A DNA stretch of 63,226 nucleotides, the filler included, from Pelomyxa schiedti (taxonomy: Eukaryota > Protista > Evosea), in assembly GCA_020536535.1 (NCBI GenBank). It is 13 parts of 13 records of this genome, joined end to end, with 100 filler letters (N's around TTAATTAATTAA, not from the genome) between each part and the next. Parts side by side here need not be neighbours in the genome. Positions count along the whole stretch, not along the records: positions 34,537 to 49,072 come from JAHLWZ010000100.1; 12 more parts are not named here. The stretch is one strand, 5' to 3'. Each line of letters opens with the position of its first letter. The stretch's first letter is position 1. This document shows, one piece after another, positions 1 to 63,226 of the stretch. Below the pieces are notes generated by a model. The model was not told the origin of the DNA. It did no database searches and saw only the letters and a program-made list of their open reading frames with translations. The translations under genes and the position numbers were made by a program.

Positions 1-31
1 GTGTGTTGTGTTGTGTGTGTAAAAACAGTCT

Positions 32-385
32 CACAAGGTCCGATGAAGGGGGGCTTATTTTCTTCCACCGTGGTTTTTCTTCCAACAAACGTCTGATAGA
101 CTGCAACATTGACTCAGCACAGGTGGAATCAAATTGCACCGACTTGTCTAAGCTGGCGGGGGTAGTAGTGCTAGATTTCTCCGCATTTGTCACCACAGCA
201 AGAAGTTCGTCGACGTCTTTTCTCGATTGAATAGCACGGAGTATGTCCAACGTAAAAGCATCACGGTGGCCGAATATCGCCATAGTCCACGTCAGTTTAT
301 CGGGCAGCGAGGAGACGAGTGCACTTGTTCGGTGCACCTCGTTGAGATACGGGTCGCTCTGCGGTGTCGCGTGTGTCTCTGTCAT
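32..385 (-). CDS. Putative first exon of a hypothetical gene running off the window start (MTETHATPQSDPYLNEVHRTSALVSSL...)
   Basis: Manual translation: ATG at 385 opens a stop-free frame to the window edge, with a plausible donor (CTT|GTGAGA) near 32. Absent from the ORF track because it has no stop. Confidence 0.4.
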
Positions 386-505
386 CGGGCGGTACGGTTT
401 GGCCACAACTAAGATCTGTTAAGATCTACTGCCATGACAGGTCGTTTCCCTCTCCTTTTCAGCCGCAAAAGTTGGCTTCTGTCAGTGCAAGGAAAAACCA
501 ATTCG

Positions 506-3500
506 ATGTCATTCGAGGTCGATGGCAATATTTTGCAGCAAACACTTGGAGCTCTTAGAAATTGTTGCTGCGATTGTACCAATGGGAGTGCTGTCCAGGT
601 ATTTCCATTTTGCAATACACCACTGACTTTTTTTTGTGTTCCCCTCCACTCTAGACCTTGATGGCACTAGAAACGCAGTGTGGGAATCAGTGGGGAATGG
701 TACTTCTTGTTGTTTTGGGGCAATGTAAGCAAGAACCTATTGTGGTGCGTGAAATGGCAGGGGTGGCACTCAAGAACCACCTGGCAAAAAATGCTTCCAA
801 GTTATATCCTCTTTATTGATACTGGTTTGTTGTATTGGTTTTTATTTTCTCCCAAATTCCAGAATGGACCCCTCTACTCAGCCGTTAATGAAAGTGGGCT
901 TGTTAAAAATTTTGGGGGATCCACATGTTACTGTAAGACATATTGCCGCAACTTCCGTGTCAGCACTTATATCTCAGCAAGGAGTTTCTGGTAACCGCTT
1001 CCACTTCCCTTGGTACCGATTTCCAAACTACCAAAAGCCTGGCCTCATTTGATATCTGAGCTTTATGACCTACTTGGATCCAATGACACATTTGTTGTTG
1101 AGGGTACTCTTCACACCGTTTGCCTTGTGCTTGAAGATTATTCACACCAATTCTGCACTGTGACTCCTCATGCAATATCTCTTATAGTTCCCAAGCTTAC
1201 TGGCCTCATGGCTCATAATGAAGGTATTTCAATGAAAAGGAACAAAACTAACCAACTTAGAAATTTTTCGAGCCTCTGCTGCTAAGGCATTGTCAACTCT
1301 CATCTCGTCAAAGCTGTTTTCTTTCACCAGTGGTGTAGTAGATGTCACAGCACTCATCCAGGCAACTTTCAAGGGAATGTCCGATCATTCTCTAGATGTT
1401 AAAATACACTGTTGCAACGTATTTGTGGTATTGGCTAGGACTCTCCCAAATGTTTTACTCCCACATCTTGGTCCGATTTTTAGTTGTATTCATACCCTCA
1501 CACAGGTGACCATAAATCGTTTAGGGAAACACTTTTTTCTTAATTATTTCTGAAAAGGATCCTAATGAGGATGTAGTAAAAGTTTCCTACAACTTTTGGA
1601 TTTCCGTATCTAAGCAGGCTTGTGCTGCAGAGTTTTTCAAACAATTTATTCCAATGTATTTTCCTTGTCGCAACTTTCTGGTTTATTTTTTTGCTAGACT
1701 TTTGCCGACAGTAATGCTCCATCTTGCCTACGCTAATCTGGACCAGACTCTTGCTGAATTCGAAAACAGGTTTGCTTTCTCAAGGCGCATCTTTTTTCAT
1801 TCAACCCTAGTTCGCAAACTCTCTCCGGAGGGAAATTGTACTTCCTCTCTACGTGAAACCTTCTTGCTTACCTCACAAAAATGCAGTTCCAAAATCTATG
1901 GTGCACAATCTGAAACAGAATGGGATAGGCGAGCACTATCAACACAACTGTTGGAAATTCTTGTTACATTTTTCCAAGATACTGTGAAGCCACTGTTACC
2001 TCCCCTGATTTCGAAACTTCTGCAGCCCAATTCTCCCTGGCAAAGTACTAACGCACCTGCACACATTGCACACATCTCTGTATCACAAATTTATCATATT
2101 TTCAACACTGATAGCCTCCAGTTGAAGAAAGTGGTGTTTATTCACTCTCACTGACTTCAAGGATACTCAAGACCCAAGAACCTGAAAGTGTTTTACGATT
2201 TCTTATTGGAGTCCTACACTCACCAAATGTACTCCAAACTCTGAAGACCCAAAATCAACCTTTCACAAAGGCACCTATACGCAGTGCTGCTTGTCAAGCT
2301 GTGGGACGGTACTGGGACTATATTGTAGACCGAACAAAAGTGACATCTAACCACGACATGTTAGCCGGCTTCCTGCATAACATCCTCCAAAAAATGCAAG
2401 ACCCATCAACTAAAGTGCGGCACTCAGCATGCATGTAAGACTGAGTAGACTTGTTTGTACTTTCTGATGTAATCCTAGTTCACTAATTCAGCTTGAAGAA
2501 GTAGCTGGTGAACTACTCCGCGATTACGCCAGAGGTGTTGTAGAATCAGCAGCTTTGGCTCTCAAAAGTTACGAAAATCATAACGTGTACATCGTCTATG
2601 AAGTTATTGCGGCATTGGCTAGTACAGTGAGAGGGTGCATGGACACTCCTGAATGTCGAACAGTACTTATGCCCACTTTGGTTGAAAAATGGGTGACCTT
2701 CAGAGACACAGCAGAGTAAATCCCTTTTATGCTGTAATTAAATTTTATTTTTTCACTTCCGAAGGTATTTGCTAACCATCATCGAATGCCTTCATGCTGT
2801 AGCCATGAATTTTGGAAGCAGTTTTATGCCCTATGTGCCACATGTTTTTCAACAGTGTCTGGACCTCATTTTTCGGCTCCAGGTTTCTTTTTTCCAGCAC
2901 ACCGATTTTTCAATTACACAAACTTAGACAACTCTTTCCAATGCTCCCGAGGAAGAAGATCTTCTTGCGTTGAGTAAGGTGATTGATTTTACCACAGCAC
3001 TTTGTGAATGTGCAGGGAAGTCGATAGACGTACTTCTTCAGGGAAGCAACTTAGTAACACTGTTATTGGCTACAGCTGGGGTTCAGTCTTTTTACTCTTC
3101 TTTAGAAACTTATATTAGGTAGGTAACTGTGGAGGAATATATTTTCGAATCCATCTTTGGGTTATCTGCAGCAGTGGCCAAGTGTTCCTTCTCATCCCTC
3201 CTCAAATACATCGGCTCTCTTATGAATTTGATCGAAATACATCTAAGTCTGCCCGGATATTAGTTTATTCCACTGATAATTACTCACAAAAGAGCGTAAC
3301 TGCTGCATTAAAGCTTCTCTGGCACTGGGAGAGATGTACTTAAATGGAAATGACGTCATGCAAGAATACTCTCCAAAAATCATCCCTCTTGTTGTTGCAT
3401 CCCTTGCTACTGCAGGCCGGGATGGGTTAGTTTTCAACTTTTCGTGCACTTTTCCTTATTCCATCCACTAAAAGGCTCCTTTCCCGCAACCTCACTTGTT

Positions 3501-3958
3501 GCCTGTGTCAAATAGGATGCGTATCACCTGGTATAGTCGCTTCCAAAATCGAGCCAGTAGTCCCAGTGAGCAGGCCTTCCTTTTCCCAAAAAATTACATT
3601 CCATTAACAAAAAAAGGTTCTATGTAAAACGCTGGAAAGAATGGATGAGGAAGATACCACCCGGCTTGATAGTTTCCGCATTCTGCTAACACTTCTAGAC
3701 ACCAACCCAGCCATCATTGTGACACACTTTACACCCCTATGCTGTGCCCTTGCCTCTCTGATTACCACCCCTGGTGCCTCTTCCCTTGTCTCTCATGTGG
3801 CCCGCATTGTTACATTCCCACAACAACACGCCCCTGCTCACTGGCCTGCTATGTGGTCTGCTGTTCCAACTGAGGCAAAGAACGTGTGCATTTTGAATTC
3901 TCCTGCATTCTGTAACAACACAAACAATCAGGTTCTAGCCCCTTTGTGCCGCTTGTAG
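506..3958 (+). CDS. TNPO1: Transportin / karyopherin-beta2-like importin-beta HEAT-repeat protein, multi-exon
   Basis: Exon peptides match the transportin HEAT order: VREMAGVALKNHL, KILGDPHVTVRHIAA, WPHLISELYDLLGSNDTFVVEGTLHTVCLVLED, DPNEDVVKVSYNFW, EWDRRALSTQLLEIL, DEEDTTRLDSFR. Short GT-AG introns lie between them. Confidence 0.85.
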
Positions 3959-4018
3959 TGAAAGAATAACCGGAAAATAAACAGAACTTTTTTTGATTGT
4001 TTATGGTTGGGATCAGTT

Positions 4019-7000
4019 TCAGGGGGTTGAAGACATGTAGAATTCAAGTGTTGTAGTGCCTTCAATATCAGACTGGGAGAAGAAAGTGGGCTCCCAAGGT
4101 ACTCCATTGATAAACAGCTCACTAATGTACACCTATTTCTCGGCATTAGATCGTGAAATGTGTGATGTGTAAACTGAGGGGTAGTATCACATTGGAGGGA
4201 GAATTGTCATAGGCAATAATTGTGAGGTCACCAGATGGCCTATGCACAATAACTTTGTCAAATAGAGGTGATGTTACAAAGTAATTAGCAGTTCCAGCAA
4301 CTGGATAAAATCCCAAAGCTCCAAATAAATACCATGATGCCATGGCACCTGCAGTGTTTGTTTTACATTTAAACAAGAAATTCTGGCGTACCATAGTCCT
4401 CATTTCCGGGTATTCCACTTGGAGTTGTATCGTAGCGGTGATCTAGTATCCACCTGACATTCCTACATTTATTTCAAGTGTAACCAAAGCTAGCCTGAAA
4501 ACAGAGGGATGTACTTTTGAGTGAGGTCCGGTCTTCCGCCATAGTTAAACATGAATGGGCTTGCCAGGTTATGCTCATTCCCTGCCCAGTAATAACTATT
4601 TCTTGTGGAGGTGAAGGGATCTCTTTGTGATGTTTCCACAAATATTTGGAGTTGCTCGATAAATGATTCATTGGAACCAAACAAACCAATAAGGCCAGCA
4701 CCATCATAAGGAACATAGAACCTTGATGGGATGTGAGTGCAGAGTACTGGTGGACAGTAAAAGAAAACCTGTAATGCCAAGCGTCTCCTTCAACGTATCT
4801 GTTATCTCGGGTGTTTACCCACTCGTCAGGAAGTCTTGGGCACTTCCACTCACCTTTGCTAGTCTTGGGGCAGAAGAAGCTTTTTGGGGCATTTAGTGAG
4901 TCACTTCAAAAACCTTGTGCACCCTAACCTGTATTCAGAGTTCCAGATATTCATGTAATTTAATCCTCTTTGCGAGAAAACAGCTGCATCATCAAGCTCC
5001 CCTACAAATTAAATTAAAAAGGGTCAGGGAAAAAAAGGTGACCAATATCTTCAGCAAATTGTCCAAGCGCCCAGTCATCATATCTGAGTATACTTAGTTA
5101 AGTATGATTTTCATATGAATTACGAATAATCAAGAGTCAGGGTAGCCCCTCTTTCATCAACCTCATAGGGAATGTAGCCCAGTGATATCCAGTCATCGAC
5201 ATCTTGCGCATATTTACCCAAAAATACAACCGAAAATGTTTACCTATTCTTGTGTCATGTTCTTGTGTTTGAGTTGCAGCATATTTCATTGCTTCAAATG
5301 CCGCAGTAGTGTTGAAGTCAGTTATGCCTTTAAAAAAAACGTCTGTGATTTTTTGAAATCCAAAAGTAGAAACCTCTTTTCCAGGAATCTACTATTAAAA
5401 CAATTGCGTGATTTCCAACCACTAAAAGAGAATTAGAGCGTTTCTTTCCAACGTATTACCGACTTCCTTCAGTGTAGCAATAGGCGAACGGTAATTTTGG
5501 AAGACTTCCACCTACATGGAACATATTAAGACTTGTTCATACATTTAGATGGGCTGATACCTTGCTGAAACATAAGAATTAAAGATCGCACAGAATCTCG
5601 GGCAATAGTTGGCTCAAGGAATGCCATCAAAGAGCACTGCCTGTTTGTGGAGGATTAGGGATGAACAGGCACTGTATGTCACATACGCACGGAATGTATC
5701 CCAAATTGAGAGATCACTCAGGAAGCGATCTTGACCAGTTGGTAAAGTGTGCAATTGCTTGTCAAAACCAATATAGTCACCCCCTAAAAAATTTTGGCAA
5801 TGGTAATATTGTTTGGGCTATACCAACTTCAGAAAAAGTAGTTGGGGACATAAGTGCATGATAGACGGCAGTGTAAAACTGGATGTCGGTTAGTTTGGAA
5901 GGAAGAAACTTAAAGGTACTTTTATCAAGTCAGTTTCATTACCCCCTTCAACCTCGAACATGTCTAACTTGGCTTGCCAGATTTGCTATGGATTTTCAGA
6001 CACTTCATATTGAGGGATGAGATAACCTGAGTTGATGTGCGAATTTCATCAAATTTAGAATCTCCTATGTTGTTCTCCATGTTAATGCGAGCCTGTTCGA
6101 CACTAATTGAAGATATTCCAATATGAACCTAGAAAAGGAATCATTTAACTCTCTTGTCCGTTTGAAAAATAATTTAAACCTCCACTTGATAATCACTGGG
6201 TGAGAAGCCCACATATGCACCCCTATAATTCTATGAGGCGGCGGTAATTCTTGTTGTTAATTACGTGCTATTGAATTGTTCTGCTCCACAGCCAGTAGAT
6301 TTGGTTTCCAATGGTGTCACCTTCAAATATAAGTGGAGAGACTGGGAAGGGTATCGAATCTTACCGTAGAACCCTCCCAGACACCATAGGTAGTAAATTT
6401 CGCACTAAATGTAGCAATAAAGTAATTAGTATAACCGCCATCATTGCCAGTTAAGTCTCCGTTTTCCCATATCCACCCATAGACCTAAAGAGTGTTACAG
6501 ATTTAATTGGAGTCTCTGTCAACTTCATTATTTTCCACGTCAACTGTGGTACTTGTATCAAAGCACCCCTTCCGTGTCTTTATAGTATACCTAATGGACA
6601 CTGAGGGAAAATCTAGGAGACAAATTTCCTACGCTGTATCAAAAAGAATAACTCTCTCTGTGGTAGAAGCATCGCCATTGAATGTATATCTTTTTCAAAT
6701 TACAAACGGTAATAAAAATGTCAAATACCTGTGAACACCCACAAAATCTGTTGCCGTCAATTCAGCTCTTAAAGCAATTTGTAATTTTTCTTTAGTTCAA
6801 TGTTAAGTTACCTTATATTAGGGGTCTCAAGTGTCACGGCATAGTAACCGGGCTCAGCAGTCTCAGTTGAGTGGGAATAGTGGGACAGAAACCCATACAT
6901 GATAAAATCCTGAAAAGTCAAAATAAGGAGGGGCTACAAAATACTGGGACACACATCATGGGTTGGAATGTGATTTATTGGCATTACTCCTATAGTACCT

Positions 7001-7482
7001 AAGGTTTGTTTTTAGATACAGTCAAACGGCTCTTGTGGAATTACCATATTCAGTAGCACCAGCACCAACAATGTGGGTGTGGGAAAAAATTCTGATGTAG
7101 TTATCAGGCCAAAAATAGCCAGCTGTAGTTTTGAGAGGGAAAAAGGAGAGAAGCAAAAAGTGGCATCAATAAAATTCAATCAAAGAGAAAGAGTGGCACC
7201 ATTGTGATGTGCCACTGTGTTAACACAATCAAGGGTCTCGCAAGTATCAGGGCTCAATCTAACTAAGCCAAATGGAGTCTGTGGTCCTGGAGGTAATGCA
7301 ATAACACTGTTTTTTATAGGGCATTGTTAAGAAACAAAAAAAAGGGTTCTTGTGTTGTTAATCCATCAAAGAATAACGCACCCATCACTCCAGCCATAGG
7401 TCCCAATTATGGGATCCACGAAGTCGAGGGTACCTGCACCCACGACTGCACACCAACAGCAAAACAACAAGAAAGAAAACAT
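4019..7482 (-). CDS. Secreted glycoside hydrolase family 92 (alpha-1,2-mannosidase-like), intron-rich
   Basis: Signal peptide MFSFLLFCCWCAVVGAG, then FVDPIIGT and PGPQTPFGLVRLSPDT. Catalytic-region motifs YVEGDAWHY, YYWAGNEH and PGNEDYG|AMASWYLFGALGFYP. C-terminus YISELFINGVPW...LEFYMSSTP*. Confidence 0.92.
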
Positions 7483-7702
7483 CCCGAATTAATTTTTCGT
7501 TTAAATTGATTCACCCGTTCAACAGGCATCACTCAACCACGTCAATCACACGACCTGGGACCTGCACACTCTCGTGTTTATTATTTGGCTGAATAAAAAA
7601 ACTACGGAGAGTTTTCGGTTTTATACCGAGTTCCACAACGGATTTGATAACATCGAATTCAAAGAAAAACGGGTGATCGTAACAGCATCGTAACAACATC
7701 TG

Positions 7703-7802
7703 NNNNNNNNNNNNNNNNNNNNNNNNNNNNNNNNNNNNNNNNNNNNTTAATTAATTAANNNNNNNNNNNNNNNNNNNNNNNNNNNNNNNNNNNNNNNNNN
7801 NN
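7703..7802. other. Artificial contig linker (N-run + TTAATTAATTAA + N-run). The same linker occurs at 15525-15624, 18077-18176, 21731-21830, 27866-27965, 31474-31573, 34437-34536, 49073-49172, 51966-52065, 54282-54381, 60455-60554 and 61828-61927
   Basis: Identical 100-bp spacer with stops in all six frames; genes are cut at these points. Confidence 0.99.
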
Positions 7803-8073
7803 TTGCTCCAAGCCTCAATCAAACCAAAATTCGAATATTGAGTGAAAACAAAAAAACCAAACAAAATTCGCGATTGGCTAGAGAGGGTACCTGTGATGCC
7901 AAGCGCACATGATGGCAATTGCCTGCAGGTACGACGGCGATGCCGATTTGTCCCTCAGCGGCCTCCTTTGCTCAAAGTAACTCATTTTTTTTTTCTGCTT
8001 CGTAGAAAAGGCCTTTAACCCATTCATTCAACTCGAGTTGGTTTTTTTTGTTTTGTAAGATGATGATGAATCA

Positions 8074-9702
8074 TCAGAGTCTGTTGTCTATCAGTGTTGT
8101 TAATGGACAGGAAGAAATGGCCCTTGGGAGCAGGCCGTCAGAGGGGTGTTCGAGGACAAAGAGCAGGGTGCCTGTCATTGCGTCGATGAAGCGGTGTTGC
8201 ATGGCAACCTGTGGGAGCTTCCCATGTGTGTAGAGGGTGGTGTACGGCTGGCTAATCCTAGCTGAGGTGCTGAGCCTTCTCCTCTTGTTCGCTTTGCTTG
8301 GTTTGGGTGTGACTTCTCTCAGAAAGTGAGTGGAGGATACAATCAGGCCACACCCTGCCAGTACGTGGGCTGTTCCAGGAGGGTGGTTCACAACGAAACA
8401 TGGCTCAGAAATGCTGTTCTGATTGTGGATTTTTGGGAGGGAGAAAACTTGACTGGTTGAAAAGTCACTGGTTGTAACTATGAAGTGAGACTCGTCGCAG
8501 GCCTGAGCATTTGAAGTGGAGCTGAATGTAAACCATGGGATCGTATCTCCTGTGTTGAGGACAAGTAGCTCTTGTGTCGAGGCTGGAAGTGTCACTATCT
8601 TTGGAGGAATCGCCAAAAAGTAAACTCTTTCACTCCTATTAATGAGAGGCTTGGACAGAAAGGTGAGGTTATCAGGAAGCTGATGTGGGTATTTGAGATC
8701 CCGCATACAGACAAAGGATGGAGTAGAATCACCTCTAAGAACACCCTCCAAATCAAGGTGGAACACACACAATTTGAAATCCCCAGGAGTTTGGGCTCCC
8801 TCATTTTCAACTTCAGGTGTCCTTGATGCTATCACCTCCAGAACATTGCTATCTTGAGTATATTCAGTGTCTCCAAAGAACCTCACCATAAGTGGCTTGT
8901 GAGACCCCTGATTAACCCACTCTGATGTAGCCACCACCTTGCCTGTAATCTTTTTCAGCCCGGCAACAGACAAAGCATCATTTGGCAACAAAACAGCACC
9001 TCTACCTCCATTTGCACTTTCCTCTTCTGACTCTACATCAACAGCTGGGAGCCTCCAAACATCCAAGTACCAATCCCCACACGGGTCATACACATCAAGC
9101 ACCATCACCACCCACTTTGAGTTGGAGGCACAGAACAATGGCGGGAACACCTGATCCTCAATCAGCAGCGCCACATCACCACCCTTCCTTGCATCCCACA
9201 GAGTCACATTGGTGTGTGGATCACCAAGAAGCTCATCTGGAACCTCAGGCTCACAGTATTCACTCATCCTCACACACATTGAGTTTGTTACAGGGCCCAG
9301 AACGTGGAGATTAAGGGACACACTCACAGGCCGCTGTCCCACAATCCCAAGAGTGTGGGAGATCCTGACCAGAATTGTGTACTCGCACCAGGGGCCCCTG
9401 CAGCCCCTGGTCCTCGATCCCTCCCCGAAGTGGACGAGCACGCTCCGGTGCGGCTCAATGACCCAACGACGTCCAATTGCATCGACAATGATCCAAGTTG
9501 GGACATCGCCCAAAAAACACCTGGTACTACGTTTCGGGTGGCCCTCGTCGTTCGTCGCCGCCGGGGACGACTGATGGTCCCCGTTGATTACGGGACTATT
9601 ACGGCAACGTGGTACTATTGCAGCGCAAGCCAGAGAAAGAAGCTGGTCCGATGCCCTCAGTACATCGCTCAGTGAGCCTAAAGGCCCCCCCACGGCCATC
9701 AT
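8074..9702 (-). CDS. Intronless hypothetical protein, PRC-header family paralogue 1 (542 aa)
   Basis: Long ORF with AAAAATG start; colinear motifs shared with the two neighbouring ORFs (LLVLNTGDTIPWFT, HPPGT...AGCG, HRFIDAxTG). Confidence 0.85.
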   Translation of the reverse strand: MMAVGGPLGSLSDVLRASDQLLSLACAAIVPRCRNSPVINGDHQSSPAATNDEGHPKRSTRCFLGDVPTWIIVDAIGRRWVIEPHRSVLVHFGEGSRTRGCRGPWCEYTILVRISHTLGIVGQRPVSVSLNLHVLGPVTNSMCVRMSEYCEPEVPDELLGDPHTNVTLWDARKGGDVALLIEDQVFPPLFCASNSKWVVMVLDVYDPCGDWYLDVWRLPAVDVESEEESANGGRGAVLLPNDALSVAGLKKITGKVVATSEWVNQGSHKPLMVRFFGDTEYTQDSNVLEVIASRTPEVENEGAQTPGDFKLCVFHLDLEGVLRGDSTPSFVCMRDLKYPHQLPDNLTFLSKPLINRSERVYFLAIPPKIVTLPASTQELLVLNTGDTIPWFTFSSTSNAQACDESHFIVTTSDFSTSQVFSLPKIHNQNSISEPCFVVNHPPGTAHVLAGCGLIVSSTHFLREVTPKPSKANKRRRLSTSARISQPYTTLYTHGKLPQVAMQHRFIDAMTGTLLFVLEHPSDGLLPRAISSCPLTTLIDNRL

Positions 9703-9733
9703 TTTTGTTGCTTACAGATCTGATTTACGTGAT

Positions 9734-11401
9734 CTAAAAATAGTCTTCAGTGTAGATGGGAGAGTGGAAGGGCACAGGTTTGAGGGAAACGGGTAGGATG
9801 GTCTGGTTGTACTTGATCTCAAAGATCACAGTGCCGGAAAATGCGTCCACGAACCTGTGGAGTGTACCAACGAGGGGGTGCTGTGGGAGCGTCGTGTACT
9901 CGCGCTGTATCCTGCGCCTCTTGACTGTGACAATGTCTCGTAGGCTACCCCTATCGTCGTCGTCCTCTGCCGCCGAGGACATGGACAGGGTGCTGGCGAC
10001 GAGTATCCCGCATCCGGCGAATACCGTGCAGGTTCCTGGTGGGTGATGGATGACACTGCAAGGCGGTGGATTGGAAGCCAGAGGGGTGATCTTTGCTGAA
10101 GTTGGAGGAGCGGCATGTTTCTTCCCCTCCCTGTTCTTCTTCTTCTTCTTGTGCTTTTTGGTCTTTGGTGGACTGGGAACATAGGGAGGGATGGAGAAGA
10201 CTTGGGTGGTGGTGTGGCCGCTATCTGTTGCGCAGAGGTGGGTTTCGTCCAGCGCTTGTACTGTGCTTCTGGGAAGGCAGGTAAACCACGGAATGGTCTC
10301 CATTGTGTTTAGAACCAGCAGGTCTTGTGCTACAGCATTGGGGTCACGTGTTTTTTTCAGGAGAAGGGGAATGAAGTACTCCTTGGTTCGCCTCTTTATG
10401 AGAGGCCTCCATAAGTCTGGTTCCAGTGCAGTTCCTTCAGTAACTACGCTCACCTTATACCCTTCAATGTTGGCACCCACCACTGCATCAGTGAAATCTA
10501 AGTGCCAAATGGATAGCGAATATTCACTCTTCTTCGAGGCAGAAGTCAGGATCACTTCAACAACATCAGAATGGTTGTTGTACTCTGTGGGCCCAAAGAA
10601 CTGCAGTGAAAGAACTTGCATTCCAGCCAGGCTTGTTGAAAGCCTTCCTGGAGGTTCCATGACCACTCCATCACATATTTTCCACACCAAAATGACATCA
10701 CTCTCACCCTTGAGGCACACCAGCAGCCACTTCTTATTGCAGCACGAGCACAGAACCGAATGCGAGCTATGGAAGAACTCCTGTGGCTCCACCACCTCCT
10801 TTTCATCCTCCTCACTGCTACTGTTACTCTCACTGTCACTTCCAAATCCCGCACGCCCGCCACTGCTCAGTCCGCACACACTCAGCGCCGTTCCGGCCTC
10901 GTACATGTAGTGACTCTGTATAACTTTGGTCCCACCAATCCACCCCAGGCACTCAGCCATCAAAGATACAGACTGGGGCTGAGGATCGGGACCCAGGGCC
11001 CCGAGGGTGTGTGACAGCCTGAAAAACACCACGTCGTCGTCGTCCGCGTCTATGGCGTCCCTGGTCACGTGACGAAGTGAAGCCACGACGTTCCTGTCGG
11101 CCTTCATCACCCAGTTTCGGCCAACAGATTCGACGACGATCCACTTTGGGAGATCCCACAATCCGGCCGCGGCGCCGCAACGCGGGGGGTTGAGGCGCCT
11201 TGAGGAGGAAGAGGAGGAGGGCGGCGTTTCTTCTGAAGAGTTGCCGGCCTCGCCGAGGGGCGAGGTCGTTGGAGTTGATGAAAAAGAACGAGAGCATCTT
11301 GGTATGAGTACGGTGCAGGCTAAGGCCACGAATTGGTCCTTGGCAGCAATTGCCGGACGCACTAACTCGAACCTTCGTTCCTTTCCTTTTACCGCATGCA
11401 T
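9734..11401 (-). CDS. Intronless hypothetical protein, PRC-header family paralogue 2 (555 aa)
   Basis: Long ORF with AAAAATG start; same motif series (LLVLNTMETIPWFT, HHPPGT...AGCG, HRFVDAFSG). Confidence 0.85.
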   Translation of the reverse strand: MHAVKGKERRFELVRPAIAAKDQFVALACTVLIPRCSRSFSSTPTTSPLGEAGNSSEETPPSSSSSSRRLNPPRCGAAAGLWDLPKWIVVESVGRNWVMKADRNVVASLRHVTRDAIDADDDDVVFFRLSHTLGALGPDPQPQSVSLMAECLGWIGGTKVIQSHYMYEAGTALSVCGLSSGGRAGFGSDSESNSSSEEDEKEVVEPQEFFHSSHSVLCSCCNKKWLLVCLKGESDVILVWKICDGVVMEPPGRLSTSLAGMQVLSLQFFGPTEYNNHSDVVEVILTSASKKSEYSLSIWHLDFTDAVVGANIEGYKVSVVTEGTALEPDLWRPLIKRRTKEYFIPLLLKKTRDPNAVAQDLLVLNTMETIPWFTCLPRSTVQALDETHLCATDSGHTTTQVFSIPPYVPSPPKTKKHKKKKKNREGKKHAAPPTSAKITPLASNPPPCSVIHHPPGTCTVFAGCGILVASTLSMSSAAEDDDDRGSLRDIVTVKRRRIQREYTTLPQHPLVGTLHRFVDAFSGTVIFEIKYNQTILPVSLKPVPFHSPIYTEDYF

Positions 11402-11733
11402 TTTTTAAAAAGGTAATGTTTCGGCGAAATGTTGATGGAGCAGCAACCAACAAGTGATCCAGCCATCCGCAGCAACGACAGGAGGATCCCACAGACCCCC
11501 TACATGTAATCACTGTGCCTTGGTGAGACTCCTGTCTCACGTCAGCTTCTATGAACCAAGTTGGTGGAGGCATCAACATCAACTGCCGCGAACAACACAA
11601 ACGCTGTCTTGTGGCACACGCGGCCAAACGCTTTTCTTAAAGTCCATCTTCAGAAGGAAAAGTATCAGTCTTTGTTCTCTTGTTTCTAGGGTTGGGAGTG
11701 AGGGTAATGAAATGTGTTGGGGTTGTTTTTTAC

Positions 11734-13746
11734 CTAAAAGTCAGAATCACTGGAACCGGCTTGCCTGTTGTGCATGTAGTTGTGTAGGAAGTTCATGAAG
11801 CCAGGCGGTGGGACTGATAAATCTTCCTCAGAAGCTTCCTCACCATCCTCGTCAGAAAAGTCGGATGACTCATCAGAGGAGGTAATCACGCCGTGTTCGT
11901 CTGTCATATTGCCGTGCGGAGCTGATATCGGAATAGAGCTCAGGTAATAAGGGAAAACAGGCTGGTCCCGGTATATAAGGGAAAGTATTACCCCGCCGGT
12001 TGCGGCATCCAGTACCACGTGTGAGGTTCCCATTTGGTAGTGTGCACATGATGACGAGTAGTTCTTGTTGAGCTTGTGCCTCCTTTCAACTGTTGGCATG
12101 TTGGCGTATGGCTCATGGCTGGGACTGCCGGCGCCAAGGAATACGGTGCTTTCAACCAGTAGACCAGCGCCGGCAGTAATCATTGCTGTTCCGGGAGTGT
12201 GGTGGTGAATGTAACACGGGTCCGGTTGCTTTGGCTTGGGTTGTTTGCCGGTTTTGCTGGTAATTGAAGGGGTGGAGGTAGGAAGGTTGGAGAGGTCATA
12301 AACTGAGGTTGTAGTGAGACTGGTGTTGGTTACGGACATGTGAGAGTCGTCCACGGAGTTTACGGTAAAATCGGGGGAATATGTGAACCAGTTCACAGTA
12401 TTTCCGGTGTTAAGAACTAGCATCCTCTGTGTCCTCCTCTTTGAATCGGGCATGTTTTCCGGCGGTGCAAGTGGAAGGCAATACATCCCTCTGGTCCTAT
12501 CCACCATCGGCTTGCAGAAATTCGGCACCTCAGGCCCCAAAGATAAGCAATATACCGTGCGCATAGCCAAGTTCTCCCCGTCAACAGCCTTGTTCAAATC
12601 AATATGCAGAAGGTGCAAGTACTCTGTGCCATCCGGCATCGCTCCAGTGCACATCATAGAAACAACATCGGAATCGCGGATGTGCTCACTAGCCCCATAG
12701 AACCCAAGTGACAGCACAGACACCACCCAAGGCAAATTGGTTACCTTTGGAGGGGCCTTAGGCACGCCATTCACCACCCTCCAGATATAAAGGTCAATGG
12801 GGCCGGGCTTGCCCTTCTCAGCAGCCTTCTTTGACGGCGCTTTCCTCTTTCTTCCCAAAGAGCAAGCAGTAACAATCCAACTGGGGCCAGAGCAGCAAAC
12901 AGGCCACTCCTTCAGCCCAGTAAGCAAAGTAACACAAGCCCCTCCCTGCCTTGACTTGCTAAAGTCATACACACTGAGGCTGTCCCTGTGAGGAACAAAG
13001 AGGCTGCGGAATTCCACGAATTTCGACGGCCCGATCGAACCGATGAACGTCGGTCGAATTCGAACCGACGCGGGGGCGTGGACGACGCCGAGAGTGTGCG
13101 AAAGGCTGAAGAAAACGGAGTCGGTGATGTCTCCCGCCGCGGCACCTCGGTCGCCGCGGCAGCAGCGGCCATTATGGGAACCGCCGCGGCCCGGCCGGTC
13201 GTTGTTGCCGTCGCCGTCCAGGGGCTCGGGGCCGCGGGCGCGGCGGTTGTGGGCCGAGCCGGGCTTATGGGACCCGTCGACGTCGAAGTCCGGGTCGACG
13301 TCGCGCGAGTCGCGGGCGACGTTGTGGAAGGAGATGACGACGGTGCGGTCGGGGCGCATGATGTAGGGCTTGCCGATGCCCTCGATCAACATGAACCGCG
13401 GAACGACGCCGAGGTAACAAGGCGCAGGGGTTTTACTCACGCTGGGAGCGACCCACCTCGTCGTTGTTGATGAGGTAGTAGTTGTTGATGTTGCAGTGGT
13501 GGTAGTAGTCGCGGATATGGTTGTGGAGGCCGGAGCTGCGGAGGCCGCCGCCGTGGGTGTTGTTGTGGTAGAAATGGGCGCAGATGCGGGAGGCGGGGCC
13601 GAAATTGTGGGTTTGGTGGGGGAAGCGGGCGCCGGGACGAGGCCCTGGCACCTGGGGAAGATGACGCCGCATGCCAGCGTTATGAATTGCTCCGAGGCCG
13701 ACGTGTACGTGTCCGTCGCAGCAAACACAGATCGCTGTCGAAACAT
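11734..13746 (-). CDS. Intronless hypothetical protein, PRC-header family paralogue 3 (about 670 aa)
   Basis: ORF 11734..13815. The start is placed at ATG 13746 (MFRQRSV) because its distance to the PRC motif matches the other two paralogues. Shared motifs MLVLNTGNTVNWFT, HHTPGT...AGAG, VLDAATG. Confidence 0.85.
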   Translation of the reverse strand: MFRQRSVFAATDTYTSASEQFITLACGVIFPRCQGLVPAPASPTKPTISAPPPASAPISTTTTPTAAASAAPASTTISATTTTTATSTTTTSSTTTRWVAPSVSKTPAPCYLGVVPRFMLIEGIGKPYIMRPDRTVVISFHNVARDSRDVDPDFDVDGSHKPGSAHNRRARGPEPLDGDGNNDRPGRGGSHNGRCCRGDRGAAAGDITDSVFFSLSHTLGVVHAPASVRIRPTFIGSIGPSKFVEFRSLFVPHRDSLSVYDFSKSRQGGACVTLLTGLKEWPVCCSGPSWIVTACSLGRKRKAPSKKAAEKGKPGPIDLYIWRVVNGVPKAPPKVTNLPWVVSVLSLGFYGASEHIRDSDVVSMMCTGAMPDGTEYLHLLHIDLNKAVDGENLAMRTVYCLSLGPEVPNFCKPMVDRTRGMYCLPLAPPENMPDSKRRTQRMLVLNTGNTVNWFTYSPDFTVNSVDDSHMSVTNTSLTTTSVYDLSNLPTSTPSITSKTGKQPKPKQPDPCYIHHHTPGTAMITAGAGLLVESTVFLGAGSPSHEPYANMPTVERRHKLNKNYSSSCAHYQMGTSHVVLDAATGGVILSLIYRDQPVFPYYLSSIPISAPHGNMTDEHGVITSSDESSDFSDEDGEEASEEDLSVPPPGFMNFLHNYMHNRQAGSSDSDF

Positions 13747-13776
13747 CACTTTTTTTTTTCCCGAACACCAACAAAA

Positions 13777-15432
13777 ATGGAGTGCATCGTTCTGGGCGAA
13801 GAGGGACCGACCCACTCGGTGTTCGCCAAGGTGGCCCAGTCCCTTTCCCTCCCCGACGCGACCATATCGGACATCACCGTCCCCGTGCCCTGCCCCACGG
13901 CGTCGCGCTCCGGCTCCGGCTCGGGCTCTCCCCCTCCGTCGTCTGCGGCCAAGCGCCCCCCCGCCGCGCTGCTGAAGCTACGGTGGAACCCACCCCGCGG
14001 GGCGGTGCTGCGCGGCTCGGCGCGTGGGCCCGGCCACTGTGTGGCGCTGGTGCTCGGGCCGACCCTCGGCGCGATGCCCGTGGGCTTCGCGGCCTGGCGG
14101 GCGATGACCGAGTCGCTGTGGTCGAATCTCAAGTACTGGTACGGCGACGAAGCCAGCGTCACCGGGGGGCTCGTCGTTGTGGACTGCTGTTGCCGCGACT
14201 ACGAGGACGCACCTCCAGGCGGAGGCGGAGGCGGAGGGGCGACGATCTACGGCGAGAGGAAGGGATGCGAACCATTACGGGAAACGGAAGAGTTTGTGGA
14301 GGAATCCAGCGATTATGGGGGGGACTATTTTGGGCAAAGGGAGGCTGCAATTCTGGCTATGTCATTGTCGGTGTGTGTGTGTGTGTGTGTTGCTTTGAGT
14401 TGTAGTTGTTGTGTTATTAATTGCGTATATGCATACAATAGGGTGTGTGAATTAAAATGTTATGTTGACTTTAAACAGTTCCACGCCGACAAGTTGATTG
14501 GGTGGACCTCTGATACAAGTGCATTTGTGACTGGGTTTATTTCTTCAATTGCGGAAGCGGCGTCAAGCAGTGGAAGAAGCCGGACAATTTATTTCGCCAG
14601 TGAGTGGTTTTTTTTCCCCCAAATTTCGTTCACATTCTTGAGGTGTGCAGACGGATTCGAGAACAGCAACGAGAAAATGAGCCACTCACTCTACTGGAGG
14701 AAAGGCTGCACATATCCAATTGACATCACTGAAATGGACCCTTCAACTGCAAGAAGAATGTGTTCCCTTCTGACAACAACCAATAAGACCGACCCAAGTA
14801 ACGAAGCCTGGGATACAATTTCAGCAACTGCCCTGAGAACATGGGTGCAAGCACGAAATTGGAGTGCTGTGGATGAAGTCATCCTCGCAGATACCTTGAA
14901 AGAGAAGAGCGTAAACCTCTCCAAATTGGGTTTGGACTTGGTTCCGGAAAGACTCCGAGGTTTATCATGCAAAACCTTGGACCTGTCTTACAACAGCATC
15001 GCGGAACTTCCGGAATGGCTCATTCACTCCCCAAGACTGAGTGATGTTGTTCTGTTTGAGAATCCCTTGAGAGAGCCACTCCGATCGCACTCTGCAGTTG
15101 GGTGCTGGGCTGCACTGAAAAGCGTTGCCCTCTTTCAAGAAAATACAATTCTGTCAAGGTGGAACAAACTAATTTTGATTGGGGAATCTGCCCCAACAAA
15201 TGAAGCCTTGCGAAAGTGCTTGGTGAACAATAAAAAAAAAGTGAAGGTTGTGAGTTTTACTTCTCTCTCCTCCCCAACTCAAGTCTTAACACATGAGTAT
15301 CTGAAAATTCCCAAGAGGAGTGAAGACCTGTGGACTGTTTGGGAATTGGGTTTGCCAATCACCCTGATTCCAAAGTGTGTGCAAGTTCCCCAATTTGGAT
15401 GGAATCGGGGAGATTTAAGACAATTTGTGTGA
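13777..15432 (+). CDS. LRR protein with a degenerate Roc (Roco-like) GTPase start, truncated by repeat R1
   Basis: AAAAATG at 13777. LRRs LNLSKLGLDLVPERL and LDLSYNSIAELPEWL...LFENPL. Then WNKLILIGESAPTNEAL (G1 position) and WTVWELG (G3 position). Probable introns near 14350-14480, 14600-14650 and 15240-15285. Confidence 0.65.
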   Translation: MECIVLGEEGPTHSVFAKVAQSLSLPDATISDITVPVPCPTASRSGSGSGSPPPSSAAKRPPAALLKLRWNPPRGAVLRGSARGPGHCVALVLGPTLGAMPVGFAAWRAMTESLWSNLKYWYGDEASVTGGLVVVDCCCRDYEDAPPGGGGGGGATIYGERKGCEPLRETEEFVEESSDYGGDYFGQREAAILAMSLSVCVCVCVALSCSCCVINCVYAYNRVCELKCYVDFKQFHADKLIGWTSDTSAFVTGFISSIAEAASSSGRSRTIYFASEWFFFPQISFTFLRCADGFENSNEKMSHSLYWRKGCTYPIDITEMDPSTARRMCSLLTTTNKTDPSNEAWDTISATALRTWVQARNWSAVDEVILADTLKEKSVNLSKLGLDLVPERLRGLSCKTLDLSYNSIAELPEWLIHSPRLSDVVLFENPLREPLRSHSAVGCWAALKSVALFQENTILSRWNKLILIGESAPTNEALRKCLVNNKKKVKVVSFTSLSSPTQVLTHEYLKIPKRSEDLWTVWELGLPITLIPKCVQVPQFGWNRGDLRQFV

Positions 15433-15524
15433 ACATTGGGGAGCTGAATTTGTACCCAAATTGGTAGTCGAAACCCAAAGTGGGGATCTCTCCATCCCAC
15501 TAAGTCAGACTCAGAAGTCGATTC
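15360..15524 (+). repeat. Interspersed repeat R1, copy 1
   Basis: Near-identical to 51845-51965 and to the reverse complement of 60206-60333. Confidence 0.92.
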
Positions 15525-15624
15525 NNNNNNNNNNNNNNNNNNNNNNNNNNNNNNNNNNNNNNNNNNNNTTAATTAATTAANNNNNNNNNNNNNNNNNNNN
15601 NNNNNNNNNNNNNNNNNNNNNNNN

Positions 15625-18076
15625 CAACAGGTGTTGGGGATAGTTTTCGAATTGTCAGTTTGCCAAAGACCGATTTTGCTGTTCCAAATCCAATGATGCG
15701 ATCATGCAACAACGAGACTGCTTGTTCATACGCTGGAATCTCAGGAAAAAACTTGAAGTAAAACACCTGGTCCTCAATGTCCACAGGCTTCACAAGGTGA
15801 TTGTAAGATCTGTTCCGCGCAATGTCAGTGAAATCTTCAGCGATTTGATCAAGTTGAAGGCGATCTACAACCTTGGGATGAAGGTCTCTAGCAGGAACAC
15901 TACCTGACAAACCAGCCAGAGCAAGTGTGTATTTATTTCCTCCTGATGATGTTTCTGATGCCTGAAATAGAAGACGAAGCTTTTCTTCAAAGTGCACCCT
16001 TTCTTCGAAAGGGCCTGGCCTGAAACCATTGGGACTCGGAAACGATGACAAAACAGCTTGTGCCTTGTCCAGAGCCACCTTCGTTGTTTCATCTTTGGCC
16101 CACTTCTTGCATTCGTTCCAAAAAGACACTTTGATGCAATGGGGAAATGCACCATAAAAATGTTTCAGTGGAATGACATGAGGAGAATCAGATTCAACAG
16201 CACCACCGTCACTCAGAGAATCAATAAAAACTTCGGCCAAGATCGGCAGAAATTTGAATTCATCCGAAGGTATCGGTTCATAATCTGACTTGTTCAAGTG
16301 CTTGCATGTTTTCAGCTGTTCCAAGAACAGGTTGAAAGATGCCAAACTGTGAAGAATTAACGAATTTGGAGGGAGGCATGATGGGAGATCCTTTGCAGTT
16401 GAAGTTGCAGGGGCGGGCACAGGTGCAGTTGCAGTTGCTCCATTTTGGCACAACTTGAAAGAAGACAACCACTCTTTCCATCTCTTTTTCAGTTGTGTGA
16501 ACTGTATGTCACTTTCAGAGGATAAGTTGTATCGGCGGAGTCCATCAGCCATGCTTTCAATCTCCGAGACATCTTGGGCAAGAAAATCGAGGTGGAATTG
16601 GTTCACAGGGGAGAAGTCAGGCTCTGGAGATGTCTCCATCATTTTTGACATTTTGTCGATTGCGGCTTCCATTGATTTGTCTAAGAGCCCACGGATATAA
16701 CACACTGCCCCATATTGTATCGGGAAGAAGTATTTCATCTTTACAACAGTGTTCATTGCTTCCTCGATGATCGGCGGTTGTTCATGGGAAAAAGAGGAAC
16801 GGGGAATGGGATCGTCTGAAAACGGTGGAATTTTGGGGTTTTTGGCGAGAGAAACCTGAATCTCCAAAAGTTGTTGAAGGTGGCTTTGACACGATTGCAA
16901 CAGAATCCAGGGGAAAGCTGATCCTGCAGTGCCTGCCATGCTCTCGAATTTCTTCTTGTTTTGAAGGATCTTGGTGAACAGATCCAGAGGGTGTGAAATA
17001 TCTTCGAGGATGGGAAAGAAGAACAGTTTCAAGCTGCTTGCCAGAGTGAGGAACAAATTGCAGAGAGCTTTCAGGTACTCTGCTGGTGCTGCTGTTGCTG
17101 GCGCTGAGGGAGGACCACAAACACGATGTTGTGTTGTGATGGACAGTGCACTGTCGTTCATGCCCCTCAGAGTGGACACATAAATCGAAAGTGCAATCAA
17201 TTGGTGTCGTTTCAGTTGCTCCTGGAATGGTGGCCTTAGTTTTTCGTTGGGAATGTATTTGTTCATGAACATGTCCCATTGTTGGTGTGATGCCTTTGCC
17301 TGCAAGAACTCTTCACAGTGTCGAGAATACAACTTAAAAATGGAACTCGGTTGGGGACAAAGGGGAGTAAAAGTGCAGTACCATTGCCAAGTTTGAGAAA
17401 TGTGGTTGAGGTCTCCGGATGTGGATGTGACCTGCTCGAGCAACTTGGATGCCAAAAAACATTTTGTAACTGTAATTTCCGGTGATATTTGAAAAGAAGA
17501 ACCAGCACATTTCTGAGCCAAGTGGTGCACCGCACAGGCAGTAGAAGTTACAAACAGTCCTTGCAAGAGCTCCAACAACTTCACCTGGATCTCTTTATCT
17601 TCACTTTCTTCATATACAATGACTATTTCAACTGGATTCAACAACATGTTGCATTCTGACCAGCCAGAATTCCCTTTGGTGCAAAGTACAACTGAGCCAG
17701 GGAGAAAGGCAGAACCCAAAAGAGACTCACTGTGATTAAAGAGCGTGCCAAGAAGTTGATTGAGTGATGCCGAGAATTCCTTGTCACAAAAACGATCGTG
17801 ATGTGGCCAAACTCTGTCAACCAATTCGTAAACTGACAAAAGACTGGCCGTGTCACTTTTACAACAACACGAAGGGGGTGGCAGGATGGCAATGGAAGAT
17901 GCAGTCTCCAAAGCTTTCACGATGGTTTTCCGGCATGAAGTGGCAGCAATCTCAGAATTGTTGCCTTCCGTGTTTTCGAAACTGCTGCTGCTGGTGGTGG
18001 TTTCTGAACATTTCGTCACAATCAAGGAACACTGAGCGAGAAGGAGGAATCGCTGAAACCACCCAAGTGACGATAA
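15625..18076 (-). CDS. Large intronless hypothetical protein, open across the whole contig; C-terminal edge resembles an atypical kinase N-lobe
   Basis: About 817 consecutive sense codons, cut at both linkers. Ends with FYFKFFPEIPAYEQAVSLLHDRIIGFG. Confidence 0.8.
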
Positions 18077-18214
18077 NNNNNNNNNNNNNNNNNNNNNNNN
18101 NNNNNNNNNNNNNNNNNNNNTTAATTAATTAANNNNNNNNNNNNNNNNNNNNNNNNNNNNNNNNNNNNNNNNNNNNCTTCCCCCTTCTCCCTCACTGTTG
18201 ACGTGACCACCCAG

Positions 18215-20464
18215 GTTGCTTCCTTGCTTGCACACTTTGTGCCTCGAGTGCATCCCAAAATGCTCACCCGGAGCATCCCTGAATTCCACGGCCTCGTCGT
18301 CCTCTCCATCGACTGTTTCGTGCCCGGCGTGTCACTCACAGGTCCGCGACTTTGCCATCCTACGAACCCAACCAACCAACCAACCAGCCAACAACCAAAA
18401 CAAAACAACACTAACCACACCAGGCACCGATTCCGAGCGGAGGCTTCCCTGTCGACGTTTGGAAGAGCAGCCTGCTTGGGATGGTCCCGCTTGTTGTTGT
18501 TGGTGGTGGGGGTGGGTCGCAGCCACCAGGCACCACCGCGACGGCGGCGCACCAGCGCGAGTGCGGAGACTGCCGGGCCCACGACTCCCCGTGGTGGTGC
18601 GCGTCGTGCGGCATGTTCCTGTGCGACGACGACAAGGCCCACCACTCACGCGCGTGGAAGACCGCCTCACACAAGGTAACAATCCCCATTGTGCCATGGT
18701 CCCGCCCCTTTGGCGGGGGTGTGAAGATTGAAAACTAAATAACCAATTCACGCGGATACAGGTTGTATCAGTCGATCAACTCAGAAGTCAAGCAACCATT
18801 ACACCAACGGTCCACAAACAACCACTTTGTTCCAAGCACCCACAGAAGAAGCTGCAGCTTTACTGCAATACTGACAAGGCACTGATATGCCGTGACTGCG
18901 CGTGCGGGCATCTCGGTTGATTCGGGAACTAAATTTTATCAGGTTGATTGAGCACAAGAACCACGACTTCGTTTTTGTAACAGACCTGAGCTCTAAGTTC
19001 AAGGAGAAGATTGCCTCAAACTGTTCCAATTTAGCGTCGCACTTGGAGGAAGTCACAAATTCCAAAATCACGGCAATTGTGTGAAGCCTAATCCTATTTA
19101 AATAAATGAATCGATTCTATTAACATCGACAAAAGGAGTGTTGCAAAAATGCACAAGAAGTCATAGAAAAAATCGAGGCGGAGATACGATCTGAATTTGC
19201 TAAGATCATTGATGCTGCTAATGCTAGAGAGGCACACTTGCTCTCTGAACTGAAAACAATCAACGAAGCTGCCAAGAAGGCAAATTGTTGGATTCATCAA
19301 TCACACTGACACAAAAAAAAAATTAACTTCAAAGACCTTCCAAGAGCACATTGAGGGATGTGACCAGAGGTTGAAGACTGCACAAGAGGCACAAGAATAT
19401 GCACATCATGCAACAACACAGTTCTCTGATGTTGAGGTTGTTTCCGTGAATCAAGTTCTCACAGCACAGATTGAGAATATATGTAAATCCCGTGATGAGC
19501 TTGCAACTCCACAGAAACTAAAGGCAGGTTGAGCCATTAACTTCTTAAAAAAACGGAAAACAACCAAAAGGTGAGCCTTGAGTGCGAATCAGCTGCTGTT
19601 TGTGGTGCAGTCTCTTCACTGGGAAAACTTGTTCACAATTCAGCAGCGAGTTCACTGAGGTCAAAGGCGGCAAACACAACATCCACCACAACAACCACAA
19701 CGAGGACACTCAAACAACTTGCCACATCGATGGTGCCCTCCATCACACCTCGTCAGGCATGCAGGGTGTTTGTTGACAACGCCACCGGCAAAGTGTACTG
19801 GGATAGCACCTACAATCGCCAACAACTGACCGAGTTCCAAAGCATGACCAACTTCGTCAACAACACCAACCCAAGACAATTGACCCTCAAGGACGTGCCC
19901 CCCTACCCCGGCGGCACATACCAGGCAGTGCACAACGGCCACGTGTACTGCAACCCACACAACGCAGCCACGATGACCAAGGTACGTGTGAGTGACGGGT
20001 CAACAGTCGCAACTGCACCACTCCCAAACGCCGGTCACTCACACCTCTATCAATCATACTGGAACCGGGGTGGATACACAGACATTTGCTGGTATGTCGA
20101 TGCAGGGGGTGTGCTGTTCGTGGTCCACGCACCACCCAACGGCGGCAAAATACACGTCACGAGGGTGGACCCTGACTCCCTCGCAATCTTGCAGACGTGG
20201 GTGGTGCCCCGCGTCAAGGCGCATACAGGCTTTGCATTTGTTGTGTGCGGGAGGTTCTACTTTGGCAAGTCATACAACAGCAGGGAGATCGACGGGGTGT
20301 TTGACACCACCACTGGTGTTTATGATGACACTTACAGAAACTCACTCCCGAGTCCCGGCACCGACGTGATGCTGACATCGTGGATTCCATCAACAAACCA
20401 GCTCCTCGTCGTCGACCATCCCTCAGACTACACATTCTTCATCTTTGACAATGTCGCTCTGTGA
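18215..20464 (+). CDS. TRIM/RBCC protein (RING, B-box1, B-box2, coiled coil) with a C-terminal olfactomedin domain; 5'-partial
   Basis: RING LLPCLHTLCLEC...CPAC. B-box1 CGDC...WCASCGMFLCDDDKAHH. B-box2 CSKHPQKKLQLYCNTDKALICRDCALIEHKNH. Coiled-coil exons 19136-19279 and 19335-19523 are in frame. OLF motifs GGTYQAVHNG, WNRGGYTDI..VD, TRVDPDSLAILQTW, GFAFVVCG, FDTTTG. Confidence 0.85.
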
Positions 20465-20526
20465 TGTGGATTCTTCGAAAAACTTTCGTTTCTTTTCTAA
20501 GAATACGAACGTTCGTTTTTTTTCGC

Positions 20527-21460
20527 ATGAGTTCCCCAACAACGAACACAGCAGCGACGAAGACACTCCGACAACTTGCCGCGCCTAGGATGGCGCCCTC
20601 GATCACACCCCGTCAGGCACACAGGGTGTTTGTCGACAACGCAACTGGAAAAGTGTACTGGGACAGCAGCTACTATCGCCAAGAACTGACCGAGTTCGAG
20701 AGCATGGCCGACTTCATCAACAACACCAACCCAAGGCAGTTCAGACTCAAGGACGTGCACGGCTACCCAGGTGGGACGTGGCAGGCGGTGCACAACGGCC
20801 ACGTGTACTGCAACCCACACAACGCNNNNNNNNNTGGCCGACTTCATCAACAACACCAACCCAAGGCAGTTCAGACTCAAGGACGTGCACGGCTACCCAG
20901 GTGGGACGTGGCAGGCGGTGCACAACGGCCACGTGTACTGCAACCCACACAACGCAGCCACGATGACCAAGGTGCGCGTGAGCGACGGGTCGACGGTGGC
21001 AACTGCACCACTCCCAAACGCCGGTCACTCAAACCAGTCACCGTGGAACTGTGGTGCTGACACAGATATATGCTGGTATGTCGATGCAGGGGGTGTGCTG
21101 TTCGTGGTCCACGCACCACCAGACAACGGCAACATACACATCACGAGGGTGGACCCTGATTCCCTTGCAATCTTGCAGACGTGGGTGGTGCCCCGCGTCA
21201 AGAGGAGCACCGGCTATGCATTTGTTGTGTGTGGGAAGTTCTACTTTGGCAAGTCATTCAACAGCAAGGTGATCGACGGGGTGTTTGACACCACCACTGG
21301 TGTTTATGATGACACTTACAGAAACTCACTCCCAACTTCTGGCAAGGCAGTGGTTCTGACGTCGTGGATCCCGTCAACAAACCAGCTCCTCGTGATTGAC
21401 AACCCCACTGACACCACTTCAGAGTTCCACTTCTTCATCTTTGACAACGCGGCTATGTGA
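20527..21460 (+). CDS. Stand-alone olfactomedin-domain protein, tandem duplicate of the TRIM gene's last exon
   Basis: Closely similar to 19700-20464 and has no signal peptide. The ORF is continuous once the 121-bp duplication around the 10-N gap (20826-20835) is collapsed. Confidence 0.85.
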
Positions 21461-21577
21461 GGGAAACAGCCTCCCTTCTTTCCACTGGGCATCCCTTCTT
21501 GTTTTTTGTGTTGAGATCCAGAAAGACACATGAAGTTCCTGGAAACCAACGAGAACCGCGTTTTTTTTCGAGAACGA

Positions 21578-21730
21578 ATGAACAGTCCAGGCGACAGCGG
21601 CTGCCCGGGAGCGCTGCGGCCGCGGTCCGTCACGAACCTGTCGCCCCCGGCGCCCCTGTCGCGGGAGCGCGCCATCGTTGCGCGGCACCTGGCCTCCGCC
21701 GCGTCGCCCTCCTGGCTGCGGCGCTCCGCC
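21578..21730 (+). CDS. 5' start of a hypothetical gene cut by the linker
   Basis: GC-rich open frame MNSPGDSGCPGALRPRS... running to the contig end. Confidence 0.35.
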
Positions 21731-22609
21731 NNNNNNNNNNNNNNNNNNNNNNNNNNNNNNNNNNNNNNNNNNNNTTAATTAATTAANNNNNNNNNNNNNN
21801 NNNNNNNNNNNNNNNNNNNNNNNNNNNNNNGATGTTGTTCTTGCTGGTATTTTAAAGTTTGAAATTCAACTACTCACAGCTTTTTGTTTCAGGGTGCTGT
21901 TGTAATTGCTGTCACAGGCATGGAGTTTGTTGCTGGAAATGTTGCTGTGGACAGTTTGCAACCAACGAAACTGTGAACCAGTTCTTCACTGAACACCAGT
22001 ACAATGCCTATGAGGGTCTAGGAGTATATCTTGGGGAACTATTGCAATTAACGGATATGGTATAACATCAAAATCTTGCTGATGCTAACAAACAAAAAAA
22101 AAACAAAAATAGTCCCCCAGGAGTAGAAGGGATAACAGAGACTTTGTTGACACCTCAAATGTTGTCTCAGCAAGGCGCCTATACCCCAAATATCTCAATA
22201 TGTTATAATTCCTTTATGCGAATTGTTTCCTAAAATGAGAGTGGCTAGGCCAACATCACTTCACTGGTGGTGAGACCCTAAGTTCTTTATTATTGGTATT
22301 TAATATGTAAAACTGGACACCAGGTGGTTTGTTTCTCAGTTCCTCCACCTTCATTTCCAATGGGCAGCAACGGAATCCCTCACAACCATGGTGTGCCACC
22401 CCCTTGGCACTACTACAACAGTGACTATTATTCCGAAGGGAATCTGATGGTAATTGGGAGGGAAGGAGCTACCTTAAGGGGAAGTGCCATTTTATTACTC
22501 TGTGTGTTTATATCTATTATGGTTATTGTAATGTTTATTCCCCAGTGTCTGAGTGGTGGTAGCTGCTGGGAGGTGCCGGTGAGTGCCGACTTTAAGGAAT
22601 TCTGCAGCA

Positions 22610-22865
22610 TGTAAAATCATCATGAGAGTGTTATCGCCACAACTTGTTCCAATGTTTGGTGTGCGTAGGTCTCCATGCACCAGGCCGTTACTGTGAAGTA
22701 AGTCCACTGCATCTCTCAGTTCCTGGGAACTTGCTGTTGTAGTGGTGGTTGTGCTGTTGAATGCGCCCGTTGTAGGGGGTAATTTCTCGCCATTCCGTAG
22801 GGTACCACATAGTAGAGCTGCGGTGCAAAATGTCGTTGTGCCAGAAGATCATGTGCCTTGTGTTG
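22610..22865 (-). pseudogene. Frameshifted remnant of a Crinkler-type/APH-like protein kinase
   Basis: KAHDLLAQRHFAPQLYY followed, in another frame, by ELRDAVDLLHSNGLVHGDLRTPNI. Confidence 0.55.
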
Positions 22866-25349
22866 TTTGAGAAAAAAAAACCGATTCAAGGTCGAAAAAA
22901 GATGAGACCTGCCTTGGCAAATCATCACCTTTTATGATCCTCGGTCTCTTTGTCTGTACAATCGATTCAGTATTCACTTCGTTCACAATTCCAGCAGTAA
23001 CTACACTGATGTTAGTATCCAGGAGCCACACAGACAAAAAACAAAGGATGGTCCTACCCAAGCAGTATTCGGTTCTGTACCATTGCCACATACAACCTGA
23101 GAGTTATTGACCCGCGGTAGTTGTCCTTGCGATAATTCCCCAGCCGAATGTGCTGGCACATTACCGGGGTTCCATCACACCACTGCAGCACTGTTCGTGG
23201 AGAATGGAGCGATAGGTTTTGCCAGATCAAAGCCTCAAAGCCACAGTCATCCACCTCCTCCCCTTTGGTGCCATCAAATGAAGGGTGATCACAAAGCACA
23301 AGGTCAACGAAATCGCTAGAAACATATGACGGTGCTCCCGTCCGCTCGCATGACCAAAGCTGGCGCCGATGCCGTCGGCGAGGACGGCGGGCGAGGGCTG
23401 CGTGTACGCCGCCACGACGTGACGCATGCGAGTTCAAGTTCAGGAGACGAAGTGAGGTACGTGGACAACAAGTAATACAGCAAGCTCCGCACTCTCCATG
23501 CGCGTTGCGCTCCCGCCACCCTTGGTCACGACTCTACAGATATTAATAATTCAAAAAGACCGTGGGTGTTCTTTAGCAGCCTGAATTCCCAATCAAAAAG
23601 AAGGCCTGTTCCTTTAAAAGTTGGAGTGAAATTAAGAGCTTTTTTTGGCTTTATTCAACAAAGTTACTAGGGTTACGAGGGTGTTACTGGATGGATACCT
23701 CAAAAGGAGCTTCTGGTAGTTTATGGCTGGCGCACAAGGTCCACAACTGTTGGGTGCAACTTGTGAAAGTGGTAGTTGTGGTGTTGGAGGTTGTTAAATT
23801 ATTCAGACACCACAGCATAGTCAGGTGTTGCATACACCACAATGTCAGTGAGACAATTATCTTGAGCTGTTGAGCACTTCCCCACTTGCAATGCAACACT
23901 GCTGCACAGGCCTCAGTGTCACCTCCCCTCCCCCATGTGCCATTTGAACAGGGAAATCCCAAAAGGGAAAAACACCTCAAAATGCGTCACAGTGATGCCC
24001 ACCATGACACATTCTGAGCAGGATTCATCCCAACCTTAAGCCAGATGGCACTGGGCCTGGCTGCACACTCCAGAAAAAAGTGCCATTGCTGTTTTTATGT
24101 TTTCTTCTCCACACAAAAGTGTGAACAACGTGAGCCACTTTTGTGGTTTCCTCTTTTTTTTCTTATCTTTTACTGCACTAGGTAGCTGGTGCTTTTATAT
24201 GCACTGATGCACACTAATGGAGGAGAAACTTTGGTTATTAGTTGGTTCCTCATCTCCAAAGTTTGTTGTAAACATACTGTGTCCTTGTGTGTGGAGTGCA
24301 GTTCATTGTCTGACAGCAAAGCCAGAGAACAAGAACAAGAACAAGATCAAGAAATTCCTTTATGTTTGTTGTTTGTTTTGATTTACAAGGTTTGAGTTAT
24401 GATTCTAAGGGCAGAGTGGTCACAACTCAGCTGCTGATTTATCTTTCTCTGTTTTTATTTTTTGAGTTCTCACATTTTATAACCAGGTGCTGTTTTAGAG
24501 ATTCGTTGAGAGGCAGACAGGAACAGGGAGAACTGAAGGCAAAAGCAGGTGCACACCCAGGATGGAGCCAGTATTCCTCTTCTTTGAGTACCCAATATAC
24601 TCACCTCAAATTTCTAGGTACTTTCCTGTATTCAACTTTGCAGTGGGGGTGCTGGCATTGGGGCCTGTGTGATTCAGTGAATCCACAGGCAAACTCTTCA
24701 ATCAAAGCCTTTATTTCAATCGAATTCATCTCTTTCTGTTCCGTTACTGAGTGAGTATCCCCATCTAAGTTCAAACACAACATACACAGAAGCATACATC
24801 CCTTTGACTTCCAGCAGCTCACACCTCCACCAGATCAACTAAAATAAACACTTTGTTTCCTCTTTATCTTGCTTCAGTACGAACACATCTGTCACTCCCT
24901 GTCAGTACACTCACATCTGGAGGTGTGGTTCTGACAGACCTGAATCATGGTCTGGTGACACAGTTGTGTGACAAACACCCAAGTAGGAGCTGATACCACC
25001 CCTGGCAAGAGACAGGACCACTGTGGTGGAGGACATAAGCACTACACAGAGTTGCTTGAGGCACTGGAGGGAACAAGGTGGAAAGCACCAGCTATCTCCT
25101 TTCATGGTCTGACTAAGAAGCTGAGTGGAAACTACCTGGTCACAAACCCGCTGAGATGTACCAGGAAAGAAAAGTTTTCCGGCTTAACATAATACTTCCT
25201 AACCTGACATCTATGGGTTTTGATTAGCGGAATACAACCAGAATGAAGTTACCTGCATTGGGACAGGAGAACACCAGCGGCAGTTGGAATGACTGCTGGT
25301 TGTAGTTTTTCTTTCAGAAACCTGAGTTTCGGCAAGTATGAACTGTGGA

Positions 25350-27865
25350 GGGAATTCTGCCGGCAATGGTTGCCCACTTTCATTACAAGGAACTGCAAGT
25401 GATATTAGTCATAATGATCATTTCCACAAGTTGTTGTTGGTTATCAACACACAATGACCAGCCGATTCTACCACATGTACTTGTAGTAACCTGCTCAGAG
25501 TTTGGCGTGATCCCACATTGTAAGCGGCACTTGACGAATTACTGCAATGCAAAGCTGATCCTGCCTTGAGATGAGAGGTGCACAGTTTTGTGGTAGAAAT
25601 TGCCACGTCAGGATTGATTTCTCTGTACTGGAATAAGTTGGTGGAAGAGTGCGGTGGTGATAGAGGAACTACTTGCCAGTGAGCCAGGGCTGTTAAAGGA
25701 AATGTGAAACATAGGTTCAAGTAATCTTTGTTTTTAACTGACAAATCATTTAGGGTTGATAAACTGATTTTATGACAATTCTGAGAGTGGAAATTGATAC
25801 GTAGCTTTGTAGTTAATCCATGTGCAATCAAAACATTAGGTACATATTCCTCTGAGAGGCAGAGTTAAATTCAATAATCTCAATAAAACTAACTGCTTAA
25901 TAAAACACAAATACAAGCCCATACAGCAATAAATAAATCAAGTTGTACTATAATACATAGCTTTGGATTTCTGAGCTTTGATTCTGCCTCTCTAGCATTT
26001 CCACATTTGCCAAAACACTTGCTAGATGTTGTATGCATAATTCCCATCATTTCTGTACTGGAAAGTAAGCTGTCAAAGTGGTACCATCTTGTCTTCCAGC
26101 AGAGGCTCCATGGTGACAAAGGTGTTTCTAGGTATGTCAGCTTCTTCATGAACTTCTCATAGTATTCTTGTACTGATTTGTTTCCTTGTTTCAGCTTCAT
26201 GATATCCCAAGGAAACAAATCAGTACAAGAATATTATGAGAAGTTAGTGAAGAAGCTAACACCTTTGTCTGCTGACACTGAGAAGGGCCACTTCATTGAA
26301 GGCTTTTTTGGTGAGTCCAAGAGCTTGAGTGACACACTAATTTCTTTGGTAAGCTGGGGCACATCAAGAGTCAATGCAACAAGCTGGCAAGGAGAGCATA
26401 TCACAGCTACAAGAGCTGGACCCCAGCAATGCAAACAACAACAGGAATGCCAAAGAGTCCAGCCCCATTGCCAGCAAAGACCCCAGTAGTGTGCTTCTCA
26501 TGTGAAAAACTAGTACATATTTCTGCAAATTGTTACAAGTCCAATAATAAATCCCAAAAACACCACTATAAGAGTGTTAACTTTCTTGGTAAGAGGTTGG
26601 AAGGGGAAGTGGAAGTGGAGGAGACCACACCTGAGGCTGCAGTTTCACCAAGGGTGGAGGCAGATACTGCTACAACTGCTAAGCAGATACCATAGAATAC
26701 TCTACAAAATTCATCACCCAAAGCCGAGACCAAGAAGAAAGAAAGTACCTGGGTATGCACAGTGCTTGCCAAAGTCAACAAGCATGCAGTACCTATACTA
26801 GTTGACACAGGATTGGCAATCTCTGTCATCAGTGAGGACACTGTGGACAGATTAGCACAAGATATACAAGTGGATAACTCACCTAACAAAATCATTGGTC
26901 GCAGAAGACAATCTGGTCACAGTGGAAGTGGCAACGTCAAACCACTCAGTATTCTGGCTGGGCAAGCCATTGGCAGCTTATGCAGCAGACAGGACAGGAC
27001 AGTGCCTGGGAAAATCGAGAGACCATAGTCAATGGTAAGAAAAGCAAGATTTTAGAACGCAGGAGCTACATTCCAGAGAGCTATGAATTCCATATTCCAA
27101 GGCAACCAGTGGATACATGTTCTAACTTACATCAACGATATAATAATCTTCTCTAAATCATTTAGTGAGCATATGGAACATTTGGAAGAAGGTTTTAAAT
27201 GCCTGTACAAGGCAGGAGTTCGATTGAAGCCCAGCAAGTGCATGTTCTGCACCAAGGAGATCCACTTCCTAGGACATGTCATCAGCCGAGAAGGAATCAG
27301 ACCAGATCCAGACAAGATACGAGCTATAGTTGACATGCCAGCGCCAAAGAGCAAGGAAGAACTCAGACGATTCTTGGGTCTCACTGGCTACAATCGTCAG
27401 TACATCAAGAACTACGCTAACAAGGTGCAGTGGAGGAAAACGCCATGAACCTGCTGAAGAAGGCACTGACTCAGCCCCAATACTTGCGCACCTTGCGTGG
27501 GAAGAAGCATTCAACCTGGAGATAGACACCAGCAAAGAAGGTATAGGAGTAATATTAAGTCAAGGAAAGCCAGGAGAGAGAAATTACCGAGTTATCAGTT
27601 ACTGGAGCAGGAAACTGAAGCAGTACGAAAGGAACTATGCTATCATGGAGTTGGAAGCTCTAGCAGTAGTATGTGGAATACTGCGCCACAGAGAGTACCT
27701 AGACCATGGCCCGTGGCACCTTGTTAGCGTAGTTCTTGATGTACTGACGATTGTAGCCAGTGAGACCATAGTCAATGGTAAGAAAAGCAAGATTTTAGAA
27801 CGCAGGAGCTACATTCCAGAGAGCTATGAATTCCATATTCCAAGGCAACCAGTGGATACATGTTC
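25350..27865 (+). mobile_element. Decayed, rearranged Ty3/gypsy LTR retrotransposon (gag, protease, partial RT, RNase H)
   Basis: gag QGNKSVQEYYEK; zinc knuckle CFSCEKLVHISANC; protease ILVDTGLAISVIS; RT NAGATFQRAMNS...YINDIIIFS (YxDD changed to YIND) and KCMF..KEIHFLGHVIS; RNase H EIDTSKEGIGVILSQ...RNYAIMELEALAVV. Contains stops, frameshifts and inversions. The left boundary is approximate. Confidence 0.92.
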
Positions 27866-28171
27866 NNNNNNNNNNNNNNNNNNNNNNNNNNNNNNNNNNN
27901 NNNNNNNNNTTAATTAATTAANNNNNNNNNNNNNNNNNNNNNNNNNNNNNNNNNNNNNNNNNNNNGTGCCAAGGACGGGATCAGCCGCTCCCCAACTTCT
28001 CAAAGAACAGGCCCACATAAATTGGACACCCTCCCCTGGCTGTTCGCACAGAGTGGTAACCTGTAACGCGGGCTGATTTTCTACTTTCTCATCCTTCCGT
28101 GTCATTTGAAAATGTTAATTTAATTTAGTCAAGGCGTCTATAGGTACAGGTTCCTCACATTTACAAGTGCC

Positions 28172-31100
28172 TTAGTGTGTATCCGTGGTTGGTGTTGTGG
28201 GTGGTTGTGATTGTGATGATGTATCTGGTGTTGGTGCAGTTACAGATGTGCACTTGGAGAATGTGCTGGCTGTCAATATGATCGTCGTGGATAGTTCTTG
28301 CAGCTTCTGGGTCACATTGGCAAGGCGTGAATAGTCATAGTGGGTTGGCGGTGTGACCGACACCATTTCCTGTTGTAGCCGGAAAATATCCGCGGTTAGA
28401 GCCAGTTAAAAGGAGGATAATAGAACCTGGAGGAATGTGCGGTATTGCGAAATTCTATGCACTGGCTGAATTAATTGTTGCTTCAGTTTCTCCTGTGATA
28501 CACCCTATAAAGAAATTCACAATTCGGAGTGTAATGGATATTGTGTTACCGGGCAGGCGGATATCAACTCCGTCAAGTTGCGTATTTTTTCACAAAACTT
28601 TGTCGTGTATGCCAGGTAGGCTTCAGAAAATGCCGATAACTTGGGAGAGTTATTTTTGGTTTGTTGTATGACTTTTGAAAGATACCCTATCGGTAAATAT
28701 ATCACAAATCGTGGTTTTTGTTTCCCATTCAGACTCCCGAAGTGTCAAAAGAGTATGGATTCTAGTATGAAATCAACTGGGCAAGTGAAAATTTGGAAGC
28801 TGTACTCCTCATGTAACTTCAGAATCCTAGTCGCATCAGAGTAAAGTTGCTCAAATGGCTTTAACTGCTTCTGGTTGACAGTTAAGCTGTCACTCAAGAG
28901 TACCTTCTCTGTGACTACACGGAGCCCCTGGTGTGGAATTAGAAGAGTGGTGAAAGAAACTGATACATTATGAAGATCATGCAGAGCTAAAAGGTACTCT
29001 GTTTCAGATTTTGCAATTGTTCTCATGACTTGTTTTCTTTGTGCCTCAACGTGCACGTATTCCTCGCGCTTCTTTTGAAGGATTGTTTTGTCCTACATAA
29101 CGTTAGCGGTGCTTATTTTGAGAGTATCATCATGACCTGTTTTCTTTCAGAGTCATCAAGCTGGTCTTCAATTGCCCCGGCAATTAACCTTCTAAAGTCA
29201 CTTACCCATGAATCCCGGTCGCTTGTGGATGTAGTAACTACGGCTAATCTTCCTCCTGGTGTCACAATAGTAAAAGTGCACGTGCCAGTCCCAGTTCCAA
29301 TAACACCATTGCCCACATCAAGAGCACATCTGAACAGTTCCACCGCTTGTACAAATTCGAACTTTGCAACAGGAGTTCCTGAAAATGCAGCTGAGAGTGC
29401 ATGAGGTGAAGGAACTGTTTCGGGAGGGGTGCCACTTCCTGATGTAGGTGTCGAAGGAAGATTTGCGATTGTGGATCGAGGTGGAATGGAAGGAGAAATT
29501 GGGGGAGGAGTTGGGAACACAACACCCAACACCCCTACACCAACCACTCCTGTCACTGACCCTCCTCCAACTCCACTGCCACTTGAAGTGGCAGAGCCTC
29601 CACCCAAGCTTGTCACACATACACTTGTCGACGATGGAGGAGGTACTTTGCTTGAGCTTCCCAATTTTCCCAGGAAGGATTTTTGTGAGCTCTGCGGCTT
29701 GGTAATAACCAATGTGTGATCAAATAAGAACATATGCTGCTTCTTGCTGTTGACTTGTGTAGGGCCATGTCTGACGAGGGTTTGAGCAATGCCAGTACCC
29801 ACAGTTGAGGGAAGAGCGGACTTCGAGGAAGTTGTTACAGTGGTGCGTGTAAGTGGCGGTCCCGAGTACTTGAATATGAGGTGTGTTACCCTAAGGGTTG
29901 TTACCCGATCTGCTACACTTAAAGTGCGGGTGTAAAGGGTAATAGTAGAGAGGTAGTCTGGATGTTCCTGAGGAGTTTGCTGCAGAAGCTGGAAAGCCAA
30001 ATCGCAAACTGAAACAAATGTGAGAAATTTAATATTTTCTCATATGTACATTTGTAGAGGTGAGTTAGGGGTTCCTGTAGAAAATTTTCTTGTGGTGTTC
30101 CGTCAGTCTTAATACAATAAATAAGGAAAGTTGAAGGAAGCACGGAAATACCAGGCGAGGATCAGTAGAAATATCCATGTTCAGCACGAGATTGCGTGTC
30201 ACGTAAAGGGAATACACCGACTTCCACGGAGCTGTCTATACTCCAGCATTAGGGAAATATGAATGTACTGCCGAACCTTGTTTAGTAAGTACTGCCCAAT
30301 CATTGGGTCATTTAGGTGAAGGGCCAAATCGGAAATAAACCTAATGAAGGTTATCTGGGTGCATGGAATGGCAAGTACGCTTCGTGAAGAGCGAGAATTT
30401 TCTCAAAGTCCTTCAGGACAAGCTTTTTTTCATTTGGAGTGCGCTCATCACGTTCTGTCGAACTGGCAACTTTGGACTCTTCCGCAAGAAGGGCTTTCAG
30501 TAACTCCTATAGAACATTAAAATGGTGAAGTTTATTTTGCGCTCACATTCAGACCAGTTCGGAGAAGTGCGACGTAACGTTGCTGCAGAGACATGATTTC
30601 GTTAGCGTAGCTTGATCTCTTCGTTTCATCGAATTTAATACTTGCAGAGGCTGAGCTAGATACGTCAGATGTAGGAAGAGAGAGATTGCTCAAATCGAAT
30701 GTTTGCTTTGAAAGTAGTTCCTCTGCACCACTATCAAGGCCTCCAACAACATCAAATATCTCCTCGACGCTGATATTAACGTTCAGGTCGACGGGAGTTC
30801 TGCAAGACTTGGCCGTTTCCTCTCCAAAGTTGGCCATACTGAGGAGCTCTTTTTCCCAGGCAGACTGCTCTTCATCGGTTGGTAAACTACCACAAGAATC
30901 AGTCAAAGCACCCCTATCTCCCACTTCCTGAGTGCCCATCAACGCTCCTTCTTTACTTGTAACACTTCCACTATTCAAATTCACAGTAATATTGGCACCA
31001 CTTTCAGATTCATTTACATCAGAGGATGAACCACACCTGCCCTTGCCCACACCCCCGTTCTCGTAACCAATATTTGCAACTGCAGTGTCAAGACTGCCAA

Positions 31101-31422
31101 CCACCATGGTGACGTCATCGCGGGAGCCCCTGGGAGACTGAGAGCCCTGCCTGTACATCGAGAATCTAGTCCCACCGGTGGACACAGGCCGCCCCCGCGT
31201 CATAACAGGCGACTGAGGACCCCTTTTCATCGACGGCACCCACGTCGACGTAGTAGATCCGGGAGTAGCCGGTCTATCAGTTGATCTCGCCAACGGCGAA
31301 GAAGGAGAAGAGGAGGAGATCTCTACGTTGTCGTCTCGACCAGTTTTGGTCGCAGGGGAAAAATTGGCTTCGTCGTAATTTGTTTGGCAGGAACGAGCCG
31401 CGGCCGAATGACGGTGCGTCAT
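28172..31422 (-). CDS. Rho guanine-nucleotide exchange factor (DH-PH-DH-like), multi-exon
   Basis: DH start RSSYANEIMSLQQRYVALL; PH TLVRHG...HMFLFDHTLVITKP...SDRDSWVSDF; second DH start RKQVMRTIAKSETEYLLALHDL; a 44-nt GT-AG intron near 29093-29136. Confidence 0.72.
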
Positions 31423-31573
31423 TGTCGCGTTGGTGGGCGCTACTATGACAGCACTTGCCTGCCGCTTTCTGTTNNNNNNNNNNNNNNNNNNNNNNNNNNN
31501 NNNNNNNNNNNNNNNNNTTAATTAATTAANNNNNNNNNNNNNNNNNNNNNNNNNNNNNNNNNNNNNNNNNNNN

Positions 31574-33582
31574 CGGGTCCATTGGCCAAAATGGCGCTCT
31601 TTGAGGCTTTCGAAGACTTACACCTGGAGGTAATGATTGATGGATTGATTAGCTGAAAGAGTCTGATTCAACAAAAAATCAATCTTTACCACGCCTCAAA
31701 GAGCGCCATTTTGGCCAATGGACCCGCAGCATATAGCTCTTCTGGTATCATTGTCACCTGGTGTGCCCGGTTACAGTGCTGGCACATTAATGGAGCGGTC
31801 TTGTTTGCTGCCGCTGTTGTTGAAGTGGGTGTTGCTGGTTCGGCATCACTTTTTCCTTTTCCCTTTTTCAGGTTCATTTCTCTAAAAATGTGTATGCCGA
31901 GGCCGCTTATCTGTGTCGCGCGCAGAACGCCGTTGGAGTTCTCTCTCATACAAATTTTGTCATTTTCATTGAAGGTGTGAGTTCTTGGTTTGATGCTGTG
32001 CGATTTTCAACTGATGGTACTCTTGTCCAAATAAAAAGGTTCCGGTTCCTTCTCAGTTATAACCTTGATTCTTGCTTGCTTTTTTAACACCTACGCAAAG
32101 GGCGGAATTATGCACCAAATTTGCCTTGGAGCCATCTCAGACAGCCCTTTTTGCAATTTTGGCTGGTAACGGGATTATGAGGCTCGATGTCTGGCAGCAG
32201 TTCAACAGCACGCGGAAACTCTTGAATTTTGTCAGAACAACAAGCACAAGTGAGCTTCCCTCTGCAGCAGACTCAGAGCTGCAAGTGCTTTCCTGAGTTA
32301 GTGCCAACGATGTCCTCAAGGGGCACCAGGAGGCAATCATGAGTTCACTCAGGAACTTACGCCCAGTACCTCCAGACCCAGCCCCATTTCATGGTGCACG
32401 CCTAGTAATCGGCAGCCTTCTTAGGGGTGTGCAGTTCGACACACCAAGGTTCACCACACCGGGAGCGGAAGACACTGTGGCAATGTTGAAGCCCATCCTT
32501 GAGGTCATGAAGCTACCCAATAACACAGGGTGTTCCCTACGGCGACTTTCCCTGCTGCTCTCTGGTAAGCTCAACACTCACCCGTCTTCCTCTTATGCAC
32601 AACAGATCTGAGTGTCCACGAAGATTCTATTCCCTTGTCTACCAGGCCGAAACCTTGTCTCGGTGATTGCCTCTCTGACTGGGGCCTGCAACATCTCACC
32701 GGCACTCTGAAACGACTCACCACTCTGCCGGAGGGTGGGGCTCTGGGAGCTTCGCTGATTGTAGTGTCCCTGCTTCAGGGGTGTATTGCCAGGTGTTGCT
32801 GCGTACCCCTGCTTGGGCAAGTGCTTGCCCGCGGCCTTCCGTTGCAGTCTCATAGCTCTATATGCCCGTCACACCTTTACAACGCCCAGGCCTTCCTCCT
32901 TTTAATACGGCACATTGCAGCCTTAAACGTACTTCTCGGTGAACCACTGGGCAAAATGAGGGCAACCTCGTTATTCTCGTGGATTGGATTCCAAAATTTG
33001 GCATCCCACCATCCTCAACATAATCCTTCATTGGACAATGTGCGGCAAGTTTGCTGCAAACTTCTGAGTGGAACTCTCACAGACAAAGATTGGACCCAAC
33101 TGCAACAGCTCGCTACCCCACTCCCACAGCGCGCGCAGCCGCCACCACGCGAACAGCCCCCACCACGCGAGCAGCCTCCACCACGCGAACACCCACCGCA
33201 ACGAAGCCAGAAAACCAGGCCACAGCGGCGGTCAAAGGCAGTACCACCACCCCCTTTGCACCACGAAGAAGTTCACAGTGCTACTCAGGATGAACAAATC
33301 CTACCCCTGAAGAGGCCCGTACCCTCGGAAGAGGAATTACAATGTCGAGCAGATAAAGAAGCCAAACTTCTGAGTATCTTACAAGGTTCTTTACCACTTC
33401 CCATTGGCTACTTCAGTAACAAACCCACAGAAACCGGAGCAGTTCCACATAAGGTTACTTCCCTAACTGCTGCCATCCTGAAGGCCCACCTGCGCAAGGC
33501 GGGACAGCCCTATACAGGCATCAAGCTGAAACTAGTTGACCGCGCCCTTATGCGCTTGGCACGCGAGAACAGCGACTCTTAA
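31574..33582 (+). CDS. Asteroid/FAM120-like PIN(XPG)-fold protein with a C-terminal SAP-like motif; 5'-partial, catalytic acidic residues degenerate
   Basis: Spliced ALFEAFEDLHLE|VHFSKNVYAEAAYLC...VLSHTNFVIF; LFAILAGNG; HLYNAQAFLLLIRHIAALNVLLGEPL; SAP-like LTAAILKAHLRKAGQPYTGIKLKLVDR. Confidence 0.62.
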
Positions 33583-33651
33583 ACAAAACTCCTCCGTTAA
33601 AACCAAACAAAAAAAACTTTCGCTTTGACTGAAAACAACACAATTCCCATA

Positions 33652-34436
33652 ATGGCAGCATGTGGCGCTGTGGAGCTGGGCGTGTGCGTTGGTGGCCCGT
33701 GTGTTGTGGTGAAACCAGTTGTTTCACCCACACGTGCGTTGTGTCATAAATGCCCTCCAGGTTTCGTTTTTTTTCAAATTTCACTTTGTTGTCAACAGGT
33801 CCAGTTGTTTTTTTTTTTTTTTTTTCACTTATATGGTGAACAGGTGCTGCTGCAAGTCCAAACAGGGAAAAATGCGCAGTGCGTTTCAAGGCCAAACTTG
33901 GAGATTGCACTTGTTGTGGACAGGTCTGGGTCAATGTCAGGCGAGAGATTGAAGAATGCCTCTTGAGGGCTGTGAAAAAATGCATCAAAAGGGGCACTCT
34001 AGCTTCTTGGTTCTCGGAATTAACAAGGACTCCCTCTGATGTTGTTCACTTTGTGACATATGATGATAAAACTCATGTTGTGTTCCAAAATGGAGACCTC
34101 AACAATAAAGAAGCACTCAAAAGTCAAGTAAGAAGTGTAAGAGTTGGCAACGACACAAATATCAGTGCTGGGTTGGAGCGTGCATTTTCTTGTTTTTCTT
34201 CTTGTTCCACCCCAGACTCTACTGCTGCAATCTCACGGACCAAGAGAATTCTTCTTTTTTCAGGTTTGAGGGCATAAACACCATCCACTCACCTCTGATA
34301 TGTCAAAAGATGGCTATGCAAATGAGGGTGTTACATCCGTGGAGGGTTTGAAATCCATAGCTTCCCGGTTCCATGAGTCAGGTGTCTCTGTATCAACTTT
34401 TGGAATCGGTAACAAAACTATATAACCTTCTGAACT
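33652..34436 (+). pseudogene. von Willebrand factor A domain gene, 3'-partial, with an apparent frameshift
   Basis: MIDAS IALVVDRSGSMSG, then LVTYDD, TNISAGL, RILLFS|DGYANEG, VSTFGIG. The frame breaks after KNA (about 33960). Confidence 0.7.
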
Positions 34437-34536
34437 NNNNNNNNNNNNNNNNNNNNNNNNNNNNNNNNNNNNNNNNNNNNTTAATTAATTAANNNNNNNN
34501 NNNNNNNNNNNNNNNNNNNNNNNNNNNNNNNNNNNN

Positions 34537-35217
34537 GTGTCCAGCACCAAGCTAGACATACTTGTACACTCCAAGGTGCTTCAGTCCAAGTGGGACAGCC
34601 TCAAGCCGCCCGAGTGGCTCCTCGACGCCCTCCGCCTCGGCACCCACTGCCAGGGCTGCAAGCGGCCCCCCCGCAACCCCGCCGCCCAAGCTCCCGCTCC
34701 CTCCCCTTCCAATTCCCCGCTCTCATCCCCATCCACAACAACTCCCGCATCCCCCTCCACTTCTACCACCACCTCCACCTCCACATTATCATCATCGTCA
34801 TCATCAGTATCAGATTCTACAGCATCAGCATCAGCATCCGCAACAACAAACGCAAATGCAAATCCAAGTGCACCGGGGCAGCAGGCTCAGCAGTATGATG
34901 TGCCCAGTGGATTCGGGGTTCTGGCACTGCATGTACCGCTTGACGTGCAGCAGGACCGCCTGATTACTGTCATCGAGGCCAGCCGCGCCCCCGTGGAATC
35001 CGACTTTGACGACCCCGACGACGTGGAGCTGCCGTACCCGTCGAGCACTCTGGAGATCACTGACCGCGACCTGGCCAACATCCCCACCGTGTCGCAGCTG
35101 CTGTGGTCCGAGGGCAACGCCCCTGTTGACGACGTGGGGTTCTGGTCCAGGGCCCCAACAGCCCAACTCCTCGCAACGACTCTCACCCACCTCTCGAATG
35201 CTGCTGCCAAGTCCTAG
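34537..35217 (+). CDS. 3' part of a hypothetical protein with a Ser/Thr/Pro-rich linker
   Basis: 226-codon open frame from the contig start with coding-like GC3; no family recognised. Confidence 0.5.
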   Translation: MSSTKLDILVHSKVLQSKWDSLKPPEWLLDALRLGTHCQGCKRPPRNPAAQAPAPSPSNSPLSSPSTTTPASPSTSTTTSTSTLSSSSSSVSDSTASASASATTNANANPSAPGQQAQQYDVPSGFGVLALHVPLDVQQDRLITVIEASRAPVESDFDDPDDVELPYPSSTLEITDRDLANIPTVSQLLWSEGNAPVDDVGFWSRAPTAQLLATTLTHLSNAAAKS

Positions 35218-35308
35218 AACACATTAGCGTGGGTCTGGCCAGGGAGGGAATGCCTTCAACAACGCACTCTCTCTCATCACTGTTGTTGCTTCCAAGAATT
35301 GATCGCGA

Positions 35309-37350
35309 ATGGGTAATCACCAAACAGCCAAGCCGGCCGCCGAAGACAGACGACCGGACATACCCTATGTACACAACGGGGACCGGTGCTGCATCTGCTT
35401 CGCGCCCAAGGTGGCCCCGTACGCCCTCGCCGTGGAATTCCGGCTCCGCACCTGCGGCGTCGAGTCACTGACACGCCTCGTGATTCAGGGAGACGGGAGT
35501 GGTTCGGAGGCTCACGAGGACGACTTTGACTTCGCCGTTGCGGTTGTGGAAGGTTTACCCAAAGACGAGAGGGTCTACGGCTTGGCCAGATCCACAGTTG
35601 CCAGCAAGCTGGAGGCAACAAGGCAACTGCCAGCCCCATCGCGACCACCACTTCCACTTGTTGTGCTTTGTTGCGGTAGTATCAAGGGGGCTGTTGAAGC
35701 TGATGTGCCGTCTGTTTTTTTTCCTTGTGTTAGGAACCTGAATAGCTATCTGAATCTGTTTCAGCTCAGGTGCTTAAAAGGATTAAAAGGAGTCACTGGT
35801 GCCGAAGGACCTGCTCTCAGAGGTCAGTGGAGCTTTCCTCTGCCAAATGGCGAACTTGATTCCGGATGTGCAGCATGTTTTGTCTCTTTTTTTGCTCTTT
35901 CACTCAGATTTCTGGGATGTGAAGACGTGCACTACTTCACACCAACACACTCGAATGAAACTGGTAACTATCTGCCTCTGTTCACTGGCATGCTTGGTCA
36001 CCATGGTGTGCCAGTATCAAGGGATTCTGTAGACCTGGACTCCCTGGACTTGGGCTGGCTCAAGGTGCTGCACCAAGAAACAATGCTTGTAGAGGACACC
36101 ATTTCCACATACGCACTTGTCCACAATTTGTTCCTTGACATTACTGAGGCATTTTATTATTCTCTTGCCCTGGCCCTCAACCAAGATGGAATGCATCCCA
36201 AAGAAACTGATAGAGAGATAGAGCAAGCAAATGAGATAGAAAAAGTGAACATTGCCCCTCAGTGTTCACAAAAACAAGCAACACCCACAGCTCCATTGGA
36301 CCATCAACTTCAAGAAGAACAACAACGAATGAATGGTGAGAAGAATGGCTTTCTTGTTGCAACTCCTGATCCACATTTGTTTGAAGGGCCATCCCCCCTG
36401 CCACAAACATCAGACAGATTACAGCTTCAAATGGCAAATGTGGATCAAGTGTGCTGCTGGCTTAGATCTCTTGGTGCAACAACTGAGTGCCTCCAAGTTA
36501 TAAGAAAACATAAACTGGATCATAGCACACTTGTCAAGTTCTCCCAGGAACAGCTATGCGAAATTGGTCTTAAGACTGCTGATTCCGAAATTATTGTGGA
36601 GGGACTGCTTACGCAAATGATATCCTGTGAGGGTGAAGTGCCCAGCCCTCATGTAGATTCTCCTCCAACAAAGGTCCCTGTATTAGCGACAGAGTTACAA
36701 TACAAGTGCTTTGCATTTATAGTTGACAATGAATTTTATAAGACCCCGATGGAGCTACCTACGACCACAACCCCACCCAAATCCCCATCACTCAGTTTAT
36801 GCCAGTTCTTGACAAGGTGTCACTTCAAAGTGTTTGAAGACATTCGGACACCCACAAACTGGGCCATTTGTTTGGAATATTTCAAGAGAATACTGAGGAC
36901 AGCAAGGGAAGCCGGTGATAAGGTTACTAGTCTATTGTTCTATACTGGCCATGGAGTGCAGTGGCAAGGAGAACATTTCTTACTCATGACTGAAGAGACT
37001 GGCCTGGGAAGAACAAGGCTTGGGGCTGTACTAGATCAAATAACCGAACTGTGTGACTTGACAATTTGCCTACTTGACTCTTTTTTTCAGCTACCCCAGT
37101 TTACGGTAAGAGAGTACCAGTCATAATTCCTTCAGAATCACCAAACACTCAGATTACACAACAATTCACCAAAGAGCGATTTCCAGAGGGCTGCATTGTT
37201 GTTTATCCAGGTTCTGCCCCCTCCTTTTGCGTACGTACACAGACTCACCCAACAAGATACCGGGAATGGGTCTGAGGGCACACTCAACCAGAGACTGTTG
37301 ACCTGTTGCTTCCTGGAAGGTTATTCCTCCCTCCCAATTGATACAGTATT
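35309..37350 (+). CDS. Multidomain protein: N-myristoylation motif, TIR-like N-terminus (tentative), SAM domain, caspase-fold (C14) domain lacking the catalytic Cys
   Basis: MGNHQT start. SAM-like VCCWLRSLG...KHKLDHSTLVKFSQEQLCEIGL. Caspase-like FAFIVDNEFY, LLFYTGHGVQWQGEHFLL, ICLLDSF. Short introns follow 37104; the 3' end is approximate. Confidence 0.7.
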
Positions 37351-37985
37351 TTGAACACAAACAGTTGCGGAGACAGCCAGGCCAGGCACCCCGTTCAGTA
37401 CCCTTATTGATGCAACCATCGAAATGGTGAGGACAAGGTCTCATGGAAACCAGAGACCTTGGTTATCTAAAAGTGTTCCGGGTCACTTTGCCCTGTTCTA
37501 AAGCCACTATCACTGCTGATCATACAGGAAGAAATTGACAATCACACTTTTCACAAACTGACTGCTCACCACAGCACGGTATCTATTATTATTTCAGGAG
37601 GACTGGGAGGTGGTGAGGGCGGCTGTGACGTGCTGCGTTGGCGGTCGCGATACGGGTTCGCCTTTGTTGCCGACGGGGTCGCCGGTAGTGGCTGCTTGCT
37701 GTGATGCTGAGGTTAGGTAGGNNNNNNNNNNNNNNNNNNNNNNNNNNNNNNNNNNNNNNNNNNNNNNNNNNNNNNNNNNNNNNNNNNNNNNNNNNNNNNN
37801 NNNNNNNNNNNNNNNNNNNNNGACTGGGAGGTGGTGAGGGCGGCTGTGACGTGCTGCGTTGGCGGTCGCGATACGGGTTCGCCTTTGTTGCCGACGGGGT
37901 CGCCGGTAGTGGCTGCTTGCTGTGATGCTGAGGTTAGGTAGGTGTGGGAATTGGGTGGAAAGACATACAACAAACTGCAGGCTGT

Positions 37986-39737
37986 TCACTCGCGAGACGT
38001 TGGACAGAGGTACTTGTGTGGAGGAGGGGTTGGCGGCAGTGGCTGTTGTGCTTGTGGGTGCAACGCAGGCCGTCGAGGTACCGGTAGTGGCGGCGGCCGC
38101 TGTGGCCCCGACGCCCGTTGCGGGACCGCCGACGTTGGCTCCTGTTTGTGTGGTGGTGTTGGCGGCCGTGGGGCCGTAAATTGCATTGGCTGGTCTTCGG
38201 GAAACCTACAAGAGCGAGTGAGATGAGTTTCGAGAGCAAGCCTACGTACATCAGTGGAAGAATCACCCAGAGGGCGCTCGACAGAGTTCTTCTTTGCGGC
38301 GAGATGTATCACAATCCAATCGTACATACAGTCATACCTAGGTTGAATTAGCATTATTGCAGGGAATTGGCCGTACGGCGCACGTTATTTTCTCTCTATC
38401 AGCAAGGGTTCTGAACAGCTTTCTCAAATATGCGTAATCAGGCTTCTCTGAAGGTTGTAAACCAAGGAAAGAAAGAGGAGGGACGAAACCGTCGAAATGA
38501 AGACCCCGGCAGTAGGCTAGAAAAGACGCTAGCTCAGGTGGGAAACCTTTACAGAGTTGCTCCACAGTAATGGAAAGTTTTTTTTCGGATATCTATGTTT
38601 GTAAGGGGAGTCATAAGGTGTTGTTCTAACTCTTTCATATTTCTGATGCTTATTATCTGCTTTCAGTCCTTGCCAGGGCAGTGATCCCCGACAAAAGTAT
38701 GCAAGGATAAAACCTACGGAAAGTTGATTTTCGGTTAATTCCTAAAGCTTTGCCGTACCAATGGACTCTAAATCATCTCGACGGCTTTGTTCAATCCCTA
38801 GGTGAGTATTTACACTAGCATATCGTGCTGTCCCTGTTAAACTCTGTAGCATGTTAGTTGTGGAGTTATGCACTTCATCAACCTTATTTTCTCTGTACGG
38901 AATGTGGACGTGAGTTTTTGAATCCCGGTACTTTTTAGCCAAACCAAAGTCTTTTGTTTGTTAGTTAGTTTTGTAAAATGTGTGACACCTCATACCAATC
39001 AAGTAAACGGCTCCCGATCTCGGACCAACACCCATTAAGAAATTATCTGGAATACAGCATTGTGAACGTCAAAGGAAAGTAGGCAAGTGGAACCTGGCTG
39101 CCAAGACATTAGACAAGACTGTTTATTGTAAGAAGATTTACCTTGAGATCTCGGTGAATAAAATTCTTAGAGTGCACGTATTCTAGTGTTCATTAGCGCA
39201 AGGAGTAGCAAACAGAAGCTTGGAGCTCAAAGAAGATGTATTACCTACACGATTGAGCATTTGCTCTCCCAGCATCAATATAGTTTTCAAGGTGAAGTGA
39301 TTTTTACAAAAATTGAAGAGGTCCTGCATGAGGTGAGTGCTACACAATGCAGGAGGAGAGGAACCTCGAGACTGGGGCCCAATAAGTCCATCACCATTAC
39401 GTTGAGATCATTCTCAACTCCAAACCAGTGTACCTGCGGGATTCCAAGACCTCCTTGAAGAATTTTATAGAGCTTGTACTCATAGTAAAGCTGCGGATGG
39501 AGTGTGCGTGTGTTTTCGACTTTAACCTTCATGGTATTAAAAACAATCGCCAAAAAAGAAGGGAAAAAAAAAATATACTCACGGCATACTGATCGCCTGT
39601 CATAACATTCTCTCCTAAGACCGAGTTAATGACGATAAGGGGAAACAAAAAAACACACCAAGGAAAATGTCTCCAAAAGATCCGCTCCCGATTTTCCTTG
39701 TGAGCTTGTACTTGTTGCTACACACACGCATCTCCAT
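37986..39737 (-). CDS. CK1: Casein kinase 1 with a Pro-rich C-terminal tail, multi-exon
   Basis: [25 protein letters not shown]; [17 protein letters not shown]; [12 protein letters not shown]; HIPYRENK|[27 protein letters not shown]; [11 protein letters not shown]. Confidence 0.97.
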
Positions 39738-40039
39738 TTTTGTGTTGCGGTTACGGTGTCGCGCCTACTATCGGTGTTTCGGTTACGGCACTAGAGCAAT
39801 TTGAGATTCTTTTTTCCCACTTTCTTGTGATGAAGGATTTCGCGAAAAACAAACCCTCAGAGATGAGACGTTCGTTCCCTGCGTGCCTTTTTTGCTTGTT
39901 GCACTCATTTGATCATTTTTTTTTCCAACCCCTGCAGCAACAGTGAGATCTTTGTTTGATCCGCACCCGTAGTATATGAGCTCATTTTTATTTGTAAAAC
40001 CAGGCGTCATCACTGCCTCTGCAGCTTGTTGTATTTTTT

Positions 40040-40400
40040 GATAAATGGTGGACTTTGCTTTTTGTCATTGCTTCTGTGGCGATAATGGCCTGGAAAGGTT
40101 GTCACATTCCTCTCTTTTTTTCCCTCATTTCGGGTCACGTAGGCATAAAGTACATTTACCCTGAGCACTATTTGGGGTGGGACATCTCTTTTTATTTTTT
40201 GTATGCAATAGTCGTGGCATTCAAGCTTTTTTTTGGTTTCTTCTCCTTCCTATTTCGAAAGTTCTTAACTCATTATTTTTCAGCCACAAAAGCAAACAAG
40301 TCATCACACATGCCATCGCTTGCTATTTTCTTTATTCTCTGGATAGTTGTGGTTGTGTGCAATCTATATTTTATCTTGTGGCAAGTTTATGTGTAAGCTC
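40040..40400 (+). CDS. Possible exons of a multi-pass membrane protein
   Basis: Hydrophobic open frame with several TM-like stretches; start and exon structure not resolved. Confidence 0.3.
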
Positions 40401-40875
40401 TCCCTCGGCTCCACATGTTGCCTAACATTAACAATGAATGTTAAGGGTTAGAGCAGATCAGATTCTGAACGCAATTTGCTTTGCTTTTGCCTTTGCTGAA
40501 CTTGTATTAGGAATTATCATTGCCTTCAGAATATGCACTCTAAGGATTTGATGGCAAAACGAAATGATATAAAAGGCAAGAGCAAATAAACAAATGCTAT
40601 TGACAAAAACAAAGCACTTATTCAGCTGCATTGTTTGGTTTGTGTTTGAGTGGTGCTGTTTGTTGGATCACTCTGAATGGGGAACAAAAGTTTTTCTGTG
40701 GATCATGGCTGAAAATTTGGTCCCACCCACTTCTTCAAGATTAGTGTCTTGTAAGGATACCCCACGAATTTCCAGTCAACAAATCCAAATGGCAATCAGC
40801 AGATCGACTTTGTATCCTTTGGATGACAGAGATCCTCGTGGGAATCTCCGCTGACACTGCCATTGTTGTTTCTGG

Positions 40876-42693
40876 GTGACTAGTAGAGGCTCTTGGTATT
40901 CCATGCACTGGCAGCTGCGATTCGTCGTCTGTTCTAAACAACTAAAGAATGCAATGAGGGAGCTTGAACAAACCATTGTGCGCGGAGGGGGGGGGGGAGA
41001 AGGAGGAGGGAGAGAGTACTCCTCGACTCTCCCGCCCTCATTACAAGGACACATGGTCAAGGCATGAAGTTGAATGCGATGAAGGCGGCGGCATCCTCTG
41101 CATTGAGTCGTAGGCAGTGTCAGACACAGAATGCATTTCATGTAACGGTGATGAGTCGGTACTTTCAGAGAACAACGAAATGGTGTCCCTTGACTGGGAA
41201 GAGTTGTCGGAGGTCTTCGAGTCCCCAACGGCGTCGGGGGGCGGCAGTAGATTATGGGACGCGGGATCGGCGGCGCGTGACATCGTTAGCCGGTTGGTGA
41301 CGGACAACAAGTTGTCGCAGGTAGTGTCGTCGCTCGAAGATGACGACGCACCCGCAGAGCAACTGCAAAACGAGGTTATTGTTACATGGCCAACCAACTT
41401 ACAACGAATTAACTGTAATACTTGCATGGACCTTACTGAACCCCAGGTGACAGAGGAGTTTGTTAAACATTATGGAGAGTGGGCTCGCGGTTGGTGTTGG
41501 ACAAAGGGTGAAGGTGGTGGTGCTGGCGTGGTCACAGCCTGGTGTTGCTATTCACATAGTTTTACGGGGAAGAACCCACGGGAGGCAATTGTTTCTGCTC
41601 TTGTAGAGTGGCGTGAATGGGTTAAAAAGCTGGGCACTATTTTTGACAAGATGAGGTAACCAACGAATTTTCAGGCCATCAATTTCATTCCATTGCCATA
41701 GAACCGATTTGGCTCCCTACAATTCGCAGCAAGCAACCGCGCGAGCAGCATCCCATCTTTTGCCACTTGTTTTGAGGTGGACTGGTGCCGATGACGCCTG
41801 GTACTCTACATTTGCTCAAATACTGGCTTGGTACTTGTCTTCTTTCATCCCCGAAAGTGAGGCAATGGAGCTTATGTTGAAAGAAATGAGTGGCAAGTTT
41901 GAAAGCTGGTGTGCTCCCAATGCCAAAACATCTACATCCGTATGCGAATCCATTGGTAAAGTCCTTGGGGACAAGATTGAACAACTGAAAGAAGAGGAAT
42001 CAGAAGAAGGTGAACCATTTCTCTTTCACTCCAAGACTAATTTTCCTCCAAGAATCTTCTGTGACAGAATCAACAGTCCGGCATGCTACTACAGTTGACT
42101 CCCTGGCTGCCTGGCTTGCAATAAGGAACAGCTTTGCCTGGGCCCCACCTAATAAACTATTCCTTCCATCCCGGCGTGATGGCCAGACGGAATACATTAC
42201 AACCCATGATACCAAACGTGATCCGGCTAGAGCTACAAATATGCTGGCCGCACTGGCACAAGAGCGGGATGCTTCAGCAAGGGGGCTTTCCCTCTCTTTT
42301 GAGCTCATTGGCACATGGCAGCAGACACTTCTCGGGAGCCCATCTGTTCCTAAGTTCAGGACCACTGATGCATTTGCCAAGTCAGGGGAAGAGAGGTACC
42401 CCTTCACATCCTCCACAGTGACAGAATTCCAATCTGCACTGCAACAGTCAGAGAGTGACATTGCCAGAGGTGCAGTTGTCTGTGCAGCCAGGGCCTACCT
42501 GGACGTGTGCTTCTTCCACCCATTTGAGGATGGCAATTCCAGGTGTGCTAGGCTTGTTCTGGACTTCATACTGAGGAAGAACGGGCTCACAGTGGACAAC
42601 ATGGAGCCGCTGATAGTACCGTGGTATGCTTCTGATCCCAATGTACCCCTTTCGTTCCTCCAAGCCCTCGTTTCTGTTTGTTTTAAGCTGTGA
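40876..42693 (+). CDS. Fic/Doc-family protein with a bacterial-type N-terminal domain, interrupted by spliceosomal introns
   Basis: AARAYLDVCFFHPFEDGNSRCAR; N-domain HYGEWARGWCWTKGEGGG..VTAWCCYSHS; GT-AG introns near 41056-41113, 41657-41702 and 42010-42052 restore one frame. The true start upstream of 41114 is uncertain. Confidence 0.85.
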
Positions 42694-42766
42694 AGACCTT
42701 TTTTTTGTATCTGCCATGATCACAGCCGCTTTTTGTAAGTGTAGATCCTCGAAGAAAAAAAGAAAA

Positions 42767-43936
42767 ATGCAGCCGACACCCAAGCGGTACCGAACGAGCC
42801 AGCAGGCGAGACTGGACCCCCAACCCGAGCAACCTCGATCGCAACAACAGGAGCTCCCCCGCGTATCGCGTCGTGGCAAACGAACCAATAACGACTCGTT
42901 GGTGTCGTCTACGGTGAAAGGCGCTTCTGCGTACTTGGACAGGCTCGCTNNNNNNNNNNNNNNNNNNNNNNNNNNNNNNNNNNNNNNNNNNNNNNNNNNN
43001 NNNNNNNNNNNNNNNNNNNNNNNNNNNNNNNNNNNNNNNNNNNNNNNNNGCAACCTCGATCGCAACAACAGGAGCTCCCCCGCGTATCGCGTCGTGGCAA
43101 ACGAACCAATAACGACTCGTTGGTGTCGTCTACGGTGAAAGGCGCTTCTGCGTACTTGGACAGGCTCGCTGTTGACACCAAAAAGGTTGTTGGTGGTCGA
43201 CGGATCTGATTTTTGGAGATACAGCCCATCGGGGGACCTTTGCTTTTGTTTTTTGTTTTGACGCGGATGACTTACAGAGTGCGGACCAAGTAGCACGGGA
43301 GGTGACGGCCGAAATGAAGGTGCTGAGAACCGACATCGTGAAAATAGTGGACCAAAGGATTGCTCAACTGAAAGCGGAAGTTCGATCGAACTTGGTGGTG
43401 CGAATTGCTTTCAATTCTAACCATCGCCCCCCATTTTCCAACATCAATAGACATCTTTGGATCAACTCAGAGCCCTCAACTCGACAGAATACACAGTCAA
43501 GCAGAAGGTACGCACTTCAACTGTGTGGAGCACATTACCTCACTTGTAGTACAGTTCATTTTCCCAAGAGAACGTATGGTGAGTGTGCTAGAAAACTCAC
43601 TGAATGATATCTGCGTTTTTAGAGGTAGATACAACGAAACTCATTGAGTATTTACCACTGCAGTACGTTACTGCTGCTCGCGCGGTATGCCTCCAATTTT
43701 GGGCTGCTGTTCGAACTGGTGACCTGCGTGATCATTTTCCAAAATATCTAAATAATGTTTCAGTTTATTCTTGCCGCAACTGTGTACTTTCAACCGAGGC
43801 CCAAAGAGATATCTCCAGTGGCAAGACTACTTGGAAGCTTTTAGCTGACACCCTTGTTACACCCTGCATGAACTTCCAAGTCTCCATGCTCGAGGAGCAA
43901 AGATCCAAGACATTACATATACTTCTTTTTCTCTAG
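42767..43936 (+). CDS. Hypothetical protein with an F-box-like segment, multi-exon
   Basis: AAAAATG at 42767; coiled-coil-like exon; LIEYLPLQYVTAARAVCLQFWAAVR resembles an F-box. A 121-bp gap-flank duplication lies inside. Confidence 0.45.
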
Positions 43937-45153
43937 TGGTTTGATTTGTTGTTGGTGTGTTGTTGTGGCTGGGTGGTCGAGAAATAGGAAGGGCCTCCAG
44001 GGGGAACAGTGGACAGTGACAAGGATGCCCTGGCTGGAAGGCCCTGCAGGTCCCTGGTCACGATGATGGGGAGAGCCGTAGCTGCATCATACACCTTGGT
44101 CTTGCCCAGTGCCCACACAACAATGAAGCCATTTGGTGCCACGGCGAACTTGGAGCCCCTGTCCACGCGGAATCGCTTGTAGGGCTGACTGAGGCACCCA
44201 GTGTTGTACAAGCTGAACAGTAAGCCAGCATTTCCGGGCCGGGGCTCTACCTCCATGAAGCGGTGGTCATCTAGCTTTCTGATAGGCCATTGTGACACAA
44301 GGGGAACAGTAGAGTTGTAGCCGGTGCTCCAAAGAGAGTAGGACTTCTTGTCAGATGATTCGTCACAGATTTCTACCGGAACTAAGAGACCTCCTTCAGT
44401 ACCCATTATACCAGGGCGAGGCTTGTGGGCAATGAGCTGAGCAGGCTTCGATGACTTGCATAACTCCTTGGTGTTGCAAGAACTCTCCAGGTCGATTTGA
44501 ACCAGCATCCACTGCCCCTCATCCCTCTGGCACACAGTAACCTCGTCAGCGCCCGTGAATTCCAACCACTTGAAAGGCTCCCCATCCACCCTCACAGCGG
44601 CGCCATAGTCCGCGCCCTTCCAAACGAGAAGCTCGCCAGACTTGCCGCACCACAGCACGCGCCACCTGCCGTTGAGCGCGAACCCGCCAAACTGCGCGCC
44701 GCCGCGGCTGTGCAGGTGCTCCACCTTGCCGGACTTGAACCCCGTGGCCCTGACGACGCCAAAGGGCAGCGCGATCATGCAGGTCGCCCAGTCCATCCAC
44801 CCCAGTATCTCCTGCGAGTTCACGATCCACGTGTCCTTGCCCACGGTGCCCAGCGTCGCGCTCACGCCCACGATGACCGTCGCGCTCATCGGCTCCACGG
44901 CGGTGGGAGAGGAGGGGACCGAGGCCGGGCAGCTGGCGTAGTCGGCGCCGATCGCGACGCAGCGTGAGACGCGCAGGGCCCAGATCTTGCAGATCGAGTC
45001 GGCGACGACGTGGGGGACGGGGGAGAGGGAGCGGACGGGGCTGCGGCGGCCGCAGCGGGGGTGCAGGCCCGCCAAGATCGCCATGGCTTGGGCGCGGGGC
45101 TCGATGGTCCAGTAAGAGTCGTCGTGTTCTGGGGGCAATACGCTGAAGTCCAT
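43933..45153 (-). CDS. Intronless PRC-header family protein (about 406 aa)
   Basis: MDFSVLPP...RAQAMAILAGLHPRCGRRSPVRSL, VGVSATLGTVG, and a C-terminal VYDAATALPII like the other family members. Confidence 0.78.
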   Translation of the reverse strand: MDFSVLPPEHDDSYWTIEPRAQAMAILAGLHPRCGRRSPVRSLSPVPHVVADSICKIWALRVSRCVAIGADYASCPASVPSSPTAVEPMSATVIVGVSATLGTVGKDTWIVNSQEILGWMDWATCMIALPFGVVRATGFKSGKVEHLHSRGGAQFGGFALNGRWRVLWCGKSGELLVWKGADYGAAVRVDGEPFKWLEFTGADEVTVCQRDEGQWMLVQIDLESSCNTKELCKSSKPAQLIAHKPRPGIMGTEGGLLVPVEICDESSDKKSYSLWSTGYNSTVPLVSQWPIRKLDDHRFMEVEPRPGNAGLLFSLYNTGCLSQPYKRFRVDRGSKFAVAPNGFIVVWALGKTKVYDAATALPIIVTRDLQGLPARASLSLSTVPPGGPSYFSTTQPQQHTNNKSNH

Positions 45154-45480
45154 GTTGGTTGGTTTGTTTGTTTGGATGTATGTGCGTGTGTTGGTTGTGT
45201 CGTTTGTGGTTTGTTTGTTTTTTTTATGAATAAACGTATACGTATATAAGGTGTCATCGCTGACGAGACCTTGTACTTTTCGTTTTGTCAAATTTTTTGA
45301 TTTGACATTCATTCGCATAACAATCACTGAAAAGGGGAGATGAGGGGTCACAGGCACTGGAAGACCCCAAGCACAGACAGCAACACCCACCAAGAACAAC
45401 ATCAGTGGCGCTGTGATCACTCGGTGTCTTCAGGGCCATCATCATTTTGGAGTTGAGCAGAAAACCAAGGCCACACGACG

Positions 45481-47740
45481 ATGAGAGAAGGGCAACAGCA
45501 GGCACGGCGGGATACCTCGCCCGCCGTGGCCACGTCGTTGGGGAACAAACAACGGGAGGCAGGCAGGGTCCTCGTGGTCTCGCGGGTGGCGTGGGACTAC
45601 GCCGTGCAGCCGGTCCTCGCGGCCTCGTACAGGCCCCTCGAGCGCGACGACGTGGTGTGGGCGTTCGGGGCCGCGTCGGCCCTGTTCCCCCTCGTCGCCC
45701 TCGTGTGCCGCGGGGTGGCCGCCGCCCCCGTGGTGTTCAAGCACCTCGCCGACAGCGACCCGCAGGGGCACTCGCGCCACTGGGACGCGACGTGCGCCGC
45801 CCTCGCGGGGAGCACCGCGTGCATCGCCTGGATCCTGAGGCACAAGCCCGCCGCGACCAGGAACAACACGAGGGAGTGCCTCAGCGTGCTGCGGGGCCTC
45901 TGCGGAGGCGGCCACCTCGAGATGGCCAAGCAGCTCGTAGACGGCGGCGATGCGGCGACCGATCAGCGCGGGGCGCGCGGCCTCGGTTGCGATTATGGGA
46001 GCTGTGATGTGAGGTGGGTGAGGGAAGCGGGGCTGGTGTGGCCTGTGGGTGAGAGTGACCTGAGGGACGAGGTCAGGGCCATTGATCTCACTCCGGATGG
46101 GAATGAGGATGATTCCTTGTTGTCAGAGGTGTGCAGAGGGGGACACCTCGAGACAGCCAAGTGGGTTGTTGAGAGGTTCCGGCTGAGGGAGAGCTGGGAG
46201 CTTGCTGCTCCGTTCATGGCTGCTGTTCGTGCTGGGAAGCTCGAGGTGGCGAGGTGGTTGTGTGGATTATGTGGGGTTGTTTGGGCCGTGAACACTCTGG
46301 GGCTGGATTACCCAGTCGACTTCTACTGTGCCGGAAACTTGGAGATGGTTCAGTGGCTGGTGGAGGTCTTCCCAGGGAGCTGGAGGTTGGAAAAAGCTGC
46401 AAAGTGCCACTCCCCTGTGAAACTTGCTGTGGGTGTGATGCGAAACGAGATGATTACCCTGAAAGAACGCATTGAGGCCTTCCAGTGGCTGAAGTCACAC
46501 TTCGGCTTTGACCAACAAGCAGTCCAGAAGGTTGCCACAGGCACAGCAGAGGTGGAATCACTCATGTGGTTGAAAGAGACCCACGGCGTGCAGCTGACAC
46601 CGGCGAGCTTGTCGTGGTGGTGGACCGATGTGGAGGGTGTGGAATCCGTTGAGTGGTTCGTAAAGCACCTCCCAATGTCAGTCACAGCTGCCACTTTTGT
46701 TCAAGCTTGTGGAAACATCAAAGATGACTTGCACTGCGTGCGAGTGCTGTCACAGGGGGTCAATCTCACTCCAACCAACCACGAAGAAGCACTGATGGAA
46801 GCACTGTACTCTGGCAACATCAAAATCGCGAACTGGCTGGAAGCAACCTTCCATGTCATGGAGAAAAATGTCAATGCCACTGCCCCCAAGGCGAATTCCA
46901 CTCTCATTTTGCTGTGCAAGAAGTACAACAACTACTGCGACACAAGGGCCATCAGGTGGTTCTTCGAGCATGTATCTGCAGATAAAATAGATGAGAGTTC
47001 CCTGGCAAGAGCAGTGCGCCACACACGGTTCTCTGTCTTGTCATTCTTGCTTGAGTTGTTCCACTTTACACCCACTGCTGCTGATAAGCAGCAGGAGCAG
47101 CGCAAGTGGAGTGCAGTACTGCGGCAAGCTGTGACCACTGGTTGGACCCCAATTTCAAGTCAGATTATTTCTTGTGGGGCTGTTGACAGTAGTTATGCTG
47201 TAAATTGTGTAATTCAGTCTACGGGTTCGCATTTCATCTGCGGCAAAGCCATGAAAAAGCTTATACGCGAGTATCACCTGGAGGAGATGCCAGAACTCGT
47301 CAAGTACAACAACAATCTTCTTGCAGAATTGGTCCATGCCAATAAAACAAGGTGCGCAGAGTGGCTGATCCAAAACTTTCAAGTCACCCTGGAAGAGGTA
47401 TGTCCCTTTTGTACAAAGAAACACCCTAACTAAACCGAAAAAACAAAACCCACAGCTGCAGCACCATCCAAACTGCATCAATAGGGAGATTTCCTTTCCA
47501 ATGTGGAAGATGCTGCTGAAGGTTTTCCCACAGATAACAGGTGAATTTTTACTTAATTACCTGCGGTGCGCATTAATGTCATCACCCATCCACATTGAGT
47601 TTGCAATGAAGGCAGTTGGGATCACACAAGCCCAAGTGATGCACCTGGTGACTGATACAACATTACCGGTGCTGCCAAAGGAAACACAGTTGTGGATTCT
47701 GAAGCAAAAGATGTCGCGCCCTCATGACCACAAATGGTGA
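45481..47740 (+). CDS. Ankyrin-like repeat protein, two exons
   Basis: Repeated LC.GGHLE.A.W/L motifs (GGHLEMAKQLVD, CRGGHLETAKWVVERF, AGKLEVARWLC); intron from about 47398 to 47456; last exon ends at 47740. Confidence 0.8.
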
Positions 47741-48335
47741 AGAACAGAAATAAAGCATAATTGTGGTGTGGCCTGGCAACACACTCTGGCGAGAAGGATT
47801 TAGGTACTCGGCCAAATGATAGTGCATCCCCAGCACTACCACCAGCAACACTTGCCAGAGTGGCCACAAGCACAGGGACACTGGAAGCAATCAGTGACCC
47901 TGTTGTTGGCTCCAGTGACATTCCCAGTCGTGGATCCCCATCACCAAGAGCAGTTGGAGTGGTGCTACCAACCGCTGTTGGAGCCCCTACGGTGGTAGGT
48001 ATCTTATACAGTGTACCTGATCCGGAGTATCCACACAGGCCAGTGCTTGTCCACGCAATGTCCTGTATGTCCATCGTGGGCCACTGCAGCACCCATTCGG
48101 CACGGCCTGTGAGGTTCAGGGAGTACAGGTAGTCATTCGCCAGCATGTCGAATCCGGACATGTACATCACGCTGTCATCATCAGACCATGCCATTCCAGT
48201 GGGCATCAAGTCGCTCATCAAAGTGGCACCAATCACTGACACTGCACATGAGGTGGTGTTGATGGAGAAGAGGGTGGTGGGGTCCCCATAGCTACAGGGC
48301 ATACATGATCGAGGTGTCATAGTTTCTGAAGCCAC
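47622..48335 (-). CDS. Hypothetical beta-strand-repeat (propeller-like) protein exon, probably with upstream exons to about 48500
   Basis: Motifs PTGMAWSDDD, LYSLNLTG, IQDIAWT and LYKIP; acceptor-like site at the ORF start. Confidence 0.4.
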   Translation of the reverse strand: MASETMTPRSCMPCSYGDPTTLFSINTTSCAVSVIGATLMSDLMPTGMAWSDDDSVMYMSGFDMLANDYLYSLNLTGRAEWVLQWPTMDIQDIAWTSTGLCGYSGSGTLYKIPTTVGAPTAVGSTTPTALGDGDPRLGMSLEPTTGSLIASSVPVLVATLASVAGGSAGDALSFGRVPKSFSPECVARPHHNYALFLFFTICGHEGATSFASESTTVFPLAAPVMLYQSPGASLGLV

Positions 48336-48699
48336 CTTTTCATTTTTATTGTGTTAGCCATGCTTGTTTCTATCAACATTGAAAGGAGCAACATACCAGC
48401 TGTGATCATTGGATAGGAGGCACTCACTGTACAAATTTCAGTACCGTACAACCACCACAACGATCACTGTGATCAACGCAACAAGGTCAATCACCAGCAT
48501 TCAGACGAACGAACCACTTTTTCTCGTGCGTTGTCACATCAATCAAACATGCAGAGAAATGGGGGAAAAAAATAATTTCTGAGCAGTGCCACTCATAGTG
48601 ATGCATCAAAAACAGCCTTGTGGAGTTTCTCTGCTTTCTCTTGCTCCGTAAGATTTTGTTCTGATTCCAACTGGAATGGAATTTGAGTGTTTTATGATT

Positions 48700-49072
48700 T
48701 AACAACCATGACAAACCTGAAGGAGCAAGTTCTTGAAGTTCGCATGCCGGTTGTTGTAAAGTGCAAACTGCACACTGAACCCAACGTGGTTGTTGTAAAG
48801 GTTGGGAGGACTGATTGACTCTTCAACGCACTCCCGGCATTGCTGTGTGAAGTTCTCTGGGATTCTGTCACTGTGGGAGAAACAAAGAGTGGGGGTCAGA
48901 AGCAGCGTGAATCATGGAAGTGAAAGGAAGAAGAGAGTTCACCTTGGGGTTGACTTGAAAGGGGTTTGAAGCATGGCCTTCACTGCAGGAAAAAGTTCGT
49001 GGACTTGGCAGCTTCTGTTCCACACAAATTCTGTACCAAAGTCTACAACACCAGTGTCCGGATGCACGTGAG
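48700..49072 (-). CDS. 3' fragment of a possible UBC/UEV-fold protein
   Basis: HVHPDTGVVDFGTEFVWNRSCQVHELFPAVKAMLQTP resembles the UBC core without the catalytic Cys; followed by a WVQCAVCTLQ zinc-finger-like stretch. Confidence 0.3.
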
Positions 49073-49713
49073 NNNNNNNNNNNNNNNNNNNNNNNNNNNN
49101 NNNNNNNNNNNNNNNNTTAATTAATTAANNNNNNNNNNNNNNNNNNNNNNNNNNNNNNNNNNNNNNNNNNNNCCCAGTTCACCACAAATGTGCAAAACGA
49201 GCTGAAGAAAAAACCTCGTGCTTGTGAAATTAAACGACCCTCCCAACTCTTCTGAGCAATTACACAGGAAGAATTGGTGCAACAACAGATTTCGTCCACA
49301 CTCCGCGTTGAATGTGTTTCAAGCCTTGAGTGTGTTAGTTTAGTTTCAGTCCACAAAGGAGTACAGCACTCGTACATTGAGTTTGCTCCTCCAGTTTCCA
49401 TTGTGAGTCTTGGAGTGCTTCTTTCAAAGACGTGGTTGCAGACGCACGTTTCAGTAAAGTACCATCACCCGTTCTGTTTTTCAAAGTGCTTTCAAGAAGG
49501 AGCAACAACATGGAAGCCATCGCTGGCAGCAAAGTAGTTCCAAAGTGAAACCAAGGTATTTCCCTTGCGATCACTGCCACGAGGGTGCCTGGTGAAATGA
49601 GTGATGTCTTTTGCAGACATCACTCCCATACCTGAAGAAGGCCACCAAACCTCCCCGACATTTTGGTTTTCTTTTTTCACAACCCCCCTTTGATCGTGGC
49701 CACACCAACTACG

Positions 49714-51776
49714 ATGCGGAAATCATGTCAAACACGCTCGGATGGAGCGACTGTGCACAGCAGCACTGTGACCACAGGTCCTTCTGTGGCTAGAATCGGC
49801 TACAAACACCAAATCTCCATAACTTTCTTGGGAGTGAGAAATTTGCCACTCAGTGATGGCAGTCCTGCTATTGTGATGTGGCGGCCACTTCTCACCCTCA
49901 ACGGTTGCAGCAAAAGTAGCTCTGTGCCGGTTTCCAAGGGCACAGCTGATTGGAATATAACTGTGAACTTCATTATCACTGTCTTCAGGGAATACAGGGC
50001 AGGGCACAGTATGTTGCATGTGGCTGTGGGAGAGGTAACCCCACCCACCCCACTTCCTTTTCCTCACATTCACAATAGGAGCGCAAAATCAAGTCTTCAA
50101 CTCTTGGAGAGGTGGAAATGAACTTTTCTGAGTTTGCTGATGTACCAGGACCACAGTCTAGATCATACAATCTTTCCAAATTACACAATCCCAAGACTCC
50201 ACCAATAATCCTTCATGTAGCTGTGACACCCAAATTGCTTTGTTTTCTAATATTGTTTTAGCTTGTTGTCAACGATGAGAATATGGGTGTTGCCAAGTAA
50301 GTTCTTACTTGGTTTCAACTTATATAACCTCATTAGGGTAGGTGAGGATGATGAGGGAGGAGACATTTCAGCTCCTGTCAAAGTCCCACATATTTCTGTA
50401 GAAACCCCCGAAATGTACTTCAACTTTTGTCCCTGTGCTGTATGTAACACTTACAGTTATGAGGAAGAAAAAAATTGCTTGAACATTGATGAAATGACAA
50501 CAAAAAGGGATGCATTAGCCGCAGCCTTGAAAGAACTTGGTATGAAATCGATTCTATTTAAATGTAATTCTGAGTAGAGAAAAAAACCATTGAGAGCAAA
50601 AGCAATTCAAATACCGCGGCACCAGCGTTGTTTCTTGAACTTTCCAGAGCATTCAAACTGGCCACACAGTTTCTATCCCAGTTGAATACATCAGCGCCAG
50701 AATTTGTCTTGCTTGAGGAGTCACTCACCACCATGAAGCAGAACCTCCAACGAGCCACACAGCACAACGAGGAGCTGGCAACACAACTGTGCAAACTTGT
50801 GGCTGTGAAGGATACACTGGGGAATCAACTTGAGGAAGCTTGCGAAGCTTGCAAGAGGGTTCTTGGGCAGACACTGACAGTTAAAAACAGTGAGACAGAG
50901 ATTCAGGAGTGCTCAAGGAACATCTCAGAGTTGACAAAGAAGGTGTTGGGCATAAAGCCAGTGACCTGTATCATTGACAGCAATTGCACCCTTGTTCCAT
51001 CACCACCCAAAGGTAACATGACCACTATTACACCTAATCAACCAGTAACAACTACAAACAGGCAGTGAGACCTTGATGAAACCCTTGGTTTTGCAGCAAC
51101 AACTTCAAGAATATAATCCCTCTGCCACAGAACCTTTCCATTTTTTGTGCTCACTCACTGACACCCTTGCTCAACTTCAAGAGTGTCGATTCGCTGAGTG
51201 CACCAAGCTTGCAGACCAACACACCAGGATGTCAAAGGATCTCTCTGAGCAGGTCACACTGGGACACAGTCTCCACAAGCAAATTGAGGAGATTCAGGGA
51301 CTTTGCTCAGAGCTGATGAGGGAACACAAAACCAAGTGGATGCTAATGCGGGGGCTGGAGGGCAATGAGCAGTTCATTGCTTTGCCTGATGTATGGTTAT
51401 CACTCTCTGAGTTGCTCCCTCAGGCTCAGCAGGGAGTTGTGGATCTCTTTGTGGCCAAGGCCTCCCTGGCAGCTGCCTCTTCCCCCCCTTTTATCCAGCA
51501 GCAGAGCCATCAACACACAACAGCAACGAGCACTGCACTCCCAGGCTGTACTGCCACACCCTTAGTATTCCCATTTGTGCCTCCTAGTAACAATGTATGC
51601 ATGGAGTGTGATGAGAGGGTACCTAACGTGAGGCTGCACCCTTGTGGCCACATTGTACTGTGCTCTCAGGTTCCCCACAACCTCCATTTCCTCTAACAAA
51701 CAATCAACAGTGTGCCTCCACAATGAGGAAGTGCCCTCAATGCCGCACCCAAATCCATCAGAAACAAACAGTCTAA
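49714..51776 (+). CDS. NT-C2 (EEIG1/EHBP1-type) domain + coiled coil + C-terminal RING protein, multi-exon
   Basis: ISITFLGVRNLP...VMWR...VPVSKGTADWNITVNF...|LGEVEMNFSEFAD; long heptad region; RING CMECDERVPNVRLHPCGHIVLCSQ|CASTMRKCPQCR. Confidence 0.75.
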
Positions 51777-51844
51777 AGTGAAGGACATTCCTGGAGCTGC
51801 ACATTCATTCTGGGTGTTGTGTACTTAAGAACAACGCACACCAA

Positions 51845-51965
51845 CACCCTGATTCCAAAGTGTGTGCAAGTTCCCCAATTTGGATGGGATCGGGGAGATT
51901 TAAGACAATTTGTGTGAACATTGGGGAGCTGAATTTGTACCCAAATTGGTAGTCGAAACCCAAAG
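51845..51965 (+). repeat. Interspersed repeat R1, copy 2
   Basis: Matches 15360-15480 almost exactly and terminates the contig. Confidence 0.92.
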
Positions 51966-54381
51966 NNNNNNNNNNNNNNNNNNNNNNNNNNNNNNNNNNN
52001 NNNNNNNNNTTAATTAATTAANNNNNNNNNNNNNNNNNNNNNNNNNNNNNNNNNNNNNNNNNNNNCGGCAAGTTGGGCGGTAAACTCGCGGCATCTTTTG
52101 CAGTTGTGCCCACAGGCCTTCACACACTGGTGTCTGCAGCCACTACACTCCATCTCGCTCACAGATCCTTGTTTATTTTGTTCAGTATGGTTTTAAGAGT
52201 CGTTATGTTTGTTTTGACACCTCACCTGGGATTTTATTTTTGACAGGTAAATTTCCGCAAATGCCGAAACCTCAAAACCCTCCTGGGATCCTGAGACTCT
52301 GAGACTCGACGATTCGACCCCTCCTCAGCAGCCCAGGGCCGTACTCTGTGACTGGGACGAGTACCGCACCATTCGAGCCACTTGCAATTTGCCTCAGGAG
52401 CTTGCAGTTCCTCTCTACCACGAGGCTTGTTGTGGTGTCGATAATGTTTCGCCCGAAATAATCCACGTGCATGGCCGTGATGTTTGGCTGTTGGAATGCC
52501 CATCCACCACAGCAGGACGGCACCCCAGACGCATCGGCGCCAGTGATGCCTTGGGTTGTGTTGTCTTGTTTCATAATGTCCGGCCCTACGGCAACGACTC
52601 ACCACTGTCGATTTTTTTATTTTTTGCGCTCCCAATGGCACACTGCGTGAGCGTGTTGACAATTTGGTCCGGAGGGTTGCCAGGACTATGTCTCGAGATA
52701 ATTTTACAAGCAGCGTGGTAAAGGTGGTAAAGAAGAGCAGCATTTATTTTCCCTGTGAGAGATTGGTGGCATTTTCTTTTACTGTTGTGTGACTGCACGT
52801 GCCGGGTTTGGATGAGACATCGCGGTACAGATAGAAAATAGAAACACTACCTTTTAACTCCGCTATAAGCGGCACCACGGAGAACTCTCCGAGCAAAAAT
52901 AAGTTCTCATCTCTCAACACTATAATTCACTCCCCGTCATGTCATGTCACATCGCACATCACACATCACACATCACATCTCATCTCTATATCTTCCCACC
53001 TTCCATTTTCCATCTTCTGTATCGTTTTTAGTAACGAGATTGAGGGGATTTGATACTGCTTTGCTTTGTTTCGAACTCTCCACACTCCATCAAGAGAGAC
53101 AGACCCGAGAGAGCGAGACCCCTTTGAGTTCTAGCACTGGGGGGTGTCCTGACAGATTGGGTGGCATCCTTGCAGGCAAAAATAAAAGGGGGGGTAGAGC
53201 CCAACACGTCGCCAACGCCGCCGCTGCAGATCGAGCACACGGGTCGCGTGTGTGCTGGGCCCGAGGAGGGGTAGCCTGCAAGGATGTCACCCCCATCAGC
53301 CCCACGCTATGGGGGTCCGCCCTCGAGGGAAGGTCGGGGAGGGGGAAATGAAATTCTATTTTGGTTGGTGAGAACAGAAAATTGGGAAGGGAACGAAAAG
53401 CCCCAAGTATAGCAGCCCCAGAGAGCTCGGGATCCAGTTGGTAAAACTGAACTTGTGCAAAGGGAATATCTCGGCCCGTCCTCCACCAATATATATATAT
53501 CTCTCCATGTTGTGACAAAGTCGTAGTCGTCCTCCGCGTCGAGAAACGAGAGTGTGAGAGAGTGCCCCCACCCAAAAGTAGCGGTCCCATGCCAGTCATT
53601 GTGAATAGAGTGTCTCTGCGGCGGACAGCCAAGTCCTCGCCGCCACTCTCACTACACTGTTGCCCTGCTCCGAGTCTCCGCGGCGAGTCTGCAAACGGAA
53701 GCCACTGCGAGTGAGTGCGAGTCGCCGGCGGGGAGTTTTTCTTTTTTCTTTTTTTGGCGGCGTACAGAGCTGGATGTCCCGCCGCCCCCCCTCTCTCTTA
53801 GAGAGCCTTGCCGAGAGTCTGCCGCACAGGATCGGGATCTCGGAAATACGTTAACACGTGCCGTAATATAACTCCGTGTGCGCGCGTGTTTTTCGACGAG
53901 TTTGTGTACGAGATCGTCGTCCTCCTCGTCCTTGTCGACCCCTCCGTGGTTGCGCTGTTGTACTTTGTGTCGCCCCCTCCTGCAGGACGCGTGTCGGCCG
54001 GTGCTATTAATTTGAAAATAAAATGAGTTTATAAATAGTTTCCACTATTATATTTTTTTCTCAAACTCATGATCTAAGTTATAGGCCAGCACCAAAAATA
54101 AGTGGGTTCTAATTACAGCCTGGTGGGGGTATGAGACTTGTTTGGGTATGGGTGCTGTAAAGTAATGTGTCGCGACTGGGATATGTTGCCAGTCTAGACT
54201 TCCTCGTCTGCAGGAGGGTGGCTGTTTTCGGGCTCAGTGGTTTGTGGAGTGGTGGTTGCAGGTGCATTGGTGTCTGTAGAANNNNNNNNNNNNNNNNNNN
54301 NNNNNNNNNNNNNNNNNNNNNNNNNTTAATTAATTAANNNNNNNNNNNNNNNNNNNNNNNNNNNNNNNNNNNNNNNNNNNN

Positions 54382-55050
54382 TCGCCGTCCAGGACCCTCG
54401 CTGCGTCCCCCACGTTGGTCGAGCAGTTCGGCCGGGAGTGGGTCGTGTGCAGCTGCAGGGACGTGGTGTTCACCATAAGAGCAGGAGGGAGCACCGAGCA
54501 CGTGGCGAGGGACAGGAATAGCGACCACCAGCTGCAGGTGTGGGTGGGCCTGCCGCCCACTCTCGGGGTCGTGAGGTCGGTGCACTTCGTGACGCTGGAT
54601 GCTCGGCCTGTGCAGCTGGTTGGGTGCATCGCTGGGTCGTGGGCGAGAGAAGCGGCGAGGAGAATACAACAAGAGTGGGCAAGTGGGAGTGGAGTTGTTG
54701 AGGATACCAGCAGGCTGCTGATGACAACTGGTTTCATGGGCACGCTGGTTGACATCGTTCCATTTCCCCCAAAATGGCCCATTATCGTCCTCGGTGGTTC
54801 TCCCATCTGCGTGGAAGCAACACACGCATTCATTACATCCACAACACGATCACCAACGAAACACACACAATTGAAGGGAGTGTGCTGCCCGTCCTTGGGA
54901 ACATTCTATCCGTTGGCCCAACAACAACCTGCACACCAACAACTGAATTCAGATTGCTCCACACTGCCGACCTCAACACTCCCTGCATCAGCATTCCTTT
55001 TCAGAGGAGAGTACCGGTGGTTCCTCCTCACACCACCACAGATGATTATG
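54382..55050 (+). pseudogene. 5'-partial PRC-header family ORF interrupted by repeat R2
   Basis: SPSRTLAASPTLVEQFGREWVV and VGLPPTLGVV match family motifs; the frame runs into R2 at 55051. Confidence 0.55.
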
Positions 55051-55756
55051 CACTGTGATTTCGAATCACACCCAGAGTGGGTTCCAAGCTGTTCCCAAAG
55101 GGTGGTCTCAAAATGTGAAAAAACACTACCCAAGTGGAGAAGGTGGAGGTAAAATCACAATGGGCTCAATGTGGGTGCTCCCAATGTGGACACACAGTGG
55201 TACCCAGGTGGTCCCTGTTCCAGCCCCTCTCCCCATGTACTTTCTGAAAGAAAATATTTTTTTTTCTTTTGCCTGAAGTGGAAAACCAACTTCAGGCCAG
55301 GAATGGAAGCGTGGAGTGCAGGAGCCCAGTGGTGGGGGTGTGTAGGAGTGAGAGAGCGAGAGCGAGAGCGTGAGAGAGCGAGAGAGCGAGAGCGCGAGAG
55401 AGCGAGAGCGCGAGAGAGCGAGAGAGAGAGCGAGAGAGCGAGAGAGCGAGAGCGAGAGCGCGAGAGCGAGAGCGCGAGAGCGAGAGAGCGAGAGCGAGAG
55501 AGCGAGAGCGAGAGAGCGAGAGCGCGAGAGCGAGAGAGCGAGAGCGCGAGAGCGAGAGAGCGAGAGCGCGAGAGCGAGAGAGCGAGAGCGCGAGAGCGAG
55601 AGAGCGAGAGCGCGAGAGCGAGAGCGAGAGCGAGAGCAAGGGCTGTTAGTGCCGAGGTGAAGTGGGTGGAGGCGGAAGTAAAGCCTGACATTGCACTCTG
55701 TTCATCAGCCCTTCTGGCATCCAGGGTCCTGTTGTCGTTGAGTGGGGTGATGTTAA
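55051..55756 (+). repeat. Repeat R2 copy 1, containing an expanded GAGAGC-type microsatellite (about 55348-55638)
   Basis: Direct repeat of 58241-58747; begins with the TGTGATT-NNN-AATCACA palindrome. Confidence 0.93.
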
Positions 55757-55899
55757 NNNNNNNNNNNNNNNNNNNNNNNNNNNNNNNNNNNNNNNNNNNN
55801 NNNNNNNNNNNNNNNNNNNNNNNNNNNNNNNNNNNNNNNNNNNNNNNNNNNNNNNNATCACGACCCAAACCTCATAAATCAAAACAAACAAACAAACAG

Positions 55900-56217
55900 A
55901 ATAAATAATAGAATCCTTTCTTGATCTTGTGCTTGTTCTCTGCTTTCTCGTCACACACTGAACTACACATCCCCACACACACACACACACTCACACACAC
56001 ACACACACACACCGTCGCACCCTTGTGAGATGACTCTCGCGAGCCTGAAGTTTGATGCCACGACCACACTCCCTTGAGCTGTGTTTTGCACGTCGTCGAC
56101 TGTGGCCGACTGCCCCAACCTCGCGAAGAAAGCGTCGCGCTCCCGAATGGCCCTCTGAAACTCATCGCGGCCATCAACCAGGTCCGACGTCGAGGTTGTG
56201 CTTTCGTTGTTCCCCAT
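55900..56217 (-). pseudogene. Possible 5' fragment of a myristoylated kinase-like gene
   Basis: MGNNES start; FRLARVISQGCDG resembles a Gly-rich loop; followed by a (GT)n intron. Nothing further is recoverable. Confidence 0.3.
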
Positions 56218-56899
56218 CCCCCCTTTTCTTTTTGTGGTTGTGATCTTTGGTGAAGATTGGTGCTGTCTGGCAAAGTTGTGGTCGGGACTTGGGGTAAAAT
56301 ACAAAAAACACGTGAACAATGTGTGTTGCCCACACTGTCGTGTTGTAGTGATTTTAGAAGACGTCACACTCCCAAACAGTGGTGGAATTGTCCTGACACC
56401 CAAACAAAGCTGCCGAGGCCACACCCTCCCCGTTTTTCTCCCTCCAACAAGAAAAGCATGATGTCCTGATGGGTTTTCGGCGTCTTGTAAAAAAATCGGT
56501 GCGTGACAAAAAAGGACGGCGGGTGCTTCATCATTTTGTTTTTGCAGCCTTGGAGTGTGGGGGTGGGTGCGTGTTGTTCGATGGCGGTTAATGGCATGGG
56601 TGGGTGTGGTTGGTCGGTGTTGCTGGCAACAGCTTGAGAATGAAATGCCAGTGTACATCGACTGTGGACACAAGGAAGTGTGGTGGCCGACACTGTGACC
56701 CACCACTTTCAAACTGTGACTCCCCACACAACGGTCGTTTTGGCATTTTACCCCAAGTCCCGACCCATCTCTGTTGCTGAGCGGTCCGTCGGTAGCACAA
56801 TGGTGGGCCTAGGCGGACCCCTCCCCTCCGGCGTCACACTCCTCCCCCAGCCGTTCCCCTGGTCACTCATACTTCTTTCTTTTCAATTTCTAATAATTC

Positions 56900-58135
56900 T
56901 AAATTGATCATGGACTTTGGGAGGAGTGGAGCTGGAGGTGCTGAATTGCCGCAGCACATGACATCCTGGTGTGCCTGTCTCGTTCATCATTCAAGCCATC
57001 ACCTCCTTCCTGATGGTGCCCATGTGCTTTTTGCTGGTAGTGCTGGGTATGGAAGGAAAGAACTCCAGGGGATCTCGGAACTTTGCAACAAGCTTGGCGG
57101 GTGTGAACACAGCCATGTTGGTGTTGAGTGTGCTCCCAATGAACTTGTGTCGTGGTGGCAGGAGAGAATCCCAGAAAGTTATTGCAACTGCAAAGGAGTC
57201 ACATTTGGAGTATGAGAAGGGTGATGGCCCTGTTGCCCTGAGTGTCCTCAGGAGTACACTCAGCTCTGGTGGCATAGTACCTACATTCCCCCACACTGCA
57301 CTGGCCCCAGTTCCAAGGAGGTTTTCAAGGGAGAAGTCAGAAACATCTGCCGGAATCAGTGAAATCATTTGCTGTACAGTAACCTTTTCTTTCTGGATTT
57401 CATAAGAGAGTGATGAAAATCTAGTTTGAAGATTCAAATATTTCTCCTGGGTGTTGTTGATGGTGCCCTCCACCACAGCTGATGAAGACAGTGTAGCAAC
57501 ACCCTCACCACGGCACTCCCAACCAGTGCTGCCATCGCATGTGAATGTGCCTTCAAATATGTCACCATTTGGCCACCTCCTCATTCCCTTTGTTGGCAGA
57601 CCACTCTCCCACAACCCAGTGAATGATGATCCATCCCTTGACCACATCTTTGTTCCTTCGCCATGCTCCTTTCCACCCACCCATTGGCCATCATACCTGT
57701 CACCATTTCCCCACAGCCTCACACCCCTCCCATGGAACAGGTCATCCTTCCACTCACCAACATAACTCCCTCCATCACCAAACAGAATCCTCCCTGTTCC
57801 ACTCTTCTTTTCATGGTAAAACTGACCATGGTAGATGTCACCTGAGCCATCAGGTGAATTCCAAGTACCCTGCCCATGCCACAGGTCCCTGTTCCACTCA
57901 CCTTCATACACTGTCTCCATTATGATACCAGTGGGGCTTGCAGGGGCACTTTCGGGGTGATTGGAGATGGCTCTCCTTTGAACACCCCACCCCTGCATTT
58001 CATGCACGTTTTCTGTTGCATTCCACTCACAAGAACCATCCACTGAGACACAGAACGCACTAATGCGGACTGCAGCGGTGATTGATTCTGAGGCAATCTC
58101 GACTGAGAATTGGACAACAGCGTGGCTTCGAAGCT
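56900..58135 (-). pseudogene. MORN-repeat + coiled-coil + protein kinase pseudogene with most of the kinase core deleted
   Basis: MORN repeats YEGEWNRDLWHGQG, YVGEWKDDLFHGRG and YDGQWVGGKEHGEG. LLGTGASAV is joined directly to WGNVGTMPPE. A stop and a frameshift precede RMSCAAAIQHL. Confidence 0.75.
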
Positions 58136-58240
58136 AACCGCACCTAACCACACCAAATTAATTATCCTTTGAACACGTGCAACCCAAGCACGAGAACAAG
58201 CAAGAGAACCTTTACACTCTCACTCTCTTTCGTTCTTTTC

Positions 58241-58747
58241 CACTGTGATTCCGAATCACACCCAGAGTGGGTTCCAAGCTGTTCCCAAAGGGTGGTCTCA
58301 AAATGTGAAAAAACACTACCCAAGTGGAGAAAGTGGAGGTAAAATCACAATGGGCTTGATGTGGGAGCTCCCAATGTGGACACACAGTGGTCCCCAGGTG
58401 GTCCCTGTTCCAGCCCCTCTGCCCATGTACTTTCTGAAAGCAAATATTTTTTTTTCTTTTGCCTGAAGTGGAAAACCAACTTCAGGCCAGGAATGGAAGC
58501 GTGGAGTGCAGGAGCCCAGTGGTGGGGGGTGTGTAGGAGTGAGAGAGCGTGAGAGAGCGTGAGAGAGCGAGAGAGCGAGAGCGTGAGAGCGCGAGAGCGT
58601 GAGAGAGCGAGAGAGCGAGAGCAAGGGCAAGGGCTGTTAGTGCCGAGGTGAAGTGGGTGGAGGCGGAAGTAAAGCCTGACATTGCACTCTGTTCATCAGC
58701 CCTTCTGGCATCCAGGGTCCTGTTGTCGTTGAGTGGGGTGATGTTAA
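58241..58747 (+). repeat. Repeat R2 copy 2, with a shorter microsatellite (about 58538-58625)
   Basis: Direct repeat of 55051-55756 with scattered substitutions. Confidence 0.93.
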
Positions 58748-60164
58748 AAAGGGAATGTACCTTGGTCATAGATTGAGGAGGCAGGTCGGCCTACACCAAA
58801 ATAATATCTTGAGCCTGTAGAAAAAGTCAAAAAAAAAGAAGAAGAAGAAGAAGCCACCAACCAGAAGGAGGTCACAAAGACCCAGAAATGCAGAAAAGGG
58901 CAGGGACAGTCTTCACATTTACCTGTCATGGTTTAGTGGGGGTGATCATACAAAGAGAGAGGGGGATTTACCTTCTTGGTGATGACAGGCTTTCATCTCA
59001 TCAGCTGGCATTTGCTACACCTGGTCTCAAGTGTGAGAAATCGAAAAAGAAAAACAGAGAAATACCTGCAGTTCAAGTTTGCCTTGCTTGGATGCCACAG
59101 AAATCGAAAAAGAAAAAAAGGAGGAGTCACACAAATGCGGGAAAAGAAAAAATCTGGGATTGGAGGTGAGGCAATACTGGGGGGAGGGGGGAACAATGAA
59201 AAGGCGAAAACCTGATGAGGAAAAGCGGAGCAGAGCTGCACACGCAATTCCCCTGAGTGGCGTCAGTCGGGGATACCTATTATGTTTAAGTTTGGGGTGA
59301 TGAAAAGGAGAGGGGGATTTACCATGGTGACCAGGCTGTCATGGCAAGTCCAGTCCACCACCAACTGTACAAGGTGAAACGAGAAAAAGAAGAAATAAGA
59401 AACCATACCAGTGGCTGGCTGAGCTGCTGAAAGTCACAGAGGGCCCATGTGCATACAGCGTGAATGCAGAAAAGGACCTAGAGGGGAGTTATATATTGGG
59501 GGGGGACTCAAGAAGAGGAATACCGGTGGAATGGAGCTGACCCGCACACACACATTCTGCTGACATCGGCAACACCACCTGGTTTTCAAATGTGAGAAGT
59601 CGAAAAAGAAAAATGGAGAAGAGAAATGGAAACATACCGCTGTGCCCCTTCTCCTCGTCATGGAATCTTCAATGACCTGTGTTGTTGTGAGAACAAGAAC
59701 AAAAACAGAAAGAAGACTAAGCTAAACGAAAACGAAATAAAACAAACACGAAAAACAAAGCAAAACAAAAAGAACTTGATTGAAGTGTTGCCTCAACAGT
59801 TCGGGAAAAAAAAACAAAAGCAAAACCGAGAAACAACAACAAAAGACCGGTGGACAAAACACAATAAAATTATAAACAAACAAAGAAGACAGTGGGAAAA
59901 AAAAACCGATACCGAACAACAGAACGACCTGGCACCAAAATGCGATGGTCTGTCACACCAGTCACCCACCCGTGACACGCACCACACCGGCCCCCGGCAA
60001 CCAAACGGCATTAAATTTTATTTGTTCTTCTTCTTTGCAACTGGAAACGGAAGATACAGAAACAACATGTTCCCAGAAAATCCACACTCTCAGCACCAAG
60101 TCAGATCGTCTTGCTGCAGTTGGCACCAACTGAGAGGAGACAAGTGTATAAACAATCAATTCAG

Positions 60165-60454
60165 TTAATTAATCCTGGGCGCGTTGGTCCCTTCCTGGTA
60201 GGAGCGAATCGACTTCTGAGTCTGACTTAGTGGGACGGAGAGATCCCCACTTTGGGTTTCGACTACCAATTTGGGTACAAATTCAGCTCCCCAATGTTCA
60301 CACAAATTGTCTTCAATCTCCCCTATCCCATCCTGTGTGATTCTGTAGAATACACAAGCAAACTCTCTGCGAGTGCGAGCACGAACACTGAGACTGAGAG
60401 ACTGACCTGCTGAGTCAGCACTCGGACCTGACATCTTAGGAAATCAAGTTCGCG
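60165..60454 (-). CDS. 3' end of a hypothetical gene whose last exon consists of repeat R1 sequence (R1 copy 3, 60206-60333)
   Basis: RELDFLRCQVRVLTQQ, 74-nt GT-AG intron (60333-60406), then DGIGEIEDNLCEHWGAEFVPKLVVETQSG...PRIN*. Confidence 0.5.
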
Positions 60455-60554
60455 NNNNNNNNNNNNNNNNNNNNNNNNNNNNNNNNNNNNNNNNNNNNTT
60501 AATTAATTAANNNNNNNNNNNNNNNNNNNNNNNNNNNNNNNNNNNNNNNNNNNN

Positions 60555-61237
60555 GAAAAAAAAAAAAAAAAAAAAAAAAAAAAGGAAGCAGAAAAGGGTA
60601 CAAGAAGGGAAACAGCTGATAGCAGTTGTGGATTCTTTTTCAGTTCGTTTTTAAGGCTTCCTGCAGTGATTACAACAACATCAGTTGTACTGATTGTGAG
60701 ATTCCAGCATTTAGAGGAAGTAGAACCCCCGTAGAGTGCTTCTACTCTTTTATTTACACAGTTATAAGAGGAGAAGAAAGTATCTACCTCATACCGCAAG
60801 TTGCATTGTTCTGAGAACTGACTGGCCTGCTGCATTGACAGTGCCACATTCTGGCAAACAAATAAAACTTTCCCCACCCAGTGAACAACAGCCAAAATCA
60901 AGTGTACTAATTACTTTTTTTCAAAGGGTCTCTTTTGTGGTGCCACTGAGCCAGCCTTATTGCAATGAGAGTCTTTCCAGTATTTGTGTCAAGTGACACA
61001 ACTGTGTTCCCTCTTTTACACACTTCCAACAAATCCCTCTGATAGCCCCTATTTCAAAAAGTAAAGTAATTTAACGACTACTCCCTCCAATTTTTAGGAT
61101 GTTTTGGTTACCCCCGGCCCGACGCTCCCATAGTTTAGTTTTTCCACTCACCTCATTACAGCCACACCCTCGCCATCGTCGTCGACACCGCCTCCCTGTG
61201 TTCTTGTGGTTGTTGTCGTTGACGACGTGCCTGACAT
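60555..61237 (-). CDS. Dicer/RIG-I-like (DExD/H) helicase, 5' part
   Basis: AAAATG at 61237. Spliced MR|GYQRDLLEVCKRGNTVVSLDTNTGKTLIA, |VLFVCQNVALSMQQA, YGG..., DVVVITAGSLKN...SAVSLLV: the Q-motif, Walker A and motifs Ia/Ib of the Dicer/RLR Hel1 domain. Confidence 0.8.
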
Positions 61238-61593
61238 TTTCCCACAACCGTGTTTCGTTTTTTCGATTTTTTTTCCCAAGTGATCGTTTGATGATATCAA
61301 CACTCCAGTGTTGACGCAGCCAAGTTGGTTCTTTGACCCATTACTGACCCCAGGCCAGGTGACACCCTGAACGTGACTGCAGTCGGTTGCCCACCGCTGC
61401 ATAGGAACGAAGAAGAACCTCTGTGTCTGGTGGCACCACAGCAGCGGGTTCGAGGGTGTGATATCAACAGCATGGCCACGAAATCCGTGGTCTCGTGCAC
61501 TCTGGGAGACGCTGACCGACACGGTTGCTCCGGCGGAAACAAATTATGGGGTGTTGCTTTGTAAGCGGCGTTGGTGTGCATATCTGGGTCAAA

Positions 61594-61721
61594 GGGCGGC
61601 TGTTTTTTTCCCTATCACTTTCCTGTAAAAAAAGCCGCCCAGCCGCCCCCTCAAAACAGCCGCCGGGCGGCTGTTTTAATAAGGAAAAAAAATTAAAACA
61701 GCCGCGCGGGCGGCTGTTTTA
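61594..61721. repeat. Array of GC-cored palindromes built from AAAACAGCCGC / GCGGCTGTTTT
   Basis: Perfect hairpins at 61653-61677 and 61694-61721, plus an imperfect one at 61594-61640. Confidence 0.9.
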
Positions 61722-61927
61722 CCAATGGGGAAAAGCCATGTTGTTTCAATGTTTTTAACAGGTTTGAGTCTGCAACATGTAGACAAGGTGGACAGTTGGT
61801 AGTTCTAAGGGGAAAATTTTTTTTGTTNNNNNNNNNNNNNNNNNNNNNNNNNNNNNNNNNNNNNNNNNNNNTTAATTAATTAANNNNNNNNNNNNNNNNN
61901 NNNNNNNNNNNNNNNNNNNNNNNNNNN

Positions 61928-63226
61928 GCAGAGGGTACATTCTCAGTGTGTCGTTGATGGTCTGGCGTGACATCGTCCCCCTGGCGGTGCCCACCGGCGT
62001 CCGCGGCGAGTGGCGCGTCGGCGACTGCGTCGGGTTGATGGCCCTCGCTGACGCGCCTGCCGGGCAGTTATGGGCGCTGGCGCAGGTTCTGGCGTAGTCG
62101 AGGAGAGCGACGAGGAGAGCGACGGCGGTGGTGGGCCCACCGAAGCGAGGAAGGCGGTGGTGCACACGTCGCGGTTTTTTGGGTTGAGGTGCGCGGGTCT
62201 TGCAGGGAGCAAGAGGTGCGTGGAGTGGATTGTGGGACACACCCTCAACAGGAGGAACAATGACAAGGAGTGCCTCGCTGTGCTCAAAGGACTATGCGCT
62301 GGTATGCAGGAAATTTGATGTGTGTGTCACATACATTTGTTGTTGGATGTTTCAACAAGATGCGAAAGTTCTCACACAGACCATATTCTTCACACACAAC
62401 AGGAGGACACCTGAAGATGGCACAAGAACTTGCTGACGGGAGGAGGCCTTACTTCAAGTTACTGAGGTGGCCACCAGACATGGACGATTCCCTCAGAGAA
62501 ATGAGCCAGAAATTCCACAGCGTGCTGTTCGAGGCATGCGAGGGTGGAAACCTGGACACTGTCAAGTGGGTGATGTCAAGGTTCGGCGTGGGAACTGAGG
62601 ACTGGGAGCTCATCAAACCATTCCAGTGTGCTGTGAGACGGGGCCACGTTGACATTGTGAAATGGTTGGCATCCACAACTGGTGTCTTGGTTGCTTGCAG
62701 TAAAGCCCTCAGGCGAGAAGAGGATCTTCCTGGCAGTGCAAGTGTGGAAGTTGTGAAGCTGTGCATGGAGTGGTTTTTCAGGGATGAAAGGCTGGATCCA
62801 GCTGTGGTAGGTTATTGGGTCCTTCTCAAATACATGGAGCTGGCACCACAGCAGAGGGATGACACTGAATTCGAGGAAGGGTGCCAATGGATCAAGGACA
62901 CATTCGAGGTGCCAATAAATTCGTGCCTGTTGAGTGTCAGAAGTTGAAAAGGTTTGAAGTGGGTGTTGGACAATGTGCCACAAGAGCTGACCAAGTCAGA
63001 GTTGATGAATTTTTCAACCAGTCAGTTCTTCCTTGGTCATGAGGAAATAGTGAGCTCCTGCATCACTGAATTATCCCCAGTCACTCCTCACGATTTGGTT
63101 GCAGCATGCGGAAACGAGAAAGACAACGTGGAAACAGTGAAGTTCATTCTGTCAATGACAACAACAGCTCCAACAGCCAAAGATCTTCAAGCATGTCTCG
63201 TTCAGGCACTCTCAGTGAACAACACA
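61928..63226 (+). CDS. Ankyrin-like repeat protein, paralogue of 45481-47740; partial, with an in-frame TGA
   Basis: CAGLAGSKRCVEWI...ECLAVLKGLCAG|GHLKMAQEL aligns to the paralogue; intron 62302-62402; TGA at 62945-62947 inside continuing homology. Confidence 0.78.

What the first reader, a model, noticed from the sequence alone, without database searches (positions are those of the whole stretch)
18215..20464. TRIM (RING-B1-B2-coiled coil) fused to an olfactomedin domain in a protist
The olfactomedin five-bladed propeller is known as an extracellular, essentially animal domain (myocilin, latrophilin, gliomedin, noelin). Known TRIM C-terminal modules are PRY/SPRY, NHL, PHD-bromo, FN3, MATH and ARF; I know of no OLF class. 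Here in-frame exons join a complete RBCC to a well-conserved OLF with no intervening membrane segment. This implies a cytosolic E3 ligase that uses OLF as its recognition module, and possibly an intracellular, pre-animal role for the domain (inference).
Basis: partly seen in the sequence, partly recalled or inferred. Interest (0 to 1): 0.85.

Follow-up and report, generated by a model that had tools for sequence, protein, structure and literature searches.

The report
TRIM-like ligase with olfactomedin propeller
The anaerobic amoeba Pelomyxa schiedti encodes a family of TRIM-type ubiquitin-ligase-like proteins whose target-binding end is an olfactomedin propeller, a domain otherwise known from secreted animal proteins. 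This gene is one member, cut at its 5' end by the contig edge, and similar intracellular fusions occur in ciliates and a rhizarian.

Summary
The piece is a whole 3554-nt scaffold of Pelomyxa schiedti. Seven in-frame exons (18215-20464, + strand) give an open 627-codon reading: RING (last six of eight zinc ligands), B-box1, B-box2, a long helix, then an olfactomedin (OLF) domain. OLF scores 92 bits in Pfam. Its AlphaFold model has pLDDT 94, and the 50 best Foldseek matches listed are all OLF structures. There is no signal peptide or membrane segment. GenBank's model (KAH3760937.1) uses the same junctions, including two GC-AG introns.

Six full-length paralogues (634-656 aa, labelled "TRIM71") carry a complete C3HC4 RING. 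The contig edge removes only about 22 residues here. A second, OLF-only copy follows in tandem.

A cytosolic TRIM-like E3 with OLF in the place of NHL/SPRY is the best reading, but it is inferred. OLF is not animal-only. The nearest relatives of this OLF are secreted Myxococcota proteins (about 41-42% identity, against about 24-29% for animal-type OLFs). Ciliates have B-box-coiled-coil-OLF proteins, and a rhizarian has BTB-BACK-OLF. AU tests did not settle whether the origin was vertical or horizontal.

My literature searches found no description of this architecture. I class it as a new variant of a known kind.

The parts
18177..18214 (+). 3' end of the intron that precedes the first exon held in the piece (pyrimidine-rich, ends in AG at 18213-18214). 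The upstream exon with the start codon and the first CxxC of the RING lies beyond the contig edge.
   Evidence: Paralogue P0009 has a 68-nt first exon and an intron at the same place.
18215..18341 (+). Exon with the C-terminal part of the RING: C-x-H-x2-C-x2-C, a Ser/Thr-rich loop, then C-x2-C. These are six of the eight zinc ligands.
   Evidence: (zf-RING_UBOX 24.2 bits, just under its cut-off).
18342..18423 (+). Intron, 82 nt, GT-AG.
   Evidence: Same position as in P0009.
18424..18675 (+). Exon with a Gly/Thr/Ala-rich linker and B-box1 (CGDC...WWCASC...C...H...H).
   Evidence: ANCHR-like B-box 16-17 bits, under threshold. It aligns to B-box1 of KAP1 structure 6h3a. Ligands are nearly invariant in alignment A4. 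pLDDT is 82-91 in the P0009 model.
18676..18761 (+). Intron, 86 nt, GT-AG.
18762..18901 (+). Exon with the first part of B-box2 (C-x2-H-x7-C-x7-C-x2-C). It ends in phase 2.
   Evidence: zf-B_box 34.9 bits, cut-off 24.1; ligands invariant in 23 sequences.
18902..18942 (+). Intron, 41 nt, GT-AG.
18943..19078 (+). Exon with the end of B-box2 (H-x2-H) and the start of the long helix.
19079..19135 (+). Intron, 57 nt, GT-AG.
19136..19279 (+). Coiled-coil exon of 48 codons, phase 0 at both ends.
   Evidence: The equivalent exon is conserved in paralogue L001, where the annotation skips it.
19280..19334 (+). Intron, 55 nt, GC-AG (AAG|GCAAAT).
   Evidence: L001 has the same GC donor and P0009 has GT.
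19335..19523 (+). Coiled-coil exon.
19524..19570 (+). Intron, 47 nt, GC-AG (AAG|GCAGGT).
   Evidence: The paralogues have GT at the homologous donor.
19571..20464 (+). Last exon: a Ser/Thr-rich linker, then the five-bladed OLF propeller (about 19751-20461) and the stop codon.
   Evidence: 92.3 bits; pLDDT 94.3; TM 0.83 to noelin OLF.
20527..21460 (+). Tandem second copy: an OLF-only reading frame (ATG at 20527, 267 codons once the assembly overlap is collapsed). It has no RBCC and no signal peptide. It is 86% identical in DNA to copy 1.
   Evidence: (dN/dS 0.33).
20826..20833 (.). Scaffold gap of 8 N. The 121 bases on either side (20705-20825 and 20835-20955) are the same sequence written twice.
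   Evidence: The assembly used SPAdes with k up to 121 and an RNA-seq scaffolder.

Best explanation
This is one member of a Pelomyxa schiedti gene family. At least eight genes are seen with the B-box and OLF together, and six of them are full length. The family encodes cytosolic TRIM-like proteins of the form RING, B-box1, B-box2, long coiled coil, Ser/Thr-rich linker, five-bladed olfactomedin propeller.

By analogy with TRIM-NHL and TRIM-SPRY ligases, I infer the following. The RING recruits a ubiquitin-charged E2. The B-boxes and the helix of about 110 residues hold the protein in a dimer or larger assembly. The OLF propeller binds the target, which is then ubiquitinated.

Shown here: the exon structure and the open frame; the domain identities and their order; the OLF fold; the lack of a signal peptide, a membrane segment, a conserved disulfide pair and the animal calcium-site residues; constraint on the coding sequence; and variation among paralogues concentrated in propeller loops.

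Inferred: ligase activity, cytosolic location, target binding by OLF, and any role in handling prey or the amoeba's resident prokaryotes.

On origin, the most likely single scenario is that the OLF part came from Myxococcota-like bacteria and was fused to a resident TRIM-like RBCC. This is only weakly favoured.
For: Open 627-codon spliced frame; its junctions are those of the GenBank model.

It is collinear with P0159 (76% identity, starting at residue 23) and with P0009 (68.5%).

P0009 has 8 exons, all GT-AG, with introns at the same positions. All six full-length paralogues match C-x2-C-x11-C-x-H-x2-C-x2-C-xn-C-x2-C.

The RBCC of P0009 aligns to the KAP1/TRIM28 RBCC crystal structure 6h3a over residues 19-293, E 3e-19. 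The nearest non-Pelomyxa RBCC hits carry the domains of TRIM-NHL proteins (unnamed entries) or are named TRIM33/TIF1 proteins of vertebrates, at 20-30% identity over most of the region.

OLF: Pfam 92.3 bits; noelin at 1e-21 in the PDB; AF2 pLDDT 94.3; the 50 best Foldseek matches listed are all OLF structures.

The full-length AF2 model has an unbroken helix 209-319 and confident B-boxes.

No membrane segment or signal peptide in any RBCC-OLF protein. The bacterial OLFs, in contrast, have N-terminal signal peptides, and three of those examined also have PEP-CTERM-like tails.

dN/dS is 0.33-0.39 between paralogous OLF exons. Variable columns fall mainly in loops.

Independent support for OLF as an E3 substrate receptor: BTB-BACK-OLF in Mataza and in one unnamed transcript-sized contig, and B-box-B-box-CC-OLF in ciliates as single intronless reading frames.
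Against: No transcript, protein or activity data were available to me.

In this copy two of six introns need GC donors, against 1.59% genome-wide. This particular copy could therefore be poorly spliced or decaying.

The first exon is missing from the assembly.

RING and B-box1 score at or below Pfam thresholds, and the RING is modelled with low confidence.

The ciliate relatives lack a RING, so ligase activity is not a necessary property of B-box-CC-OLF proteins.

The GenBank model splices OLF copy 1 into copy 2, so the true 3' end is disputed.
Confidence: 0.7

Rival explanations
1. This particular copy is a decaying or mis-assembled paralogue. The RBCC exons and the OLF exon are not joined into one message here, and only the OLF part, or nothing, is made. 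The family elsewhere in the genome may still be real.
For: Two GC donors at introns where paralogue P0009 has GT, against a genome-wide GC-AG rate of 1.59%. The scaffold is short, lacks the first exon, and holds an RNA-seq scaffolding gap with a duplicated 121-nt overlap. The deposited model is a chimera of two OLF copies.
Against: No stop or frameshift in 627 codons. dN/dS is about 0.33-0.39 against the paralogues. The same AAG|GCA donor occurs in the L001 paralogue, so it is not a one-off lesion. The annotators' pipeline, which used transcript data, chose these junctions.
Confidence: 0.15
2. The proteins are real and cytosolic, but they act as non-catalytic scaffolds or receptors, for example as cargo receptors or in higher-order assemblies built by the B-boxes and coiled coil. 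They would not act as ubiquitin ligases.
For: The ciliate B-box-CC-OLF proteins have no RING. The Pelomyxa RING has a long Ser/Thr-rich insert, scores weakly in Pfam and is modelled with low confidence.
Against: All eight zinc ligands of the RING are kept in six paralogues. The closest relatives of the RBCC are TRIM-type proteins, a family known for E3 ligase activity. The BTB-BACK-OLF relatives put OLF on a second E3 scaffold.
Confidence: 0.12
3. The OLF domain works outside the cell, as in animals and bacteria, and the RBCC-OLF proteins are exported by some unconventional route.
For: Every characterised OLF protein is extracellular. The nearest relatives are secreted bacterial proteins.
Against: No signal peptide or membrane segment. 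Zinc fingers that need a reducing compartment sit on the same chain. The animal disulfide partner and the calcium-site residues are not conserved.
Confidence: 0.03
4. On origin: the B-box-coiled-coil-OLF architecture is old in eukaryotes and is shared by descent between Amoebozoa and ciliates. The Myxococcota OLFs are then either recipients of a eukaryotic gene or merely slow-evolving look-alikes.
For: The same domain order occurs in Pelomyxa, in Nyctotherus ovalis and in a ciliate with gene-sized chromosomes. AU tests do not reject Pelomyxa plus ciliates as one clade (p 0.19) or all protists as one clade (p 0.13).
Against: The best tree separates them. Pelomyxa groups with Myxococcota-type OLFs (82/72), and the ciliates group with signal-peptide bacterial OLFs, some with PEP-CTERM-like tails (98/93*). 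The B-box/CC modules of Pelomyxa and of the ciliates each score TRIM-NHL-type proteins higher than each other. No OLF from another amoebozoan appeared near Pelomyxa in the exhaustive search.
Confidence: 0.3

Closest known systems
TRIM-NHL proteins of animals (TRIM71/LIN-41, TRIM2, TRIM3, TRIM32)
   Same: RING, B-box1, B-box2 and coiled coil followed by a C-terminal beta-propeller. Proteins with TRIM-NHL domain sets are among the best non-Pelomyxa matches of the RBCC part. GenBank's automatic name for the paralogues is 'TRIM71'.
   Different: The propeller is five-bladed OLF, not six-bladed NHL. There is no filamin domain. The host is an amoebozoan, not an animal.
KAP1/TRIM28 RBCC (PDB 6h3a)
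   Same: It aligns through the RING, both B-boxes and the coiled coil (residues 19-293 of P0009, E 3e-19).
   Different: KAP1 carries PHD-bromo at its C-terminus. Identity is low. The Pelomyxa RING has a long Ser/Thr-rich loop.
Animal olfactomedin family (noelin/OLFM1, myocilin, latrophilin, gliomedin)
   Same: Same Pfam family and same fold (TM about 0.8). Like noelin and myocilin, the OLF domain follows a coiled coil.
   Different: The animal proteins are secreted or on the cell surface. The Pelomyxa proteins have no signal peptide. They lack the residues at the calcium-site positions (myocilin D380, N428, D478 become C, F, W) and lack a conserved disulfide partner. They lie outside the animal-type clade (100/100*).
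Secreted Cys-rich-repeat-OLF proteins of Myxococcota (e.g. MSP62909.1, Myxococcales MAG; Polyangiales and Polyangium MAGs)
   Same: Closest OLF sequences outside Pelomyxa: 41-45% identity depending on the alignment, and 168-185 bits for P0011-P0014 in the exhaustive search. They share the DIC[WF]Y motif where animals have DIDL. They are sister to Pelomyxa in the best tree.
   Different: They are bacterial, with a lipoprotein or signal sequence and Stig1-like Cys-rich repeats, and have no RBCC.
BTB-BACK-Kelch (KLHL) adaptors of Cullin-3 ligases
   Same: Relatives P0020 (Mataza sp. D1) and P0021 have BTB-BACK followed by a propeller in the substrate-receptor position.
   Different: In those relatives the propeller is OLF, not Kelch. 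The window's own gene uses an RBCC scaffold, not BTB-BACK.
Dictyostelium DdTRIM (TRIM37-like)
   Same: It shows that a tripartite-motif protein exists in Amoebozoa (PMC5758549, read).
   Different: It is a single gene related to TRIM37. The Pelomyxa family is expanded and ends in OLF. I did not compare the sequences directly.

Membership tests
TRIM / RBCC proteins | N-terminal C3HC4 RING finger | tested here: met
   The window holds ligands 3-8 only, because the contig edge cuts the gene. All six full-length paralogues match the full C3HC4 pattern. Pfam zf-C3HC4 scores 21.7 bits against a cut-off of 21 in P0009, and the other RING models are below threshold.
TRIM / RBCC proteins | B-box1 followed by B-box2, in that order, after the RING | tested here: met
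   B-box2: 34.9-45 bits against a cut-off of 24.1, with ligands invariant in 23 sequences. B-box1 is below the Pfam threshold (16-17 bits), but it aligns to KAP1 B-box1, its ligands are nearly invariant, and its pLDDT is 82-91.
TRIM / RBCC proteins | Coiled coil directly after B-box2 | tested here: met
   It aligns to the KAP1 coiled coil up to residue 293. AF2 gives a continuous helix 209-319 plus a second helix 322-341. Dimerisation itself was not tested.
TRIM / RBCC proteins | E3 ubiquitin (or ubiquitin-like) ligase activity | not testable with these tools
   This needs an in vitro ubiquitination assay.
TRIM / RBCC proteins | Animal origin (the tripartite motif was described as exclusive to metazoans, PMC2533329) | tested here: not met
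   The host is Pelomyxa schiedti, Amoebozoa. A Dictyostelium TRIM37-like protein had already weakened this criterion (PMC5758549).
Olfactomedin (OLF) domain, Pfam PF02191 | Sequence match above the curated threshold | tested here: met
   92.3 bits for copy 1 and 84.8 bits for copy 2, against a cut-off of 23.9.
Olfactomedin (OLF) domain, Pfam PF02191 | Five-bladed beta-propeller fold | tested here: met
   AF2 pLDDT 94.3 and pTM 0.92. The 50 best Foldseek matches listed are all OLF structures, with TM 0.75-0.85 normalised to the query.
Olfactomedin (OLF) domain, Pfam PF02191 | Internal calcium site (myocilin D380, N428, D478) and the conserved disulfide | tested here: not met
   The aligned residues are C, F and W in Pelomyxa. 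The Cys that aligns with myocilin C433 is present in most paralogues, but its partner is not conserved. From my own knowledge, gliomedin also lacks the calcium site, so this does not exclude membership.
Olfactomedin (OLF) domain, Pfam PF02191 | Extracellular location (signal peptide or membrane anchoring) | tested here: not met
   No signal peptide or hydrophobic segment in any RBCC-OLF protein or in the OLF-only copy.

The most novel reading that the evidence does not exclude
The olfactomedin propeller is, or began as, an intracellular substrate receptor of ubiquitin ligases used across eukaryote supergroups: RBCC-OLF in Archamoebae, B-box-CC-OLF in ciliates, and BTB-BACK-OLF in Rhizaria. On this reading the secreted coiled-coil-OLF proteins of animals (noelin, myocilin) descend from such a B-box-coiled-coil-OLF ancestor, through loss of the zinc fingers and gain of a signal peptide. 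The bacterial OLFs would be side branches or recipients.
Probability: 0.15. Interest if true: 0.85.

Novelty: new variant of a known kind. Interest (0 to 1): 0.68.

Why it matters
TRIM ligases are classed by their C-terminal recognition domain, and I found no described OLF class. An amoebozoan TRIM family with its own propeller widens both the taxonomic and the structural range of the tripartite motif.

For olfactomedin biology (myocilin glaucoma, noelin, latrophilin), the finding shows that the fold is not tied to the extracellular space or to animals. It sits on three different E3-type scaffolds in three protist lineages, and on secreted proteins in bacteria.

That makes two questions testable. 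What does a bare OLF propeller recognise when it has no calcium site or disulfide? And was the domain moved between bacteria and eukaryotes?

Pelomyxa schiedti lives with resident prokaryotes in its cytoplasm (PMC10579272). An expanded receptor-like ligase family there is a reasonable candidate for cell-autonomous handling of bacteria, but this is speculation.

Tried and rejected
(1) Another propeller family (NHL, Kelch, WD40). Pfam reports OLF only, and the 50 best Foldseek matches listed are all OLF. Rejected.

(2) GT donors in place of the two GC donors. The GT at 19287 (phase 1) needs an acceptor that creates TAG. The GT at 19528 leads into a frame with an early stop (read). Rejected in favour of GC-AG, which is also the deposited annotation's choice.

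(3) The second OLF copy as an alternative last exon of the RBCC gene. Similarity to copy 1 starts only after the linker, and there is no in-frame acceptor upstream. The only join is the 990-nt GT-AG 'intron' 19982-20971 of the GenBank model, which is more than ten times longer than any other intron here. I consider it unlikely, but it is not excluded.

(4) A shared upstream motif (T8 tract) before the start codons. It was not seen at other Pelomyxa genes.

(6) A word-based search with the nine-sequence BBCC-OLF alignment returned only the query itself and one frog TRIM39-like protein. It therefore gave no further named organisms.

A six-sequence alignment then worked.

(8) A literature search for assembly GCA_003202625.1 found nothing. 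The organism is inferred to be a ciliate only from the C4A4/G4T4 ends of its contigs.

(9) A bacterial promoter/terminator scan of the spacer between the two copies found nothing and is not meaningful for a eukaryote.
Full report
WHAT THE PIECE IS

The 3554 bases at 18177-21730 equal in length the only contig on record for GenBank protein KAH3760937.1, 'hypothetical protein Pelo_7241 [Pelomyxa schiedti]' (P0008). That protein's sequence is encoded here. All close database relatives are from the same species. P. schiedti is an anaerobic archamoeba. Its genome came from single-cell data assembled with SPAdes (k up to 121), scaffolded with RNA-seq read pairs, and annotated with Augustus, PASA and EVM. 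Of its annotated introns, 98.41% are GT-AG and 1.59% are GC-AG (PMC8887013).

CHECK OF THE OBSERVATION

From the three-frame translation I built an exon model: 18215-18341, 18424-18675, 18762-18901, 18943-19078, 19136-19279, 19335-19523 and 19571-20464. The concatenated exons are 1884 nt, a multiple of three, and translate without a stop into 627 residues. The introns are 41-86 nt. Four are GT-AG. Two are GC-AG (19280-19334 and 19524-19570), both with AAG|GCA at the donor.

The deposited model P0008 uses exactly these junctions from the B-box1 exon onward, including both GC-AG introns. It starts at an internal Met (18613) only because the true first exon is absent.

The window model aligns end to end with the full-length paralogues. 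Its first residue matches residue 23 of P0159 (76% identity) and of P0009 (68.5%). About 22 residues are therefore missing: the start and the first CxxC of the RING.

DOMAINS

- OLF. Pfam PF02191 scores 92.3 bits (cut-off 23.9) on 19571-20461 and 84.8 bits on the second copy, and no other propeller family is reported. Against PDB sequences the best matches are noelin (1e-21), myocilin, latrophilin and gliomedin. An AlphaFold2 model built on a 45-sequence alignment has mean pLDDT 94.3 and pTM 0.92. The 50 best Foldseek matches listed from the PDB are all olfactomedin-domain structures, with TM about 0.8.
- B-box2. It scores 34.9 bits on exon 3 alone and 42-45 bits in the paralogues. Its seven zinc ligands are invariant across 23 aligned Pelomyxa, ciliate and TRIM-type sequences.
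- B-box1. It is below the Pfam threshold (16-17 bits). It has nearly invariant ligands, aligns to B-box1 of KAP1, and is modelled with confidence.
- RING. Six ligands are in the window. All six full-length paralogues match the complete C3HC4 pattern, with a long Ser/Thr-rich loop before the last pair.
- The RBCC as a whole. P0009 residues 19-293 align to the crystal structure of the KAP1/TRIM28 RBCC (6h3a, E 3e-19). TRIM3, TRIM2 and MID1/2 fragments follow.
- Coiled coil. The full-length AF2 model shows one unbroken helix, 209-319, and then a shorter one.
- Hydrophobicity. No 19-residue window reaches the hydrophobicity expected of a membrane helix, and no N-terminus looks like a signal peptide.

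THE FAMILY

Six full-length RING-B1-B2-CC-OLF proteins of 634-656 aa are annotated in P. schiedti. All are auto-named 'E3 ubiquitin-protein ligase TRIM71', and three lie on one 72-kb contig. P0008 and P0002 are two further members cut by contig ends, and several shorter OLF-only or fragment models exist as well.

P0009 has eight exons, all GT-AG, with introns at the same positions as here. In the L001 paralogue the annotation skips the 48-codon coiled-coil exon. That exon is conserved there and has the same AAG|GCA donor as in the window. The GC donor is therefore shared, not a private lesion.

Pairwise dN/dS between the OLF exons of four copies is 0.33-0.39: constrained, but not tightly. Columns that vary among paralogues cluster in loops between strands.

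THE TANDEM SECOND COPY

A second copy starts 62 nt after the stop, with an ATG at 20527. It encodes only the short Thr-rich lead-in and the OLF domain: 267 codons once the assembly overlap is collapsed. It is 86% identical to copy 1 in DNA.

The 8-N gap at 20826-20833 is flanked by the same 121 bases written twice. This matches the largest SPAdes k-mer, so two contigs that overlap in the assembly graph were joined by the scaffolder.

The GenBank model treats 19982-20971 as a 990-nt GT-AG intron, which fuses the first third of OLF copy 1 to the rest of copy 2. Every other intron in this gene and in the two paralogue models I mapped is 41-255 nt, and copy 1 reads on to its own stop. I therefore take this join as a likely annotation artefact, though a real isoform is not excluded.

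RELATIVES OF THE OLF PART

An exhaustive HMMER scan of 1.84 billion cluster representatives found 242 proteins at E up to 0.001. After the Pelomyxa proteins, the best hits are:

- P0011 to P0014 (43-45% identity in that scan, 168-185 bits), then P0015 and P0016 (36-37%, about 112-122 bits). P0013 is a Myxococcales MAG protein (MSP62909.1) with a lipoprotein-like leader and Stig1-type Cys-rich repeats.
- P0015 lies on a contig with a bacterial gene layout.
- A scan of one genome per prokaryotic species found the subtype in three Myxococcota MAGs: Myxococcales, Polyangiales and Polyangium.

Animal-type OLFs reach only about 24-29% identity to the window's OLF in alignment A2, and noelin scores 81 bits in the PDB search.

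Pelomyxa and the Myxococcota-type proteins P0011-P0014 share DIC[WF]Y where animal OLFs have DIDL. That is, a Cys stands at the position of the calcium ligand D380 of myocilin. The positions of N428 and D478 are F and W in Pelomyxa.

A further bacterial group of about 300-aa proteins has signal peptides. Three of those I examined (P0037, P0048, P0057) also have PEP-CTERM-like tails.

OTHER PROTIST ARCHITECTURES

An HMM of the Pelomyxa RBCC picked three more OLF proteins out of the OLF hits. Pfam then showed B-box1, B-box2, a helical region and OLF, without a RING, in the following:

- P0146 (Nyctotherus ovalis, EukProt);
- P0112 (a EukProt transcript);
- P0119, P0071 and P0124.

P0119 and P0071 are adjacent, intronless reading frames on a 4.2-kb contig that begins with C4A4 repeats and ends with a G/T-rich degenerate G4T4-like stretch. 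P0119 also lies on 2.1-kb contigs, three of which end in clean G4T4 repeats. These are ciliate gene-sized chromosomes. There the fusion is a single uninterrupted reading frame.

P0020 (Mataza sp. D1, Rhizaria) and P0021 are BTB-BACK-OLF. They have the layout of Kelch-like Cullin-3 adaptors, with OLF in the place of Kelch.

OLF thus sits in the substrate-receptor position of two different E3-type scaffolds.

PHYLOGENY

In a 61-sequence maximum-likelihood tree, six groups are each monophyletic:

- animal-type (100/100*);
- Pelomyxa (100/100*);
- signal-peptide bacterial OLFs, some with PEP-CTERM-like tails (100/98*);
- Myxococcota-type (94/86);
- ciliate BBCC (98/92*);
- BTB protists (98/95*).

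Pelomyxa is sister to the Myxococcota type (82/72). The ciliate group joins the signal-peptide bacterial group (98/93*).

AU tests do not reject Pelomyxa plus ciliates as one clade (p 0.19), all protists as one clade (p 0.13), or all eukaryote-type sequences as one clade (p 0.08).

HMMs of the B-box/coiled-coil modules show that the Pelomyxa and the ciliate modules each score TRIM-NHL-type proteins higher than each other. That gives no sign of a special tie between them.

No OLF from another amoebozoan turned up among the closest hits.

The balance favours an OLF acquired from Myxococcota-like bacteria and fused to a resident TRIM-like RBCC. An old eukaryotic B-box-CC-OLF remains open. Most 'animal-type' rows are unnamed. 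Two are fish proteins, and one is labelled a Deltaproteobacteria MAG.

MECHANISM

I commit to a cytosolic TRIM-like E3 ligase with the following division of labour:

- the RING engages the E2;
- the B-boxes and the helix of about 110 residues give dimers or higher assemblies;
- the OLF propeller selects the target, as NHL does in TRIM71 or TRIM2/3 and SPRY does in TRIM5 or TRIM21.

The architecture, fold, compartment signals and sequence constraint are shown. Catalysis, assembly and target binding are inferred.

The expansion, the tandem copies and the loop-centred variation suggest a recognition family with diverse targets. P. schiedti houses bacteria and a methanogen in its cytoplasm and feeds on bacteria (PMC10579272, abstract seen). 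A role in handling prokaryotes is a reasonable guess, but it is untested.

COMPARISON WITH WHAT IS KNOWN, AND NOVELTY

Sardiello et al. (PMC2533329) held the tripartite motif to be exclusive to metazoans. Later work noted one TRIM37-like gene in Dictyostelium (PMC5758549).

No paper in the searchable library holds both 'olfactomedin' and 'Pelomyxa'. My searches for olfactomedin together with TRIM, B-box, protist or non-metazoan terms found nothing on this architecture.

The sequences are public but mislabelled ('TRIM71', 'hypothetical protein', 'Olfactomedin-like domain'). I rate this a new variant of a known kind: a TRIM-type ligase with a new recognition propeller, and an intracellular, non-animal use of OLF.

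LIMITS

- I had no transcript evidence.
- The library of cluster representatives carries no names, so many tree tips are unlabelled.
- The ciliate assembly GCA_003202625.1 could not be named.

Noticed in passing
window 19982-20971: The deposited GenBank model KAH3760937.1 treats this 990-nt stretch as a GT-AG intron (AAG|GTACGT ... CCAAG|). The stretch holds the end of OLF copy 1, its stop codon, the spacer, the start of copy 2 and an N gap. The deposited protein is therefore a chimera of the two tandem OLF copies.
   Followed up: yes
window 20705-20825 and 20835-20955, gap 20826-20833: The same 121 bases are written on both sides of an 8-N gap. That length equals the largest SPAdes k-mer used for this assembly, so two graph-adjacent contigs were joined by the RNA-seq scaffolder without merging the overlap.
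   Followed up: yes
window 21530-21730: A GC-rich reading frame (ATG at 21530, or an in-frame ATG at 21576 that is preceded by a T8 tract, like the ATG of OLF copy 2) runs off the end of the contig. I found nothing to say what it encodes.
   Followed up: partly
L003:1-4219 (GCA_003202625.1 QFZN01006693.1); L004-L007: A two-gene ciliate nanochromosome starts with C4A4 repeats and ends in a degenerate G/T-rich stretch. It carries two tandem, intronless B-box1-B-box2-CC-OLF genes (P0071, P0119). P0119 also lies alone on 2.1-kb contigs, three of which end in G4T4 repeats. Both proteins have a shared N-terminal region of about 90 residues of unknown kind in place of a RING. G+C is 57%, and P0119's reading frame ends at TAA.
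   Followed up: partly
P0020 (Mataza sp. D1, EukProt EP00462) and P0021 (L012:40-1725): BTB-BACK-OLF proteins: the Kelch-like Cullin-3 adaptor layout, with an olfactomedin propeller where Kelch repeats normally sit.
   Followed up: partly
P0037, P0048, P0057 (cluster representatives): These are about 300-aa OLF proteins with N-terminal signal peptides and C-terminal PEP-CTERM-like tails (e.g. IPEPSILALMGLGLLGLAG). They look like bacterial exosortase-sorted surface proteins. Their close relatives P0097, P0102 and P0122 also have signal peptides. In the tree this group is the neighbour of the ciliate OLFs.
   Followed up: partly
P0025 (MBN2800879.1, 'Deltaproteobacteria bacterium' MAG, 1178 aa): Its C-terminal OLF scores 243 bits over the whole Pfam model, keeps the animal-type DID and GNA motifs, and sits inside the animal-type clade. 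This is either contamination of the MAG or a transfer of an animal-type OLF.
   Followed up: no
P0010 (KAH3766200.1, 1061 aa; same 39-kb contig as P0159): Annotated as a Ras guanine nucleotide exchange factor, but it begins with the last 165 residues of an OLF domain (84% identical to the window's). It is probably two neighbouring genes merged into one model.
   Followed up: no
L001:717-971 (JAHLWZ010000795.1): The annotated 255-nt intron of P0002 contains a conserved, in-frame 48-codon coiled-coil exon with a GC donor, so the deposited protein lacks that exon. The B-box1 exon of the same gene lies unannotated at L001:3-290, and the contig start cuts off its RING.
   Followed up: yes

Follow-up and report, generated by a model that had tools for sequence, protein, structure and literature searches.

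A bacterial-type two-domain Fic gene with four introns in the genome of the anaerobic amoeba Pelomyxa schiedti

How does a gene for a Fic protein of bacterial type come to lie in the genome of an anaerobic amoeba, and what might its product do there? To our knowledge eukaryotic Fic enzymes are rare outside animals. The question was raised by an initial annotation of a window of 63,226 nucleotides, the whole stretch of Pelomyxa schiedti DNA analysed here, in which positions 40876-42693 were read as a two-domain Fic enzyme related to bacterial proteins and interrupted by introns. The Fic gene of P. schiedti (Archamoebae) is found at positions 41064-42693 (+ strand) of the window, on scaffold JAHLWZ010000100.1 of assembly GCA_020536535.1, a record of 14,536 bp, equal in length to the piece of the window that comes from it, in which the gene has the coordinates 6528-8157. 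Of the limits first given, the end at 42693 (stop codon TGA) was right, while the start had been set some 190 nt too far upstream.

The gene is already in the databases under a generic name. GenBank carries its product (P0053, the top match of our profile search) as a "Fic family protein" of 469 amino acids. No paper was found that links Pelomyxa and Fic, or that treats the gene, its family or its bacterial origin, and the genome paper with its supplements does not mention the Fic gene (PMC8887013).

Between 41064 and 42693 of the + strand long open stretches are present in three forward frames, whose translations contain all the peptide strings quoted in the initial annotation. When the segments 41064-41109, 41169-41374, 41447-41655, 41702-42009 and 42053-42693 are joined, P0053 is obtained with every residue identical, in a frame of 469 codons that is unbroken over the five exons. 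The four introns are of the GT-AG type and have lengths of 59, 72, 46 and 43 nt (phases 1, 0, 2 and 1). GT-AG introns had been correctly recognized from the start; their number, put at two, probably three, was too low, four being present in the GenBank model. The features of the gene and its downstream flank are as follows.

41064-41109, + strand: exon 1, codons 1-15 and the first base of codon 16 (MKLNAMKAAASSALS); from the exon join equal to P0053
41110-41168, + strand: intron 1, 59 nt, GTAGGC...TTTCAG, phase 1; from the annotation only
41169-41374, + strand: exon 2, residues 16-84, holding M20 (ATG at 41180) and the conserved start of the N-domain, 'L(D/R)W..(L/V)'
41375-41446, + strand: intron 2, 72 nt, GTTATT...CCCCAG, phase 0, in frame and without a stop codon; from the annotation only
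41447-41655, + strand: exon 3, residues 85-153 and part of codon 154, core of the N-domain; from tblastn with P0042 and P0052 and from the alignment
41656-41701, + strand: intron 3, 46 nt, GTAACC...CCATAG, phase 2; obligatory
41702-42009, + strand: exon 4, residues 154-256, second half of the N-domain and start of the acidic linker; from tblastn with P0042, P0016 and P0043
42010-42052, + strand: intron 4, 43 nt, GTGAAC...TCCAAG, phase 1; obligatory; within the acidic linker insert specific to Pelomyxa
42053-42693, + strand: exon 5, residues 257-469 and the stop codon TGA, Fic domain including the flap region F358-Y372; from Pfam PF02661 and Foldseek
42517-42552, + strand: Fic active-site motif HPFEDGNSRCAR, residues 412-423; read from the sequence
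42950-43049, no strand: scaffolding gap of 100 N, 257 nt downstream of the stop codon; assembly artefact

The splicing pattern is based on the GenBank model, which was made with Augustus and refined by PASA and EVM using single-cell RNA-seq (PMC8887013), and on the frame logic that follows from homology. Genes of P. schiedti contain 7.43 introns on average, and 98.4% of the introns are of the GT-AG type (PMC8887013). Introns 3 and 4 are obligatory because the bacterial homologues align over three frames, with shifts at these two GT-AG segments. Proteins of Myxococcota are collinear with the window over these frames; in tblastn the bacterial protein P0042 is collinear in residues 11-58 (frame 2), 68-140 (frame 0) and 136-320 (frame 1), its frame changes coinciding with introns 3 and 4. 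When retained, intron 3 leads at once to a TAA, and intron 4 to a stop after 29 codons, ahead of the Fic domain. If intron 1 were retained, translation would have to start at the ATG at 41180. Intron 2 is located where the family varies in length, and the alignment speaks neither for nor against it.

By sequence a shorter intron 3 of 19 nt with its acceptor at 41674 is possible, and intron 4 is followed by two more in-phase AG acceptors, its exact acceptor being taken from the annotation. These alternative sites were set aside; the annotated ones reproduce the GenBank protein.

P0053 is collinear with a family of bacterial proteins of 400-460 amino acids from about residue 20 to the C-terminus (35-42% identity). 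Aligned over the full length with 17 bacterial proteins it is 33-40% identical, and each of the two domains contains invariant residues. In this alignment the bacterial start codons coincide with the internal M20 encoded at 41180 rather than with the annotated ATG at 41064, and exon 1 is part of a 19-residue N-terminal extension that is missing from the bacterial homologues. A phmmer comparison with the family gave E values of 3e-73 to 1e-50 in single stretches over residues ~50-460. The Fic exon alone is 38-47% identical to bacterial Fic proteins, its matches being single-domain 'Fic family proteins' of about 210 amino acids from Streptomyces, Kitasatospora, Nocardiopsis and Actinomadura, and longer proteins from Myxococcota. 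The full-length family is mostly from Streptomycetaceae, with further members from Actinomadura, Lentzea, Polyangiaceae, Sandaracinaceae and other Myxococcota. The bacterial-type two-domain Fic architecture, which the initial annotation had put forward, was thereby confirmed: both domains are homologous to proteins of Actinomycetota and Myxococcota.

The family is large. When each bacterial species was represented by a single genome, over 500 loci for a relative were counted, and the 80 best among them belong to Actinomycetota, Myxococcota (including Nannocystis and Minicystis rosea), two metagenome-assembled genomes (MAGs) of Planctomycetota and one MAG labelled 'Rickettsiales'. The last has a GC content of 67%, which is at odds with its label. 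An exhaustive HMMER search of 1.84 billion cluster representatives returned 567 matches at E <= 1e-3, the best non-self match being 42% identical. In none of the searches was a second eukaryote named among the matches, names being attached to the best 120 matches only of the full-length family profile search. The initial annotation would have been contradicted by widespread proteins of eukaryotes as the closest homologues; these searches yielded no eukaryotic homologue.

Closest to the Pelomyxa protein in architecture are the bacterial two-domain proteins, such as those from Streptomyces venezuelae (SVEN_4042, P0114), Polyangiaceae (P0067), Sandaracinaceae (P0170), Minicystis rosea and Nannocystis, which are built alike over their whole length. 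In common are the N-domain motifs GxWxxGWxW...WCC..(H/D)S, TGAxDAWY and GxFxSW, the linker, and a Fic domain with AARAYLDVCFFHPFxDGN, at 33-42% identity over residues ~79-460. The Pelomyxa copy differs from them in its four introns, a GC content of 51%, the 19-residue extension, an acidic linker insert of ~18 residues and a Ser in place of Ala at motif position 8.

Is the gene really part of the amoeba genome? Whole-genome-amplified single cells from a polyxenic culture are a setting where chimeras can occur. The P. schiedti genome was sequenced from MDA-amplified single cells of a polyxenic culture, and the amoeba has prokaryotic endosymbionts (PMC8887013); moreover, there is a joined gap in the scaffold. 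It had therefore to be considered that the gene might be a bacterial contaminant or the product of a chimeric join in the assembly. The neighbours of the Fic gene on its contig are a CK1-type Pkinase gene (37594-39737, - strand) and a Transmemb_17 (TMEM17) gene (39863-40551), both of which contain introns, since the gene ranges exceed the coding lengths. All three genes are to the left of the gap, which does not part them. The gap is flanked on the left by 121 nt (42829-42949) of which an exact copy follows on its right (43050-43170). The assembly was made with SPAdes, with a largest k-mer of 121, and then with P_RNA_scaffolder (PMC8887013). Since the 121-nt duplicate fits the largest SPAdes k-mer followed by RNA-seq scaffolding, the gap is an assembly join with a clean k-mer overlap.

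The base composition agrees with residence in the amoeba. The coding sequence has 51% GC (GC3 52%), like the whole piece (51%), and the introns have 39-46%, as against about 70% in the bacterial loci. The nearest relatives are on contigs with bacterial gene content, with a GC content of about 70% wherever the DNA was readable. In addition, the GT-AG segments that change the frame interrupt the coding sequence, so that a bacterium could not express the gene, and in the exhaustive HMMER search no bacterial sequence was more than 42% identical. With intron-bearing eukaryotic neighbours, host-like GC and a gap that lies beyond all three genes, contamination or chimerism is very unlikely. That the gene resides in the eukaryotic genome, which the initial annotation had concluded from the introns, is thus upheld by the introns, the linkage to eukaryotic genes and the host-like GC.

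A maximum-likelihood tree was calculated from 55 sequences with the model LG+C20+F+G4; it is unrooted. The Actinomycetota form one tight clade (100/100) with a long stem, nested in poorly resolved sequences from Myxococcota, Planctomycetota and metagenomes. Pelomyxa is placed outside the Actinomycetota clade, among Myxococcota-type sequences, on a long branch (1.85 substitutions per site) with weak support (90/43), and its composition deviates from that of the rest of the alignment. In the AU test a forced grouping of Pelomyxa with Actinomycetota was not rejected (p = 0.31). Naming a donor was given up in view of the long branch, the 90/43 support and this p value. The last Arg of the Fic motif, which Pelomyxa shares with the Myxococcota-type members and which in the Actinomycetota clade is Phe or Leu, is one motif feature in favour of a Myxococcota-like source.

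Could the gene instead be an ancient eukaryotic one, inherited vertically and lost nearly everywhere else, or could it have passed from a eukaryote to bacteria? The absence of a root, the long and weakly placed Pelomyxa branch and the thin sampling of protists in the databases leave room for such a history. It would have to account for a family that is carried by a single eukaryote but, among bacteria, by hundreds of species from three phyla or more, with no other eukaryote among the best 120 named matches and nothing above 42% identity from any source. It would also have to account for the alignment of the bacterial start with the internal M20 and for the extension, the linker and the introns, which are derived features specific to the eukaryote. 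We consider it extremely unlikely. Because hundreds of bacterial species face one eukaryote, and because the eukaryote-specific additions are derived, the direction of transfer was in all likelihood from bacteria to the amoeba. There is good support for a lateral transfer from bacteria and a subsequent gain of introns. Such transfers into anaerobic protists with later intron gain are in general well documented, and the Pelomyxa gene is a clear but not unusual case of gene uptake from bacteria.

What does the gene encode? The Fic/DOC family PF02661 of Pfam is matched with 28.1 bits by the last open reading frame and with 27.0 bits by the whole protein, the cut-off being 24. The motif HPFEDGNSRCAR keeps the His, the Phe, the Asp, the Gly-Asn and both Arg of HxFx(D/E)GN(G/K)RxxR, so that the earlier statement that the His, the acidic residue, the GN and both Arg are retained can be read directly from the sequence. 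Conservation among 190 full-length family members is 100% at the H, F, D, G, N and first R of this motif. At position 8, where Gly is canonical, Pelomyxa has Ser and 91% of the family have Ala.

In NCBIfam only sub-threshold matches at the level of the motif were obtained (Fic subfamilies XopAC, NmFic and Doc). The type III effector XopAC/AvrAC (NF041381) was rejected, since the match, confined to the Fic motif region, scored 22.5 bits where the cut-off is 450, and a Doc or AvrAC-type identity is ruled out by these sub-threshold scores. Membership in an anti-phage defence system was likewise dismissed, the PADLOC matches being weak and restricted to the core (SoFic, 31.7 bits).

A full-length AF2 model had a mean pLDDT of 83 and a pTM of 0.55, and because of the latter the orientation of the two domains is uncertain. 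By this model and Foldseek the protein is a Fic protein: all 13 PDB matches of the full-length model at E <= 1e-3 are Fic proteins (probability 1.00), among them FICD, C. elegans FIC-1, IbpA Fic2, BT_2513 and SoFic. The best PDB sequence-profile match is FICD/FIC-1, in the Fic core only.

Animal FICD/HYPE, the class II AMPylase and de-AMPylase of BiP, is the best match both in Foldseek (E 8e-5) and in the PDB sequence-profile search (E 1e-6), and has the Fic core fold and motif in common with the Pelomyxa protein. The two are only 15-17% identical, and the latter lacks a TM anchor, TPR repeats and an inhibitory helix of the TVAIEN type. Its N-terminal domain is unrelated to that of FICD and of bacterial descent. 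In agreement with the initial annotation, which had found the TM/TPR layout of FICD/HYPE to be lacking, Pfam gave no TPR match, and the N-domain is homologous to that of the bacterial family. With the solved bacterial Fic AMPylases (IbpA Fic2, SoFic SO_4266, BT_2513, VopS and the Bep proteins) the protein shares the helical core, the beta-hairpin flap and the HxFx(D/E)GNxRxxR loop. This likeness is confined to the core, and a class I, II or III inhibitory motif is missing from the Pelomyxa protein.

Auto-inhibited Fic proteins are, in the scheme of Engel and colleagues from 2012, reportedly divided into classes I-III by the motif (S/T)xxxE(G/N), present in cis or on a partner protein. This motif is absent from P0053 and occurs in at most 3 of the 190 family members in any alignment column. 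A conserved partner gene (antitoxin or immunity) was not found around 81 bacterial loci, the largest cluster of neighbours comprising 6 loci, all from Actinomycetota. Nothing recurrent emerged from Pfam scans of the open reading frames adjoining the gene in nine non-actinobacterial loci, and the 81 loci gave no secretion, effector or toxin-antitoxin context. Judged by its sequences, the family is not among the auto-inhibited classes I-III, having neither an inhibitory helix nor a conserved partner. An SMI1_KNR4/SUKH gene beside P0058 is an isolated case, and a toxin-immunity reading was therefore rejected. As to other domain fusions, Pfam finds Fic alone in ten longer or shorter relatives.

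The N-domain (residues 20-262), when modelled alone, is an all-helical domain of ~240 residues (pLDDT 92, pTM 0.88). Thirteen of its residues (G94, W96, G99, W100, W102, T181, W187, W197, G218, F220, S222, W223 and P226) are at least 90% conserved among the 190 members and are all present in P0053. Family-conserved in the same set are also G111, C117, C118 and S122, so that exon 3 contributes G94, W96, G99, W100, W102, G111, C117, C118 and S122, and exon 4 T181, W187, W197, G218, F220, S222, W223 and P226. A structural relative of the N-domain was not found in the PDB by Foldseek (best E 0.9). The wide search with VIA-align gave at best a generic helical bundle (Z 7.5 over 95 residues). Neither the N-domain nor the two open stretches upstream of the last one matched a family of Pfam or NCBIfam, and on the whole protein Pfam found nothing besides Fic.

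We therefore propose, with considerable confidence, that the gene is a nuclear Pelomyxa gene which arose from a bacterial two-domain gene by lateral acquisition and later modification, and whose product is most likely a cytosolic Fic-type nucleotidyl transferase (AMPylase), as its sequence suggests. The complete two-domain gene, encoding the helical N-domain of ~240 residues and the Fic domain of ~200 residues, would have been taken from a bacterium. After the transfer its base composition would have shifted to that of the host, four short spliceosomal introns would have been gained, and the 19-residue N-terminal extension on its own exon and the acidic linker insert would have been added; the gene is probably expressed. 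In the predicted reaction His412 would deprotonate the hydroxyl group of a Ser, Thr or Tyr in the target, which the beta-hairpin flap (about 358-372) would present, and Asp416, Asn418, Arg420 and Arg423 would hold Mg-ATP. These roles of the five residues are what we take to be established Fic enzymology. Since the family is without the inhibitory-glutamate helix, the N-domain may serve to recognize targets or to regulate the enzyme.

The reactions catalysed by Fic folds also include phosphocholination, UMPylation, phosphorylation and de-AMPylation. The acquired gene could thus be real and yet not encode an AMPylase: its product might transfer phosphocholine or a different nucleotide, serve chiefly for de-AMPylation or be a catalytically idle scaffold, or the gene might be unexpressed and decaying. 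The motif does depart from the canonical form, with Ala or Ser for Gly at position 8 and without the last Arg in the Actinomycetota clade; the lack of an inhibitory helix is unusual in an ATP-using Fic enzyme, the Pfam score is barely above the threshold and the Pelomyxa branch is long. These readings agree poorly with a frame of 469 codons that is intact over five exons, with the retention of every 100%-conserved family residue plus Arg423, and with AMPylases (FICD, IbpA Fic2 and SoFic) as the best structural matches. In Fic enzymes that AMPylate, the gamma-phosphate of ATP is bound by the equivalent of Arg423. A product other than an AMPylase, or a gene in decay, is accordingly a possibility that we regard as somewhat unlikely.

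No signal-peptide-like hydrophobic stretch was found at the N-terminus (MKLNAMKAAASSALSQNNE), and the bacterial relatives show neither a secretion nor an effector context; the deployment against prey or symbionts put forward in the initial annotation thus finds no support. The N-terminus, being rich in Ala, Ser and Lys, could, by way of speculation, suit an organelle leader. One may go further and imagine that the N-domain is an undescribed fold replacing the inhibitory helix, and that the Pelomyxa copy has been re-targeted by its leader to the mitochondrion-related organelle or to an endosymbiont compartment, where, as an AMPylation switch domesticated from bacteria, it would act on proteins of the organelle or the symbionts. 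This we consider quite improbable, and a cytosolic AMPylase of bacterial descent remains the reading that we prefer.

The gene points to a large uncharacterised bacterial Fic family, present in hundreds of species, chiefly Streptomycetaceae and Myxococcota. Its N-domain is without a Pfam model or a structural relative and the usual auto-inhibition motif is missing, so that biochemical study of the family seems reasonable; these two features, an N-domain not described before and the lack of auto-inhibition, are those most worth pursuing. For Pelomyxa the gene provides a clean and well-anchored case of what appears to be a complete bacterial two-domain Fic gene in a protist nucleus, to which four introns and a leader were added later. 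It adds to the load of laterally acquired genes in Archamoebae and contributes intron gains that are dated by their context.

Two additions distinguish the Fic protein of Pelomyxa schiedti (P0053) from all bacterial homologues compared, namely an N-terminal extension and an acidic insert in the linker, the latter containing intron 4. They are listed here with the two genes that neighbour the Fic gene.

41064-41179, + strand: N-terminal extension of 19 amino acids, rich in Ala, Ser and Lys and partly on its own exon; Pelomyxa only
41980-42075, + strand: acidic linker insert EQLKEEESEEESSVTES, with intron 4 inside; Pelomyxa only
39863-40551, + strand: gene for a Transmemb_17 protein (ciliary transition-zone TMEM17-type)
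37594-39737, - strand: gene for a casein-kinase-I-like kinase

The TMEM17-type and casein-kinase-I-like neighbours are an ordinary eukaryotic context. The composition of the scaffold is very uneven, its GC content spanning 38% to 72%, and parts of the downstream genes (a 403-amino-acid gene and an ankyrin-repeat gene; 44537-46036) reach 68-72%. Downstream of the Fic gene the 121 nucleotides to the left of a 100-N gap (42829-42949) are identical to those to its right (43050-43170). This duplicate is a k=121 contig overlap that was not removed by the scaffolder, and the true sequence is therefore single copy and gap-free here.

The closest bacterial relative of the Pelomyxa protein (42% identity) is P0058, encoded on contig ENA ERZ1761213, where a gene of the SMI1_KNR4/SUKH family adjoins the P0058 gene, its stop overlapping the P0058 start. 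Proteins of the SUKH family frequently serve in immunity. The pairing of a SUKH gene with a Fic gene is not kept in the other bacterial loci examined. Another family member (locus L024, CAZXHG010000096.1) lies in a metagenome-assembled genome labelled 'uncultured Rickettsiales'. The contig GC content of 67% is ill-suited to Rickettsiales, and the genome is probably mis-binned or mislabelled. On complete Streptomyces chromosomes (loci L016, L036, L055 and L064) the family member tends to sit close to one end, in the variable arms; examples are position 10.1 Mb on a chromosome of 11.7 Mb, 9.13 Mb on one of 9.25 Mb and 10.5 Mb on one of 11.1 Mb.

The last Arg of the Fic motif is kept in Pelomyxa and in the Myxococcota-type members and is replaced by Phe or Leu in the Actinomycetota clade of the family (e.g. 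P0065, P0087 and P0114, the last from Streptomyces venezuelae); in the alignment of 190 family members, 53 have the replaced form HPFDDGNARSAF. This replacement suggests that the handling of the nucleotide is changed in the Streptomyces proteins of the family.
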